Source of the DNA: Callorhinchus milii
Taxonomy: Eukaryota
Length of the DNA: 64,000 nucleotides
Direction of reading: 5' to 3'
Assembly (NCBI RefSeq): GCF_018977255.1
Contig: NW_024704751.1
Location: 496,001-560,000 of the forward strand
Both the position numbers and the translations under genes were made by a program. The notes under the pieces are model-generated. The model saw only the letters and a list, made by a program, of their open reading frames with translations, was not told the DNA's origin and ran no database searches. Of the stretch, positions 1 through 64,000 are shown piece by piece. Each line of letters begins with the position of its first letter. The stretch's first letter is position 1.

Positions 1-270
1 TATGTAAATCCAGACAGAGAAACTATGTCAAACAGATCAATCCAGTCTGGTGAGCTCACATGAAATCAGCAAAGTCCTGCGAGTTCTACTGCAAGAGCTC
101 GGACAATTGTCAAGATTTACAATTTCCAGCACCTGCAGTATTTTTCGTTAGGATTTACAATTTTCTGCATTCTCTTCTATAACATTGCAGGAATTCCAGG
201 AGAGAGCAGTGACAGGCTGGAAACCCATTCTGAATGATTACAAACATCAGATGATAATGTTACTGCGAGT

Positions 271-1311
271 TCAGTTTGCAGAGGCTTTGGGTTTGGAATC
301 GCTCTGTGCTACGTCGGGATCTAAATAATTCAGCTCAGCTGCCACCTCGGGACGGCAGTCTCCTGGCAGATCCAGCAGCTTGCTCCCACTGCAACGTATT
401 CCCGTAACGGGGTCGATGATGTTCCCGACTTTAAACACAATCTCTGCCAGCTCGTGTTTGACGTGCTTAGAGCGTCGCTCGGGCAAAGCCCTCAGAAGGA
501 CAATGTCGCCCACAGTGCACTGCTGCTGTGCGTCGTGAGCAAAATAGGTCTTCCTCTTGTTGAAATACTGCAGGAGAGATGAGCAAGGCAAATTATAGTC
601 AAAACTTGCAATACGTATATTAAAAAAATCCCTTTTCCAAAAACAATTGAAACTAAGGTCTCCCACCACCAATCCTGGTCAGGAACAGATTAATCTTCTG
701 AATGGTATTGAGGAGGTAAACCAAGCCAAGAGGGCGCAGGTTCAGATGTTTACTGAGTGGCAATCAACAGCTGGGAGAAATTTGGAGAGAGAAAGTATTC
801 TTCTTCACTGGATATTAATGTTTTCTAATAGTTTAAAATTACCTACACTTTTTGTACCGTAGAACAAGGTATCAAGTCAGGAAAGATTCACCGAGCCACA
901 CAATGTTTGTCAGAGCATTAACCAAAGAAGATGACAACGACGTTTATGGGAAAAATAATTCAGAAAATCAAATACAACATTTTATAGTGTACACAACGTA
1001 TACACCATCACAAGGTATTATTGGCTGAAATGTCATAAAGTTAGCTGATAAGATACTAAAATACTGTAATTATTTTCTGAACTCAATGTTGCATTCAAGT
1101 GAACCACCAGAATTTTAAACCCAGGATTGCATGGGCACAAGGCTTCTCTGCATTAGTAATAAACAAATGCATTGAACTAAATTATTACCTTTAACAGGTA
1201 GTTATCCAGGACAAGTCTAGTCACTTGCACTTTGGCAGTCTTCTGCATTTTTGTTCCAATCACTTTTCCTATGATCCATTTGGCGTGGACAGTGGCTGTT
1301 CGTGCTGACAT
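271..1311 (-). CDS. MRPS17: Mitochondrial ribosomal protein S17 (uS17m), 2 coding exons, about 139 aa
   Basis: Exons 1311-1189 ([41 protein letters not shown]) and 567-271 ([48 protein letters not shown]...) with a GT-AG intron. S17 motifs and synteny with NIPSNAP2/PSPH/CCT6A. Confidence 0.95.
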
Positions 1312-1415
1312 TCTGATGTGACCTGGATCACAGAACACAACATTCCTGGATCACACAACAGTTCAGACTCAAAAAAAGAACTTACTTTCCTGTACTGTAA
1401 TGCCAAAAAAACAAC

Positions 1416-2260
1416 TTAGGTAAAAGATAAGAAGAGGGCCAAGGATGGAGCCCTGGGGTAGGTGACTGGGCAGGGGTGGGAGGAGAAATCATTTGCTGAG
1501 ATGAAATGGAGGCAGTTGGTTAAGTAGGACTCGAACCATGCGAGTGCGGTCCCACTAAGGTGGATGAGGAAGGAGAGGCGGTGGAGGAGGATGGGGTGAT
1601 TGACTGTGTGGCACTTGGCAGAGAGATTCAGGAGGACAAGGAGGCAGAGGGCGCCCTGGTAACAGATAGAGAGACTATCGTTTGTGACTTTGATAAGCAA
1701 TGCCTCTGTGCCATGGGCAGGGCGAAAACCAGACAGCAGGAGGAGGGAGGTGTGTGACCAAAGTTGACCTGCAACAATGTGTTCCAGAACTTTGGCAAGG
1801 AAGAGCAGGTTGGAGATGTAGTATGAGAGATTAGAGGGACTGAGGAAGGGTGTGATAACAGCGGTTTTCTGGGTGAGACTGAGGAGAGAGCCTGGTTGAC
1901 TGGGTTGGCCAGCAAGGAGAGAGAAGCGGGAGTTGAGTGACCAGCAGTTTGGTGGGGAGGTGGTTGAGTTGCAGGTGGTGAACTTCATCCCGGTAATTGT
2001 GGTTGAGAGGGAGGGAGAAATGGGGGCAAAGGATTTTAAGGAGAGAGGAGTGGTAGGAGCTGGGGCGGAGGGAGAAAGTGGTGTGGATGGTCTGGGTGGG
2101 ATGGAAGGGGATATGGGAGGCGATGTGAGGATAGAGGGGGCTTGAGAGTTCATGGAGGAGGTGATGGATAGTGCAAAACAGTGTCTTTGGATTGTTGTTT
2201 GCCTCCAGATGCCACTCTGTGTACAATTTGTACAAGCTGTGTGATGGTGTGAACATGCTG
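1416..2260 (-). mobile_element. Degenerate L2-clade LINE fragment (N-terminal half of RT)
   Basis: Translation contains ISNLLFLAKVLEHIVAGQL, SGFRPAHGTEALLIKVTND and LVLLNLSAKCHTVNHPILLHRL, typical of L2 ORF2. Confidence 0.85.
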
Positions 2261-2264
2261 GGCT

Positions 2265-3065
2265 CCTGTTAACCCATAACCCCCAGTCCACGGGGGACGT
2301 GAAGCAGGCTGCTGAGTGAAGGGAGCAGACAGGATGGGTTAGGAGGTCGCAGAGGTGGGGAGTGCAAGGCCATGGTGGACTTTGAAGCTGAGGACCAGGA
2401 TCTTGAACTGTATCCTCTGTGTGATGGGAAGCCAATAGAGTCGGGCGAGGATGGGGGTGATAGGGTCACGGAGCCTGGTGCGGGAGAGGACATTGGCTGC
2501 AGAGTTTTGGATGATCTGCAGCCTATGGAGGGAGGAGTTGGGAAGACCGACAAGCAGGGAGTTTGCGTTGTGAAGCCTCGATGTAATGAAAGTGTCTATG
2601 AGGGTCTTGGCAGCCGGCGGTGTGAGCCAGTGGCGGAATCGGGCGATGTTGTGGCGATGGGGACAGGCAGAACAGGTCATGGCACGGACGTAGAGTAGAA
2701 AGGATAATTGAGGGTCAAGCAAGACGTCGAGGTTCCGGACTGGCTCAGCAAGGTTGAGTTTGCACCCAAGGATAGTGATGCTGTCAGTGCCTGCGGTGAG
2801 GAGGTGCTGACAGGAACCAATCAGAAAAGCCTCAGTCTTGTTGATGTTCAACTGAAGAAAATTATCTCTCATCCAGGACTTGATGTCCGACAGACATTCT
2901 GTCAGCACAGCAGTGGTCCTGGAGTCAAAGGTGGAGGCAGAGAGGTAGAGTGTGTGGATGATGTCACCAAGAGGGAGCATGTAGATATTGAAGAGGAGGG
3001 ACCAAGGACAGAGCCCTGAGGAACACCGCACGAGACGGTGCGCGCCAAGAGGAGAAACCGTTTGT
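2265..3065 (-). mobile_element. Degenerate L2-clade LINE fragment (C-terminal RT and downstream)
   Basis: GVPQGSVLGP, LFNIYMLPLG, CLSDIKSWMRDNFLQLNINKTE and ITPILARLYWLPITQRIQFKIL across frameshifts. Confidence 0.88.
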
Positions 3066-3074
3066 AGAGATGAA

Positions 3075-4487
3075 GTGGATGGGGTGTGTAAATGGTGCGT
3101 GATTGGGTGTGTACATGGTTTGTGATGGGGTGTGTACGCGGTGTCTGATGGGGTGTGTACGCGGTGTGTGATGGGGGGTGTACATGGTGTGTGATGGGGT
3201 GTTTACACGGTGTGATGGTGTGTGGACACGGTGTGTGATGGGGGTGCGTACATGGGGTGGTACACGGTGTGTGATGGGGTGTGTACGCGGGGTGTGATGT
3301 GTGTACACGGGGTGTGATGGCGTGTGTACACGGTGTGATGGGGTGTGTACACGGGTGTGTAAACGGTGTCATGGGGTGTGTACATGGTGTGTGATGGGGT
3401 GTGTACACGGGGTATGATGGGGTGTGTACACGGGTATGATGGGGTGTGTATACGGTGTGCGATGGGGGTGTACGTGGTATGTGATGGGGTGTGTACACGG
3501 TGTGATGGGGTGTTTACACGGTGTCACAGTGTGTGATGGGGGGGGTGTACATGGGGTGGTACACGGTGTGTGATAGGGTGTGTACGCGGGGTGTGATGGG
3601 GTGTGTACACAGGGTGCGCTGGGGTGTGTACGCGGTGGAATGGGGTGTGTACGCGGTGGGATGGGGTGTGTACGCGGTGGAATGGGGTGTGTACGCGGTG
3701 GGATGGGGTGTGTACGCGGTGGGATGGGGTGTGTACGCGGTGTGATGGGGTGTGTACGCGGTGGGATGGGGTGTGTACGCGGTGGGATGGGGTGTGTACG
3801 CGGTGGGATGGGTGTGTACGCGGTGGGATGGGTGTGTACGCGGTGGATAGGGTGTGTACGTGGTGGATGGGGTGTGTACGCGGTGGGATGGGGTGTGTAC
3901 GCGGTGGGATGGGGTGTGTACGCGGTGGGATGGGGTGTGTACGCGGTGGGATGGGGTGTGTACGCGGTGGGATGAGGTGTGTACGCGGTGTGTAATGGGG
4001 TGTGTACGCGGTGGGATGAGGTGTGTACGCGGTGTGTAATGGGGTGTGTACGCGGTGGGATGGGGTGTGTACGCGGTGGGATTGGGTGTGTACGCGGTGG
4101 GATGGGGTGTGTACGCGGTGGGATGGGGTGTGTACGCGGTGTGGGATGGGGTGTGTACGCGGTGGGATGGGGTGTGTACGCGGTGGGATGGGGTGTGTAC
4201 GCGGTGGGATGGGGTGTGTACGCGGTGGGATGGGGTGTGTACGCGGTGGGATGGGGTGTGTACGCGGGTGTGGGATGGGGTGTGTACGCGGTGGGATGGG
4301 GTGTGTACGCGGTGGGATGGGGTGTGTACGCGGTGGGATGGGGTGTGTACGCGGTGGGATGGGGTGTGTACGCGGTGGGATGGGGTGTGTACGCGGTGGG
4401 ATGGGGTGTGTACGCGGTGGGATGGGGTGTGTACGCGGTGGGATGGGGTGTGTACGCGGTGGGATGGGGTGTGTACGCGGTGGGATG
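3075..4487. repeat. G/T-rich minisatellite, about 21-bp unit (gggatggggtgtgtacgcggt)
   Basis: Near-perfect units at about 3620-4487 and degenerate units at 3075-3620. Confidence 0.95.
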
Positions 4488-4687
4488 ACCTGTTGCACTC
4501 TCACCTCGGGCTCTACGCGCTGTTACCAAAGGTCACGATTGCAACAAACACATCAGGTTGTGTAGTGGACGGAGGCCCTGAGCCTCACCAGAGCCTTCCC
4601 TTCACCAACCGCCGGAACGCTCCAAACTCCTGTCACAGCGTCACCTGCCGGTCTGACCCGGATCTACAGGATCAGGTTCAGGAGGGG

Positions 4688-4862
4688 TTGATTGGCTGAC
4701 AGGCAGGGCTGTGATTGGCTGACAGGCAGGGCTGTGATTGGCTGGCAGGCAGGGCTGTGATTGGCTGTCAGGCAGGGCTGTGATTGGCTGGCAGGCAGGG
4801 CTGTGATTGGCTGGCAGAGCAGGGCTGTGATTGGCTGTCAGGCAGGGCTGTGATTGGCTGGC
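4688..4862. promoter_or_regulatory. Tandem array of 23-bp units, each with an NF-Y-type CCAAT box, in the MRPS17/NF2-like divergent promoter
   Basis: Unit aggcagggctgtgattggctgNc, with 8 TGATTGGCT (reverse complement AGCCAATCA). Flanked by GC boxes (gggcgggg) and CpG-rich sequence. Confidence 0.7.
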
Positions 4863-5946
4863 TGGGTCGGGCTGGGCGGGGTTCCCCCTCGAGTCGCGCC
4901 CTGATTCTACGTAGGGCCCAGGATTGGGCGGGACCTGTGTTGGCGGCCGCGCTCTTCACACTACTCGAGGCCGCGGCTCGGGCCTGGGCCTAACGCTGGG
5001 CTGGCCATTGGGGAGAGGCCTCGGGGTGTGTCAGACAGACAGACAGACAGCTGTGGGCCGGCAGGTGAGTAGCAGACAAGGCCTGACCCAACCCTCGGGA
5101 TCCAGAGCCTAAAACAAAGAGACCCCGGGGCAGGAAACAGAGGAGCAGGAGGAGGCCATTCAGCCCCTCAAGCCCGTCCCGTCATTCTGTAAAATCATGA
5201 CTGATCAGGACCTCAACTCCCAACTAACTGCCTTTGCTCCCAAACCCCCGACACCCTGAGCCGACAGACGTCCATCCGCCCACCGCGGTCTGGACATTGT
5301 TAATTGATCCACACTCAGCCCTGTGGCTGCTCCCGGCATCGCCGTCACTCCATCCCACACCAGGGGGTAAAATAAATCCGGGGACGAACGTACGTTTATG
5401 AGAAAAAAATTGAACTCATCCAATAATTGCTGCTGATGTTGGCAGTTACTGGAAAAGCGAGTTGGGGGATTAATGGCTGTGCTTCTCCGATGAGTGTCTC
5501 TGTTTCAAAATGTTATTGTACTTGCCGGTTATTTGCTGAACTCGAGACAGGGCAAAACTCGCCCCCGGGACACGATACTCATCCGGTATCAGGGACGTGT
5601 GGTCACCCTATTCCAAAGCCCCTTTGCTTCGCCCCCTCCCTCCCCCCCCCACCATACATAAAGCCTGTCCTTTCAATTGCACTTTCTGTCACCTTCGTTT
5701 GGTGTGGAGAGGTGTGGAGGAAAGGTAGGGAAATGGGATTGATAGATCTGTCATGATTTAATAAACTGAGGGAAGCAGCTTGACAGACCGAATGGCCTCT
5801 TCCTTTCCTTTCCTATATTCCCAATTTATCTTTGCTCCAGACAGTGATTGTTATAAAGAGTGTAGGATTTGTGAACGCTGTGCTAACACTAGCCTTTGGT
5901 TCCAGGTTTAACTGTAAAGGAAGAATTTCGACAGTTTACAAACAAA

Positions 5947-11845
<5,899 letters not shown>

Positions 11846-12039
11846 GTGAGATCCCGAGTGAAGATTGCGATCTGTGATGTTTTGCTGTCAGTGTATAAGT
11901 CAGCCAAGGGGAGCAGTGGTGTTTGCCTGCGGAACTGCACTACCTGGCACTGACCTCCAACCAGATACTGCAATAGGGCGAGTGATGTAAATATCAGCTA
12001 CAGTAATAGATATGGTGTCAGCGTGGGTATGGGTGTGGC

Positions 12040-13320
12040 GGAGGGGGACGGGGGAGGGGGTGATTGCTGGGGGGGGGGGAGGGGATTGTGGGGGGAGGGG
12101 AGGGGTGATTGCTGGGGGAGGGGAGGGGAGGGGGTGATTGCTGGGGGAGGGAGGGGGGGGGGGGGTGATTGCTGGGGGGAGGGGAGGGAGGGTGATTGCT
12201 GGGGGGAGGGGGGGAGGGGAGGGGGAGGGGGGGGGGGGGGAGGGGGGTGATTGCTGGGGGGGGGGAGGAGGGGAGGGGGTGATTGCTGGGGGGAGGGGGG
12301 GGGTGATTGCTGGGGGGGGGGGGAGGGGAGGGGGGGTGATTGCTGGGGGGGGGGGGGGTGATTGCTGGGGGGAGGGGGAGGGAGGGGGTGATTGCTGGGG
12401 GGGGGGGGGAGGGGGGGGGGGGGGGGGGGATGCTGGGGGGGAGGGGAGGGGGTGATTGCTGGGGGAGGGAGGGGGGTGATTGCTGGGGGGAGGGGGAGGG
12501 GGGTGATTGCTGGGGGGGGGGGGGTGATTGCTGGGGAGGGGGAGGGGGGGAGGGGTGATTGCTGGGGGGGAGGGGGAGGGGAGGGGTGATTGCTGGGGGG
12601 GAGGGGAGGGGGTGATTGCTGGGGGGGGGGGGGGGGGGGTGATTGCTGGGGGGGAGGGGAGGGGGTGATTGCTGGGGGGGGAGGGGAGGGGGTGATTGCT
12701 GGGGGGGGGGGGAGGGGGGGGAGGGGGGGGGGGGGAGGGGTGATTGCTGGGGGGGGGAGGGGGAGGGGGGTGATTGCTGGGGGGAGGGGAGGGGGTGATT
12801 GCTGGGGGGAGGGGGAGGGGGAGGGGAGGGGGTGATTGCTGGGGGGGAGGGGGAGGGGAGGGGGTGATTGCTGGGGGGAGGGGAGGGTGATCTGCTGGGG
12901 GGAGGGGGAGGGGGGGGGGTGGTGGAGCGGGAGGGGAGGGGGTGATTGCTGGGGGGAGGGGGGGAGGGGGAGGGGGTGATTGCTGGGGGGGGGAGGGGAG
13001 GGGGGGGGGAGGGGGTGATTGAGGGGAGGGGGTGATTGCTGGGGGGAGGGAGGGAGGGGGTGATTGCTGGGGGGAGGGGGGTGATTGCTGGGGGGGAGGG
13101 GGGAGGGGAGGGGTGATTGCTGGGGGGAGGGGAGGGGGTGATTGCTGGGGGAGGGGAGGGGTGATTGCTGGGGGGAGGGGAGGGGAGGGAGGGGTGATTG
13201 CTGGGGGAGGGGAGGGGGGGGAGGGGGTGATTGCTGGGGGAGGGGAGGGGGGGGAGGGGGTGATTGCTGGGGGAGGGGAGGGGGAGGGGGGGGAGGGGGT
13301 GATTGCTGGGGGCGGTGATT
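12040..13320. repeat. G-rich tandem repeat with core gggtgattgctggggg and variable G/A spacers
   Basis: Dozens of gtgattgct cores separated by G-runs, with extreme strand asymmetry. Confidence 0.95.
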
Positions 13321-13630
13321 GACAGGTGGTGGCGCCGCTCCCCCGCGCACGCGCACAGCCTGTGTTTGGGTTGAATGTCACCTCGGATGTAAGATGGCGG
13401 CGCGAGTTGTTCAGCGCGCGGTGAGCGGCCTGAGGAGAGCCCGCGCCCCGGGCCCGGGCCCCGCCAACAGGTACGTGCGGTCCCCGCCTCATCCCCTCAG
13501 GTCGGCGGCGGGGCCCTGTTTGGGTGTCGGGGTGGGGGAGGTCACTATGTGCCGAGGGCCCTGGGACCCCCTCCCCACCCCCCGGGCCGCCTGTCAGGGC
13601 CTCGGGGTCTCCGGGGGGCGCCGCGCGGGG
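13321..13630 (+). promoter_or_regulatory. NIPSNAP2 CpG-island promoter with a YY1-type motif over the start codon
   Basis: CpG-rich. AAGATGGCGGC at 13391-13401 contains the ATG at 13394. Confidence 0.6.
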
Positions 13631-16600
13631 CAACTCCTTCAAGGTCACAATGTGGAGCAAAGTGGATTCTGATCATTTTCTTGTTATTATCATCAGCGTC
13701 ACGTCACTGTGGTTATGGCTGTCAGTAATGTGACATCTGGTCTGACACCTCACAGGATTCACTGTGAAGTGTAGTGACTGTGTTTTGTGAGTGAAGGCTG
13801 CAGCCAATTTTGACACCACTGCAAATATGTGTGACATGAATAAGTGGCTTTATCCAAGAGATCTGCCCCCAGGCCCCCTTCTCGTTTCCCGCCAGCACCC
13901 CGGGATCTTTAATGCCCGCACAAACAGGCACAGACAGGACCTCGGTTTGATGTCTCATCTGAAGGGCAACGTCTCTGACAGTGAAGCGCTCCCCCTCCCC
14001 AGTACTGAAATGTCAGCCTAGACTATGTGAGTTCCAAGTCCCGTCACGATGGTGGGTGAGGGTCCTGCCAACCGAGTGAAGCTGACACCTATATTTCACA
14101 GTGTAAGCCTGGCATCCTGACCACCGTCGCCTGGTCATTGGGTTTAAGATTTCACCTTGGCTCAAAGAACAGGCCAAATGAATACCTGTCTCACACCTGT
14201 ACCCACACAAGGGCAGCAGAAACAATGCAAGATGGGTGTAATAATAAAGAGAAGAGGATTTATCTTCTTAAAAATTGCAGTGAAACCCGGCCGAAGGCAC
14301 GGTCAAACGGGAAGGTCTTGAGCTGAGCCGTGAAGGAGGCAAGGGGTGGGGGGCGAAGTGGAGGGATCCAGGATGGCGTTCCAGAGGATTACCGTACTGA
14401 ATCACATGATTTCCCAGTTGAACAAGCAAGAGAATTTTTTTAATAAGAAAGATCAACACACCTTCCCATAATCACTGGATCCTGGGACAGCTGGTCAAAA
14501 TCCAATAAGGGATTTATTACCAGAAACTGTGACCATGTGTTGCAGAGAGGACTAATTTGGTTGTTCCTTTTCCGCAGCAGCTGTTTGGCCTTTTTACACC
14601 ACCTTTTAGTCCAGACCTTTCCACTAACTATCTTTATTCATTTGATCCAGCTCATGTTTCACCGTCAGCAACTATTTTTAGTACAGTGAACTTTCAGTGA
14701 TAATTAGAACAGTAAGGCACTGGTTTTTGGAAGACTAATTCCTGAACGGAATAATGCAACCCTACATGCAAATTCTATAGATTACAAGAGGTTAAAGATG
14801 CTCCACGCACTGAGTAATCGTCAAGCTTGGCCAAGTCAGTATTTGTAGTGAAAACTCAATCATCATCTGGGGAACATTTGGATGTTGATCTTCATTGGGA
14901 CAAGTTGTACACCTGATGTAGTTGACAATTTCATTTTTATTAACATTACAATATTTTAGAGGTGGTTAAAGGGGTATTGGGAATATTAGCACAGCTGTAG
15001 GATGTTTACTATTATGTAATGTCCTCATTTCTTAATTGCTGCCTCACTGATATCTTCCTGGTTATCATATACAACTTCTGTTGGTAAGTTGTGTAATTTT
15101 CTCTCCTTCCCACATACCCCATGTATCACCCCAGTTGATGGTAAGCAAGTGTCTGGCTCCTTGGCATTGACACAGATAAGCTGCTAGAATCAGTGCCGGA
15201 GTGGCCAACCGTGTTTGGACTTTCATTGTTGCCTCCTGCCTCCAGGAAAACAACTGAGTTCACCTGTTCAACAAGATCAAGAACATGCTATGTTGGGAAT
15301 TATGACATGAGTCCACTTACTGCCTTTCCTCAATTATATTTTCAATGTGAAAATGTTCAGAATGTCCAACGCTTGTTAAAAAAAATCTCACAGAAAGTCC
15401 TGAACACATTTCCGTTTGTTCATTATAACTTATGTGTGTTTCTGTTTCAGGGCATTATCTGCTACTTCGTACAACCAGAGGGAAGATAGCTGGTTCAAGT
15501 CACTGTTTGTCAGGAAAGTGGACCCACGAAAAGATGCTCACTCCACTTTGCTAGCTAAAAAGGAAACCAGCAATCTATACAAAATTCAGTGTAAGTTTAA
15601 TCTCCCATCATATTAAGAATAGAATACCCTAATGATACCATAGGTTGTGAAAAAGCAATTGACAAAATATAATTGATTTGAAATGAAAGTAAATGTTTCT
15701 AGAGGCAAATGCAACCGCTTAATAAGTATTTTTGTAAAAATGTACTCTTAAGTATAATTTGCAAATGTTTTAATTGTTTTCCAGTTCATAGTGTAAAGCC
15801 AGATTGTCTGGAAGCTTACAACCAACTCTGGTAAGCTTTTTATTAAAAATACTGACCATCTTCGTAATCCCTTCATGTCTGAAAACACTAATCTGTGGTT
15901 TTACTTGCAGTGCGTTAAGAAGACATAAAATACATCTATGATGTCCTTGCACTGATTGTGTTGTACAAAACAGCTCAGATAGCTTCTGTAGTGCTTATAA
16001 ATTAATTATTACAATGTATTATATATCAAATATTTCTCGGCAGCTTTACAAGGTGTTATCGGGTAGAAAGCAGAGAGTAGTGATAAACGGATCATTCTCG
16101 AATTGGCAGGATGTAACTAGTGGAGTGCCACAAGGATCAGTGCCTCGGCCTCAGCTATTTACCATTTACATCAATGATCTGGACGAGGACATTGAATGTA
16201 ATGTGTCTAAGTTCGCGGATGATACTAAACTCGGCAGCAGAGTGAGCTCTGAGGATGATGCAAAAAGATTGCAACGGGATATAGATAGGCTCGGGGAGTG
16301 GGCAAGTAGGTGGCAGATGGAATTCAATGTTAGCAAGTGTGAAATTATTCACCTCGGTAGCAAGAATAAAAGAACAGATTATTTTCTGGAAGGGGAGAAG
16401 TTAGATAGTGTTAGTATTCAAAGGGATTTGGGTGTCCTTGTACACCAGTCCCAAAAAGTTAGTTTGCAGGTGCAGCAGCAACTAAGAAGGCGAACGGCAG
16501 TTAGCGTTCATTGCAAAAGGTTTAGAATATAAGAGTAGGGAAGTCTCGCTGCAACTGTATAGGGCTTTGGTGAGACCGCACCGAGAGTATTGTGTGCAGT

Positions 16601-19600
16601 TTTGGTCTCCTTATTTAAAAAAGGACATACTTGCCCTCGAGGGGGTGCAACGTAGATTCACTCGGTTAGTTCCTGGGATGAGGGGACTGACCTGTGAGGA
16701 GAAGCTGAATAAACTGGGGCTGTATTCTCTATAGAGTACAGAAGAATTAGGGGAGATCTTATTGAAACTTATAAGATTCTTAAAGGGCTGATAAAGTAGA
16801 CACTGAGGGTCTGTTTCCCCGGTAGGAGAGTCTAGAACCGGGGGTCACAGTCTGAAAATTAAGGGTCAGCCTTTTAGAACAGAGTTGAGAAAACACTTCT
16901 TCACTCAGAGGGTAGTGAACTTATGGAATTCTTTACCCCAGAGGGCTGTAGATGCTCAGTCCTTGAACATTTTCAAGGCTGAGACTGATAGATTCTTGAA
17001 AAATAGAGGGATTAGGGGATATGGGGATAGGGCAGGTAATCAGAGTTAGGTGAGAAGATCAGCCATGATCTTATTGAATGGCGGAGCACAGGCACGAAGG
17101 GCCGAAGGGCCGACTCCTTCTAATTCTTATGTTCTTATGTTAACTTTTCCTGAACAAGAGGGTGAGAATGAGTGAGGCTGTTCAGCTGGGTTCTAAGTTC
17201 ACCCAGAACTGAACAGAATGGAATGATCTCTCTCATGCCTTGGCACTGAGCCTGAATTCATGAGCAGTATTTGTTGCTAAATCAGTAATAATCTGTTTGC
17301 ATGGTTTTTTTTGACTGTTTCAATTGTATCAGATTTACCACACCATCCCTGCCTCCCCCAGATTTTTTTCCATGGGTAGTTTTGTTTCCGAAATCCACAA
17401 TTCTCTGTTTGACATCAGTTGCTTAGAAAGCTACTCCTCACACAGCATTGAGTTTGTAAATCTTATTTTCTTTATACAAACTTCTGTGTTTCGCAGCATC
17501 TATAAGTATAACCGTGTTAAAGTGCGGGTCAAATTGGGTTTTATCAGGGATAAATGGGATGAGCATTGTAAGTTTGACATTTCACAATATATTACCTGAG
17601 CTTTTTACTCACTCAGCCAAACCAGTTCACCATTTAATGCAGAAAGAAAAATGGCCTTAGTTTCTTTTTTTTAAAAAACTCCTTATTTTTCATAAAAGCT
17701 TCTCTTTTTTAATGCAAACCTTTGGGGCATTTTCCTGAGCTGCGGTGAATGAAACATCATAAAATGTAATGACCGGTTGCAATGGTGCAAACTGCACAAT
17801 CATAGAATCTTTCCACACAGGGAGGCCATTCAGCCAATTTGCCGCTGCCTGCTCTTGGAAAGGGCTACCAATTTGTCCCACTCTTACCTCAACTAGTCCA
17901 GTAACCCCATAACCCTGCAAATGTTTCCTTTTTAAGTACCTATCCAATTCCCTTTTGATGGCAACTATTAAATCTGCTTCCACCACCCTTTTCAAGCAGT
18001 GCATTCCAGACAGTAACAACTTATCTGCTTGTTCTTTATAGTGAACAGATATTACCAAAGATTCACGAAGAGCCCAATTACCCTTGTGAACTTGTGGGGA
18101 CGTGGAACACATGGTATGGGGAACAGGATGAAGCCGGTATGAATGTTATTATAAGCAGAATTATGGCAAGTTGTAGTGTTTTTCTGAGTGCTCACCGTAG
18201 CAAAGTGTTATTTTGAAAGTGAATTAATATATTTTGTGAGTGAAATACGGCAGCCAATTGCACACAGCAGTGTCCCACAAACAGTTGTGGATTGAAGTGA
18301 TCAATTTTATCTTTTTTGAAGGAATTAAAATGGTGAGATCAAGTCAATTTTACCTATGTTGCAAATCGATTTTGTTTGAGTTGCTGCATAAATGGTACTT
18401 GCCCTTTACATTTTTAGTTTTAAACCTTTCGCTTTGCTCACATGCTGAAGTTTTCAATAAATTTCAGCTAATTTGTTACTTTGGGAAAATCCAGCGGCAG
18501 ATAGTAATCTGCCTGGAGAGCTGCTTTGTGTGAGATTCTATGTTACAGTGGTCATACTGGGCATTGTGTGTTGCTGCGTATCTGCAGCTGAGCTGACATT
18601 AGTCTTCATCAGTGTGAAGCGCTTTGAGACGTCTTGAAGAGATGATAAGGCGCTATATCGGCAAGGATTATTATTCTTTAATAGCACACTTTCCAAAGGA
18701 GGTCAGCCTGCGGACCTATACCCTCACCAAGTGCAAAGATGTCCTCCTTGAGTTTAGAAGGTTGAGGGGTGATCTGATTGAGGCTTTTAAAATAATTAAG
18801 GGATTCAATCCGGTAGATACAGAGAGACTATTTCCTCTGATGGGGAATCCAGAACAAGGGGGCATAATCTTAAAATTAGAGCTAGGGTATTTAGGAATGA
18901 AATCAGGAGGTAGTTTTCCACTCAAAAGGTAATGGAAATCTGGAACTCTCTCCCCCAAAGATCCACATCTTCAAGACTGAGGTGGATAGATGTTTGTTAG
19001 GTCAGGGTATCAAGGGCAATAGGGCAAGGGCAGGTAATTAGAGTTCGAGTAAAGATCAACCATGATCTGATAAATGGCTGAACAGGCTCAAGTAGCCGAA
19101 TGGCCTCATTCTGTTCCTATGTAAAATGTTAGGAAAGAGCCAGCAATGCAAATTTCACAGCACAGAGTTGGAGAGATCGGGGGAACACTAATGGGTGATA
19201 AACACAGGGAGCAGAGGTGACACTGACTGGGATGGACTGAATGCTTGTTTGTTGTGGTTCCAGCTCTGGTCTTGTATCTATCTTGTCAGCTCTTAGATTT
19301 AAACTGTTTCCATTAAATTATTAATCAAACTTGCTAATGAGGAATAAGTGCTTTCATCTTATTAGACTGCTGAGATAGGTGTTCTTCACACATGCAGAAA
19401 CCAACCGGTTTTGTTTTACCGCTGAAAACAATTCTACTGGCTGAATATTAAATCTTTTGCAAGGCTTTTTTTTAAAACGGTATATCGGCCACCTAAACCC
19501 AATACTAGAAATAGAATTGCTTTTCTGTTGCTATCTGTGTAAGGCATCCTATTTGTGTCTTTTTCAGTCCACCTCTGGAAGTATAGTGGAGGTTACCCCA

Positions 19601-22600
19601 CGCTTACCGAGGTGATGAATAAACTCAGACAAGATAAGGTAACACAGTAAACTAGGTATATTAAGGTTGTAACTTAGCAGTGGAGACTGTTTCTGATTAC
19701 ACTTACATAATCTGTAATTAATGCTTTCTAACTTATTTAGTAAGTGACTGATTTTGATTGAGTGTTGGCAGGTCAATGCTAATGTAACATTCCTATGAAA
19801 CTATCAACCTGTTTTGCAGGAATTCATGGAGTTCCGGAAGGAGAGAGGGAAAATGCTGCTTTCTCGGAAAAACCAGCTGCTTTTAGAGTTCAGTTTCTGG
19901 AATGAACCCATCCCAAGATCAGGGCCTAATATTTATGAACTGCGCTCCTATCAGCTCAGGGTAAGGAACCCAAACATCCTGCACTTCACACCTTTGTCTC
20001 TTGTTTTTAAAGCTGGTGGTACTCCCACTCCAGTAATATCCTGACTCAGCGTCGGACAGTGGCCCGTTCCCAAATAAATAATGTTAGGGGTTTGGGGTGG
20101 GTGAATAAGAACAGCTTGTTTCTTATTAAGCTGAAGATGTAACTTAAGAGGCACTCAGGCCATGTAGCTACTTCAGCTCAGACCACGATTCGAAGAGCTC
20201 AGTGCTGTTCTGGCCAGGCCTTTGCCCATTAAATCACAGGGAACCAATGATGGAGTCAGTTCCATCAACAACAACACATTAAAACTGCCCCAGTCCTCCA
20301 CCAATAGGACATTTTATTTCCTTATGTAAAGGAGGAAAGTGTAGGAGATGTTCTGCCTTTTGTTGTCCTGCCTTCTGTGAACAGTGTCATGGCAATCTTT
20401 AACTTAAATCATTCCTGATAGCTACATTAGCTGCTCGTCATATTTCACTCATCAAAACCAATTTGATCTTCAACAGAGAGAAAGAGCTATTTTATATTAA
20501 CCAAACGGCCAGGTGAAGGTGCATAGTGCAGGAGATCGCCAAAGGTGTAAAGAGTAAGAGAGAGAACAAGGTAAACTAAGAATGAATGGTATTGCGTCTC
20601 AAAGGCTGAGCCTGTAGAGTGAAGGAGGAAAGAGAAGATGGAGGGAGTTGGGATGGAGATGATTGAGTTGGAGACAATGCAGGAATGAGGAAAGTTCAGA
20701 GCAGCAGTGTCCAGATCTGAGGCAGTAAAGGGAGAAGCGAGGTTGTGATGGAGAGAGAAAGATTACTAATCAACGTTTTGAAATAATAAAAGAATAAAAT
20801 AAGCTGTTGCCTGTGGGGAGGAGAGATGATCTTGAAAAGCCCACAAAAGATCAGAAGCAGATTTTTCTTTTTAAGTAAAAGCATCAAAGAATTGCCTGTG
20901 ATGGCGCTTGTTACAAACCAGCCAGTTACGCTTTGGAGCCATCCACAGCTGAAAGGAACACAAGTGTCTCAGGGAGGTTTCTAGCCTTACCGGATTTAAT
21001 ACTCTCACTGTCCATTCCCCAAACTCAAATAAACCTCTGTACCAGGCAATGCTGTCTGGCCCAATCAAACGCCAAGATTAGAGTTTAGGCACGAGAGGGG
21101 AATTTCCTGCTGCTTGATTTCAAGGTCAGAACTTCTGGGTGGGAATGTGAAACCGGATTCTCATTTATATATACAGTTCACTCCAAAATCAATAGCAGAA
21201 TGATATAAACCTTTGCTATAGCGCCTTTCATGTCAGGAGGACGTCTCAAAGAACTTCACAGGGTTTCCTGTAGAGGGACTGCACTAGGTGGGCAGAATGG
21301 AATGGTAATCTTGGGAGGGATAAGAGCCCTGGAGAAAAGCTATGTGTGTGAGAGAGAGAAACTAAATCACTCAGTGAATGTAACAGCTTTTCTGCCTTCC
21401 AGTTTTCTGCCTAACCCTAAGCTACTAAGCTACTTTGAATAACTTTGCGTTATTCAAAGGCAACTTAATGAAATCTGGTGTTTAATGAGAAATCTGGGAA
21501 GTCATGTGATGAGAAAGCCACTCACTGGTGAGCCTGTCAGAGCCAATGTGCAGGTTATTCAACAATTGTTGAGCTCTCAACTCAAACATCTCAACTCAAA
21601 CTTCTCAACTCAAAGCCACTTCGTGCTAATGTCACAGCTTTTGAGAAAGGTTTATTTTCTAAGAAAAATAAACCAAATATTCATTATCGTTGTTTTGTCC
21701 CAGTAAATATTTGAGCTTTGTGTGTGAACTCAGGAATCTTCACTCAAGAGAAAGTGCAGAATTATAGCATCTCAACAAACAATAATCCCTCTAGCCTTTG
21801 ATCCTGCTTGAAGACAGAAATATTAGAATCAGTGAGAGAGGCAATATATTAATAGCATTGTGTTCTTCTGATTTTCTTGTTTAAAAACTCTTTGATCCAC
21901 ATTACAGGGATAAACAGAGTCTGTTCTAACTCAGAGCAAGTTGCATTTATTTGCCCTGCATAAAAATTTTGTTGATATATTGTATCATCAGACATAATAA
22001 TCCCTGAAGAAGAAAACAAAAATAAATTGGTCACTTCATTCTACAACTGTTTGTGGGAAGCTGCTGTGTGCAATTGGCTGCCGCATTTCGCCTCCAAATA
22101 TACAGTCAATTCACTTACAGTATATTATGTGAAGCGCTTTGAGACGTCTTGAAGATGTGATAAGAGCTGTATCAAATGCAAGGATTATTATTTATTATCA
22201 TCTGATTTGCCTGTTATCTAACATTGGTATTGTTTTTCCAGCCAGGTACAATGATTGAATGGGGTAATAACTGGTGAGTAGTGTATTATACTGTTGGCAT
22301 TCAACTGATCCTGTAGAATTATTCTGCGTCATTAAGTAAAGTGCATAATTTCCGTTGCACATTGAATTGCCTGTAATGTCATAATGTTTCATCTCCACTT
22401 CTAGAGACATGTAAGTTTGCGGGCAGGAGGAGTGGGTCTTACTGCGCATGTTTTGAATTCCAATTGACTCTAGATTTTCCTTTCAGATTTTTAATTTTGA
22501 TTTGAATAAAATACGGGGTTAGGTTCCTTACGGTTTGAATTCCAAACTAAATCATTGCCTTGTTTGTACGTCTGTGAGGATGAAAGTGCTATGTTTTATA

Positions 22601-24384
22601 TTGCAGCTGCTTCTGTTAAGTGTGAGGAAGGTATTTGGCTGAAAATCATTGAGTTTTGTGAGCTGGTCTCCGCTCAATAAAGGTGTGTTACAGAATTTAC
22701 AGACACTGTAAGTGCTTCCAAGCATCAAATCGATGCAAAGATCTTTTCATTTATGCATAACTGATTATAATAGTTATTATGGAGTGACACAAATCCTGCA
22801 TGTTCAGAAATGATTTTAACTTTCAGGCAATCTCTACTTATTTTGTATTTAAATTTTCTGTTTTGGGGGGGAAATATTTTTCTACAAATTTGTTTTTTAA
22901 AATATTGTTTTCTAAAGGCCATGAAATAAATGCAGAAAGAATTTAAACATTTTCAGTGCATGACTGTTTCAGTGAGAGTTTGAAATGGGTAATGGGCATT
23001 TAAATACCTCATGACCCAATTCAACTCTTCTCTACTTCCCCCCCCCCCCCCCCCCCCCGCTACTCTCTCTTTGACAAATTGTCACAAATCCCGCATTGAT
23101 ACGACATTAATTTTTTAGTTGATTGTGCATCTGCCGTAATTGTCTCTGATCAGTGAATGCACCTTATTATGTTAGTGTTTTACTGTGTGTGTGTGTGGGG
23201 GCACTCGATGACCTGAGATGTGTCCCCAGGGCCCGAGCCATTCGCTATCGGCAGGATAACAATGAAGCCGTTGGCGGGTTTTTCTCCCAGATCGGAGAGT
23301 TGTACATGGTGCACCACCTGTGGGGTAAGAGGTCTTCATCAACCAGTTACACATAATACACAGTCATTACATTACACAGCAGTTATCTGGGAAGCCCTTT
23401 GATGCATTTTGATGTTATAGTTTGCCCACAAAATACATTCAGTGCACTTTCATGTATATTTTGTGAAGAGCTTTGAAACATCTCCACAACATGATAAGGC
23501 AATGCAAGGATTATTATCATTTGAGTTGGATAATGTCGTGAAGCTCTTCACAATAGCGGAGTTCGGCTCGGAGATGGGGGGTGGAGGGTGGTGGTCATAG
23601 GCATGGTCATAGAGGTAGATTTTAAATTGGGATAGATAGAAAAATGGATAGCACCTTGTATTATAGCAATATAATCACTACTATATTGCTCTGTGTCATA
23701 GGTTTAGGTCTTATGCTGTCATTTTTTAACTGACTATTTCAACTGTGCTGTGTCTTATCTGTTTTTAAGCTTATAAGGACTTGCAGACGAGAGATGAAAC
23801 AAGAAATGCTGCATGGCAGAAGGCTGGCTGGGATGAATGTGTATATTATACAGGTATTCGTTCCATCCTTTCTGCAATTCTTATAAAATTATTAATCATT
23901 TAGGCCTGCTAAACAAAGCTCAGTGCTATAAGGTGCCAGACAGGTCCAGTAGTAAACCACTTGCAGCAATGATTCTTTTATCAGAATTAAACATTCTGAT
24001 AAAATTGGCATAAACCAGTTTATTCCTTGGATTTGCAATGAAGCACATGCATCTTTTTTTTCTCTTTCTATCTACGCCTTCTTCTCTTACACTCTTTGTC
24101 TCCGATTGTCCTGGGGAAAATCATTTCAGATCAGGTCATTTACTCTTATGGTTGTTTGCGGGACCTTGCTATGCACAAAATTGCATCCGCGTTTGAATAA
24201 ACAGGCACTTGACAGTAATTACTCATGAAGCTCTTTAAGAGATTTTGATATGATAAGATGCTCTACGTAGTTTTTTTTACTTCTGAAGTAATTACTGACT
24301 TGACTGTCTCTCTACACAGTGCCACTCATCCAGCAAATGGACTCCAGGATTATGATCCCACGAAAAACGTCTCCACTTCAGTGA
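13394..24384 (+). CDS. NIPSNAP2: NipSnap homolog 2 (GBAS), 10 exons, about 281 aa
   Basis: Exons 13394-13470, 15451-15590, 15785-15830, 18042-18136, 19568-19638, 19820-19960, 22242-22273, 23230-23324, 23770-23853, 24320-24384. Shows [41 protein letters not shown] and the end [11 protein letters not shown]. Confidence 0.95.
16040..17140 (+). mobile_element. CR1-clade LINE, 5'-truncated, with RT C-terminus and 3' tail
   Basis: [44 protein letters not shown] and [10 protein letters not shown]. Tail gatcagccatgatcttattgaatggcgg...(ttcttatg)n. Confidence 0.92.
17800..18020 (-). mobile_element. CR1 LINE 3' fragment
   Basis: [19 protein letters not shown] plus a CR1-type 3' UTR. Confidence 0.7.
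18745..19120 (+). mobile_element. CR1 LINE 3' fragment
   Basis: [20 protein letters not shown] and the same tail as the 16-kb copy. Confidence 0.8.
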
Positions 24385-25758
24385 GCTCAATACCAAGACG
24401 GCACTTTTCAAACCAAGGCGCTGACTTGTCTTTTGCCCCAAGACTCAACAATAAGTAGCAGGTCACTGACGTGAAGTTGTATTTGACATGATTGAAATAG
24501 GTATATATCTTAAGTCCTTTGTGGACACTACAGAAACTAAATCTTCAAATTACTCAGCTACACTTTTCCTGGATCCTTTGTAGTGAGGTATCAATATTGA
24601 GCTGGTTGGCAATCCTGAGTGTGTCCTTTCACTGTTTGTCTCCCCCTCCATTCAGATGGCCTGACCCACGAGAGGTGCCACTGTGGTGGGGCATTTCCGA
24701 TCTTTGGCTTAAAGGCAATAAAAGAAAGGGACAGATTCAGAATTGTCACAGGGTCACTGCAGGTTCCCAGCATTCTGACACCAGGACACTCCCCGTTTTA
24801 ACAGTGAATGTGTTGTTTGCTCTCGGAATTTTAAAAGTGTGAGGTTCAGTCAGGGAACGACTTTTTAAATAAAATCATTTAGTTGGAAGGTTTTACTCCT
24901 GAAAGTTCAATGCTCTCCATTCTTTGACTTCAGTGTCAAATCCTGTCCAAGTATACAGGTTTCTCTTGTGATTTGCTGTTGCTCTATACTGCTGCAGTGA
25001 TGCATGGTCAATCACTGTGTAAAATGTAAGCTTTACAAACACTGTAATTTTTTTATCCAGTTTGGTCCTGTGCTTATTTTTAAAATGGCACCATTATGTA
25101 TTGTTTCTAGAGTTTACAAGAATTCAGCAAATCCTAAACACCTAAGAAAATATGTTTCTATATCATTGCGTGGCAGTCAGGTTAAACTAGCCACTAAGCC
25201 TGAAATAAACACGATTTGCAACATTTGTCTGTGGGGTGCCTTACCTGTGGGGTGCCTTATCTGTGCAATTGAATGCTGACAGGTCCTTTAACAAACCTGT
25301 TCATGAGCTAAACCAGGATAAAAACTGCCAGAGACTGGCAAATCCATCTAAAGTCATCCTTTAAGTGATTGAATCTATGAACCGTGTCCAACGTGTAAAA
25401 TGCTGACTTGCCAGCAGTGCCATACTGGCCGGTTTGAAATATTCAACTTTACCTAAGAACATTTAAAATACACTGTCACAAATACAGCAATAATTTTATT
25501 TTAAAATAAAATACAGGATCATAAACTGAAATGGCCAGAGGTCAGCACAGCTTTAACAACACACACCAATAGAAATCCATTCCTCAAATGGTATTACCTC
25601 TGCAGAACAGCTAGAACATGAAGCAACATAGAATTAATGTTCCACAAATGTGAGCTGCAACAGTTTGCTGATTCACCTAAAAGTGCAGCTAAAATCTGCT
25701 TAGAGCAGGCATGAACTATGGACGTAAAGAGCGATGCGTTTTATTATTAGGATTACTC

Positions 25759-26260
25759 TTATTTATTGCGTTTGAACATATCATACAGGTAGTCACTGTA
25801 CTGGGGCAGTAAAGTAGCCAGCTTCCCGTGGAAGACTCTAATGAGCCTGGTAGAGTTGCCCACGAAAATGCCCGTGGTTTCAGTGGTAAACACAGGAATC
25901 CCGTACCACTCCACCATGTGCCTGATGATTCTCCCCCGGAGAAAATTGTGGTCACCACGTCCCAGCCATTGACCGGTACAATAGGGTCTTCAAACTGCAT
26001 GTTTGCTGTGTAATGTTTCATTCTGTCCAGCGATGGCTTACACTGGTAAAGTCCCAGCACTGCATCAATCAGTGCCTGCCTCGTGTTTGTGATCTCCTGC
26101 TTTGTACCACTCGGTAAGTCCTGATTCCACCGAGGTTGAGGCAGAGGTTTGGGCTTTGTGGTGATGAGATAGTAGCCCGAGCAGCTCTGGATGCCAGAGT
26201 ACCACACAAAGGGATTGATTAGGGTAATCTTCAGCATTGTGTCGCTCACTTTCTGTAAAC
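25759..26260 (-). pseudogene. Disrupted NTF2/SnoaL-like-fold gene (internal deletion plus frameshift)
   Basis: Frame 1 reads LIDAVLGLYQCKPSLDRMKHYTANMQFEDPIVPVNGWDVVTTIF. A shifted frame from about 25935 reads GRIIRHMVEWYGIPVFTTETTGIFVGNSTRLIRVFHGKLATLLPQYSDYLYDMFKRNK* (stop 25761-25759). A splice acceptor (cttcccctcaacttcag) precedes 26260. Confidence 0.6.
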
Positions 26261-29200
26261 CTGAAGTTGAGGGGAAGTTAAAGCACTTAAAATTAGTTTG
26301 CAGTTTAGATGCAGAGTTGAACCAAAGTCCTATCTGGCTGTTCAGGCGGCATTAAAGATGCCAAATATGATGCTACTTAGAAAAGAGTTTCTCCTGGTGC
26401 AGATTGGCTGTCACATTTGCCTTCACAAATCCCTTTACCCAGTGGACAGCAATCGTCTGACATTAATAGGGGCTGCCTCAAGTGCAAAGATGATTTCATT
26501 TAGCGCTTTTTCAAATTTCTCTACCAGTTTATGTGAGATGTTGTCATGCACAGCAATTTTTGCCACTGTGCCTTCCTGGTGTGTTCACAGTAACTTGCAA
26601 TTTGAAATTGGAGCCCAGGTTCCCAGAGGTGATGGGACAGTGCATCTTTCTGCTTCTCTCAGCGTTTCACCCACATAATATACAGTCAATTCACTTTACA
26701 GTATATTCTATGAAGCTCTTTGAGACGTCTCGAAGACATGATAAGGCACTGTGTCAAATGCAAGGATTATTATTATCAGGTCACAAGTTAGAAAATGAAA
26801 TCCACTCAACCCCCGAGCTGAGGGTAACATCAGCCCAGAGTGAGGAAATTGCAAGTTATACACCAGTAATTCCAGTGAGAATGGTGCAAGTTTGCAAGAA
26901 ATGTTTAAAAACAAAGTAAACTTTCAAATAAAAAAACAACTTAAAATGGTCTGTGGTTTGCAAGTAGGGCAGTTAGGACAAGTAGTATGCGGGAAAGGTC
27001 ATATGCCTTCACTTATTCATGATAAAAATCACAAGACGTCCTTGTAATTACTGCACCGTCTTCAATTAGTGGCTGAAAAAGAATGACCCAGCTGTTTCAA
27101 GTATTGTTTCCAGGGTGGAAACCTACTGCTTCTGCAGGCTGTTCATTAAACACCGAATGATCATTGCAGTGTGAGATGAAGCAATGTTCTAAAGACAGAC
27201 TCCCCAAAGAGGGAAATGGTGGAGAGGGAATCTTTGCCAGCTTGGGAGACTGAGAAACAACTTAAAGGAAAAAGAAATTCTACTTTTCTATCCCATATTT
27301 CTTAGCTCAAATATGGACACAATTACACAACATAACAATCTGCTGGGCTTTTCAAAATGCCATCAGAATCTAAAAGCACCGATACCTATAATTTAACATT
27401 AGGCTATAAATAACTAGTCACAATAATTTTGTCACTCAATCCATAGCTGTTTGTGGGACACCGTTATGTCAATTGGCCGCCGTATTTCGCCCTCAAAAAT
27501 ATAGTCAATTCACTTTACAGTACAATCTGTGAAGCGCTTTGAGACGTCTCGATGACGTGATAAGGTTCTATATCAAATGTAAGGATTACTATTACTAACG
27601 TTCTGTTTCAAATTAGACCAATGCTTCTACTCAACCACATGAGAAACTTGATAATTAACTTAACCTAACTCAATTCCCAAATAAAATAATTAACTACTGT
27701 AATACAAATGTTTTAATTACTTTTCAGTTAAAATAATATTGAATGAAATGGTGCCTCTAAGTTAAACATATTCTCAAAACCTTGCACATCAGTTAAGATA
27801 AATAACACTCCAGTAATTACAACTTTCACTGCTGTCCTCAGTCAGCAAATATCAACATGTGTCAAACGCTGAAAAAAAATACAATTTTTAGGAAAGAAAC
27901 AAACAAAACCTGTGTCAACCAAACCCAGAAACTGACCGGCTGAACTCAGAAGTGGTCCGACGGAATCCTAAACGATGAAGCTTTGGTTTAAAGTTGAAAC
28001 CTCCGCAATTTAATGAATAACTGGAGATTTTATAAAACTTGCCTGATATTGGAACCTGCTCAAGTCACTCAGTGTTTTCCTGCAACTTGGAACATCTGAC
28101 CCCACAACCCTTTGCCGCATAGCATTGCAATGACATTGAAATTTGAAAAAAGCGATTTCTTTTCCTAATCCTGCAACTATTTCACATGCTCGGTACTGAG
28201 AACCACAATGTAGGCCCACACACGTTACACAAGGTGATCTCATCATTTCCTCTGGAAATTGCATTTTCGATGTTAAATTACTGGAGATACGTGTGGTTCT
28301 GTCCCGGGGTGTTGTCCAATTATTCAGGCGCGTTGTGTTAAAATGAAGTATCTTAAATCTTTATAACATGGGGAACATTCCAAGCATAACCCGTAAAGCT
28401 TATTCCGATCAGGTCCCATGTTACATGGTGTTGCGTGCCAAAGATTTAAAACGAGGAGATGCATCTTCTAATGACTGATCCCTTCACCCTTTGTCGCTTG
28501 CACGGGCACCACCAGCCTGCACCATGTCCCTCGCCCTACCCACCCCACCATTGGCATTCGGGCCTTCAGCCTCTGTCCCCACCCTTGGGAACTCCATTTC
28601 ATCGTCCCTTCGCTTCACTCGCTTCGGTCCAAATTCCTAATTGCCCAGTGCCTTGAGACATCCTCCCGATGTGAAAGGTAATATACAAATGTAATTTGTT
28701 GTTATCTCAGCAATACATCTAGATTCTGTTCATTTTCTTATTTTCATCACTTTAATTCTGTCGCTTGTCACATTTCATCCTGTCCTTGTGCACTTTAGTC
28801 TGATTTTTCCAACTCCAATCCATTGCATCTTGTGGTGTAAAGCTTAGTTTGTAAATCTCTGGCCTCTGGGTCAGAATGTTGTGGTTTTGTGCCTTGTATA
28901 GGTCTATCTCACGGTGCTGATACAAAAAGACGGAGATAGAACTGTAGAAAATGACAGCACAGAAGAAACCCTGGTGTCCTGGTTAACATTCCTCTCAAAT
29001 AAATGCATCAATAAAATCAGATTAATTGATCATTTATCTCATTGTTGCATGCAACAATTTTGTGCCGTAATATTTAGTAATTTATATGGTCTGGAAGTTT
29101 CCTGTGCTTCAATGTGGAAACTTAGTAACAAAAAAGCAATTTAGATTAGATAATACGGGGGATATATACGTGGTTCTAGAATCAATTTTGTTTGCCCTGA

Positions 29201-29771
29201 ATTTCTTGATTTGACAAAAAAAGGCAAAATTTTTACTCAGCAGAAAATGTTCCCCGTTGCATGTGTAAGATGCAACATTTATACAATAAATCTGCTGAGA
29301 AAATGTTATATTTGATTAAAATTGTATTGCTGTAACTTCCATCAACCCAGACTGGAATGGTCAGTTTTATGTTCTTGGTTTCCTTATCCACACAGATGCA
29401 GCGCACGATTGTACTTTGTTTCCACTTCCATCGCTAACCTGCCAAATTCCTCCAATTGTTCATTTGTATTTGATAAAATTGTTCACATCAGAGAATCCAA
29501 CAAACTGTTTTATTTCGAATGTAATCTTGATGTTCTGCACTGTACAAGTAGCAGTTTGACAATTTGTGTCACAAAGGCTTTGAAAAATATGCAGTACTTT
29601 TCTCAGATGACGCCCCCCCCTCCCCCCAACACACACACACACACACACATCTGGACTGCCTTCTTTTGCCTCTGGAACATTGCCATGCCCTCCTCTAAGC
29701 GTAGATGTTTCCAACTACCCTGATTTCACTCTCCAGGAGTTCCAACCGATCCAGACCTCAACAGCCTGAGT

Positions 29772-30080
29772 AATAATAATAATAATCCTTACATTTGATG
29801 TAGCATTTTTCGTATCTTCTAGACGTCTCAAAGCGCTTCCGAGAATATGCTGTAAAGTGAATTGACTGCATATTTGGGGGCAAAACGCGGCAGCTAATTG
29901 CGCACAGCAGCGTCCCTCAAACAGTCATGGATGGAGTGACCTATTATTGTTTTTTTTCCGAGGGATTATTATTAGGTGTGTGGAGTAAGGAAACTTGCCC
30001 AACGTTTTTCCCTGCCGGAAATCAAACCCAGGTCTCTTGCTTGCGAGGAGAGCGCTCTAACCACTGAGCTACAGGACTCC
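29772..30080 (-). mobile_element. tRNA-derived SINE, short variant
   Basis: Reverse complement of the ggagtcctgtagctcagtggttagag head and (tta)n tail. Confidence 0.85.
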
Positions 30081-30989
30081 AGTTGAGTTCTCGCCTCAAT
30101 AGGCTCTGCATAATCACTACCCTTTCCTCAGCGAACTCCACTGGCTCCCAAAGTATTTCAAAGAATTAAGATATTGTCTTCAAATCCCTCCATGGTCTCG
30201 CTCAGCCTGCCTATGCAGTCTTCTCTAGTCCATGACCTCTTCTCTAGTCCATGACCTCTACTCTTCCAGCTCTGGTTGGGCAGTTACAGTGTGTATGTAC
30301 GTTATTAATACTGATTCCATGTTTATTATTAGATTAGACACAGGCCCTGATGTAAAGAATAGCATTTAAAATCAGACTCCAAACCAGGATTGTCAGTTGA
30401 GTTAATAAAATGTTTTCAAAATTGGAATCTACAATCAGCTGCATTTAGATGCAGCAGTTTTATTTTTTGCTAAAAGCACAACAGATCACAATTATAAATA
30501 CAGTTGACAGTGTGTACATAAGTTTCCAGGTAGCAGACTTTCTCAATAATCTTGGAGGTAAAAATAAAAATAAAGATTAATGATAGTAATTAAGATATTC
30601 TCAAGCCTACATGTTAGGTACCACCATATTAACCAACAGATTTGTACCAGGATTCTCCACAGGATAGGACATATCTTCATGTCCTTGTCTTATTGATGCA
30701 AACGCCAGGTTGGTCAACGGCCGGGATTATTGAGGACCTGGTTGCTTTTGCCAATCATATTTCCTTGAAACCAACTGTGTATCAGGAAGACTAGTGTAAC
30801 TCCTCCAACACACAAAACAACTCATTTTAAACTGACCTCCAGAAGATGAAGGGCTGAGCAGACCCCACAGTGTTTGAACCCAGAACTTCCTGAGCCCAAG
30901 TCTAATGCTCCAACAATTGGGCCAAACTGAGCTGTTTATGTTGGGGTGTGGGAAAATTGTACCTGGCTAGTAATAAAGAGAAATATAGG

Positions 30990-31195
30990 GACATAGGAAC
31001 AGGAGGAGGCCATTCAGCCCTCAAGCCTGTTCTCCATTCTATTAGATCATGGCTAATCTGTACCTCAAATCCAATTAGTTGCATTTTCCCTGTATGCTTT
31101 GATACCCTGACCTAACAAAAATCTATCCAACTCAGTCTTGGAAATTTGAATGGATCCAGCATCTACAGCCTTTGGGGGGAGAGAGTTCCAGATTT
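30990..31195 (-). mobile_element. CR1 3' tail fragment
   Basis: ggaacaggaggaggccattcagccc...gatcatggct is the reverse complement of the CR1 tail. Confidence 0.7.
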
Positions 31196-31443
31196 CAAAG
31201 TAACATTGGGAACCCTGTGCATGAATGGAATCACACAGTCCATTAGCCCGAGGCTTTTGGGGAAGAGATCAACCATGGAACTGGGAGGTTTTAAAAATAA
31301 CAGCATGGGGCAAAGTGGCTATTTCTGCATACAGTACATTTTATGTGAGGTCATAAAGAAACTAGTCTATATCTTTTCAAGTTTAAAATTTTAAAATTAA
31401 AATGATAATGAACAGAAAAACTAGAGAACCGATGTGTTTCTCT

Positions 31444-34301
31444 TCACTTTGCGTAAAGTGTGAAGTCCTGTCCTTGACGTGAAACCTTTGTTTCCAGCTC
31501 TTCAAGTATGTCTTTAAAGCTGCTGATGAACCAAGGGGCATTGTCCTTCACTTGTTGTCGGATAACATTCCCACCAAATCCAATGAATGCATCCTAAGAG
31601 ACCAGAAAAACAAGATACTCCGTAAACCAAGTCAGATACTAGGCTAAAATTCCTTGCAATTCAGTGTGGCAGTTTTTATATTGAGGATTTGCATTATAAT
31701 ATATCATCACTACACTGAGTGAGAAGAGGAATTTGACCCCAAGATATTTGCCCATGAGTTTATAATCAGCCTAATAGGGAAGCAGAGTGAGCTTCACTTA
31801 AGCTGAAATTTACATAAATAACGTCTTTATTATTTAGCACGGTGTCTGACAATGAAGAAATGTCCAAGATCCATACGTACAGCAGGAGGACATGCTTCCA
31901 GGTCTGTCGCTCCATCTCCAATCATAACCACCTTCTTAAAGCCTTTCTGTTCCTTTAGCAGACTTATGATCCTGCCTTTCCCACCAGATTCAGCTGTCGG
32001 CTGAGTTTCATCAAACCCAGCGTACTCTCCTGCAATAAAGTCACGTGACATTCAAACCCAAGAGCAACTCCAACGCAGCAGTATGTTTATCTAGTGAATA
32101 ACTGAGCCACTCAGAACAACAGTCACAAATTTGATCCTCAGTCTCTGCTGAATTAGCTAATAATAATATCAAATGCAAGGATTATTATTATCATAATCCT
32201 TGCATTTGATATAGCAATTTATCACGTCTTCAAGACGTCTCAAAGCTCTTCACAAAATATACTGTACAGTATATATTTGACTGTGTATTTTCTGGTTATA
32301 CGTGGCAGCCAATTGGACACGCAGTGTCCCACAAACAGTCGTGGATAAAGTGACCAAATTATTATTATTATTTTTTGAAGGGATTAATACCCCCAGAAAA
32401 GCAATCTGCCAATCGATTAAGAACCGGATTCCTCTTTACTGCTAGGGAAACAGAGGCGTGTGGAGTAAGGAAACTTGCCCAACGTTTTGCTCTGCCCGGA
32501 AATCAAACCCAGTAGTCTTGCTTGCAAGGCGAGTGCTCTAATCACTAGTTACAGGACTCCAATCAGTCAATCAGGGCAGCGAATAATAAAATATACAACG
32601 CAATCCTTGCACTTGATATATAATCTTTCAGGTGGGGAGGACATATCAAAGCACTTCACAAGATTTACTGTAAAGTGTAGCATTAGTAGCAGTGCTGCAT
32701 GCCACTGCCATTCCCTGACTGGAGAGGAGAGATTGTAGAAACATACAACAATTTACATATTCTTTCTTGAGTTTTATGAGACAAAAGCTTTTTGCCCAAG
32801 CAATCGCTAACTCCCCTCGTCTGAATCCTTACCATTAAAGTAAAACTTGAGTCTGTTTGCGTATACGTTAGTCAGAGGAACATTGATTCTTGTTGCCACG
32901 TGCTCCACGATGCACTGAAATCCCCCAGATATTAAGAAAACTTGTACTCCGCGCTTTTGAAGCCGATCTACCAGATCCCTGGTTAAAAACATAAGTTTAA
33001 CAATAGTTCAATGCTTTGCAGGATCAATATTTAAACGTTAGCAGATTAACAAACCTGAAACTTTAAAGTAAAAATTCTTTCCATCACTAATCTTTTCCTT
33101 TCTTTTTAGTTTCTGCGTCTTATTCTGTGCTTTGGTTTTCCTCCCTACGATAGATTATATTCATTATTACATTTTCTGCTCCCTTAATAGCTCAGTGAAG
33201 AAATAATTATGTTGTTTGCTACAGAGACAGACACACCAAGCAGCTTTCCTCCCTAGCTTCAGGCCAAGATAGCTGACATCAGCTGAGTAGAATGGGCCAT
33301 TGCAATTGCCTCAGTGTCCTCTTGCTAGGGAGAAGCAAAAAAAAAATGTCCTGCTTTGAATTGCTCTGTAACAATCCCTGGTGATGAGTGCAAACATTCT
33401 GGGGATGGACAGTTGGGGCTAAAATGAAATGGCCACTTAATGGTATTGGCAACAGAAAGGCCAATAGGACTGCGGATTACAGGCCCACTGTCCTTGGATC
33501 TGCCTCCAAATATATTTATAGATTCAGTCAGGGATGAAAGCTGTACCGAACCATCAACATCGCAAGAAGAAACCAGAGGGAAAGTTGGAAGAGAAAATGT
33601 ATTTTTTTAACAAATGGCACAATTTTTTTTATGATTAGGAATTATCTTACTTTATGCCCTCAGTTAATTGAGGAGGGTGATCTGTTATTAGTTTATTCAC
33701 TTGCTCTCGTGAAGGCCGTATAACTGCGAGACGTTCCGTTAACGCCTTCCTAAATGGGATTGCGCCTCCCATTGCATTCCGAGTCCTGAAAGAAAGAAAA
33801 ATGTTCAGTTGGTGAGACAAAACAATCTGATTCAAAATACTGAGGCACTACTGCTTTCCTTTAAAAGTAAAGGCACAACATATACAGCAACGTTGTCACA
33901 CATCAAACAGCTATCATACTACAAAACACACCTGACACAAAATTCATCTTTGGATTCAGAATTTGGATGCCTATTTATCTATATTCGGTTGTACTATGTC
34001 ACTACACTTTGCCTACAGAGATTCGAATATCTTGTATGATATGATTAAAGTTTTGTGAGTAAATGTACTAATAGAGCTCAAGTACCTTTGTGATTTCAGA
34101 CCAAGCTCCACAATGGAATCCCCTTTAATATCACACAACAAATAGACATCCAAACACTTACATTTCTGCCACAGCATCCCCAACTCCACAGAATTTCGCC
34201 AGTTCATCAATCCCTTCCTCTTTGATCACTGTGCTGTCTACATCGAAACATACTGCATCAGCACTGCGAAAGGTTTCTTTTGTTTCAGCAAGCATGGCCA
34301 T
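31444..34301 (-). CDS. PSPH: Phosphoserine phosphatase (HAD family), 5 coding exons, about 239 aa
   Basis: Exons 34301-34162, 33785-33651, 32978-32833, 32029-31881, 31593-31444. Catalytic motif CFDVDSTVI, plus LISGGF, GGKG, MIGDGATD and DAFIGFGGNVIR. Confidence 0.96.
32183..32560 (-). mobile_element. tRNA-derived SINE, long variant
   Basis: Same head, body and tail, reverse complemented. Confidence 0.8.
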
Positions 34302-34899
34302 TTGTTGTGGTTCTTCCTGCAGAAAAAAAACAAAAATCTCAATACAGCAAATAGGTACAGTATAACACAAGGTAACTGAACCTAAAAAGAAAAATGAATC
34401 CTTAATTTTGAATCACTGTTTATAGCTTTCTCACCTTCACAATCTTTTTTTGTGAGGCAATAAATACACAGAAACATACAAGGATTTTGCGGGGAAAATC
34501 TTCCCAGCAGCTTTACAAGCATTTTATAATCTGATCAGATTGTAAGAAAATGATAATCCTTACATTTGATATAGTGCCATATCATGTCATCAGATTTTAC
34601 CAAAAAGTGTGATGACTATATTTGTAGGTGAATGCGGCAGCCAATTTGCATTTGTACAAAACAATATCCCACAAACAGCCATGAAGTGAATCACTAATTT
34701 TATCTGGGAAATTATTGGCACTGAGAGAAACTCCGTTCTCTTTTCAAATAAAGCTACGGATCTTTACCATTTACCTGGACAGGCAGACACAATCTTGGTT
34801 TAACATATTTTTGAAATAATGCACCTATGACAAAGAGTGTCAGACTATGATCCCAAATGATAACTATTGTTTTAACTGGGTGTCTTCCTTGTACAAGGT

Positions 34900-35485
34900 A
34901 TACTTACTGGAGAATATTAGAGGCCCTTTGGCACTCCTGAAACCAGGCGTTCTTCTGGCAGAACAAGGGGATGGTGAGGGCCTGCCTGAGGCTTGCACAC
35001 ACTAGGATCAGGGACTATACACTAGGGGACAAGCTGAAGTTCAGCTGAACAACAGCAAAGATCAGATGGGGCATAACTCTGGCAGGGGCTGCTCCGTCAC
35101 AACCCGCCACGAGCGCACCCCAAACTGACTTCAGTAACGGCACAGAAGGATGCTTGAGATGTAACCAAAGAGCGTCCCAAAAATGTATGTACAGTAAATA
35201 TGTGCGCAAATGGTGCACATTGGGGCACCTTCCGAAGTGCGCCTTATCAGGCTGCGTGCGGGTGGGCACATGGATCTGGTGCACACAGGGGCGACTCCCG
35301 ACTGTTTTAAAGGGAGCGTCTCAAAAAACGTGTGTACAACCTGTGTGCGGGGAACGAATGTACCGTAAATAACAGAATGTGTTTTTGTATCAGGAGAAAA
35401 GAAAAAAATTGTAACAGAAGATGTGTTTGTTTTGGATTTCTGTTGTACTAAATATTATATTTATAAATAAATATATATATTTTTA
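34900..35485 (+). mobile_element. Tx1/L1-clade LINE 3' end (copy 1)
   Basis: ALWHS*NQAFFWQNKGMVRACLRLAHTRIRDYTLGDKLKF...AKIRWG, then a 3' UTR ending in aataaatatata. Confidence 0.7.
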
Positions 35486-35489
35486 AAAA

Positions 35490-36435
35490 TACCTTGACAT
35501 CGAGTATGCCTGGAGGATCATAAACTCAGTAAAGGAAGCTCTTTGGCATTCCCAAAACCAGGTGTTCTTCTGGCAGAACAAGGGTACTGTGAGTTCCTGC
35601 CTCAGGCTCGTGCACGCTAGGATCATATATATATTGAGGAACAAGCTGAAGTTTGGCTCAACAGCGACAAATGCCAGATGGGACATGACCCTGTCAGGAG
35701 CCGCTCCGGCACAAACCGCTCAGGGTGCACCCACCCGGTAGCCCATGAGTGAACCCAAAACTGACTGAAATAAACATAAGATGGACCCTGGAGATGTAAC
35801 CAAAGAGCTTCCCAAAAATGTATGTACGGTAAACATATACCCGTACGGTACACATCGAGGCGCATTCCGAAAATGGCATGTAGGCCTTATCAGCGTGTTC
35901 AGGCAGACATATGGATGTGGTGTACACAGGGACGAATCCTGACTGTTTTAAAGGGAGCGTCCCAAAACAAAGTGCATACAACCTGTGAAGGAATTGATGT
36001 AAAGAACGGAATAATAATAATAATCCTTGCATTTGATATAGCGCTTTTCACGTCGGGAGGACGTCCCAAAGCGCTTCACAGAACACACTGTAAAGTGAAT
36101 TGACTGTATATTTGTGGGCGAACGCGGCAGCCAATTGTGCACAGAAGTGTCCCACAAACAGTCGTGGATTGAAAATGACCAATTTATTATTGTTTTGTTT
36201 TGGAGGGATTATTATTAGGCTCTGTGTGGAGTAAGGAAACTTGCCCAAGGTTTCGCCCTCTGCCTGGAATTGAACTCAGGTCTCTCACTTGCAAAGCGAG
36301 TGCTCTAACCACTGAGCTACAGGACTCCTAAATGAAAGGGAAAAATGGAACAGAAGATACTGTACTTGTGTTTGTTTCAGATTTCTGTTGTACCAAATAT
36401 TATATTTATAAATAAATATACATTTTCAACAAAAA
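35490..36435 (+). mobile_element. Tx1/L1-clade LINE 3' end (copy 2), interrupted by a SINE
   Basis: AWRIINSVKEALWHSQNQVFFWQNKGTVSSCLRLVHARI...NKLKFGSTATNARWD. The 3' UTR is homologous to copy 1 and resumes after 36328. Confidence 0.75.
36010..36328 (-). mobile_element. tRNA-derived SINE, short young variant
   Basis: Near-identical to the copies at 41183 and 52766. Confidence 0.9.
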
Positions 36436-37537
36436 CACTCCCTTGTTTTGTATTTTAGTCACTCAGGGAGTGGGAGCAATGTCTGGCAGCTCATGAAGGT
36501 CAAGCTTAATGACCTGCCTCCTAATCACTAACCAGTGACCTGCCCCAGAAAGGGCAAGTGCGCATTGGGAAAGGGCAAGGTTGGTTGGACTGGCTTCCCT
36601 CCCTCTAATACACACACTGAACGAAGAAAGAGTATTCAGGTGAACGGTTGTCAGTTCCCAATGGACCACGGCAGGAAGAGTGAAGGGTTAAAAAATCAAT
36701 TTGTGTGTGGTCCTGACCCAACTGTACAGCGCCTTGGGACGTCCTCCCGACGTGAAAGGCGCTCTATAAATGGAATCTTGTTGTTGTTGTTGTGATGCTC
36801 AGCGCAATCTGAAGACACGTTACATTTAGATTTTAAACAAGATGCGAACAGCAACAACAAGAAATGACATGACATACAATTATATTACATACATATTATA
36901 CACAGTTCTTAGTGTGGAAAATAAACCATGGTATTGGAAGTTGATGGTCTCAATGCTAAATGGAAACTGTTGCTGGTGGGAGCACTGCTCTGATAAAGGC
37001 TCGTCTGACATGTTCTGAAACGTGGCCGTTTTGCACAGATTTTGCACAAAATGCGCTGGTTGTTGGTTAGGGAAACCATAGATTATAATATAATACACCT
37101 TTACATACAATTAGCAGTCCATCTGTCACGTTGCCCGCAGTTTAAAGAAAAGTAACAGAAGCTGAAAGCCATCCTCCCCAAATCTCTAACCCAGTTTACT
37201 GTATTATTTTTTTAAAAATGAACAGTTTAGGCTTCAGTCTTGTGTGCATGTTTTCCAGGTTTAGTTTGGCAAAGGGAGAGAGGAAGAAGATGATGTTTGT
37301 TCACCATGTTCTTGCATCATTTGAATTGAGAGCAAACTTCCCAAAAAGGAAAATCAAAGTTATTGATATCAGTAAATAATTACACTCTCCCAAACATATA
37401 AACACATCATCACCGAACAGCCACCATTCCGTGTCAGAGATCAAACAGAAAGCAGAAGCAGAAGCAGGAATAACCCTGAAGCACTCACCGTCTCGCACTG
37501 CAAACTTCAGAAGCCTAAATAGTCGGTATGTGGGCAA

Positions 37538-37689
37538 NNNNNNNNNNNNNNNNNNNNNNNNNNNNNNNNNNNNNNNNNNNNNNNNNNNNNNNNNNNNNNN
37601 NNNNNNNNNNNNNNNNNNNNNNNNNNNNNNNNNNNNNNNNNNNNNNNNNNNNNNNNNNNNNNNNNNNNNNNNNNNNNNNNNNNNNNNNN
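37538..37689. other. Assembly gap (152 N)
   Basis: Run of N. Confidence 1.
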
Positions 37690-38208
37690 GCTTTGTCGCT
37701 TACTTAAATATATTTTTAAAATCTTTGAAATGCAAAGAAGATGCAAAGCTGCTGCTGTTGCCGCAGAGCTGCAGATCAGGCGAATGAATTTTTAAAGATG
37801 ATTTATTCTGTGTACAAAGCCGGAGGGGAGACGGGGGAACACGTCATTTGACGCCGACCTCAGTAACACAGCACAGGGAACAATGAGCGAGTGGTGCCTT
37901 CCCGCAGCAGTTGCTAAGACCCCTCACTAAATGAATGAAGTTTTTGGAATGGTTTGATTATTACAACTGAAATCTTACTTTCGTTTTAGTCACTGGTGGA
38001 CCCTATTTTATAACGTTGTCCTGTTTAAAAAAAAGTGGGGGGGGGGGGAGAGTGCAGTAGAATTAATTCAGAGTGTTGGCATAGAAACTGCAGGTCATCG
38101 GGTCCAACTAGTCTATGCCAACGAAACAAACGTGATGTCTTTTTTTATTTCCTTCCCCCTCTCCTTTAAGGCACTGAATGCAGCCCTCTGGTTCCTTGTC
38201 CAAATTGT

Positions 38209-38575
38209 GGAATCCTGTAGCTCACTTGTCTCGCAAGCGAGATACCCGGGTTCAATTCTTGACAATGTCGTGAAATGTCGGTCAAATAAATTACTCCACC
38301 CGCCTCCGGTTATCTAGCAGTAAGTAGGAACCCGGTTATTAATCAATTGGTGGATCGCTTTTCCAGGGGTAATAATTCCTTCCAAAAAATAATAAGGAAT
38401 GAATTGGTCACTTCAATCCACAACTGTTTGTGGGAAACTGCTGTGCGCAAGTGGCTGCCGCATTTCGCCCACAAATATACGGTCAATTCACTTTACAATA
38501 TATTCTGGGAAGCGCTTTGAGACATCTAGAAGACGTGAAAAGTGCTATATCAAATGCAAAGATTATTATTATTAT
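38209..38575 (+). mobile_element. tRNA-derived SINE, long variant
   Basis: Head, internal tagcagtaagtaggaacccgg segment and tail. Confidence 0.8.
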
Positions 38576-39157
38576 GCACCCTCAATAAACCGAATTAAAC
38601 CAAATCCTGTTCCACAGCCGGGAAACTGGAGGCAACCCTGACTCCCAACCCAAACCCTGTCAACAATAACAACAAGATTACATTCAAAAGACTGAATGGA
38701 CCTGATTCCTTGCATCACAATCTCTTAATCAAGTCATCGGATGGATCGCCTCCCTGACTGGGTAAACCAGTCTGAGTCTATTGACTAAGAGTTCAAGGTC
38801 GTTCCTCCTTACTGCATAACTTGCCATTAAGAGCACTATCTGGGCAAGCTTCCTGCTGCTTGACCAGCTAGGGCTGTGTATCTGACAGTGCTTCTCCCTT
38901 TGAGGTCCATGCCGTGTTTCGTCCACAAAATATAACGTCAATTCATTTTACAGTATATTCTGTGAAGCGCTTTGAGGCATCTCATCAGCGTGATAAGGCA
39001 CCATATCAACTGCAAGGATTATTATTATTATCTCGTGTAGAGATACAACCTAAACCACCCCATGATTTAATCGCTTTATCACGTCATCAAGATGCTTCAA
39101 AGAGCTTTACTGCAGAAGATTCTTGGGAGTCGGCTATTACTGGGAAGTTTTGATTTA

Positions 39158-39530
39158 ATAATAATTCTTGCATTTGATATAGCGCCTTATCACGTCTTCA
39201 AGACGTCTCAAAGCACTTCACAGTATATAACTGTTTGTTTTGTGGGTGAAATGCAGCAGCCGACTGCACAAATCAGTGTCCCACAAACAGTCATGAATTA
39301 AGTGACCAATTTATTTTTATTATTTTTTTAAAGGAACTATTACCTTAATAATTATTATTAAGGAATTAAAGGAAAGCAATCCGCCAATCGACTAACAACC
39401 GGGTTCCTGCTCACTGCTCGGTAATCAGCGGCGTGTGTGGAGTAAGGAAACTTGCCCAATGTTTCGCCCTGACCGGGAATTAAACCCGGGTCACTCGCTT
39501 GCGAGGCGTGTGCTCCAACCACAGGACTCC
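39158..39530 (-). mobile_element. tRNA-derived SINE, long variant
   Basis: Reverse-complement copy. Confidence 0.8.
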
Positions 39531-39799
39531 ACTGTCCCCCACTGTGCCGAGAGGACTCAGCACTCCCGAGTCTACCCCACGGGAGGGGCGCTGTATAAAG
39601 GCACGTTGTTGTTGAATGTGTACGTTGTGGGCGAAACGCGGCAGACAATTTGGGGACAGCAAAGTCTGCAGACGGCCGTAAACTGAGTTGAGAGGGTTTT
39701 ATGTGAGGGATTGTGGGCCAGGACACCGGGAGAGAGCAACTCCATCCTCTTCCCAAATCAATTATTATTAAATCCTAACCATTTCTGCACTAACGACCA

Positions 39800-40265
39800 C
39801 TTATCCAACCGCCTCCTGCTGCCCCTCCTGGGGGCACACCGTGCTGCCATGCCCTGTGCACGCCCTGACCTCCCGCCGCACAGACCTTCCAGAAGTTTCT
39901 CGGAGGCGCCAGTTACTGGGCGGGTTTGAACCAATCAGTGTTGTGGGGGGGGAGGAACGACCCACCAGTGATTGACATCTATTCTGACTAATTAGAAAGC
40001 GAGCCTCCTCTAATGAACGGGTGCCGCAGACCAATAGGGACGCGTGGAAGGCGGGTCATGCAATCAGGTTAGGGTGCGAAGAGGCGCAACTGATTGACGT
40101 GTCATCTGACCACACAGAGGCGGAGCAGGGACCAATCAATGCGACCGGAGGCGGGCTGTGCGCGTTCCGCCTAAGTTGGGTTGCAGAGTGACGGTCGTTT
40201 GGAGGCGCAGTGACTTCGGCATTTTCTCTGTCTCGCGCTGCCGCCGCTGAAGCCCTCACACCGCT
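39800..40265. promoter_or_regulatory. CpG-rich promoter upstream of CCT6A, probably shared divergently with PSPH
   Basis: CCAAT boxes near 39931, 40031 and 40132, GC boxes and tgacgtg. PSPH and CCT6A are head-to-head. Confidence 0.65.
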
Positions 40266-43200
40266 ATGTCCGCGATTAAATCCTTAAACCCCAAAGCCGA
40301 GGTGGCCAGGGCTCAGGCCGCTTTGGCCGTGAACATCAGCGCGGCCCGCGGTCTGCAGGATGTGTTGAGAACCAACCTGGGGCCTAAGGGCACCATGAAA
40401 ATGTGAGCGTGAGGGGGTGGGAGTCGGGCCGGGCTTTTTTTGCGGCCTAGCGGCGGCGGGGAAGCAGGGGCTGGGGCGCGGGCTGGGGGAGGGGAGGGGC
40501 GGCGCCTGTCTGTCTGTCTCTGTCCGCACGTGGGGCCGTTTTAAACGTTTATTTCATTTAAAACGAAGTTGGGAATTTCGGATGTGAAGTTACTTGTCGG
40601 CGGCTGATTGCCGCCTCCACCCCCCGCGGCGGAAAATTACCGCTCGTCACCGTTTTGAGGCACGATTTTGCCGTTTATTTAGGCCACGTTTGGTCCTTTA
40701 TTGTAATTCGGATTTTTTTTTAAAAAAGTGGATAAGGTTCGTTTTTTTTTAAACTCGAGAGTTTTACACCGGTTCAACTAACCTCTGCCTTTCGATTTTT
40801 GAACCTTTCTCGTTTATATATATATATTTTTTGAAGATTTTTAAGAATAAAAAAAAGTTGTGTTGATTTATTCTCTTTGGTAATAAACAGCATTTTTTTC
40901 GGTTACCCGAATACGTTGACTTGTCCTGTAAAAGCGATCTGACCGCAAGTGGACATTTTAATTCTGGGACTGAGAGCAACAAAGGACGAGCGGAACAGCA
41001 TGAGAGCCGCCAGCAACCGCACTCCGCCTATCAGAGGCGTGAACTGATTTTTGCTAAGATGAATTTAGAAAGTTTTGTGGTGTGGAATGAAGTAATATTT
41101 GTCAAAGTAGCCATAACGAAAACTTTCGATAGTTTTGAAATATTAAGCATCCGTTAAATTTACTTCGCATCAATTGGCTTTAGGAGTCCTGTAGCTCAGT
41201 GGTTAGAGCACTCGCTTTGCAAGTGAGAGACCTGAGTTCAATTCCAGGCGGAGGGCAAAACCTTGGGCAAGTTTCCTTACTCCACACAGAGCCTAATAAT
41301 AATCCCTTCAAAACAATAATAAATTGGTCATTTTCAATCTACGACTGTTTGTGGGACATTGCTGTGCGCAATTGGCTGCCGCGTTCGCCCACAAATATAC
41401 AGTCAATTCACTTTACAGTGTGTTCTGTGAAGCACTTTGGGACATCCTCCCGACGTGAAAAGCGCTATATCAAATGCAAGGATTATTATTATTTATCGCT
41501 TTCTGCAGGCTGGTGTCTGGTGCTGGCGATATCAAGCTCACTAAAGATGGTAACGTGTTGTTGCATGAGATGGTAAGTACCATATGTAACCTAAAATCTC
41601 AACGTTATTCTCCTTAGGTACGATGGAAAGGGCAGAAATTGGAATATAATTAAAAATGGAATGGTGTTATTTGCAGTAATTCATAAACAACAACTGTAAA
41701 CTTTGAAAACTTTGACTAAGTTTTTAGAAACGATCAGTAGAAGCAATAGGCAATACAATCATTTGTAATGCATTTCACATCTAGGAATTTATTAATGAAA
41801 GGTAATTGTATTCTCTATATCTAGTTAGCCAAACAAAACATGATGAAATAACTTGTTATTGATGTTTCCAAGTTCATCATATTCAAGAGTCAAAACTGTT
41901 CTCTTGCAGCAAATACAACACCCAACAGCTTCCTTGATAGCTAAGGTGGCCACAGCTCAGGATGACATGACAGGTGATGGCACCACCTCCAATGTGCTGA
42001 TTATTGGGGAGCTGCTGAAACAAGCTGATCTTTACATTTCAGAGGTAAAGAATATATTCATATATTAGTTTTATAATTTACAACTTTGCTTGTATTTGAT
42101 TGCTATTGGAAGCAAGTGATTCAGAATTTACTCCTGTAGACCCATCAATGATTCATTTGCTAAATGCACTGCTTGGCTGAGCCTATTGGAAGATTTTCTC
42201 CTTGAATCTGTGCTTCACATTGAGTTCATGCACCATTCTTTTCAGTTGTACAGGGAACCCACTTTATCATGGTCTAATGTTTCATCAACTGCATTATGCA
42301 ACGTGAAAAATGTCCAACTTCTGTGAGTCACTGCTGACATTGGTTACTCTGCGCCGTAAGCCATGTCAGTGGCAGTTTGATTATCAGAAAGATGTTCATT
42401 TTTCTTGTGTGAGAAAGCTAGAGTCAGCGCTAGAAGCTGAATTCTAAGGAATTAATCTGTTAACCATATGTATTCGATTTGAAAATTCTAATTCTAGAAT
42501 CGATAACAGAGTTCTGGTTCCAATAAGGATTTGATGTACATACATACAGGTTCTGTAGACAACTTATTTTCAGAGTGTTGCGTATTTCATATCTGTTTAG
42601 GGTCTCCATCCCAGGATTGTGGCCGAAGGGTTTGAAGCGGCTAAAGAGAAATCACTTGAGATTCTGGAGCAGGTGAAAGTGACCAAAGAGATGGATCGAG
42701 AGACTCTCTTCAATGTTGCTCGGACATCATTACGCACCAAGGTTCACAAGGAATTGGCTGATATCTTAACAGAGGTACTTGATGATTTTGCTATTTGTTC
42801 CTGTATTACTCACTTTCTCTGTATGTCTTAAATACACTTTTGCTGTTCAAGAGAAACCGAACCTAGTTTTTGTTTTGTTTCCTTTCATTCTGTTGTGGCT
42901 TATTTGGAATCGGATGGGGAGCCCGATACAACAACTCTCAGAAAGACGTTCATTTTTCTCGTGTGAGAAAGCTAGAGTCAGTGCTAGAAGCTGAATTCTA
43001 AGAAATTAATCTGTTAACCATATGTATTCGATTTGAAAATTCTAATTACAGAATCGATAACAGAGTTCTGGTTCCAATAAGGATTTGATGTTTATCAACA
43101 ACAACAAAACTACATTTATAGAGCGCCTTATTAAATATGATATTAGCTGAGCATGACCAAATTCTACTTTAGCTTTTCCTTTGGTTATTGCAATCGGACA

Positions 43201-46200
43201 TTTTCATTATTGGTGCTAATTGGTATGTTTGGCTACAGGATAATTGTTACGAACTTTTTAGGAGGTGAAAACAAGTCTTCCAATATAATTGCTAATGTAA
43301 CTTTAACAAGGCTGTTTAAAAATACGTGAACAGAGCATTTTCCCATATGTTCATTCTCCAGTCTTCATGGGGTTGGGGTAAAATGTTGTATTTGCTAAAA
43401 ATTATTTTTCTAACTGCCAAGATTGCTGAAATTTTAAATGGTTGTGATTGAAGGGGCATTGACAAGTTTCTTCCTCTGAACAAGATATTGCTTCCAGTGC
43501 TGCATAGACATAATGCTTTTTCTATTGTAGGCTGTAGTGGATGCTGTGCTGGCAATAAAGAAACCAGGGGAAGCCATTGATCTCTTCATGGTTGAGATCA
43601 TGGAGATGAAGCATAAATCTGAGAGTGACACCACGTAAGTGATCAGCCAGCTGAACCCTGATATAAGACATGATAGGCATGAGCGAATTCTGCATTAGTT
43701 CTTCCTTAGTTAATGCAGTCAGACACCATGCTATAGTATCCTCACTGAGTTTAGCAAGAGGGTTCTGCCTTGTCTGTTTTGGCAACACCTTTCATTCAGT
43801 GAATACAATTTTCGCTAGGTCTTAAATGTAAAATGACTAGATTAATGGTTGACCCTCAGAAGATTATTGGGATTCTTGTACTGGAGGTGAATTGGTTTTT
43901 TAGTTTGCTTAAGTTCAATCTGCATTTGGGTACAGAGATGCTTCAGTGTCTGATCTAGGTGGGGAGAGGCTTGGTCACCTGAATATTGTCTGCTGCTTGC
44001 ATTATGGAGTAATAATTGTGGAGTCCTGAGGCTCAGTGGTTAGAGCACTCGCCTTGCAAGCAAAACACCTGGATTCAGTTACAGGCAGGGCAAAACCTTG
44101 GGCAAGTTTCCTTACTCCACACACCTAATAGTAATCCCTCCAAAACAATAATAAATTGGTCATTTTCAATCCACGACTGTTTGTGGGACATTGCTGTGCG
44201 CAATTGGCTGCCGCGTTCGCCCACAAATATACAGTCAATTCACTTTACAGTGTGTTCTGTGAAGCGCTTTGGGACGTCCTCCCATCTTGAAAAGCGCTAT
44301 ATCAAATGCAAGGATTATTATTATTAATTGCCTGCCGCGTTTCGCCCACAAATATGCGGTCAATTCACTTTACAGCATATTCTGTGTAGCTCTTTGAGAC
44401 ATCCAGAAGACGTGAAAAGCACTATATCAAATGCAATTATTATTATTAACCATTAGGAACACCAAAAATGTGCAGCACTAAATCACCTGTAAAAGGAAGT
44501 GTTTTTAAAAAGTAATGTTTTGTTGGCTGAAGTTGTGTAGTTAGGTTCTTTCCCTCTGAGAGTAAATATAACTGGCTTTTTTCCCCTTCCCAACAGACTG
44601 GTGAGAGGGCTAGTGTTAGATCATGGTGCTCGTCATCCAGATATGAAGAAAAGAGTAGAAGATGCATTCATCCTTACCTGCAATGTTTCCCTGGAATATG
44701 AAAAGACGTATGTATGGGCGGCTTTCAGAACTGTTTATCTGTTGAATGGGGCATCAGTACCGTGCTGCAAGTTTACACGTGGTTACACATGTATGTGGTT
44801 AAGCAGACTTTGTTGTGCAAAACAATCACAAGTTGTTTTTCATTTCACCTCAGAGAGGTAAACTCGGGATTCTTCTACAAAAGTGCTGGCGAACGAGAAA
44901 AGTTAGTGCAAGCTGAGAGAAAGTTTATTGAAGATCGAATTAGTAAAATTATAGAATTGAAGAGGAAAGCCTGCGGTGACTCCAGTAAAGGATTTGTAGT
45001 TATTAACCAAAAGGCAAGTATTTTGGTTTACAACATTTCATTATTTTTTTTAACCTTATCTTAAGAAAGTTGCCAACTGTGACAATTATCTCTCCCATCA
45101 TTCTCATGTTTACCCCTTGTTATAATGATATTTGAAGAGGAAAGCCTGGAGATGTGATTGGTTTGCAGGATGGTTTTGATGCAGGTTGAATATTCCAATG
45201 TATGATTTCACATCGTTATAAGCATTCACCCTTATTGAAATCCACCAACACTAATTGTCACCCATTTCAGAGAGAATTCCAGGCATTGCTAGCTTTCGCC
45301 TTCGTAATGTGATGAATATTTGCCCTGGGCAGTAGAGCTAAGCAAACCTTGCTGAATGTGGGGCTGTCCTGGAGTATCCTTGTGACCACCTTTAATCTTG
45401 CTTGGCAGGGTGTTGATCCATTATCATTAGATGCTCTTGCAAAGGAAGGCATTGTGGCACTGCGGAGAGCGAAGAGAAGGAACATGGAGAGGTTAGTGAA
45501 GTGATGTCAAGCTGTTGGACAGAATGTATTTGCGGTGTATTTTATTATGTGCTTTTTTGTTTCACTAACCTCACAGCCAGTCAGGAACCTGGGTGTCTTG
45601 TTTGACCCTTAACTGTCCTTTCTCCCCCACATCCGCGCCATGACCGGCACTGCCTACCACCACCTCCGCAACATTGCCAAACTCTGCCGCTGCCTCACCC
45701 TCAGGCTGCCGAAACCCTCACCCACACATTCGTCACATCAAGGCTCGATTATGGAAACTCCCTCCTCATCAGCCTTCCCAACTCTTCCCTTCACAAGCTG
45801 AAGATCATCCTAAACTCTGCAACTCGTGTACTCTCACGCACCAGGCTCCGTGACCCCATCACTCTCACCCTCACCCAATTCCACTGGCTCCCCATCCCCC
45901 AGAGAATCGAATTCAAGATCCTCGTCCTCACTTTCAAGGCCGCCCATGGCTTTGCCACTTCCTACCTCTCTGACCTGCTGACTCCCTGCCAACCTGCCCG
46001 CTCGCTCCGTTCAGCGGGCTCCGGTTTGCTCCTTGTCTCCTGCTCGACCCGCCCTACCATCGGTGGCCGGGCTTTCAGTCTCTCTGCCCCCACACTCTGG
46101 AACTCCATCCCACAGTTACCTTCGCCTCGATTTCTCCCTCGCCTCCTTCAAGGCCAGTCTCAAGACCCTCATCTTCGACCATGCCTTCAGTCGCCCTCCC

Positions 46201-49200
46201 ACCTCTCTGCCTTCCCTCACCCCTACCCCACCCCTCCCCTTTGCTCAGGTCCTGACCCCTGACTGTCCAGCGCCTTGGGACGTCCTCCAGACGTGAAAAG
46301 CGCTCTATAAATATAGTGTTGTTTGTGTTATGCCCTTGGGCAACATTTATTTTAATTTATCTTTTTCAGTGAATTGTTCATTGGGTCTGATTAGACATTC
46401 CTTCTCTAATGGTGATGCATTAAATCTGCAAAAAGCTGTTTTTCTTAACATACCTAATCAACCAGGATTTGTAGTTTCAGTATTCAAATCAAGTGAAGCT
46501 TATGAAAACCATATTCTTTTGATAATATGCTACACATGTGGCACTTGTCAAAGAGCTGCTCACAGCCAACGAACTTGAAAGTACAATTTCCCATCTTCAC
46601 AACACATTCAGACTGGTAATAGTTATCCTACAAACAGCTAATCTTTTGTCTGAACTTGTTATAAATCTTCAGGTGAATCTAAAACTCTTAGAAAATGGTT
46701 AATTCTAAATATAATTGATAAGTAGTCTATAATGAAGAGCTGGGTTGATGCAAAATGCTGGGTGTTTGCTGGTATGAAACCATTTTTGACAGAGCTACTT
46801 TAATTATTTCAGATTGACACTTGCCTGTGGAGGAATTGCCATGAATTCTGTGGAGGATCTCACCGTGGACTGTTTGGGGCATGCTGGACTTGTCTATGAA
46901 CACACATTGGTAGGTGTTTATTGTGGAGTCCTGTATCTAAGTGGTTAGAGCACTCGCCTCACAAGCGAGAGATCTGGGTTCGATTCCCAGCAGGGCGAAA
47001 TGTTGGGCAAATTTCCTTACTCCACACGCCTTTGTTTACCTACCAGTAATTAGGAATCCAGTTGTTAGTTGATTGACGGATCGCTTTTCTGGGGGTAATA
47101 ATTACTTCAAAACAAAAATAATAAGAGGAATAAATTGGTCGCTCAATCCATGACTGTTTGTGGGAAACTGCTGTGTGCAATTGGCTGCCATATTTTGCCC
47201 ACATAATATACACTCAATTCAATTTACATTATATTCTGTGAAGCGCTTTAAGACGTCTTGAAGATGTGATAAGGCACTATATCAAATGCAAGTATTTTAT
47301 TAATGTTTGGCTCTCCAGTGGTCGATTTTAAAAACATCAGCAGGTGAATTCCCAACCCCAAGAGTAAGGCCGCTGACCTGCTGAGTGACTGGGGCTGTGA
47401 ACGAAGTATTAGGGCTGTAATATTCTCTTTTGAGGCAGTTACTGTGGAGGTTTTGGCTGAGTAGCAATGCAATGTGATGAAAGCTGGTCGTTGTTGTTAC
47501 AGGGTGAAGAGAAGTTCACCTTTATTGAGCAATGTGACAACCCCAGATCTGTGACTCTGCTTCTCAAAGGACCAAACAAGCACACCTTAACACAGATCAA
47601 AGATGCTGTGCGTGATGGGCTTCGTGCTGTGAAAAATGCAATTGAGGATGGTAAGTGCACAAAATGTTACGGACAATTGTAATTTGTAACTGAACCTTGG
47701 TGCGAAGTGCTTGAGCACTGAAGTACTACTTTCTCGCTGCTGGTACAATAGCTTGGGTAGATCAGGGGGATAATGGGGAGAAGGAAGGAATATAACTGTT
47801 GGTTTCTAGAAATGAAGCTAATGTCCTGGAATTTTGTTTAGAATTGTTTGAAACTGATAACTGCTGATATCGGGAATTCTTAAAAATCTTTCCTGTTAGG
47901 TTGTGTGGTGCCAGGTGCAGGTGCATTTGAAATTGCTGTGGCAGATGGTTTGGTCAAGCACAAGTCCAATATAAAGGGCAGAGCACAGCTGGGAGTACAG
48001 GCATTCGCTGATGCTTTGTTGATCATTCCTAAGGTAAGCATGTCTCCCTCACATTTTTCAATGCTATTTCTTCTTTATCCAGAGCTTTGACAGGTAAGGA
48101 TTGTGTCTGGACGAACTATTTTTGTATTGATTTTAAATTCGGGGGATTGTACCATTGCCAGCCTCAGCCACACTTGTAAAATGGCTTGGGTTGTACCCTG
48201 AGCTACAGAAAATGCCATTCTATTTCCAGGCTGAGTGCAAGGGAAATGTACCCAACAGCATAGAGTAGAATGATCAAATAGGACAAAATGTTACTTAATG
48301 GTTGGAAGTTGTAACCCAAGTTGTATTTGGTGGGATTTGGACTTTGTGAGCCTGATTTTTAGAAACACTGATTTGCCAATGTCTTCATCTGTACAGATAG
48401 AGATAATAGATTGCAGTTGTCTTGGGTTATTGGAAATGCCCCATAAGTGATTTATCACATGGAAGGATTTTAATTTAAGAATCTTATTGGTTTCAGATTC
48501 TTGCACAAAACTCTGGATATGATCCTCAGGAGACTCTTGTAAAGGTTCAGACTGAATTCTCTGAATCACATCAACTTGTTGGTGTGGACTTAAACACTGG
48601 TAAGCTTTTGTGTTACAATATTTCACTTAAAAGTAACTAAACTTGTGTTATTACATTCAGGGTTTGGACAGTTCCCCTTGACATTCATTAGTTCATCCTT
48701 AACGATCCTCTTTCACTTCCCTGGTGAAAAAAGGAAGGAGTGATTTTGAGTTCTTTATTCTGCATATTTTTGTATAAGTAGGAAACTGTTACTGATGTCG
48801 TTATCTTCTGTTTAATAGGTGAACCAATGTTAGCAGGAGAAGCTGGTGTTTGGGACAATTATAATGTCAAGAAACAGCTTCTGCATTCATGGTAAGTTTC
48901 ATTAGAAAATGAATCTTGCCATTCCCATTTCACTGCATATCTATTGGTGTAGCTGGTGTCAATGTAATGTAAACCAGACCTGTCACTTTTGGGTCTTAAC
49001 TAAGTCATGAACTAAATGGTGACCAAAGAAAATAACTGTTTTAAACTGATGAAAACCTAAACTCTTTATAGTACAGTATTTATTTTGAACTAACACTCTT
49101 AATAGTGAAATCTCTTCTGTTTTTCAGTACTGTGATTGCCAGCAATATCCTCCTGGTTGATGAAATCATGCGAGCTGGAATGTCTTCCTTGAAAGGCTAA
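40266..49200 (+). CDS. CCT6A: T-complex protein 1 subunit zeta, 14 exons, 531 aa
   Basis: Exons 40266-40402, 41509-41572, 41910-42044, 42601-42774, 43531-43634, 44597-44707, 44854-45013, 45409-45491, 46813-46909, 47503-47650, 47900-48033, 48497-48599, 48819-48891, 49128-49200. Shows [25 protein letters not shown] and the end [16 protein letters not shown]. Confidence 0.97.
41183..41492 (+). mobile_element. tRNA-derived SINE, short young variant
   Basis: Intact A/B-box head with a tRNA-Ala-like ttgca anticodon region and an L2-like 3' tail. Confidence 0.9.
42384..43091 (+). repeat. 154-bp direct duplication (42384-42537 and 42938-43091) flanking CCT6A exon 4
   Basis: tcagaaaga...ggatttgatgt occurs twice with about 6 substitutions. 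Confidence 0.9.
43677..43810 (+). ncRNA. SNORA15: H/ACA snoRNA, SNORA15-like, in CCT6A intron 5
   Basis: First hairpin gcatg..cgaat...cagacaccatgc, H box atagta, second hairpin ending gtgaatACAatt. Matches recalled SNORA15 landmarks, and CCT6A is its known host gene. Confidence 0.8.
44020..44447 (+). mobile_element. tRNA-derived SINE followed by a tandem second 3' half
   Basis: Full copy at 44020-44326 followed by a partial body and tail at 44327-44447. Confidence 0.85.
45575..46320 (+). mobile_element. L2 LINE 3' fragment in CCT6A intron 8
   Basis: [23 protein letters not shown] and [18 protein letters not shown], with tail gcgccttgggacgtcctcc. Confidence 0.85.
46925..47300 (+). mobile_element. 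tRNA-derived SINE, long variant
   Basis: Starts about 15 nt downstream of the exon 9 donor. Confidence 0.8.
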
Positions 49201-50339
49201 ATTGTTAGTTAAAAAATGGAATTCTTTTATGGATGAACAGCTCTAGCCCCTTCACATCCAGCATACCACTATACTGCAACCTTCTGCCTGACTCCTCCAC
49301 AAAGCAAAGTGTAGCTAATGTGAACAAGGCTTCCATTTCTCTGGTTATAATAGTTTTCAGAGAAGTCTGGCATTTTCACTTCAGTCTTTAATCCATTAGC
49401 AGCACAGCAGTACTAGTGTTCATGTTTCACGGTTATTTATTTGAATAATTTTGTATTGACCCACATTCAACTGAATGGCTTGGTTTTCCATTTGTATCCA
49501 AGCACTGAATAAAATTAGTTGTTTTGCAAGTGGTTTACATGTCTTGAGTGGATTTTAATATAGAACTGTATTTCAGAAAATGTCTGACAGTAAAGACAAG
49601 GCTTTAGTAAAGGTACATACATATGTAAATCAGCTGATTGCATAAATATTTTAAGATCTAAGGTTAATAAAAGTCTGCATTTGTGCCATGAGGTAACAGC
49701 TTGTTCGCAGAGACCTCTGCTTCTGTTGAAGTAGTTAAAGACAATTTTATTTGGGTAATTATGGGCCAGGTCAGGGGAAAAACTCCCTTTTGTTTTTGAA
49801 CAGTGCAGTGGGATCTTTAAGGTCCTCCTGGACAGGTAGATGTGTTAGCTCTGATATGAAAGATGGCATCTCTGTCAGTACATTACACCCCACCAATGCA
49901 CTGGAGTGTCATCTTAGGAGTATGATTCCAACTCGACATACTTCAGAGGCAAGATTGCTGGCACCTGAGCCAAGCTGTTGACTGGCCACACGGTTATAAT
50001 AATATTTGCACCAAGATGGGTCATTTCCTCCCGCTGCTTGGCAGACACCAGCCTGCTTCAGGGCTCCTGCGCCCCCCTCCCCACCATTGGCTGTTGGCCA
50101 TTCAGCAACTCTGCCCCCACGCTCTGGAACTCTTATCCCGCAATCCCTCTGCCTCACCCCCTCTCCCACCCCCCCCCCCCCCCCCCCCCCCGCCTCCTTC
50201 AAGTCCTGGCTAAAGACCTTCCTCTTTGGCCACACCACACCCTCTGCCCTCCACCCCACCTGACCCAGCATGGGATCCAAAAAAAAAAACCCCGACTGTC
50301 CAGCGCCCTCGGACGTCCTCCCGACGTGAAGGGCGCTGT

Positions 50340-50660
50340 GCACGTGTACTCCGTTGTTTACGAGGTGGGCAACTCCTGCCACCGGGCCGTCGCCAACCAC
50401 ACTCCGGCGAGTCACTGAATGGATTACACGTGGCGCCGGGTTCAGGTCTGCGCATGCGCGGGAGTCGTGGTAACGGGGGCCTCTGGACCTGGCGGCCCGG
50501 GGTGTCCGCTCAGCGCCTGATGTGAGCGGCGCCTCCCGGCGCCGCTCACATCAGGCGCTGAGCGGACACCCCGGGCCGCCAGGAGGTGCGCGCTGAGGCA
50601 TTTTGTGAAATAAACGCGGGCCCGAGGCGCCGGGCGAGGCCTACAGGCTGAGCCTCAGGC
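50340..50660 (+). promoter_or_regulatory. SUMF2 CpG-island promoter and probable non-coding first exon
   Basis: E-boxes cacgtg (50341 and about 50427), NRF1-like tgcgcatgcgc (about 50449), an X-box-like gtggtaacg and a candidate donor gag/gtgcgc near 50585. Confidence 0.55.
50488..50583. repeat. Perfect inverted repeat, 46-bp arms and 4-nt loop
   Basis: 50488-50533 is the exact reverse complement of 50538-50583. The loop is tccc. Confidence 0.97.
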
Positions 50661-51288
50661 CCTGAATTAATATCTAACAAATCATCCCCTTTATTTCCCA
50701 GTAGCCCCCAGTGGGGGGTGGGGGGGGGGGGGCTCAGAGCTCAGCTCTGGGAGGTGTAGTGACTGTGTGTGTGTGTCTGTGGGTGAATGCCTCGGCGGCT
50801 CGTCTGCGCTCAGCAATGTCCCCGCGAACCGCCACGAAGCGAGCGAGCGCGCGCGCGCGCGCGGTTTAACCCGTGAGGGATTGTCGGGCGGGACACCCCG
50901 ACAGCGAGAGAAAGTCCCTTCTCTTTCCCGCTCCCATCATCACTGCGGTAAAACCGTTTGTGTCCTCCCGGAGAGGCCACACACGTGTGGGGGGAGGAGG
51001 GAGTGAGGTTTAACGTCTCCCATCAAAGGAAGGCCTCTCTCCGACAATGCGACGCTCCTCCCTCCCAGTGCTGCGCTGGAGCGTCAGTTTAAACTATTTG
51101 AGTCTCAGATTCCCCGACGTGGGGGTTTGATCCTATGACTTTCTGTCTCAGAGATGAGAGTGCTCTGAGACAGGAGGAACATATGGGGTGGGGTGGGAGG
51201 GGGGTGGGGCTTGCGTGTGCATGTGTGTGTGTGTGTGATGATCGGGTTTTTGTGTAGGATTAAAATCTCATTTATTTTCTAGGGGAAC

Positions 51289-54200
51289 ATGAGACACTAC
51301 CGGCTGTTATCGTTTCTCCTTTGTGCCTGGAGCTGGGTTAGAGAGACTTCCCAAGGTGGGTAACCTGCCACTCGGGCCTCATTGGTGTTTTTGTTACTGA
51401 TCAAATGCCATTTTGACCCCAGCCTGCGGTGCTTTCAGACCAGCGTGTGGTGGAGCTGGCTGGTGGGACGTTCCGCATGGGCACGGATGCTTCCGACGCC
51501 CGGGACGGAGAGGCACCTGCTCGAGGAGTGACCGTGAAGCCATTTGCCATTGATGTGCATCCCGTCACTAACGCTGAGTTCAGGTGAGGCACAGGGGTCA
51601 GCAGTGCCTTTAAAACAACTCCTCAAAGTCAGCAGCATTTCAGAGACCAAATTGCATCCCAATAGTTTGCTGAGGAAACCTCAGTTGTTACTGTTACACT
51701 GCTGTGAAATTGAGCATTTCCCCCCAATGCTCGGGTCCTGACCCAACTGTCCAGCGCCTTGGGACGTCCTCCTGACGTGAAAGGCGCTCTATAAATGAAA
51801 TCTTCTTGTTGTTTAGAAAGCTTTTGGGAGGCACAGGAGTACTGGAAGGCGGCACGAGCGGGTGGCAGAATTCTCTGATTGATGTTTTTTTATCCCCCCC
51901 CCCTTCTGCTTCCTAAACAGAGAGTTTGTCAGATCCCAGAAATACAAGACTGAGGCAGAATCCTTCGGCTGGAGTTTTGTTTTTGAAGACTTTGTCTCGG
52001 CGGAACTGAGAATGAAAGTGACACAGAAAATCGAGGTACAGTAACATGTGCCTGACACTGTAGAGTGAGAGGGTTAGAGCAGAATATTTGTAAACTGTAA
52101 GGGAAGTACAAGTTTCAAGTTCATATTACTTCTCTATGAACTCTTTATATGCTAGCATCCTATCTGGATTATGCATCCCTATTAACTCGTTGAGGACAGG
52201 AGCAGAAAAGGCTTTTACAACAATTTTTTTTTGCCCAGCTGGGTGTCTGACACATGCGGAAACTTATCACCATGCTTAAAGAGTATCCAAGCCAGGCTGA
52301 TATTTCCGTGCATTGCATCTACACATGCAAATTTCTGAGATAGATTGTTGGAATGGAATGTGCACTCTCTCTCTGGAGGTCCTGCTTACCTAATTCCAGA
52401 AAGTATTAGGTGTAGGCTGGCAAAAGCCTGCCTGGACCTGCCTGGCTTGGGGATCCCAGAGTGTGCGTTGGGGTACTGCTGGAGTCTAACTAGCTAAAAG
52501 TAACATAGCTTGCCATTGATATTGCTGTCATGCAAGCTTTCCTGCTGCTTGTCCAGCTAGACCACCCTACCCGTTAGGACTTTGGCTTGCAGGGTTAACA
52601 GGAGCTGAGTGGGATGACTCCCTACCCCCAGTGACCTGTCTACCCTTCCAGGTCCTGCCGATGGGTTGTGCTGTCATCAGCAGTGCCCTGGAATGCTGCG
52701 GACCTGCCTGGCTCAGGAATTGGACTAGAGACAGCTACAGAGGGCTGGCTTGATTCTGACGTAGTGGAGTCCTGTAGCTCAGTGGTTAGAGCACTCGCTT
52801 TGCAAGTGAGAGACCTGAGTTCAATTCCAGGCAGAGGGCGAAACCTTGGGCAAGTTTCCTTACTCCACACAGAGCCTAATAATAATCCCTCCAAAAAACC
52901 AAAAACAATAATAAATTGGTCATTTTCAATCTACGACTGTTTGTGGGACATTGCTGTGCGCAATTGGCTGCCGCGTTCGCCCACAAATATACGGTCAATT
53001 CACTTTACAGTATATTCTGTGAAGCGCTTTGGGACGTCCTCCCGACGTGAAAAGCGCTATATCAAATGCAAGGATTATTATTATTCCATTGCCAGGCATG
53101 TCACCTTGGAGCCAATTCAGCTCCAAGGAGACCCCTCCTTACAACAGCCACCACAAATTACATTTGTTTCGCGCCTTTCACACCAGGATGATGTTTACGG
53201 TAAAAGTTCACATCTGCGAAGAATAACTAGTGGATCGGTAGCACGGTGAACCAGGTTACTTGCCTGTCAACCGGGTCAGGAACCCTGTGTGGAGACGAGA
53301 GTGGAACTTGTTTCACTGCAGAAAGCAAAATACCTCAGATGCTGAAAATCTGAAATAAAAACGGAAGTGGCTGGGAACACGCAGCAGGTCAGGCAGCATC
53401 TATGGAGAGAGGAAAGTGAGTTAAGGTTTCAGGTCGGTGACCTTTCCTGTGTGTGTGTTCCCACCCACTTCTGTTTCACTGCAGTACCGCTACCACCTGC
53501 TGGAGCTGCTGCTGAGTGATGGGGCAGTGCCACCTGCAGGCTCTCATCGGTCCTGCAGCCCGGCTGATCCTGTGCTTCTGTACGTGTGATCTCAACACAA
53601 CAAATTGCATTTACGCAGCGCCTTTTACCACAGTGGGACGTCCCGAGGTGCTGGAACAGGTTTGCAAAGCATATTACAGCAGAGGGCACAAGTTGAGAGT
53701 TCATAGAGTTATACAGTACAGAAGGAGGCCATTCGGCCCATCGTGACTGTGCCAGCTCTGAAAAGAGCTTCCAAATCAATGCCACCCCCCCCAACCCCCG
53801 CTCTCTCCCCATAGCCCTGCAAACTTGTCCTCCCCAAATAATCATCTACTTCTCTCTTAAAAGTTGTTATCGAATCGGCTTCCACCAGCCTTTCAGGCCA
53901 TGCATTCCAGATCCCAGCAACTCACTGTGTGAAAAAATTTCTCCTCACCCCCCCCTCTTTTTTAACAACTATTTTAGTGTTACTATTACTGCCTAATCTT
54001 TTAACTATTCTAAATCAGTGTCCTCCGGTTACCAACCCACCCGCCAGTGAGTGGAAATAGTTTCTCCACGCTCTGCAGTTCTGGATAGTCTGCAATGGAG
54101 GCAAGAGTTGGGGAACATAAGAACATAACAAAATGCTGACCAACGAAAAAAGACCAAGGTCCATCTAGTTCGCCTTCCACCTCCCTGGCAGTCGTATGCA

Positions 54201-57144
54201 CATATGTCCCAAACTACTTATGTACCATATCCCATAATGTTATTTCCTAAAAGAAAACTATTTAATCTGTGTTTGAAAGAATCAACACTTCCTGCTTCAA
54301 CCGTCTCTCCAAGACCCTCCTCTTCAACCATGCCATCGGCCACCCCTCTTCCCCTCCCCTCCCTTCTTCCCCGCCCGATGCCAGCTCGGGTCTGAAATGC
54401 TATTACACTGACTAGCGCCTTGGGACGTCCTCCCAACGTGAAAGGCGCTATACAAATGTAATCTTGTTGTTGTCTCCCTAGGGAGCCTGTTCCGCAGTGA
54501 GGCAAGCAGGGAGTTAGCATACACTGGAAAGGAATTCTTGCATGCTGGTGCTGGTAAGGTGCTAGGGGGGATTTTCTGATAGAAATCAAATAAATTTACG
54601 GTATTGTTAACAGAACAATTCTAATATTAATGGTCCTCAAATAGCCCAAATGAAAATAATCCAGGGAGGTAACAGTTAAGGTAGCTGGAGCTGTGTGTTA
54701 GTATCAAGCCAAGGTCTCAGGGCTGCTCCTGTGCAGCATGTGTTGACTAACACTGGCGCCTGGTCTCTGTTGCAGTCTGCTCCCTGGTGGCTGCCCGTGG
54801 AGAAGACGTTCTGGCGACAGGTGAGTGTCAGTGTGATGATGAGTGAAAGTCTCATTAGCTCCTGGTATCCTGGGTGTGGTTCAGTTACACCTCTGTCCAC
54901 AGTCAAATAAGCTTTAATTTTCATCCCCTGAGTTACATAGCAGTGTCACATACATATACAGACCTCACACACATATCTAAATGTACATATCCTGCCACTT
55001 TAAGCAGTCTTCTGTTTGCCCTTTAGAGAGATGGAGTCCTTTAGCTCAGTGGTTAGAGCACTCGCTTCACAAGTGAGAGACCTGGCTTCAATTCCGGGCA
55101 AGTTTGAGTACTCCACATGCCCCTGTTTACTTAGCAGTAAGTAGGAACCCAGTTGTCAGTCGATTGGCAGATCGCTTTTCCGGGGATAATAATTTCTTCG
55201 AAAAATAATAATAATGAATTCAATCCACAATTGTTTGTGGGGACGCTGCTGTGCACAATTGGATGCCGTGTTTCGCCCACAAAATATACAGTCAATTCAC
55301 TTTATAGTATATTCTGTGAAGCGCTTTGAGACGTATCAAAGTCGTGATAAAGCGCTATATCCAATGCAAGGATTATTATTGCCAGTGAGCGACAGATGTA
55401 AGTGTTGCTGTGTGTTGGCCATGCGGTGACAATGTCTCACGGATAATATCTGACGGGTGATTTTACATAGCGCTGAGCGAAAGTGCTAACTGCTGGCTGG
55501 AATATCAGATTGATCAGGTGACACTGCAATAACTTTAAGCCAGCAGGTCCCGGCTCGGGGATTAAGGAGCGTCTGGACTGGCCGGTGGTGCAGGTGAGCT
55601 GGGCAGATGCGCTAGCCTGTTGTGCCTGGCTGGGGAAGCGACTACCCACGGAGCCTGAGTGGGAGTTTGCTGCTCGAGGAGGCCTGGACGGTAAGTGAAA
55701 AGCTTTTGTTCACAGGCTGTAACGGTTCTGTCTCCAGGTTCCCTGTTTATATTGTTCTCTCAAACATAACTAATGAAGAAATGGGGAGATTGTTTCTTCC
55801 CTTCCCACCTCTCTGTGAAGGTGTTCGTTCATTACCACCCTCACTCACTCACTCACACACACACACCATTGTGATTTGTGGCTTAGCGATGTGCAATATG
55901 TGGGAGGAGAAGTGAAACAGAATTAATAGTGCACTTTGTCTGTTTTCAGGCAGGACGTACCCCTGGGGCAACAAGTTCCAGCCAAATCGTACAAATCTCT
56001 GGCAGGTACTGAAGCTTTAAGAAACTTTTAAAATATTAAATATAAATGATGTTTATGTCTGATCCAGCGTTGATGACTCTTCGTTGCATATATTTATTGT
56101 ATAAAATATTTTCTGTAACAGGGAAAATTCCCAGAACGGGACACGGCAACTGATGGGCATCACGGAGTTTCCCCTGTACGGGCCTTCCCACCTCAGAACA
56201 GTTACGGTGAGCATTCCCTCAGCTACTTACAGAGTAACAGGCCTATGTTCCAGTGACCCATAGCCCTGACTGAGGAAAAGCATTGTGATGAGTTGTGTTG
56301 TGCTGTGTTTTGTTGTACTGCGCTGTGTTGTATGTCACTTGGTTCCTTTACTGATGTATGTTGATTTGGGGCCAGGTATGTACGACATGCTGGGAAACGT
56401 ATGGGAGTGGACGAGCACTGAATACCTGGCTCCGGGCTCCCCCGCGAGAGCCAATGGCCCGAGTCTGCGAGTCCTGCGCGGAGCGTCCTGGCTGGACACG
56501 GCCGATGGGTCTGCTAATCACAGAGCCCGTGTCACCAGCAGGTAACTGAGCAATTAATCAGTCACAGCCTGGTAACCGGAAGTAAGAGTTAATAGTAAGA
56601 GTAACTGAATGGTAAAGAGGAGTAACACTGGGATGTTTCTGTAATATAATAATAATACTGCATTTGATACAGAAGCTTTCACTGCCACACCATCAAGAAG
56701 CCTCAAAGCACTTCACAGCATATACTGCCAAGTGTAGTGACTGTATTTTGTAGGTGAATGCAGCCAAATCGCACACAGTGACGTCCTCGCAAACAGTCAT
56801 GAAGTGAACGAGGGATTGTTTAGAAATTAAGTTTCTTGTGATGCAGTAATCGTAACCTCCCGACACAAGCCAGCTAATTGCCTCCAGTTCATCTCTGCAC
56901 CCCATGGGAAGGGAACTGTGTGTGCAGTGCCTGTACTGTGCCACAGGGTGGAATGTTGGTACATTCTGGGGCACTGTGACTGCCGAGGCAGAGGTTGCTT
57001 TGTGAGTGTTTTCAGACCGAGTCTTTGTTTCACAGAATGGGGAACACCCCAGACTCGGCTTCAGATAACCTGGGCTTTCGCTGTGCCACGAGCAAGGTGT
57101 CCGCTCAGCAAAAACACCCAGTGGGAAAGAGAGCAGAACTGTGA
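51289..57144 (+). CDS. SUMF2: Sulfatase-modifying factor 2 (inactive FGE paralog), 9 coding exons, about 312 aa
   Basis: Exons 51289-51355, 51439-51583, 51921-52035, 54776-54820, 55540-55690, 55950-56005, 56122-56206, 56376-56541, 57036-57144. Signal peptide, [44 protein letters not shown] and C-terminal RAEL. Confidence 0.94.
52238..53125 (+). repeat. Unclassified interspersed repeat (copy A), split by a SINE
   Basis: Homologous to 61920-62445. Confidence 0.75.
52766..53083 (+). mobile_element. tRNA-derived SINE, short young variant
   Basis: Near-identical to the 41183 copy. Confidence 0.9.
53700..54080 (-). mobile_element. CR1 LINE 3' fragment
   Basis: gaaggaggccattcggccc tail reverse complemented, plus a degenerate ORF2 C-terminus. 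Confidence 0.65.
55033..55380 (+). mobile_element. tRNA-derived SINE, long variant
   Basis: Head, body and tail. Confidence 0.8.
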
Positions 57145-57903
57145 GCCATCCAGAGGGAGGAGTGAGGATCTGGATGTGACTGCACAGGGAGGAACTTCTC
57201 CTACGGAGAGATTTAAACCTTTTAATTTTGTAATTTTACAGACAGAAATGAAATAAAACTGAAAAGTCATCGCATTGTGCACAGATTTTCAATTTCTCCC
57301 CTTCCCCACCCTCCCATTGCTGGTTTGTGTGGGTCAGTCTCACATCGAGCCTTCTGAGAGGGGAGAGGTGATCTCTTTGTATGCACAGCACAACCCTGGA
57401 TTGAAAACAGCAGTGAGGTGAATGACTAAGTTTGTTCTGAAAGGAATAGTGGCTGGAAACTGGGAGAAACTGCTTTCTCTTTGTTCGAAAGTGTCGCCCA
57501 ATTTTTTTTAATGACAGCCTCGAGAACAGGCAGACAGGAGTTCACTTTTAACATCTCATCACAAAGACTGCATCTGCCTACAGAGACTGGATCAGATTGT
57601 TCTGCTGTTTTTGCTGGATTAGTGCTAGGGATTGGGCAGTGTGCGCGCAGTCACCCCCACTACCGGGGTGATGGCCCGAGGATCGGGTTCAGCAGGTGAG
57701 AGGTCAGGATCGATGACGCCTTATCCCGCTCTTAAAAGTTGGTAAGTAAATAACAGGCACAATTTGCCATTGAGTTTGATTTTCATAAGTTTCGGGGACA
57801 AATTTATTAAAAAAGAGAAATAATTCAAGGCTGTTTACATGGGGACGAGAAGATTTGTGTGAACGCCAGGGGCCGGGGCTGCACACAGAGCCAGCCCTGT
57901 GCC

Positions 57904-60900
57904 TTAGGGCAGGTCTAATGGGCTCTCTGCCATTATTGAAAACAGAATAGCCTTTGGAGTGTTCTCGAACAAAGCTGCTCTGTTCTGCTGCTCGCCCTTC
58001 TTCACCCAGTGCCCGTAGATCTTGAATGCACAGCCGTCTATCATCTTGCGGAGATCCTTGATGCCGTAAGGGTCCCTGATCAACAGCTCCTTGCTGATGG
58101 GCTTGGACTGACGGTAATGGTGGTAGATACGAATTGAGGCCAACACAGTCCAAATGATGCTCTGAAATGGGAGTTAGAGAAACCAAATGACACCCAGGGT
58201 GGCACCTGCTGACTAACACACGGCAATGCTTAGGTCTGCGTATGGAGGGATATGGAGCAAAGGTGGGTAAATGGAGTTCAGATACAGATCAGCCATGATC
58301 TATAAATAATAATAATCCTTGCATTTGATATAGCGCTTTTCACGTCTTCTAGACATCTCAAAGCGCTTCACAGAATATACTGTAAAGTGAATTGACTGTA
58401 TATTTGTGGGCGAACGCGGCAGCCAATTGTGCACAGCAGCGTCCCACAAACAGTCGTGGATCGAAAATGACCAATTTATTATTGTTTTTGGTTTTGGAGG
58501 GATTATTATTAGGCTCTGTGTGGAGTAAGGAAACTTGCCCAAGGTTTCGCTCTGTCGGGAATCAAACTCGGGTCTCTCGCTTGTGAGGCGAGTGCTCTAA
58601 CCACTGAGCTACAGGACTCCACGAGTAGAATGACAGAACAGGCTCGCGGGGCTGAATGGCCTCCTCCTGTTTCCATGTCCCTCATATGCTGAGGAATTCC
58701 AGGCCTGGGCCTCGGCGGAGTTCTGAGCTCCAGTGAACACGCTGCGTCTCTCACCTTGAATTTTCGGTACGGGCTGAAGTTTCTGACCTCCTCCACAATG
58801 TACTGCTGGAAGAAGGGATGAGCCAGCGCCTGCTCCGCTGTGTAACGCTTGTCAGGGTCCACAACCAGCAAGTGTGAGATCTGGGGACAAGATACAGCAG
58901 GAGAGGAGTCACCACAAACTGGGGGGGGACACAACAAGCCCCGTCGCTGGCTCAGTGTGTTTGAGACTGACAGGAGGCAGCTGTGTGAGTGCAGGGTCCG
59001 GATCAGCCGATATCGTCTCATCTCCCGCTACCTCCAGCCCTCGATCTCATCTCAATATGAAATGTGATGAAATTACAATGTCTCGGAGGGACCGTACAGA
59101 CACCTGTACCTGTCTCATGATTGAGGCAGAACAGGTTTGTGGTGAGGGTCAGGAATTTGGGGTTAATTTAAGAAACAGCTCGATGTTGTAATGGGAGGGC
59201 GGTCAGTCAGGCAGATGGGATTCTAGGAGATCAATAATGAGGCTTCTGATGAATTGTCTGTGCATCAAATATAAAGCAAACGGGTTACAGTGAGTGTGAA
59301 AGTCACGGTTCCTGTCACTCTGGCTCTCGTTCACTGAGAGACCGGTGATGTGGCAGTGCTGAACTGAGTGAAATGACCAGCGATGGGAGGGAGGGAGGTT
59401 TAACACCCGTCACAACGCATTGTATTGTGTTTGGCTTAAGATTTTATATAAATAAAGACTCTTCAGGATTGGAGGGTTTGTTACACGGCCACTTAAAACA
59501 CCAGCAAAGGTGAGGCCAATCCTAGAACTCCAATCCTCTTGCGTTTTTTTTTGTGCTTTTAAAGAGTTGAGGAACACAATCTTACTGGATTCTGGAGGAT
59601 TGTCTGTTATATTATATATTAGTGTTTACAGTGATCAGCCTCGCTCACAGCCTCCCCACTGACCAGATCTTTCACCGTGTCCGAGTGATCCTCCCACTCT
59701 GGAGAATCATAATTGTAATTTCCGTCCATGATCATCCGTAACATCAGCATCTGTTTCCGGTGCCAGAATGGAGGCGAGCCAGCGAGTAGCGTGTACATAA
59801 TCACCCCGCAGCTCCACCTGCACACGCCAATCACACGCCAATTACACACCAATTACACAGCTCAATAGTTACACTCTTGAGTGTACAAACACATGATTAT
59901 AAGTTGTCATTCCTCAGTATCGACCTCTCGCTCTTACTCACAAGTCCACTTGGGTGCTGTATCCAGGATGTGCCTCATTCATAGAACACTCCAGTATCTC
60001 GGGAGCCAGATAGCCAGGGGTCCCGCACAGCTCTGCAGGAAACAAGTTGAAGTCACAACAGAACCTTTCCACATCTCCCCACCCCCACATCAATCATCCC
60101 TTTACACCGTTGTGACGTCTCTTCAATGAGTCCCAGTGGCCTTGTCTGACCCCCCCTCCCCGCCCCCCACCTTACCCTGGTAACCCTGTCCCAGGGGAAA
60201 ATCCCCCCAATCCCCCCCTTGGGTTTAGGGAGGTGTGTGATTGGGGCGTGCGTGAGGGGGATGAGGTGTATGGAACGTCCTTCTGATGTGAGAGGCGCTA
60301 TACGAATGTAATCTTGTTGTTGTAATTGTTGTGTGTTGTGTTTGAGAGCTAGGGGTCTGACCTCGGAGATGCTCCTCGGGAGCGAGCTGATAGGAGAAGC
60401 CAAAGTCGGACAGTTTGATATTCATGTCATCATCGAGGAGGACGTTTTCTGGTTTCAGGTCACGGTGAACAATGTTCATGGAGTGAAGAAACTGCACCAC
60501 TTCCAGCAGCGCTCGCATGATCTTCCTACACACACGGACAGAAAACAAGAAATCAGTGTGTGAACACAGACACTCACAGAGAACAGGCGGTCAGTGTGAA
60601 CACAGACATACACACACACATACAGAACAGTCAGTGTGAAGACAGACACATTCACAGAGAACAGACGGTCAGGGTGTGAACACAGGCACACACACCAGAC
60701 AGGTCAGTGTGGGGAAACCAGCCCCTGAAGTGATGGGACTGTTGACTGAACGAGCAGTGAGGTGTAGTGAACAGCGAAGTGTAACATACTGTTTCCTGGC
60801 ACCGTTTACCTGGTTTCCTTTTCACTTAAACTGACTTTGTCGGTGAGGTAGTCAAACAGCTCGCCTCTCTTCATCCTGGAACAGGAGAGATTGTCATGTT

Positions 60901-63900
60901 ACTGACCACCATCGGTGGGCAGCCTTCAGCCTCTCTGCCCTCACCACCTGGAACTCCATCCCACAGTCCCTCTGCCTCACTCCCTCACTCGCCTTCTTCG
61001 AGGCCTGTCTCAAGACCCTCCTCTTTGACTGTGCCTTCAGCCACCCTCCTATGCCACCCTCCCTGCCCATGGATCAGGAGATCCATCCTGATCCCAACCC
61101 TCAGCTCGGGAAAGTTGCTGAATAATGTAACTTGTTGTTGGTTCTAATAATAATAATCCTTGTATTTGATATAGCGCTTTTCACGTCTTCTCGACGTCTC
61201 AAACCGCTTCACAGAATATACTGTAAAGTGAAATGACTATATTTTGTGGGCTAGACCCAGAGAGAGAGTGGGGGTGGGGGGCAGTGTGAGAGCGGGTAAC
61301 TGATCACTGAAATGCTGAGGCTGTGTCACCGGAAAAGGTCAGGAGTTCTTGTTATAGACGTGTTAATTGTAACAGAGTATGAGAGAATAAATGGGTTATT
61401 GCCACTGAGGTCAGTCAGAACATGGGGTCAGCAGGAGGGTCAGAGTGGGGGGAGATTACAGGGCGTTTCACCCACAGTCATTGCGACACAAACCCATCAG
61501 CACGAGAGGCCCAGACAGTGACCTGATACTGAAGAAAATTAATCCCAGGTATTGGGGGAGATGGGGGCTGAATGGCTTCCTTCCCAGTGTGTGTGAGTGT
61601 GTCAGTTTCTGTGTTTGTATGTCAGTATATGAGCGTATTTGAATATGTCAGTGCCAGAGGGAGAGGGAGTACTTTTTCAATGCAGCAACCTTTAGAACAG
61701 AAAAATGCGATAGAAAATATCAAAGTTCAGCGCTGGGATGTTGCTGTGTAAAGCTGTAGCTATTTTAGTGAGGAGCAGTTTTGAGAAGGCTGCGGATAAC
61801 TGCATCTGAGGAAAGTTACACAATATCAACCCCAAGTATCAGCTTACCTTCAGCACGCTCGCACAGCACAACACACGTCAAAACGTTTTGGCTCACACTG
61901 GCACTTTTTGGGGGTAAGCCGGGTGTCTGACACATGGGGAAACCCATCACTGTGCTTAAGAGTATTCAAACCAAGCTGAGATGTCTGTGCATCCCACCTA
62001 CACATGAAATCCCAGGGATAGATTGTTGGATTGGAATGCGTGCGCTCTCTCGCTCTCTCCCTGGAGGGACGCTTCCTGCTGACCTATTTCCAGAAACTAT
62101 TAGGCGCAGGTTGGCCAGGGCCAAGGCTTCGGGGGGAACCCAAAATGTGTGTTGGCATAATTGCTGGAGTCTAACCAGCTAAAACCACATAGCTTGCCAT
62201 TGATATTGTCTGCATTTCCACTGCTTGTCCAGCTAGGACCAATCTACCCGTTAGGGCTCTGGCTTGGAAGGTTAACAGGAGCTGAGTGAGATAACCTTCC
62301 AGGTCCTGCAAATGAGCTGAGCTGTGCTGTCATCAGCAGTGCCCTGGAGTACTGCGGACCCATCTGGATCAGGAACCAGAGGGCTGGCTCCATTCCGACA
62401 TTGTATCGCCAGGCATGTCACCTTGGAGCCAGTTCAGACTATCAAGGAGGATAGTCACTAGTGGCATAAAGAGTCACATATAAATACATTACAAAGGTGA
62501 ACACACTTTTCAGTGTTTTAACCTTTCAGCCCAATGGTGGCCTGAATATAAACAGTTGACCAGTGTGCCAGTGGGAGATTACTCAATAACAACAATTTGT
62601 ACTTATATAGCGCCCTCCACACAGGGTAGCGTCTTAAAGCACTTAACAGTGGCGGAGCCTGACTTTGAGCCGGGGGGAGGAGGTGGTGACCGTAAGCATG
62701 ATCGAAAAGGAAGTTTTTCAGGCGGGACTTGAAAAAGTGGAGAGAGGGGGCAAGGCTGAGGGACTGAGGGAGAGTGTTCCAGAGCTTCGGGCCGTAGTGG
62801 CTGAAAGCGCGACCTCCATTGGTGGGGTGGAGCGTGCGAGGGACGAGCAGGTCGAGCGAAGGTGTCGGGTGGTGGATTGGGAATTGGGGGGGTCAGGGAG
62901 CTCGGGTGGTACCAGGGAGTGAAGGGATTTGAACACAAGAGTGAGGATCTTGAAGTCGATCCGTTCGGTGATGGGGAGCCAGTGGAGCCTGGGCCAGAAC
63001 TGGTGAGATGGGGGTACAGAGTTTGGTCTGAGTCAGTATGTGAGCGGCAGAGTTCTTTCCGAATGAGCTGGATTTTTTGAATAGTGGAGCTGTTGTTAAC
63101 GGATACCAACTCTGAAATAACAAACTATCGCAGAGGTAAAAGAAAATCACAAACACCAAACGCACAAGCACCAAATACACAATCTGTGAGATTTGCAAAG
63201 CCAAAGCCATACACAGGCAAATCCCGTTCAGAATTCCCCATTTGTGGGAATTGGTAACAACAACTTGCACTTATACAGCGTCTCTCACGTAAAGTAACAT
63301 CTCTTGCGGGGGGAGGGGGGGGGGTGTTGCGTGGGGTGAGCGTGGTGAGACACTGATCGGGGTTAATACTGTCAGTGTTAATCCCGCTTTTGTACAGAGA
63401 CGATGGTGGGCAGACGGGAGATACTCACAAGTCAAACACCAGGAAGAAGAAGGTTGAGGTTTGGTAACAATCCTTCAGCGAGACTGGAACACACAAAGAC
63501 AGACAGCGGTGCTTACTCACTGTCAACCATTTTATTCCATTTCCCATTCTCCTCCCTCTCTCTCTGACCCTCACTCATTTTCACTCACTCATACTCCCTT
63601 TCTCTCTCTCGCACACACACTATCTCTGGGATTTCCATGTGTAGGTGGGATACATGGAATTCTCTGCTTGGTTTGGAGAACCTTAAACATGGCGATGGGT
63701 TTCCGCATGTGTCAGCCACCTGGTTGACCTCTCACTCTCTTATCTTACCTCTAGTAAGATAATAATAATCTCATACACTCTCCCTCTCCCTCATATACTC
63801 ACTCTCTCACATATTCCCTTCCTCTCTCATATACATACACACTCTCTCCCTTTCTCTCACACTCACTGTCTCTCATACAGTCTCACACACACTTTCACAC

Positions 63901-64000
63901 ACTCACACTCTCTTGCTACACGTACTGATGTGTGGATGCTCTGCCACTTTCTGTAGGATCTCGATCTCCAGGACGGTTGAAACACGGATTTCCTCCAGCT
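57904..64000 (-). CDS. PHKG1: Phosphorylase kinase catalytic gamma subunit (muscle type), 5' part outside the window
   Basis: Exons >64000-63926, 63483-63429, 60875-60810, 60525-60362, 60032-59942, 59817-59664, 58880-58755, 58161-57904. Shows [21 protein letters not shown] and the CaM-binding [20 protein letters not shown]. Tail-to-tail with SUMF2 as in human. Confidence 0.93.
58304..58620 (-). mobile_element. Short young tRNA-SINE inserted into a CR1 3' tail (58230-58685)
   Basis: gatcagccatgatc lies left of the SINE and gaacaggctcgcggggctgaatggcc lies right of it. Confidence 0.85.
61920..62445 (+). repeat. Unclassified interspersed repeat (copy B)
   Basis: Shares gggtgtctgacacatg, acatagcttgccattgatattg and gttaacaggagctgagtg with copy A. 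Confidence 0.75.
62590..63090 (-). mobile_element. L2 LINE 3' fragment
   Basis: KIQLIRK..., [20 protein letters not shown] and an L2-type tail. Confidence 0.75.

What the first reader, a model, noticed from the sequence alone, without database searches (positions are those of the whole stretch)
25759..26260. Broken NTF2/SnoaL-like gene resembling a plant/fungal-type family, between NIPSNAP2 and PSPH
Seen: a minus-strand ORF with LIDAVLGLYQCKPS..RMKHYTANMQFEDPIV..NG, which turns to apparent nonsense after VVTTIF. A second frame starting near 25935 gives GRIIRHMVEWYGIP...RLIRVFHGKL. A good splice acceptor precedes the exon. Knowledge from recall: vl.LY...p.....Y..da.FeDP...a.G at the N-terminus and GkI.rH.d.W.g.p...Rr..G at the C-terminus are hallmarks of small NTF2/SnoaL-like proteins best known from fungi and plants. 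I know of no such gene in the human 7p11.2 block. Inference: the central beta-strands (roughly 50 codons) were deleted with a frameshift. This would be either a pseudogenised ancient or horizontally acquired gene, or an intact gene with a collapsed assembly.
Basis: partly seen in the sequence, partly recalled or inferred. Interest (0 to 1): 0.8.

Follow-up and report, generated by a model that had tools for sequence, protein, structure and literature searches.

The report
Deletion allele of an unnamed chordate gene
The broken gene is real: this assembly carries a copy missing about 166 bases from its middle, while RNA from another animal of the same species holds a full-length version, and its only detectable relatives are an unnamed amphioxus protein and one unnamed protein from a public assembly.

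Summary
Observation confirmed. On the minus strand, an ATG at 26237 opens a frame that stays homologous up to ...VVTTIF(S). A second frame runs from about 25935 (GRIIRHMVEWYG...) to the stop at 25759-25761.

An exhaustive phmmer search of 1.84 billion representatives with the N-half found two full-length relatives. These are Branchiostoma floridae LOC118430496 (216 aa) and an unnamed Logan protein (203 aa). A profile of those two alone hits the N-half at positions 4-103 (E 9e-18) and the C-half at 170-211 (E 0.004; 0 of 5000 shuffles reach it). Positions 104-169 are missing.

Laid contigs settle the break. In RNA run X2 one contig carries 164 extra letters exactly at 25936/25937, a net +166 nt. 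That restores the frame and gives about 214 codons. DNA-like run X4 crosses the junction without them, on a different haplotype. X1's contigs break exactly there. So the window holds a real, apparently segregating deletion allele, neither a species-wide pseudogene nor a mere assembly collapse.

NTF2/SnoaL kinship is only hinted: SnoaL_2 scores E 0.029 on the amphioxus protein, plus Atlas leads. Both AlphaFold models were too poor to use. The amphioxus relative argues against a plant, fungal or horizontal origin. Which strand is transcribed is unresolved.

The parts
25938..26237 (-). N-terminal 100 codons of the gene (ATG at 26235-26237, through ...GWDVVTTIFS). They comprise a moderately hydrophobic aromatic N-terminus, a basic and proline-rich linker, then the conserved block RQALIDAVLGLYQCKPS...QFEDPI..G.
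   Evidence: phmmer hits P0002 (E 2.9e-5) and P0003 (E 8.5e-5) over query 5-98. Profile hit HMM 4-103, E 9.2e-18. Kyte-Doolittle 19-residue maximum 0.8-1.2 at the N-terminus, in the window's N-half and in both homologues.
25936..25937 (.). Deletion junction, with a two-letter overlap. In run X2, 164 letters absent from the window lie here, a net +166 nt.
   Evidence: table 8. X2 record 9 is laid as record 1-765 on 26700-25936 and record 930-1264 on 25937-25600. X1 records 1 and 2 end or start exactly here. X4 record 16 crosses it without extra letters.
25762..25935 (-). C-terminal 58 codons (GRIIRHMVEWYG...FHGKL...KRNK). In the window they lie in a frame shifted relative to the N-half.
   Evidence: Profile hit HMM 170-211, E 0.0041. 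0 of 5000 shuffles reach it.
25759..25761 (-). Stop codon of the C-half frame.
25716..25937 (-). Out-of-frame read-through of the N-half frame in the deletion allele (GGESSGTWWSG...SLRP, then a stop). This is the nonsense tail that the window's allele would encode.
   Evidence: No Pfam match and no useful Atlas match (protein 2, which I ran on this frame by mistake).
25740..25767 (-). Two minus-strand AATAAA signals, at 25762-25767 (overlapping the stop) and 25740-25745.
   Evidence: pattern scan only; use not shown.
25780..25782 (-). In-frame 3-letter indel polymorphism in the C-terminal tail. As I read the tatgatatg context, it removes one Asp codon. Present in X2 and X4, absent in X1 and the window.
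   Evidence: table 4. Codon reading.
25848..25848 (-). SNP T>C on the plus strand, in X1 and X4. It is the first base of an AGG codon on the minus strand, so Arg to Gly in ...NSTRLIR...
   Evidence: table 3. Codon reading.
26238..26700 (-). Upstream stretch covered without a break by the same RNA contigs (candidate 5' UTR if the minus strand is the one transcribed). It ends in a high-copy SINE fragment at about 26680-26800.
   Evidence: tables 2 and 8..
24317..24384 (+). Context: last coding exon of the convergent NIPSNAP2-like gene ([21 protein letters not shown], then a stop). Its 3' UTR runs towards the feature.
   Evidence: translation; gene name by recall. X1 record 1 (1622 nt starting at 25937) would end at about 24316, which is my arithmetic.
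31444..31593 (-). Context: last coding exon of PSPH, about 5.2 kb upstream of the feature on the same strand.
   Evidence: sequence reading; C-terminal motif recognised by recall. Contigs of X1, X2 and X9 are laid only up to 31593 while their records run on, whereas X4 runs to the end of the stretch (table 8). PSPH identity.

Best explanation
The window carries a loss-of-function allele of a small gene whose coding sequence lies in a single exon, on the minus strand between the 3' ends of NIPSNAP2 and PSPH.

- The complete gene would encode about 214 residues: a moderately hydrophobic N-terminal segment, a basic linker and an alpha+beta domain of about 160 residues.
- In the window's allele, about 166 bp are gone at a two-letter microhomology (25936/25937). 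They would encode the middle of that domain, 56 codons counting the junction codon. The loss shifts the frame, so translation from the ATG would give 100 native residues plus a nonsense tail.
- The deletion is real DNA, also read in a DNA-like run on another haplotype. But it is not fixed: an RNA contig from another animal of the same species holds a version with the right extra length at exactly that point.
- The gene belongs to an unnamed, very sparsely sampled family. The only detectable relatives are an uncharacterised amphioxus protein and one unnamed protein from a public assembly. The amphioxus relative makes vertical descent the simplest reading, though two relatives cannot prove it.

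Shown: the two frames, their collinear homology to one family, the size and place of the gap, the extra letters in X2, and the deletion form in X4.

Inferred:
- The 164 unseen letters encode the missing middle without a stop.
- The domain is a divergent NTF2-like cone, which would lose its beta-sheet core in the deletion allele. I put this at about even odds.
- The minus strand is transcribed.
For: -: with the N-half, only 3 of 1.84 billion representatives reach E 0.001. P0002 (216 aa) and P0003 (203 aa) match over nearly the whole query.
- P0002 is Branchiostoma floridae LOC118430496.
- N-half matches profile positions 4-103 and C-half positions 170-211. Positions 104-169 are absent.
- 0 of 5000 shuffles reach the C-half score.
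-, X2: record 9 has 164 unlaid letters between 25936 and 25937. The two pieces overlap by 2 letters, so the net gain is +166 nt. Then 299 + 166 = 465 = 155 x 3, which joins the two frames. The result is 214 codons, against 203 and 216 in the homologues, with 56 codons in the gap against 53 in P0003.
-, X4: record 16 bridges the junction without extra letters. It differs from the window at 25848 and at 25780, so it is another haplotype.
-, X1: its contigs end and begin at exactly 25936/25937, as at a bubble between two forms.
-, kind of run: X1, X2 and X9 contigs stop at the PSPH exon boundary 31593 and run on unlike the stretch, so they behave as RNA. X4 has even depth in 30 of 30 bins, so it behaves as DNA.
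Against: - I never saw the 164 letters, so an open frame and homology of the insert are inferred from place and length only. A length that restores the frame has a 1 in 3 chance by itself.
- All four runs are contigs. They cannot show strand, allele share or heterozygosity. X4 may come from the animal that was assembled.
- The RNA contig of X2 runs on about 1.4 kb below 25600, into the NIPSNAP2 3' UTR and last exon. So the coverage may be NIPSNAP2's long 3' UTR or read-through on the plus strand, not a transcript of this gene. In X1, depth falls with distance from NIPSNAP2: 102.6, then 18.1, 9 and 4.65.
- Only 4 of the 12 runs that hold the stretch were laid.
- Two polymorphisms change the protein within the 58 C-half codons, which does not look like strong constraint.
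- C-half homology fails pairwise BLASTP.
- Family kinship to NTF2 is below every curated threshold.
Confidence: 0.78

Rival explanations
1. Assembly artefact only: the animal's DNA is intact and the assembler dropped 166 bp.
For: X2's contig has the extra letters. Earlier notes of this scan describe other frame-breaking deletions in this assembly for which intact transcripts exist (unchecked AI notes).
Against: X4 record 16 (2135 nt, depth 10.5) bridges 25936/25937 with hundreds of letters on both sides and no insertion. It differs from the window at two nearby places, so words spanning the junction exist in reads that are not simply the window's own consensus.
Confidence: 0.06
2. Old, species-wide pseudogene; the 164 letters in X2 are an unrelated insertion such as a mobile element at that spot.
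For: The letters were not seen. The window is rich in SINE copies.
Against: - The insertion sits within one or two codons of where homology to the family breaks on both sides.
- Its net length restores the frame and gives 56 codons where the homologues have 53 to about 65.
- The overlap is GG on the minus strand (read), not the TA target duplication that I recall for mariner-type elements.
- Both halves are still free of stops over 100 and 58 codons, at about 30-35% identity to an amphioxus protein. That would not be expected after long decay.
Confidence: 0.07
3. Two loci: the short form is this locus in all animals, and the long form comes from a near-identical duplicate missing from the assembly.
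For: The long form was seen only in RNA runs and the short form only in DNA (window, X4). X1 seems to hold both.
Against: X2's contig matches the window with 0 other letters over 765 + 335 letters of mostly non-coding flank and runs on for 1.4 kb more. X4's DNA contig is not broken at the junction, as it would be if both forms were in one genome. X2 shows the long form only.
Confidence: 0.07
4. Horizontally acquired fungal, plant or bacterial NTF2/SnoaL gene.
For: The Atlas's nearest clusters by features are Ascomycota hypothetical proteins (0.94, 191 of 256 features) and bacterial NTF2-clan families (0.82-0.85). The coding sequence lies in a single exon.
Against: No fungal, plant or bacterial protein reaches E 0.001 in the exhaustive search. 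The named relative is a cephalochordate nuclear gene on a 21.8-Mb contig. The Atlas's own recognition value (2210) is under its 2300 line, and it gives no alignment.
Confidence: 0.04

Closest known systems
Branchiostoma floridae uncharacterized protein LOC118430496 (XP_035697297.1 / UniRef100_C3YVU8; P0002, 216 aa)
   Same: It is collinear over the whole length. It shares the N-terminal aromatic-hydrophobic segment (..Y.G....Y.L), the block R..L..A.L.LYQ.KPS, F.DP....G, then E.WYG and .FHG. near the C-terminus. Identity is 30-35%. Its length of 216 compares with about 214 for the long form.
   Different: It has no known function and no Pfam domain on record. Its middle is about 65 residues against 56.
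P0003, an unnamed 203-aa protein from a Logan assembly (7196-nt contig)
   Same: Same architecture. QFEDPI is identical. 34% identity to the N-half.
   Different: Its organism is unknown and was not looked for. It is about equally far from the window and from amphioxus (26-30% to P0002).
NTF2-like clan: Pfam SnoaL_2 (PF12680), DUF2358 (PF10184)
   Same: SnoaL_2 aligns to P0002 residues 58-133 from profile position 1, which is where the conserved LYQ helix starts. The Atlas lists DUF2358, SnoaL_2, DUF1348 and NTF2_SigF clusters for the N-half. G.I..H..W) is present.
   Different: Every score is below threshold (E 0.029, 15.4 bits against 27). There is no hit for the window halves or for P0003, none in PDB, and no usable model. 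The domain of about 160 residues is longer than the roughly 100-130 I recall as typical.

Membership tests
Unnamed chordate family (amphioxus LOC118430496 / P0003) | Significant sequence similarity over the N-terminal half. | tested here: met
   E 2.9e-5 and 8.5e-5 in a library of 1.84 billion. E 9.2e-18 against the two-sequence profile within the window.
Unnamed chordate family (amphioxus LOC118430496 / P0003) | Collinear similarity of the C-terminal part (E.WYG ... FHG). | tested here: met
   HMM 170-211, E 0.0041, second of 2119 segments; 0 of 5000 shuffles. But BLASTP pairwise is not significant.
Unnamed chordate family (amphioxus LOC118430496 / P0003) | Central part (profile 104-169, with F.FELPSV) present. 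| tested here: not met
   It is absent from the window. Extra letters of matching length are present in X2's contig, but they were not readable.
NTF2-like superfamily (SnoaL_2 / DUF2358) | Match to a curated profile at its gathering score. | tested here: not met
   no family for either half. SnoaL_2 15.4 bits against a cut-off of 27 on P0002 only; nothing for P0003; no relevant NCBIfam match.
NTF2-like superfamily (SnoaL_2 / DUF2358) | Alpha+beta cone fold (three helices packed on a curved sheet). | tested here: inconclusive
   AlphaFold2 on 4- and 5-row alignments gave mean pLDDT 45.2 and 37.6. These are too poor for a fold search, so none was run.
NTF2-like superfamily (SnoaL_2 / DUF2358) | Sequence relatives among solved structures. 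| tested here: not met
   no NTF2-like chain at E up to 10.
Processed or decayed pseudogene | Disabled in all copies and all animals of the species. | tested here: not met
   X2's contig has a frame-restoring +166 nt at the break.

The most novel reading that the evidence does not exclude
This would be an undescribed protein family shared by a cephalochordate and a vertebrate, a divergent NTF2-like domain behind an N-terminal anchor. Among annotated vertebrates it would survive as a working gene with a single-exon coding sequence only in this lineage. Here it would be caught in the act of being lost, with a 166-bp null allele segregating beside an intact, expressed one. That makes a natural knockout available for a gene of unknown function.
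Probability: 0.4. Interest if true: 0.6.

Novelty: new member of a known kind. Interest (0 to 1): 0.45.

Why it matters
- Annotation: a reference genome that happens to carry a null allele hides a gene from annotation. No protein of this family from any vertebrate was found among 1.84 billion representatives. Annotation from this assembly would give at best a broken model here.
- Gene content: if the long form is a working gene, it adds a member to the small set of genes shared with cephalochordates that most vertebrates appear to have lost. It also supplies natural null animals for asking what the gene does.
- Assembly quality: this is one more frame-breaking deletion in this assembly for which a longer version exists in public reads. 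Earlier notes of the scan mention similar cases (unchecked).
- Limits: this is ordinary population genetics in an uncharacterised gene. No new mechanism is implied.

Tried and rejected
- Pfam on both halves gave nothing. NCBIfam gave only a chance acylphosphatase match at E 0.15.
- Word-indexed protein searches:
  - (N-half region of the 177-aa ORF) found nothing.
  - (alignment A2, E up to 0.01 and then 10) found only the two proteins already in the alignment, among 2103 candidates.
- P0001 (2166 aa, E 1.5e-8) is rejected as a relative. It is a 31-35-residue match at 35-39% identity, repeated in each of many tandem units, so the E-value adds up dependent repeats.
- PDB sequence searches were blank.
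- Both AlphaFold jobs failed to give a usable model, so no fold search was run and the fold stays untested.
- The search for related loci could not use the alignment. A single-protein scan would find only near-identical DNA in collections that hold no vertebrates, so I did not run one.
- Papers:
  - (BRAFLDRAFT_121783, LOC118430496, C3YVU8): 0 papers.
  - (SnoaL + Branchiostoma): 0 papers.
  - (NIPSNAP2 + PSPH + elephant shark): 0 papers.
  - I saw only these empty listings. No paper was read, and supplements were not needed.
- Ideas rejected:
  - A tiny intron between the halves: only about 25 nt are available.
  - An alternative 3' exon of PSPH: no joint from PSPH to the feature was listed, and depth between them is about 0-3 in RNA run X2.
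  - A tandem duplication in X2: the pieces overlap by 2 letters only.
- My own error: (second protein), 11 and 20 used 25762-25937, which is the N-half frame, not the C-half frame.
  - Those results therefore describe the nonsense tail.
  - Pfam was repeated in the right frame.

Full report
WHAT IS IN THE SEQUENCE

On the minus strand, a stop-free segment runs from 26351 to 25719. Its first ATG is at 26237, in the context gacACAATGC. It reads MLKITLINPFVWYSGIQSCSGYYLITTKPKPLPQPRWNQDLPSGTKQEITNTRQALIDAVLGLYQCKPSLDRMKHYTANMQFEDPIVPVNGWDVVTTIFS, and then a tail with no similarity to anything.

A second frame opens at about 25938. It reads (R)GRIIRHMVEWYGIPVFTTETTGIFVGNSTRLIRVFHGKLATLLPQYSDYLYDMFKRNK up to the stop at 25759-25761, which overlaps an AATAAA.

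CONTEXT

- The window has one N run, at 37538-37689, 45% G+C and a CpG ratio of 0.48.
- PSPH lies on the minus strand. Exon 34161-34370 matches human PSPH chains at E 2.5e-15. Its last coding exon is at 31444-31593 (read).
- A NIPSNAP-like gene lies on the plus strand. I recognised it by reading translations against recall. Its last exon ends at about 24384. Pfam and PDB gave nothing for the one exon I tried.
- So the feature sits between two convergent 3' ends. It is about 5.2 kb downstream of PSPH on the same strand, and about 1.4 kb beyond the NIPSNAP2 stop on the opposite strand.
- Earlier notes of this scan call the genome an elephant shark or chimaera. I did not test that.

WHAT THE TWO HALVES ARE

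Pfam finds nothing in either half. A word-indexed search found nothing either.

The exhaustive phmmer search of 1.84 billion cluster representatives with the 99-residue N-half gave 3 proteins at E up to 0.001.

- P0002: 216 aa, E 2.9e-5, matched over query 5-92. It is Branchiostoma floridae LOC118430496, with a near-identical copy in a Branchiostoma hybrid.
- P0003: 203 aa, E 8.5e-5, matched over query 7-98. It comes from an unnamed Logan contig.
- P0001: a 2166-aa repeat protein. Its score is a 31-35-residue match repeated in each of many tandem units. I reject it as a relative.

In a MAFFT alignment, the N-half lines up with the first 100 columns of the two homologues. The C-half lines up with their last 60 columns or so.

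For a test that does not use window sequence, I built a profile from P0002 and P0003 alone. I scored it against all 2119 six-frame stop-to-stop segments of 20 aa or more in the window.

| Rank | Segment | Profile positions | E-value |
|---|---|---|---|
| 1 | N-half | 4-103 | 9.2e-18 |
| 2 | C-half | 170-211 | 0.0041 |
| 3 | +7060-7293 (unrelated) | 97-127 | 0.0092 |

The third hit shows that E-values from a two-sequence profile are somewhat generous. But 0 of 5000 shuffles of the C-half segment reach its 13.6 bits; the maximum was 8.0. The C-half is also adjacent to the N-half, on the same strand and in the right order. Against this, BLASTP of the C-half on either homologue alone is not significant.

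Profile positions 104-169 have no counterpart in the window. By my count from the alignment, that stretch is 53 residues in P0003 and about 65 in P0002.

THE BREAK ITSELF

The look-up of sequencing runs found 12 runs of one coded organism, from 4 studies, that hold the stretch. I laid 4 of the 12 (X1, X2, X4, X9) on 25600-31599. All four are Logan contigs.

Which runs behave as RNA and which as DNA:

- Contigs of X1, X2 and X9 are laid only as far as 31593, the PSPH last-exon boundary, while their records run on. Depth in X2 is about 390-400 on the PSPH exon and 3' UTR, 0-3 over most of the stretch in between, and about 220 on the feature. These runs behave as RNA.
- X4 has depth in 30 of 30 bins, about 5-15 in the single-copy bins, and runs through the exon boundary. 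It behaves as DNA.

What each run shows at the junction:

- **X2.** Record 9 (2658 nt) is laid as record 1-765 on 26700-25936 and record 930-1264 on 25937-25600. So 164 letters of the contig lie between two window positions that are neighbours.
  - The two pieces share 25936-25937, so the net gain is 166 nt.
  - The C-half frame is offset from the ATG frame by 299 nt. 299 + 166 = 465 = 155 x 3, so the insertion joins the two frames.
  - The coding sequence becomes 476 + 166 = 642 nt, or 214 codons. In X2 itself it is 213, because that contig lacks three letters at 25780. The homologues have 203 and 216.
  - The gap becomes 56 codons, against 53 to about 65 in the homologues.
- **X4.** Record 16 (2135 nt, depth 10.5) crosses 25600-26450 with no insertion. 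It differs from the window at 25848 (T>C) and by the three letters left out at 25780.
- **X1.** Record 1 starts at exactly 25937 and record 2 ends at exactly 25936. This is the picture expected at a bubble between two forms.
- **X9.** It covers only 26082-26269.

I could not see the 164 letters.

READING

The window's copy is a deletion allele.

- The deletion is real in reads, since X4 shows it on another haplotype.
- It is not fixed, since X2 holds the long form.
- It occurred at a two-letter microhomology, GG on the minus strand.
- The four sequences (window, X1, X2, X4) differ from each other at three nearby sites: the SNP, the 3-letter indel and the junction. This points to ordinary segregating variation.
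- The window's allele would encode 100 native residues and then a nonsense tail up to 25716.

WHAT IS NOT SHOWN: TRANSCRIPTION OF THE MINUS STRAND

- X2's contig runs on for 1394 letters below 25600. That reaches the NIPSNAP2 last exon, and perhaps spliced upstream exons.
- X1's record 1 would end at about 24316, next to the start of that exon (my arithmetic).
- So the RNA coverage of the feature is continuous with NIPSNAP2's 3' UTR. Contigs carry no strand information.
- In X1, contig depth falls with distance from NIPSNAP2: 102.6, then 18.1, 9 and 4.65. This would fit plus-strand read-through as well as a weak minus-strand gene.
- The acceptor-like site at about 26260 is not used in any contig seen.

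THE FAMILY AND THE FOLD

- Pfam SnoaL_2 touches the amphioxus protein at residues 58-133, from profile position 1. But it scores E 0.029, 15.4 bits against a cut-off of 27. It does not touch P0003.
- For the N-half, the Atlas gives as nearest clusters Ascomycota hypothetical proteins (0.94, 191 of 256 features). NTF2-clan families follow at 0.82-0.85: SnoaL_2, DUF2358, DUF1348 and NTF2_SigF.
- The Atlas's recognition value is 2210, under its own 2300 line. It also warns that a third of shuffled proteins reach the same clan agreement.
- PDB sequence searches are blank.
- AlphaFold2 on the shallow alignments gave mean pLDDT 45.2 and 37.6. I ran no fold search.
- The N-terminal segment is only moderately hydrophobic, with a Kyte-Doolittle 19-residue maximum of 0.8-1.2. 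From memory, the usual transmembrane line is about 1.6.
- I therefore hold 'divergent NTF2-like domain behind an N-terminal anchor' at about even odds. On that reading the deleted part is the start of the beta-sheet, so the short allele could not fold.

ORIGIN

No fungal, plant or bacterial protein reached E 0.001. The named relative is a nuclear amphioxus gene on a 21.8-Mb contig. The simplest reading is vertical descent from an early chordate gene, though two relatives are too few to prove it.

No vertebrate protein was found among the representatives. So the gene is either lost or unannotated elsewhere in vertebrates.

ERRORS OF MINE

(second protein), 11 and 20 used a reference one base off, so they read the N-half frame. 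Those results describe the nonsense tail, not the C-half. Pfam was redone in the right frame. The Atlas could not be redone.

VERDICT

The deletion-with-frameshift reading is confirmed and sharpened into a segregating allele. The NTF2 label is plausible but unproven. The plant, fungal or horizontal-transfer idea is not supported.

Noticed in passing
window 26680-26800, 27470-27600, 28600-28800, 29760-30100, 30800-31200: High-copy SINE-like repeats. The one at 29760-30100 looks tRNA-derived by eye, with a tRNA-like head, a ...cagtcaattcactttacag...gagacgtct... body and an (att)n tail. Summed contig depth there reaches 10^4-10^6 in all four runs, and most of the listed joints and loose ends come from these copies.
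   Followed up: no
window 24206-26700: In RNA run X2 a single contig links the feature to the NIPSNAP2 last exon and 3' UTR. So either the convergent transcripts overlap or NIPSNAP2's 3' UTR extends about 2.3 kb across the feature in antisense. Plus-strand AATAAA signals lie at 24717, 24868, 25204 and 25505, then an ATTAAA at 26351.
   Followed up: partly
window 16014-16529 (+): Reverse-transcriptase fragment (Pfam RVT_1, E 4.1e-13) inside the NIPSNAP2-like gene, presumably an intronic LINE remnant.
   Followed up: no
window 11900-13660: Long G-rich (minus strand: proline-rich) low-complexity repeat that gives 450-590-aa artefactual ORFs.
   Followed up: no
window 25780-25782 and 25848: Two protein-changing polymorphisms within the 58 C-half codons among four sequences: an in-frame loss of one codon and an Arg/Gly change. 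No differences were listed in the N-half or in the non-coding flanks at 25600-26700.
   Followed up: partly
window 7060-7293 (+): A segment in the NF2-like gene region scored E 0.0092 against the two-sequence family profile (positions 97-127). I take it for chance, and as a warning about the calibration of that profile.
   Followed up: no
P0001 (2166 aa): A large protein with many tandem units of about 140 residues, each holding ..NTGR.VLPALLPVYQSLPAV.., which mimics the family's LYQ block. It inflates phmmer significance through repetition.
   Followed up: partly
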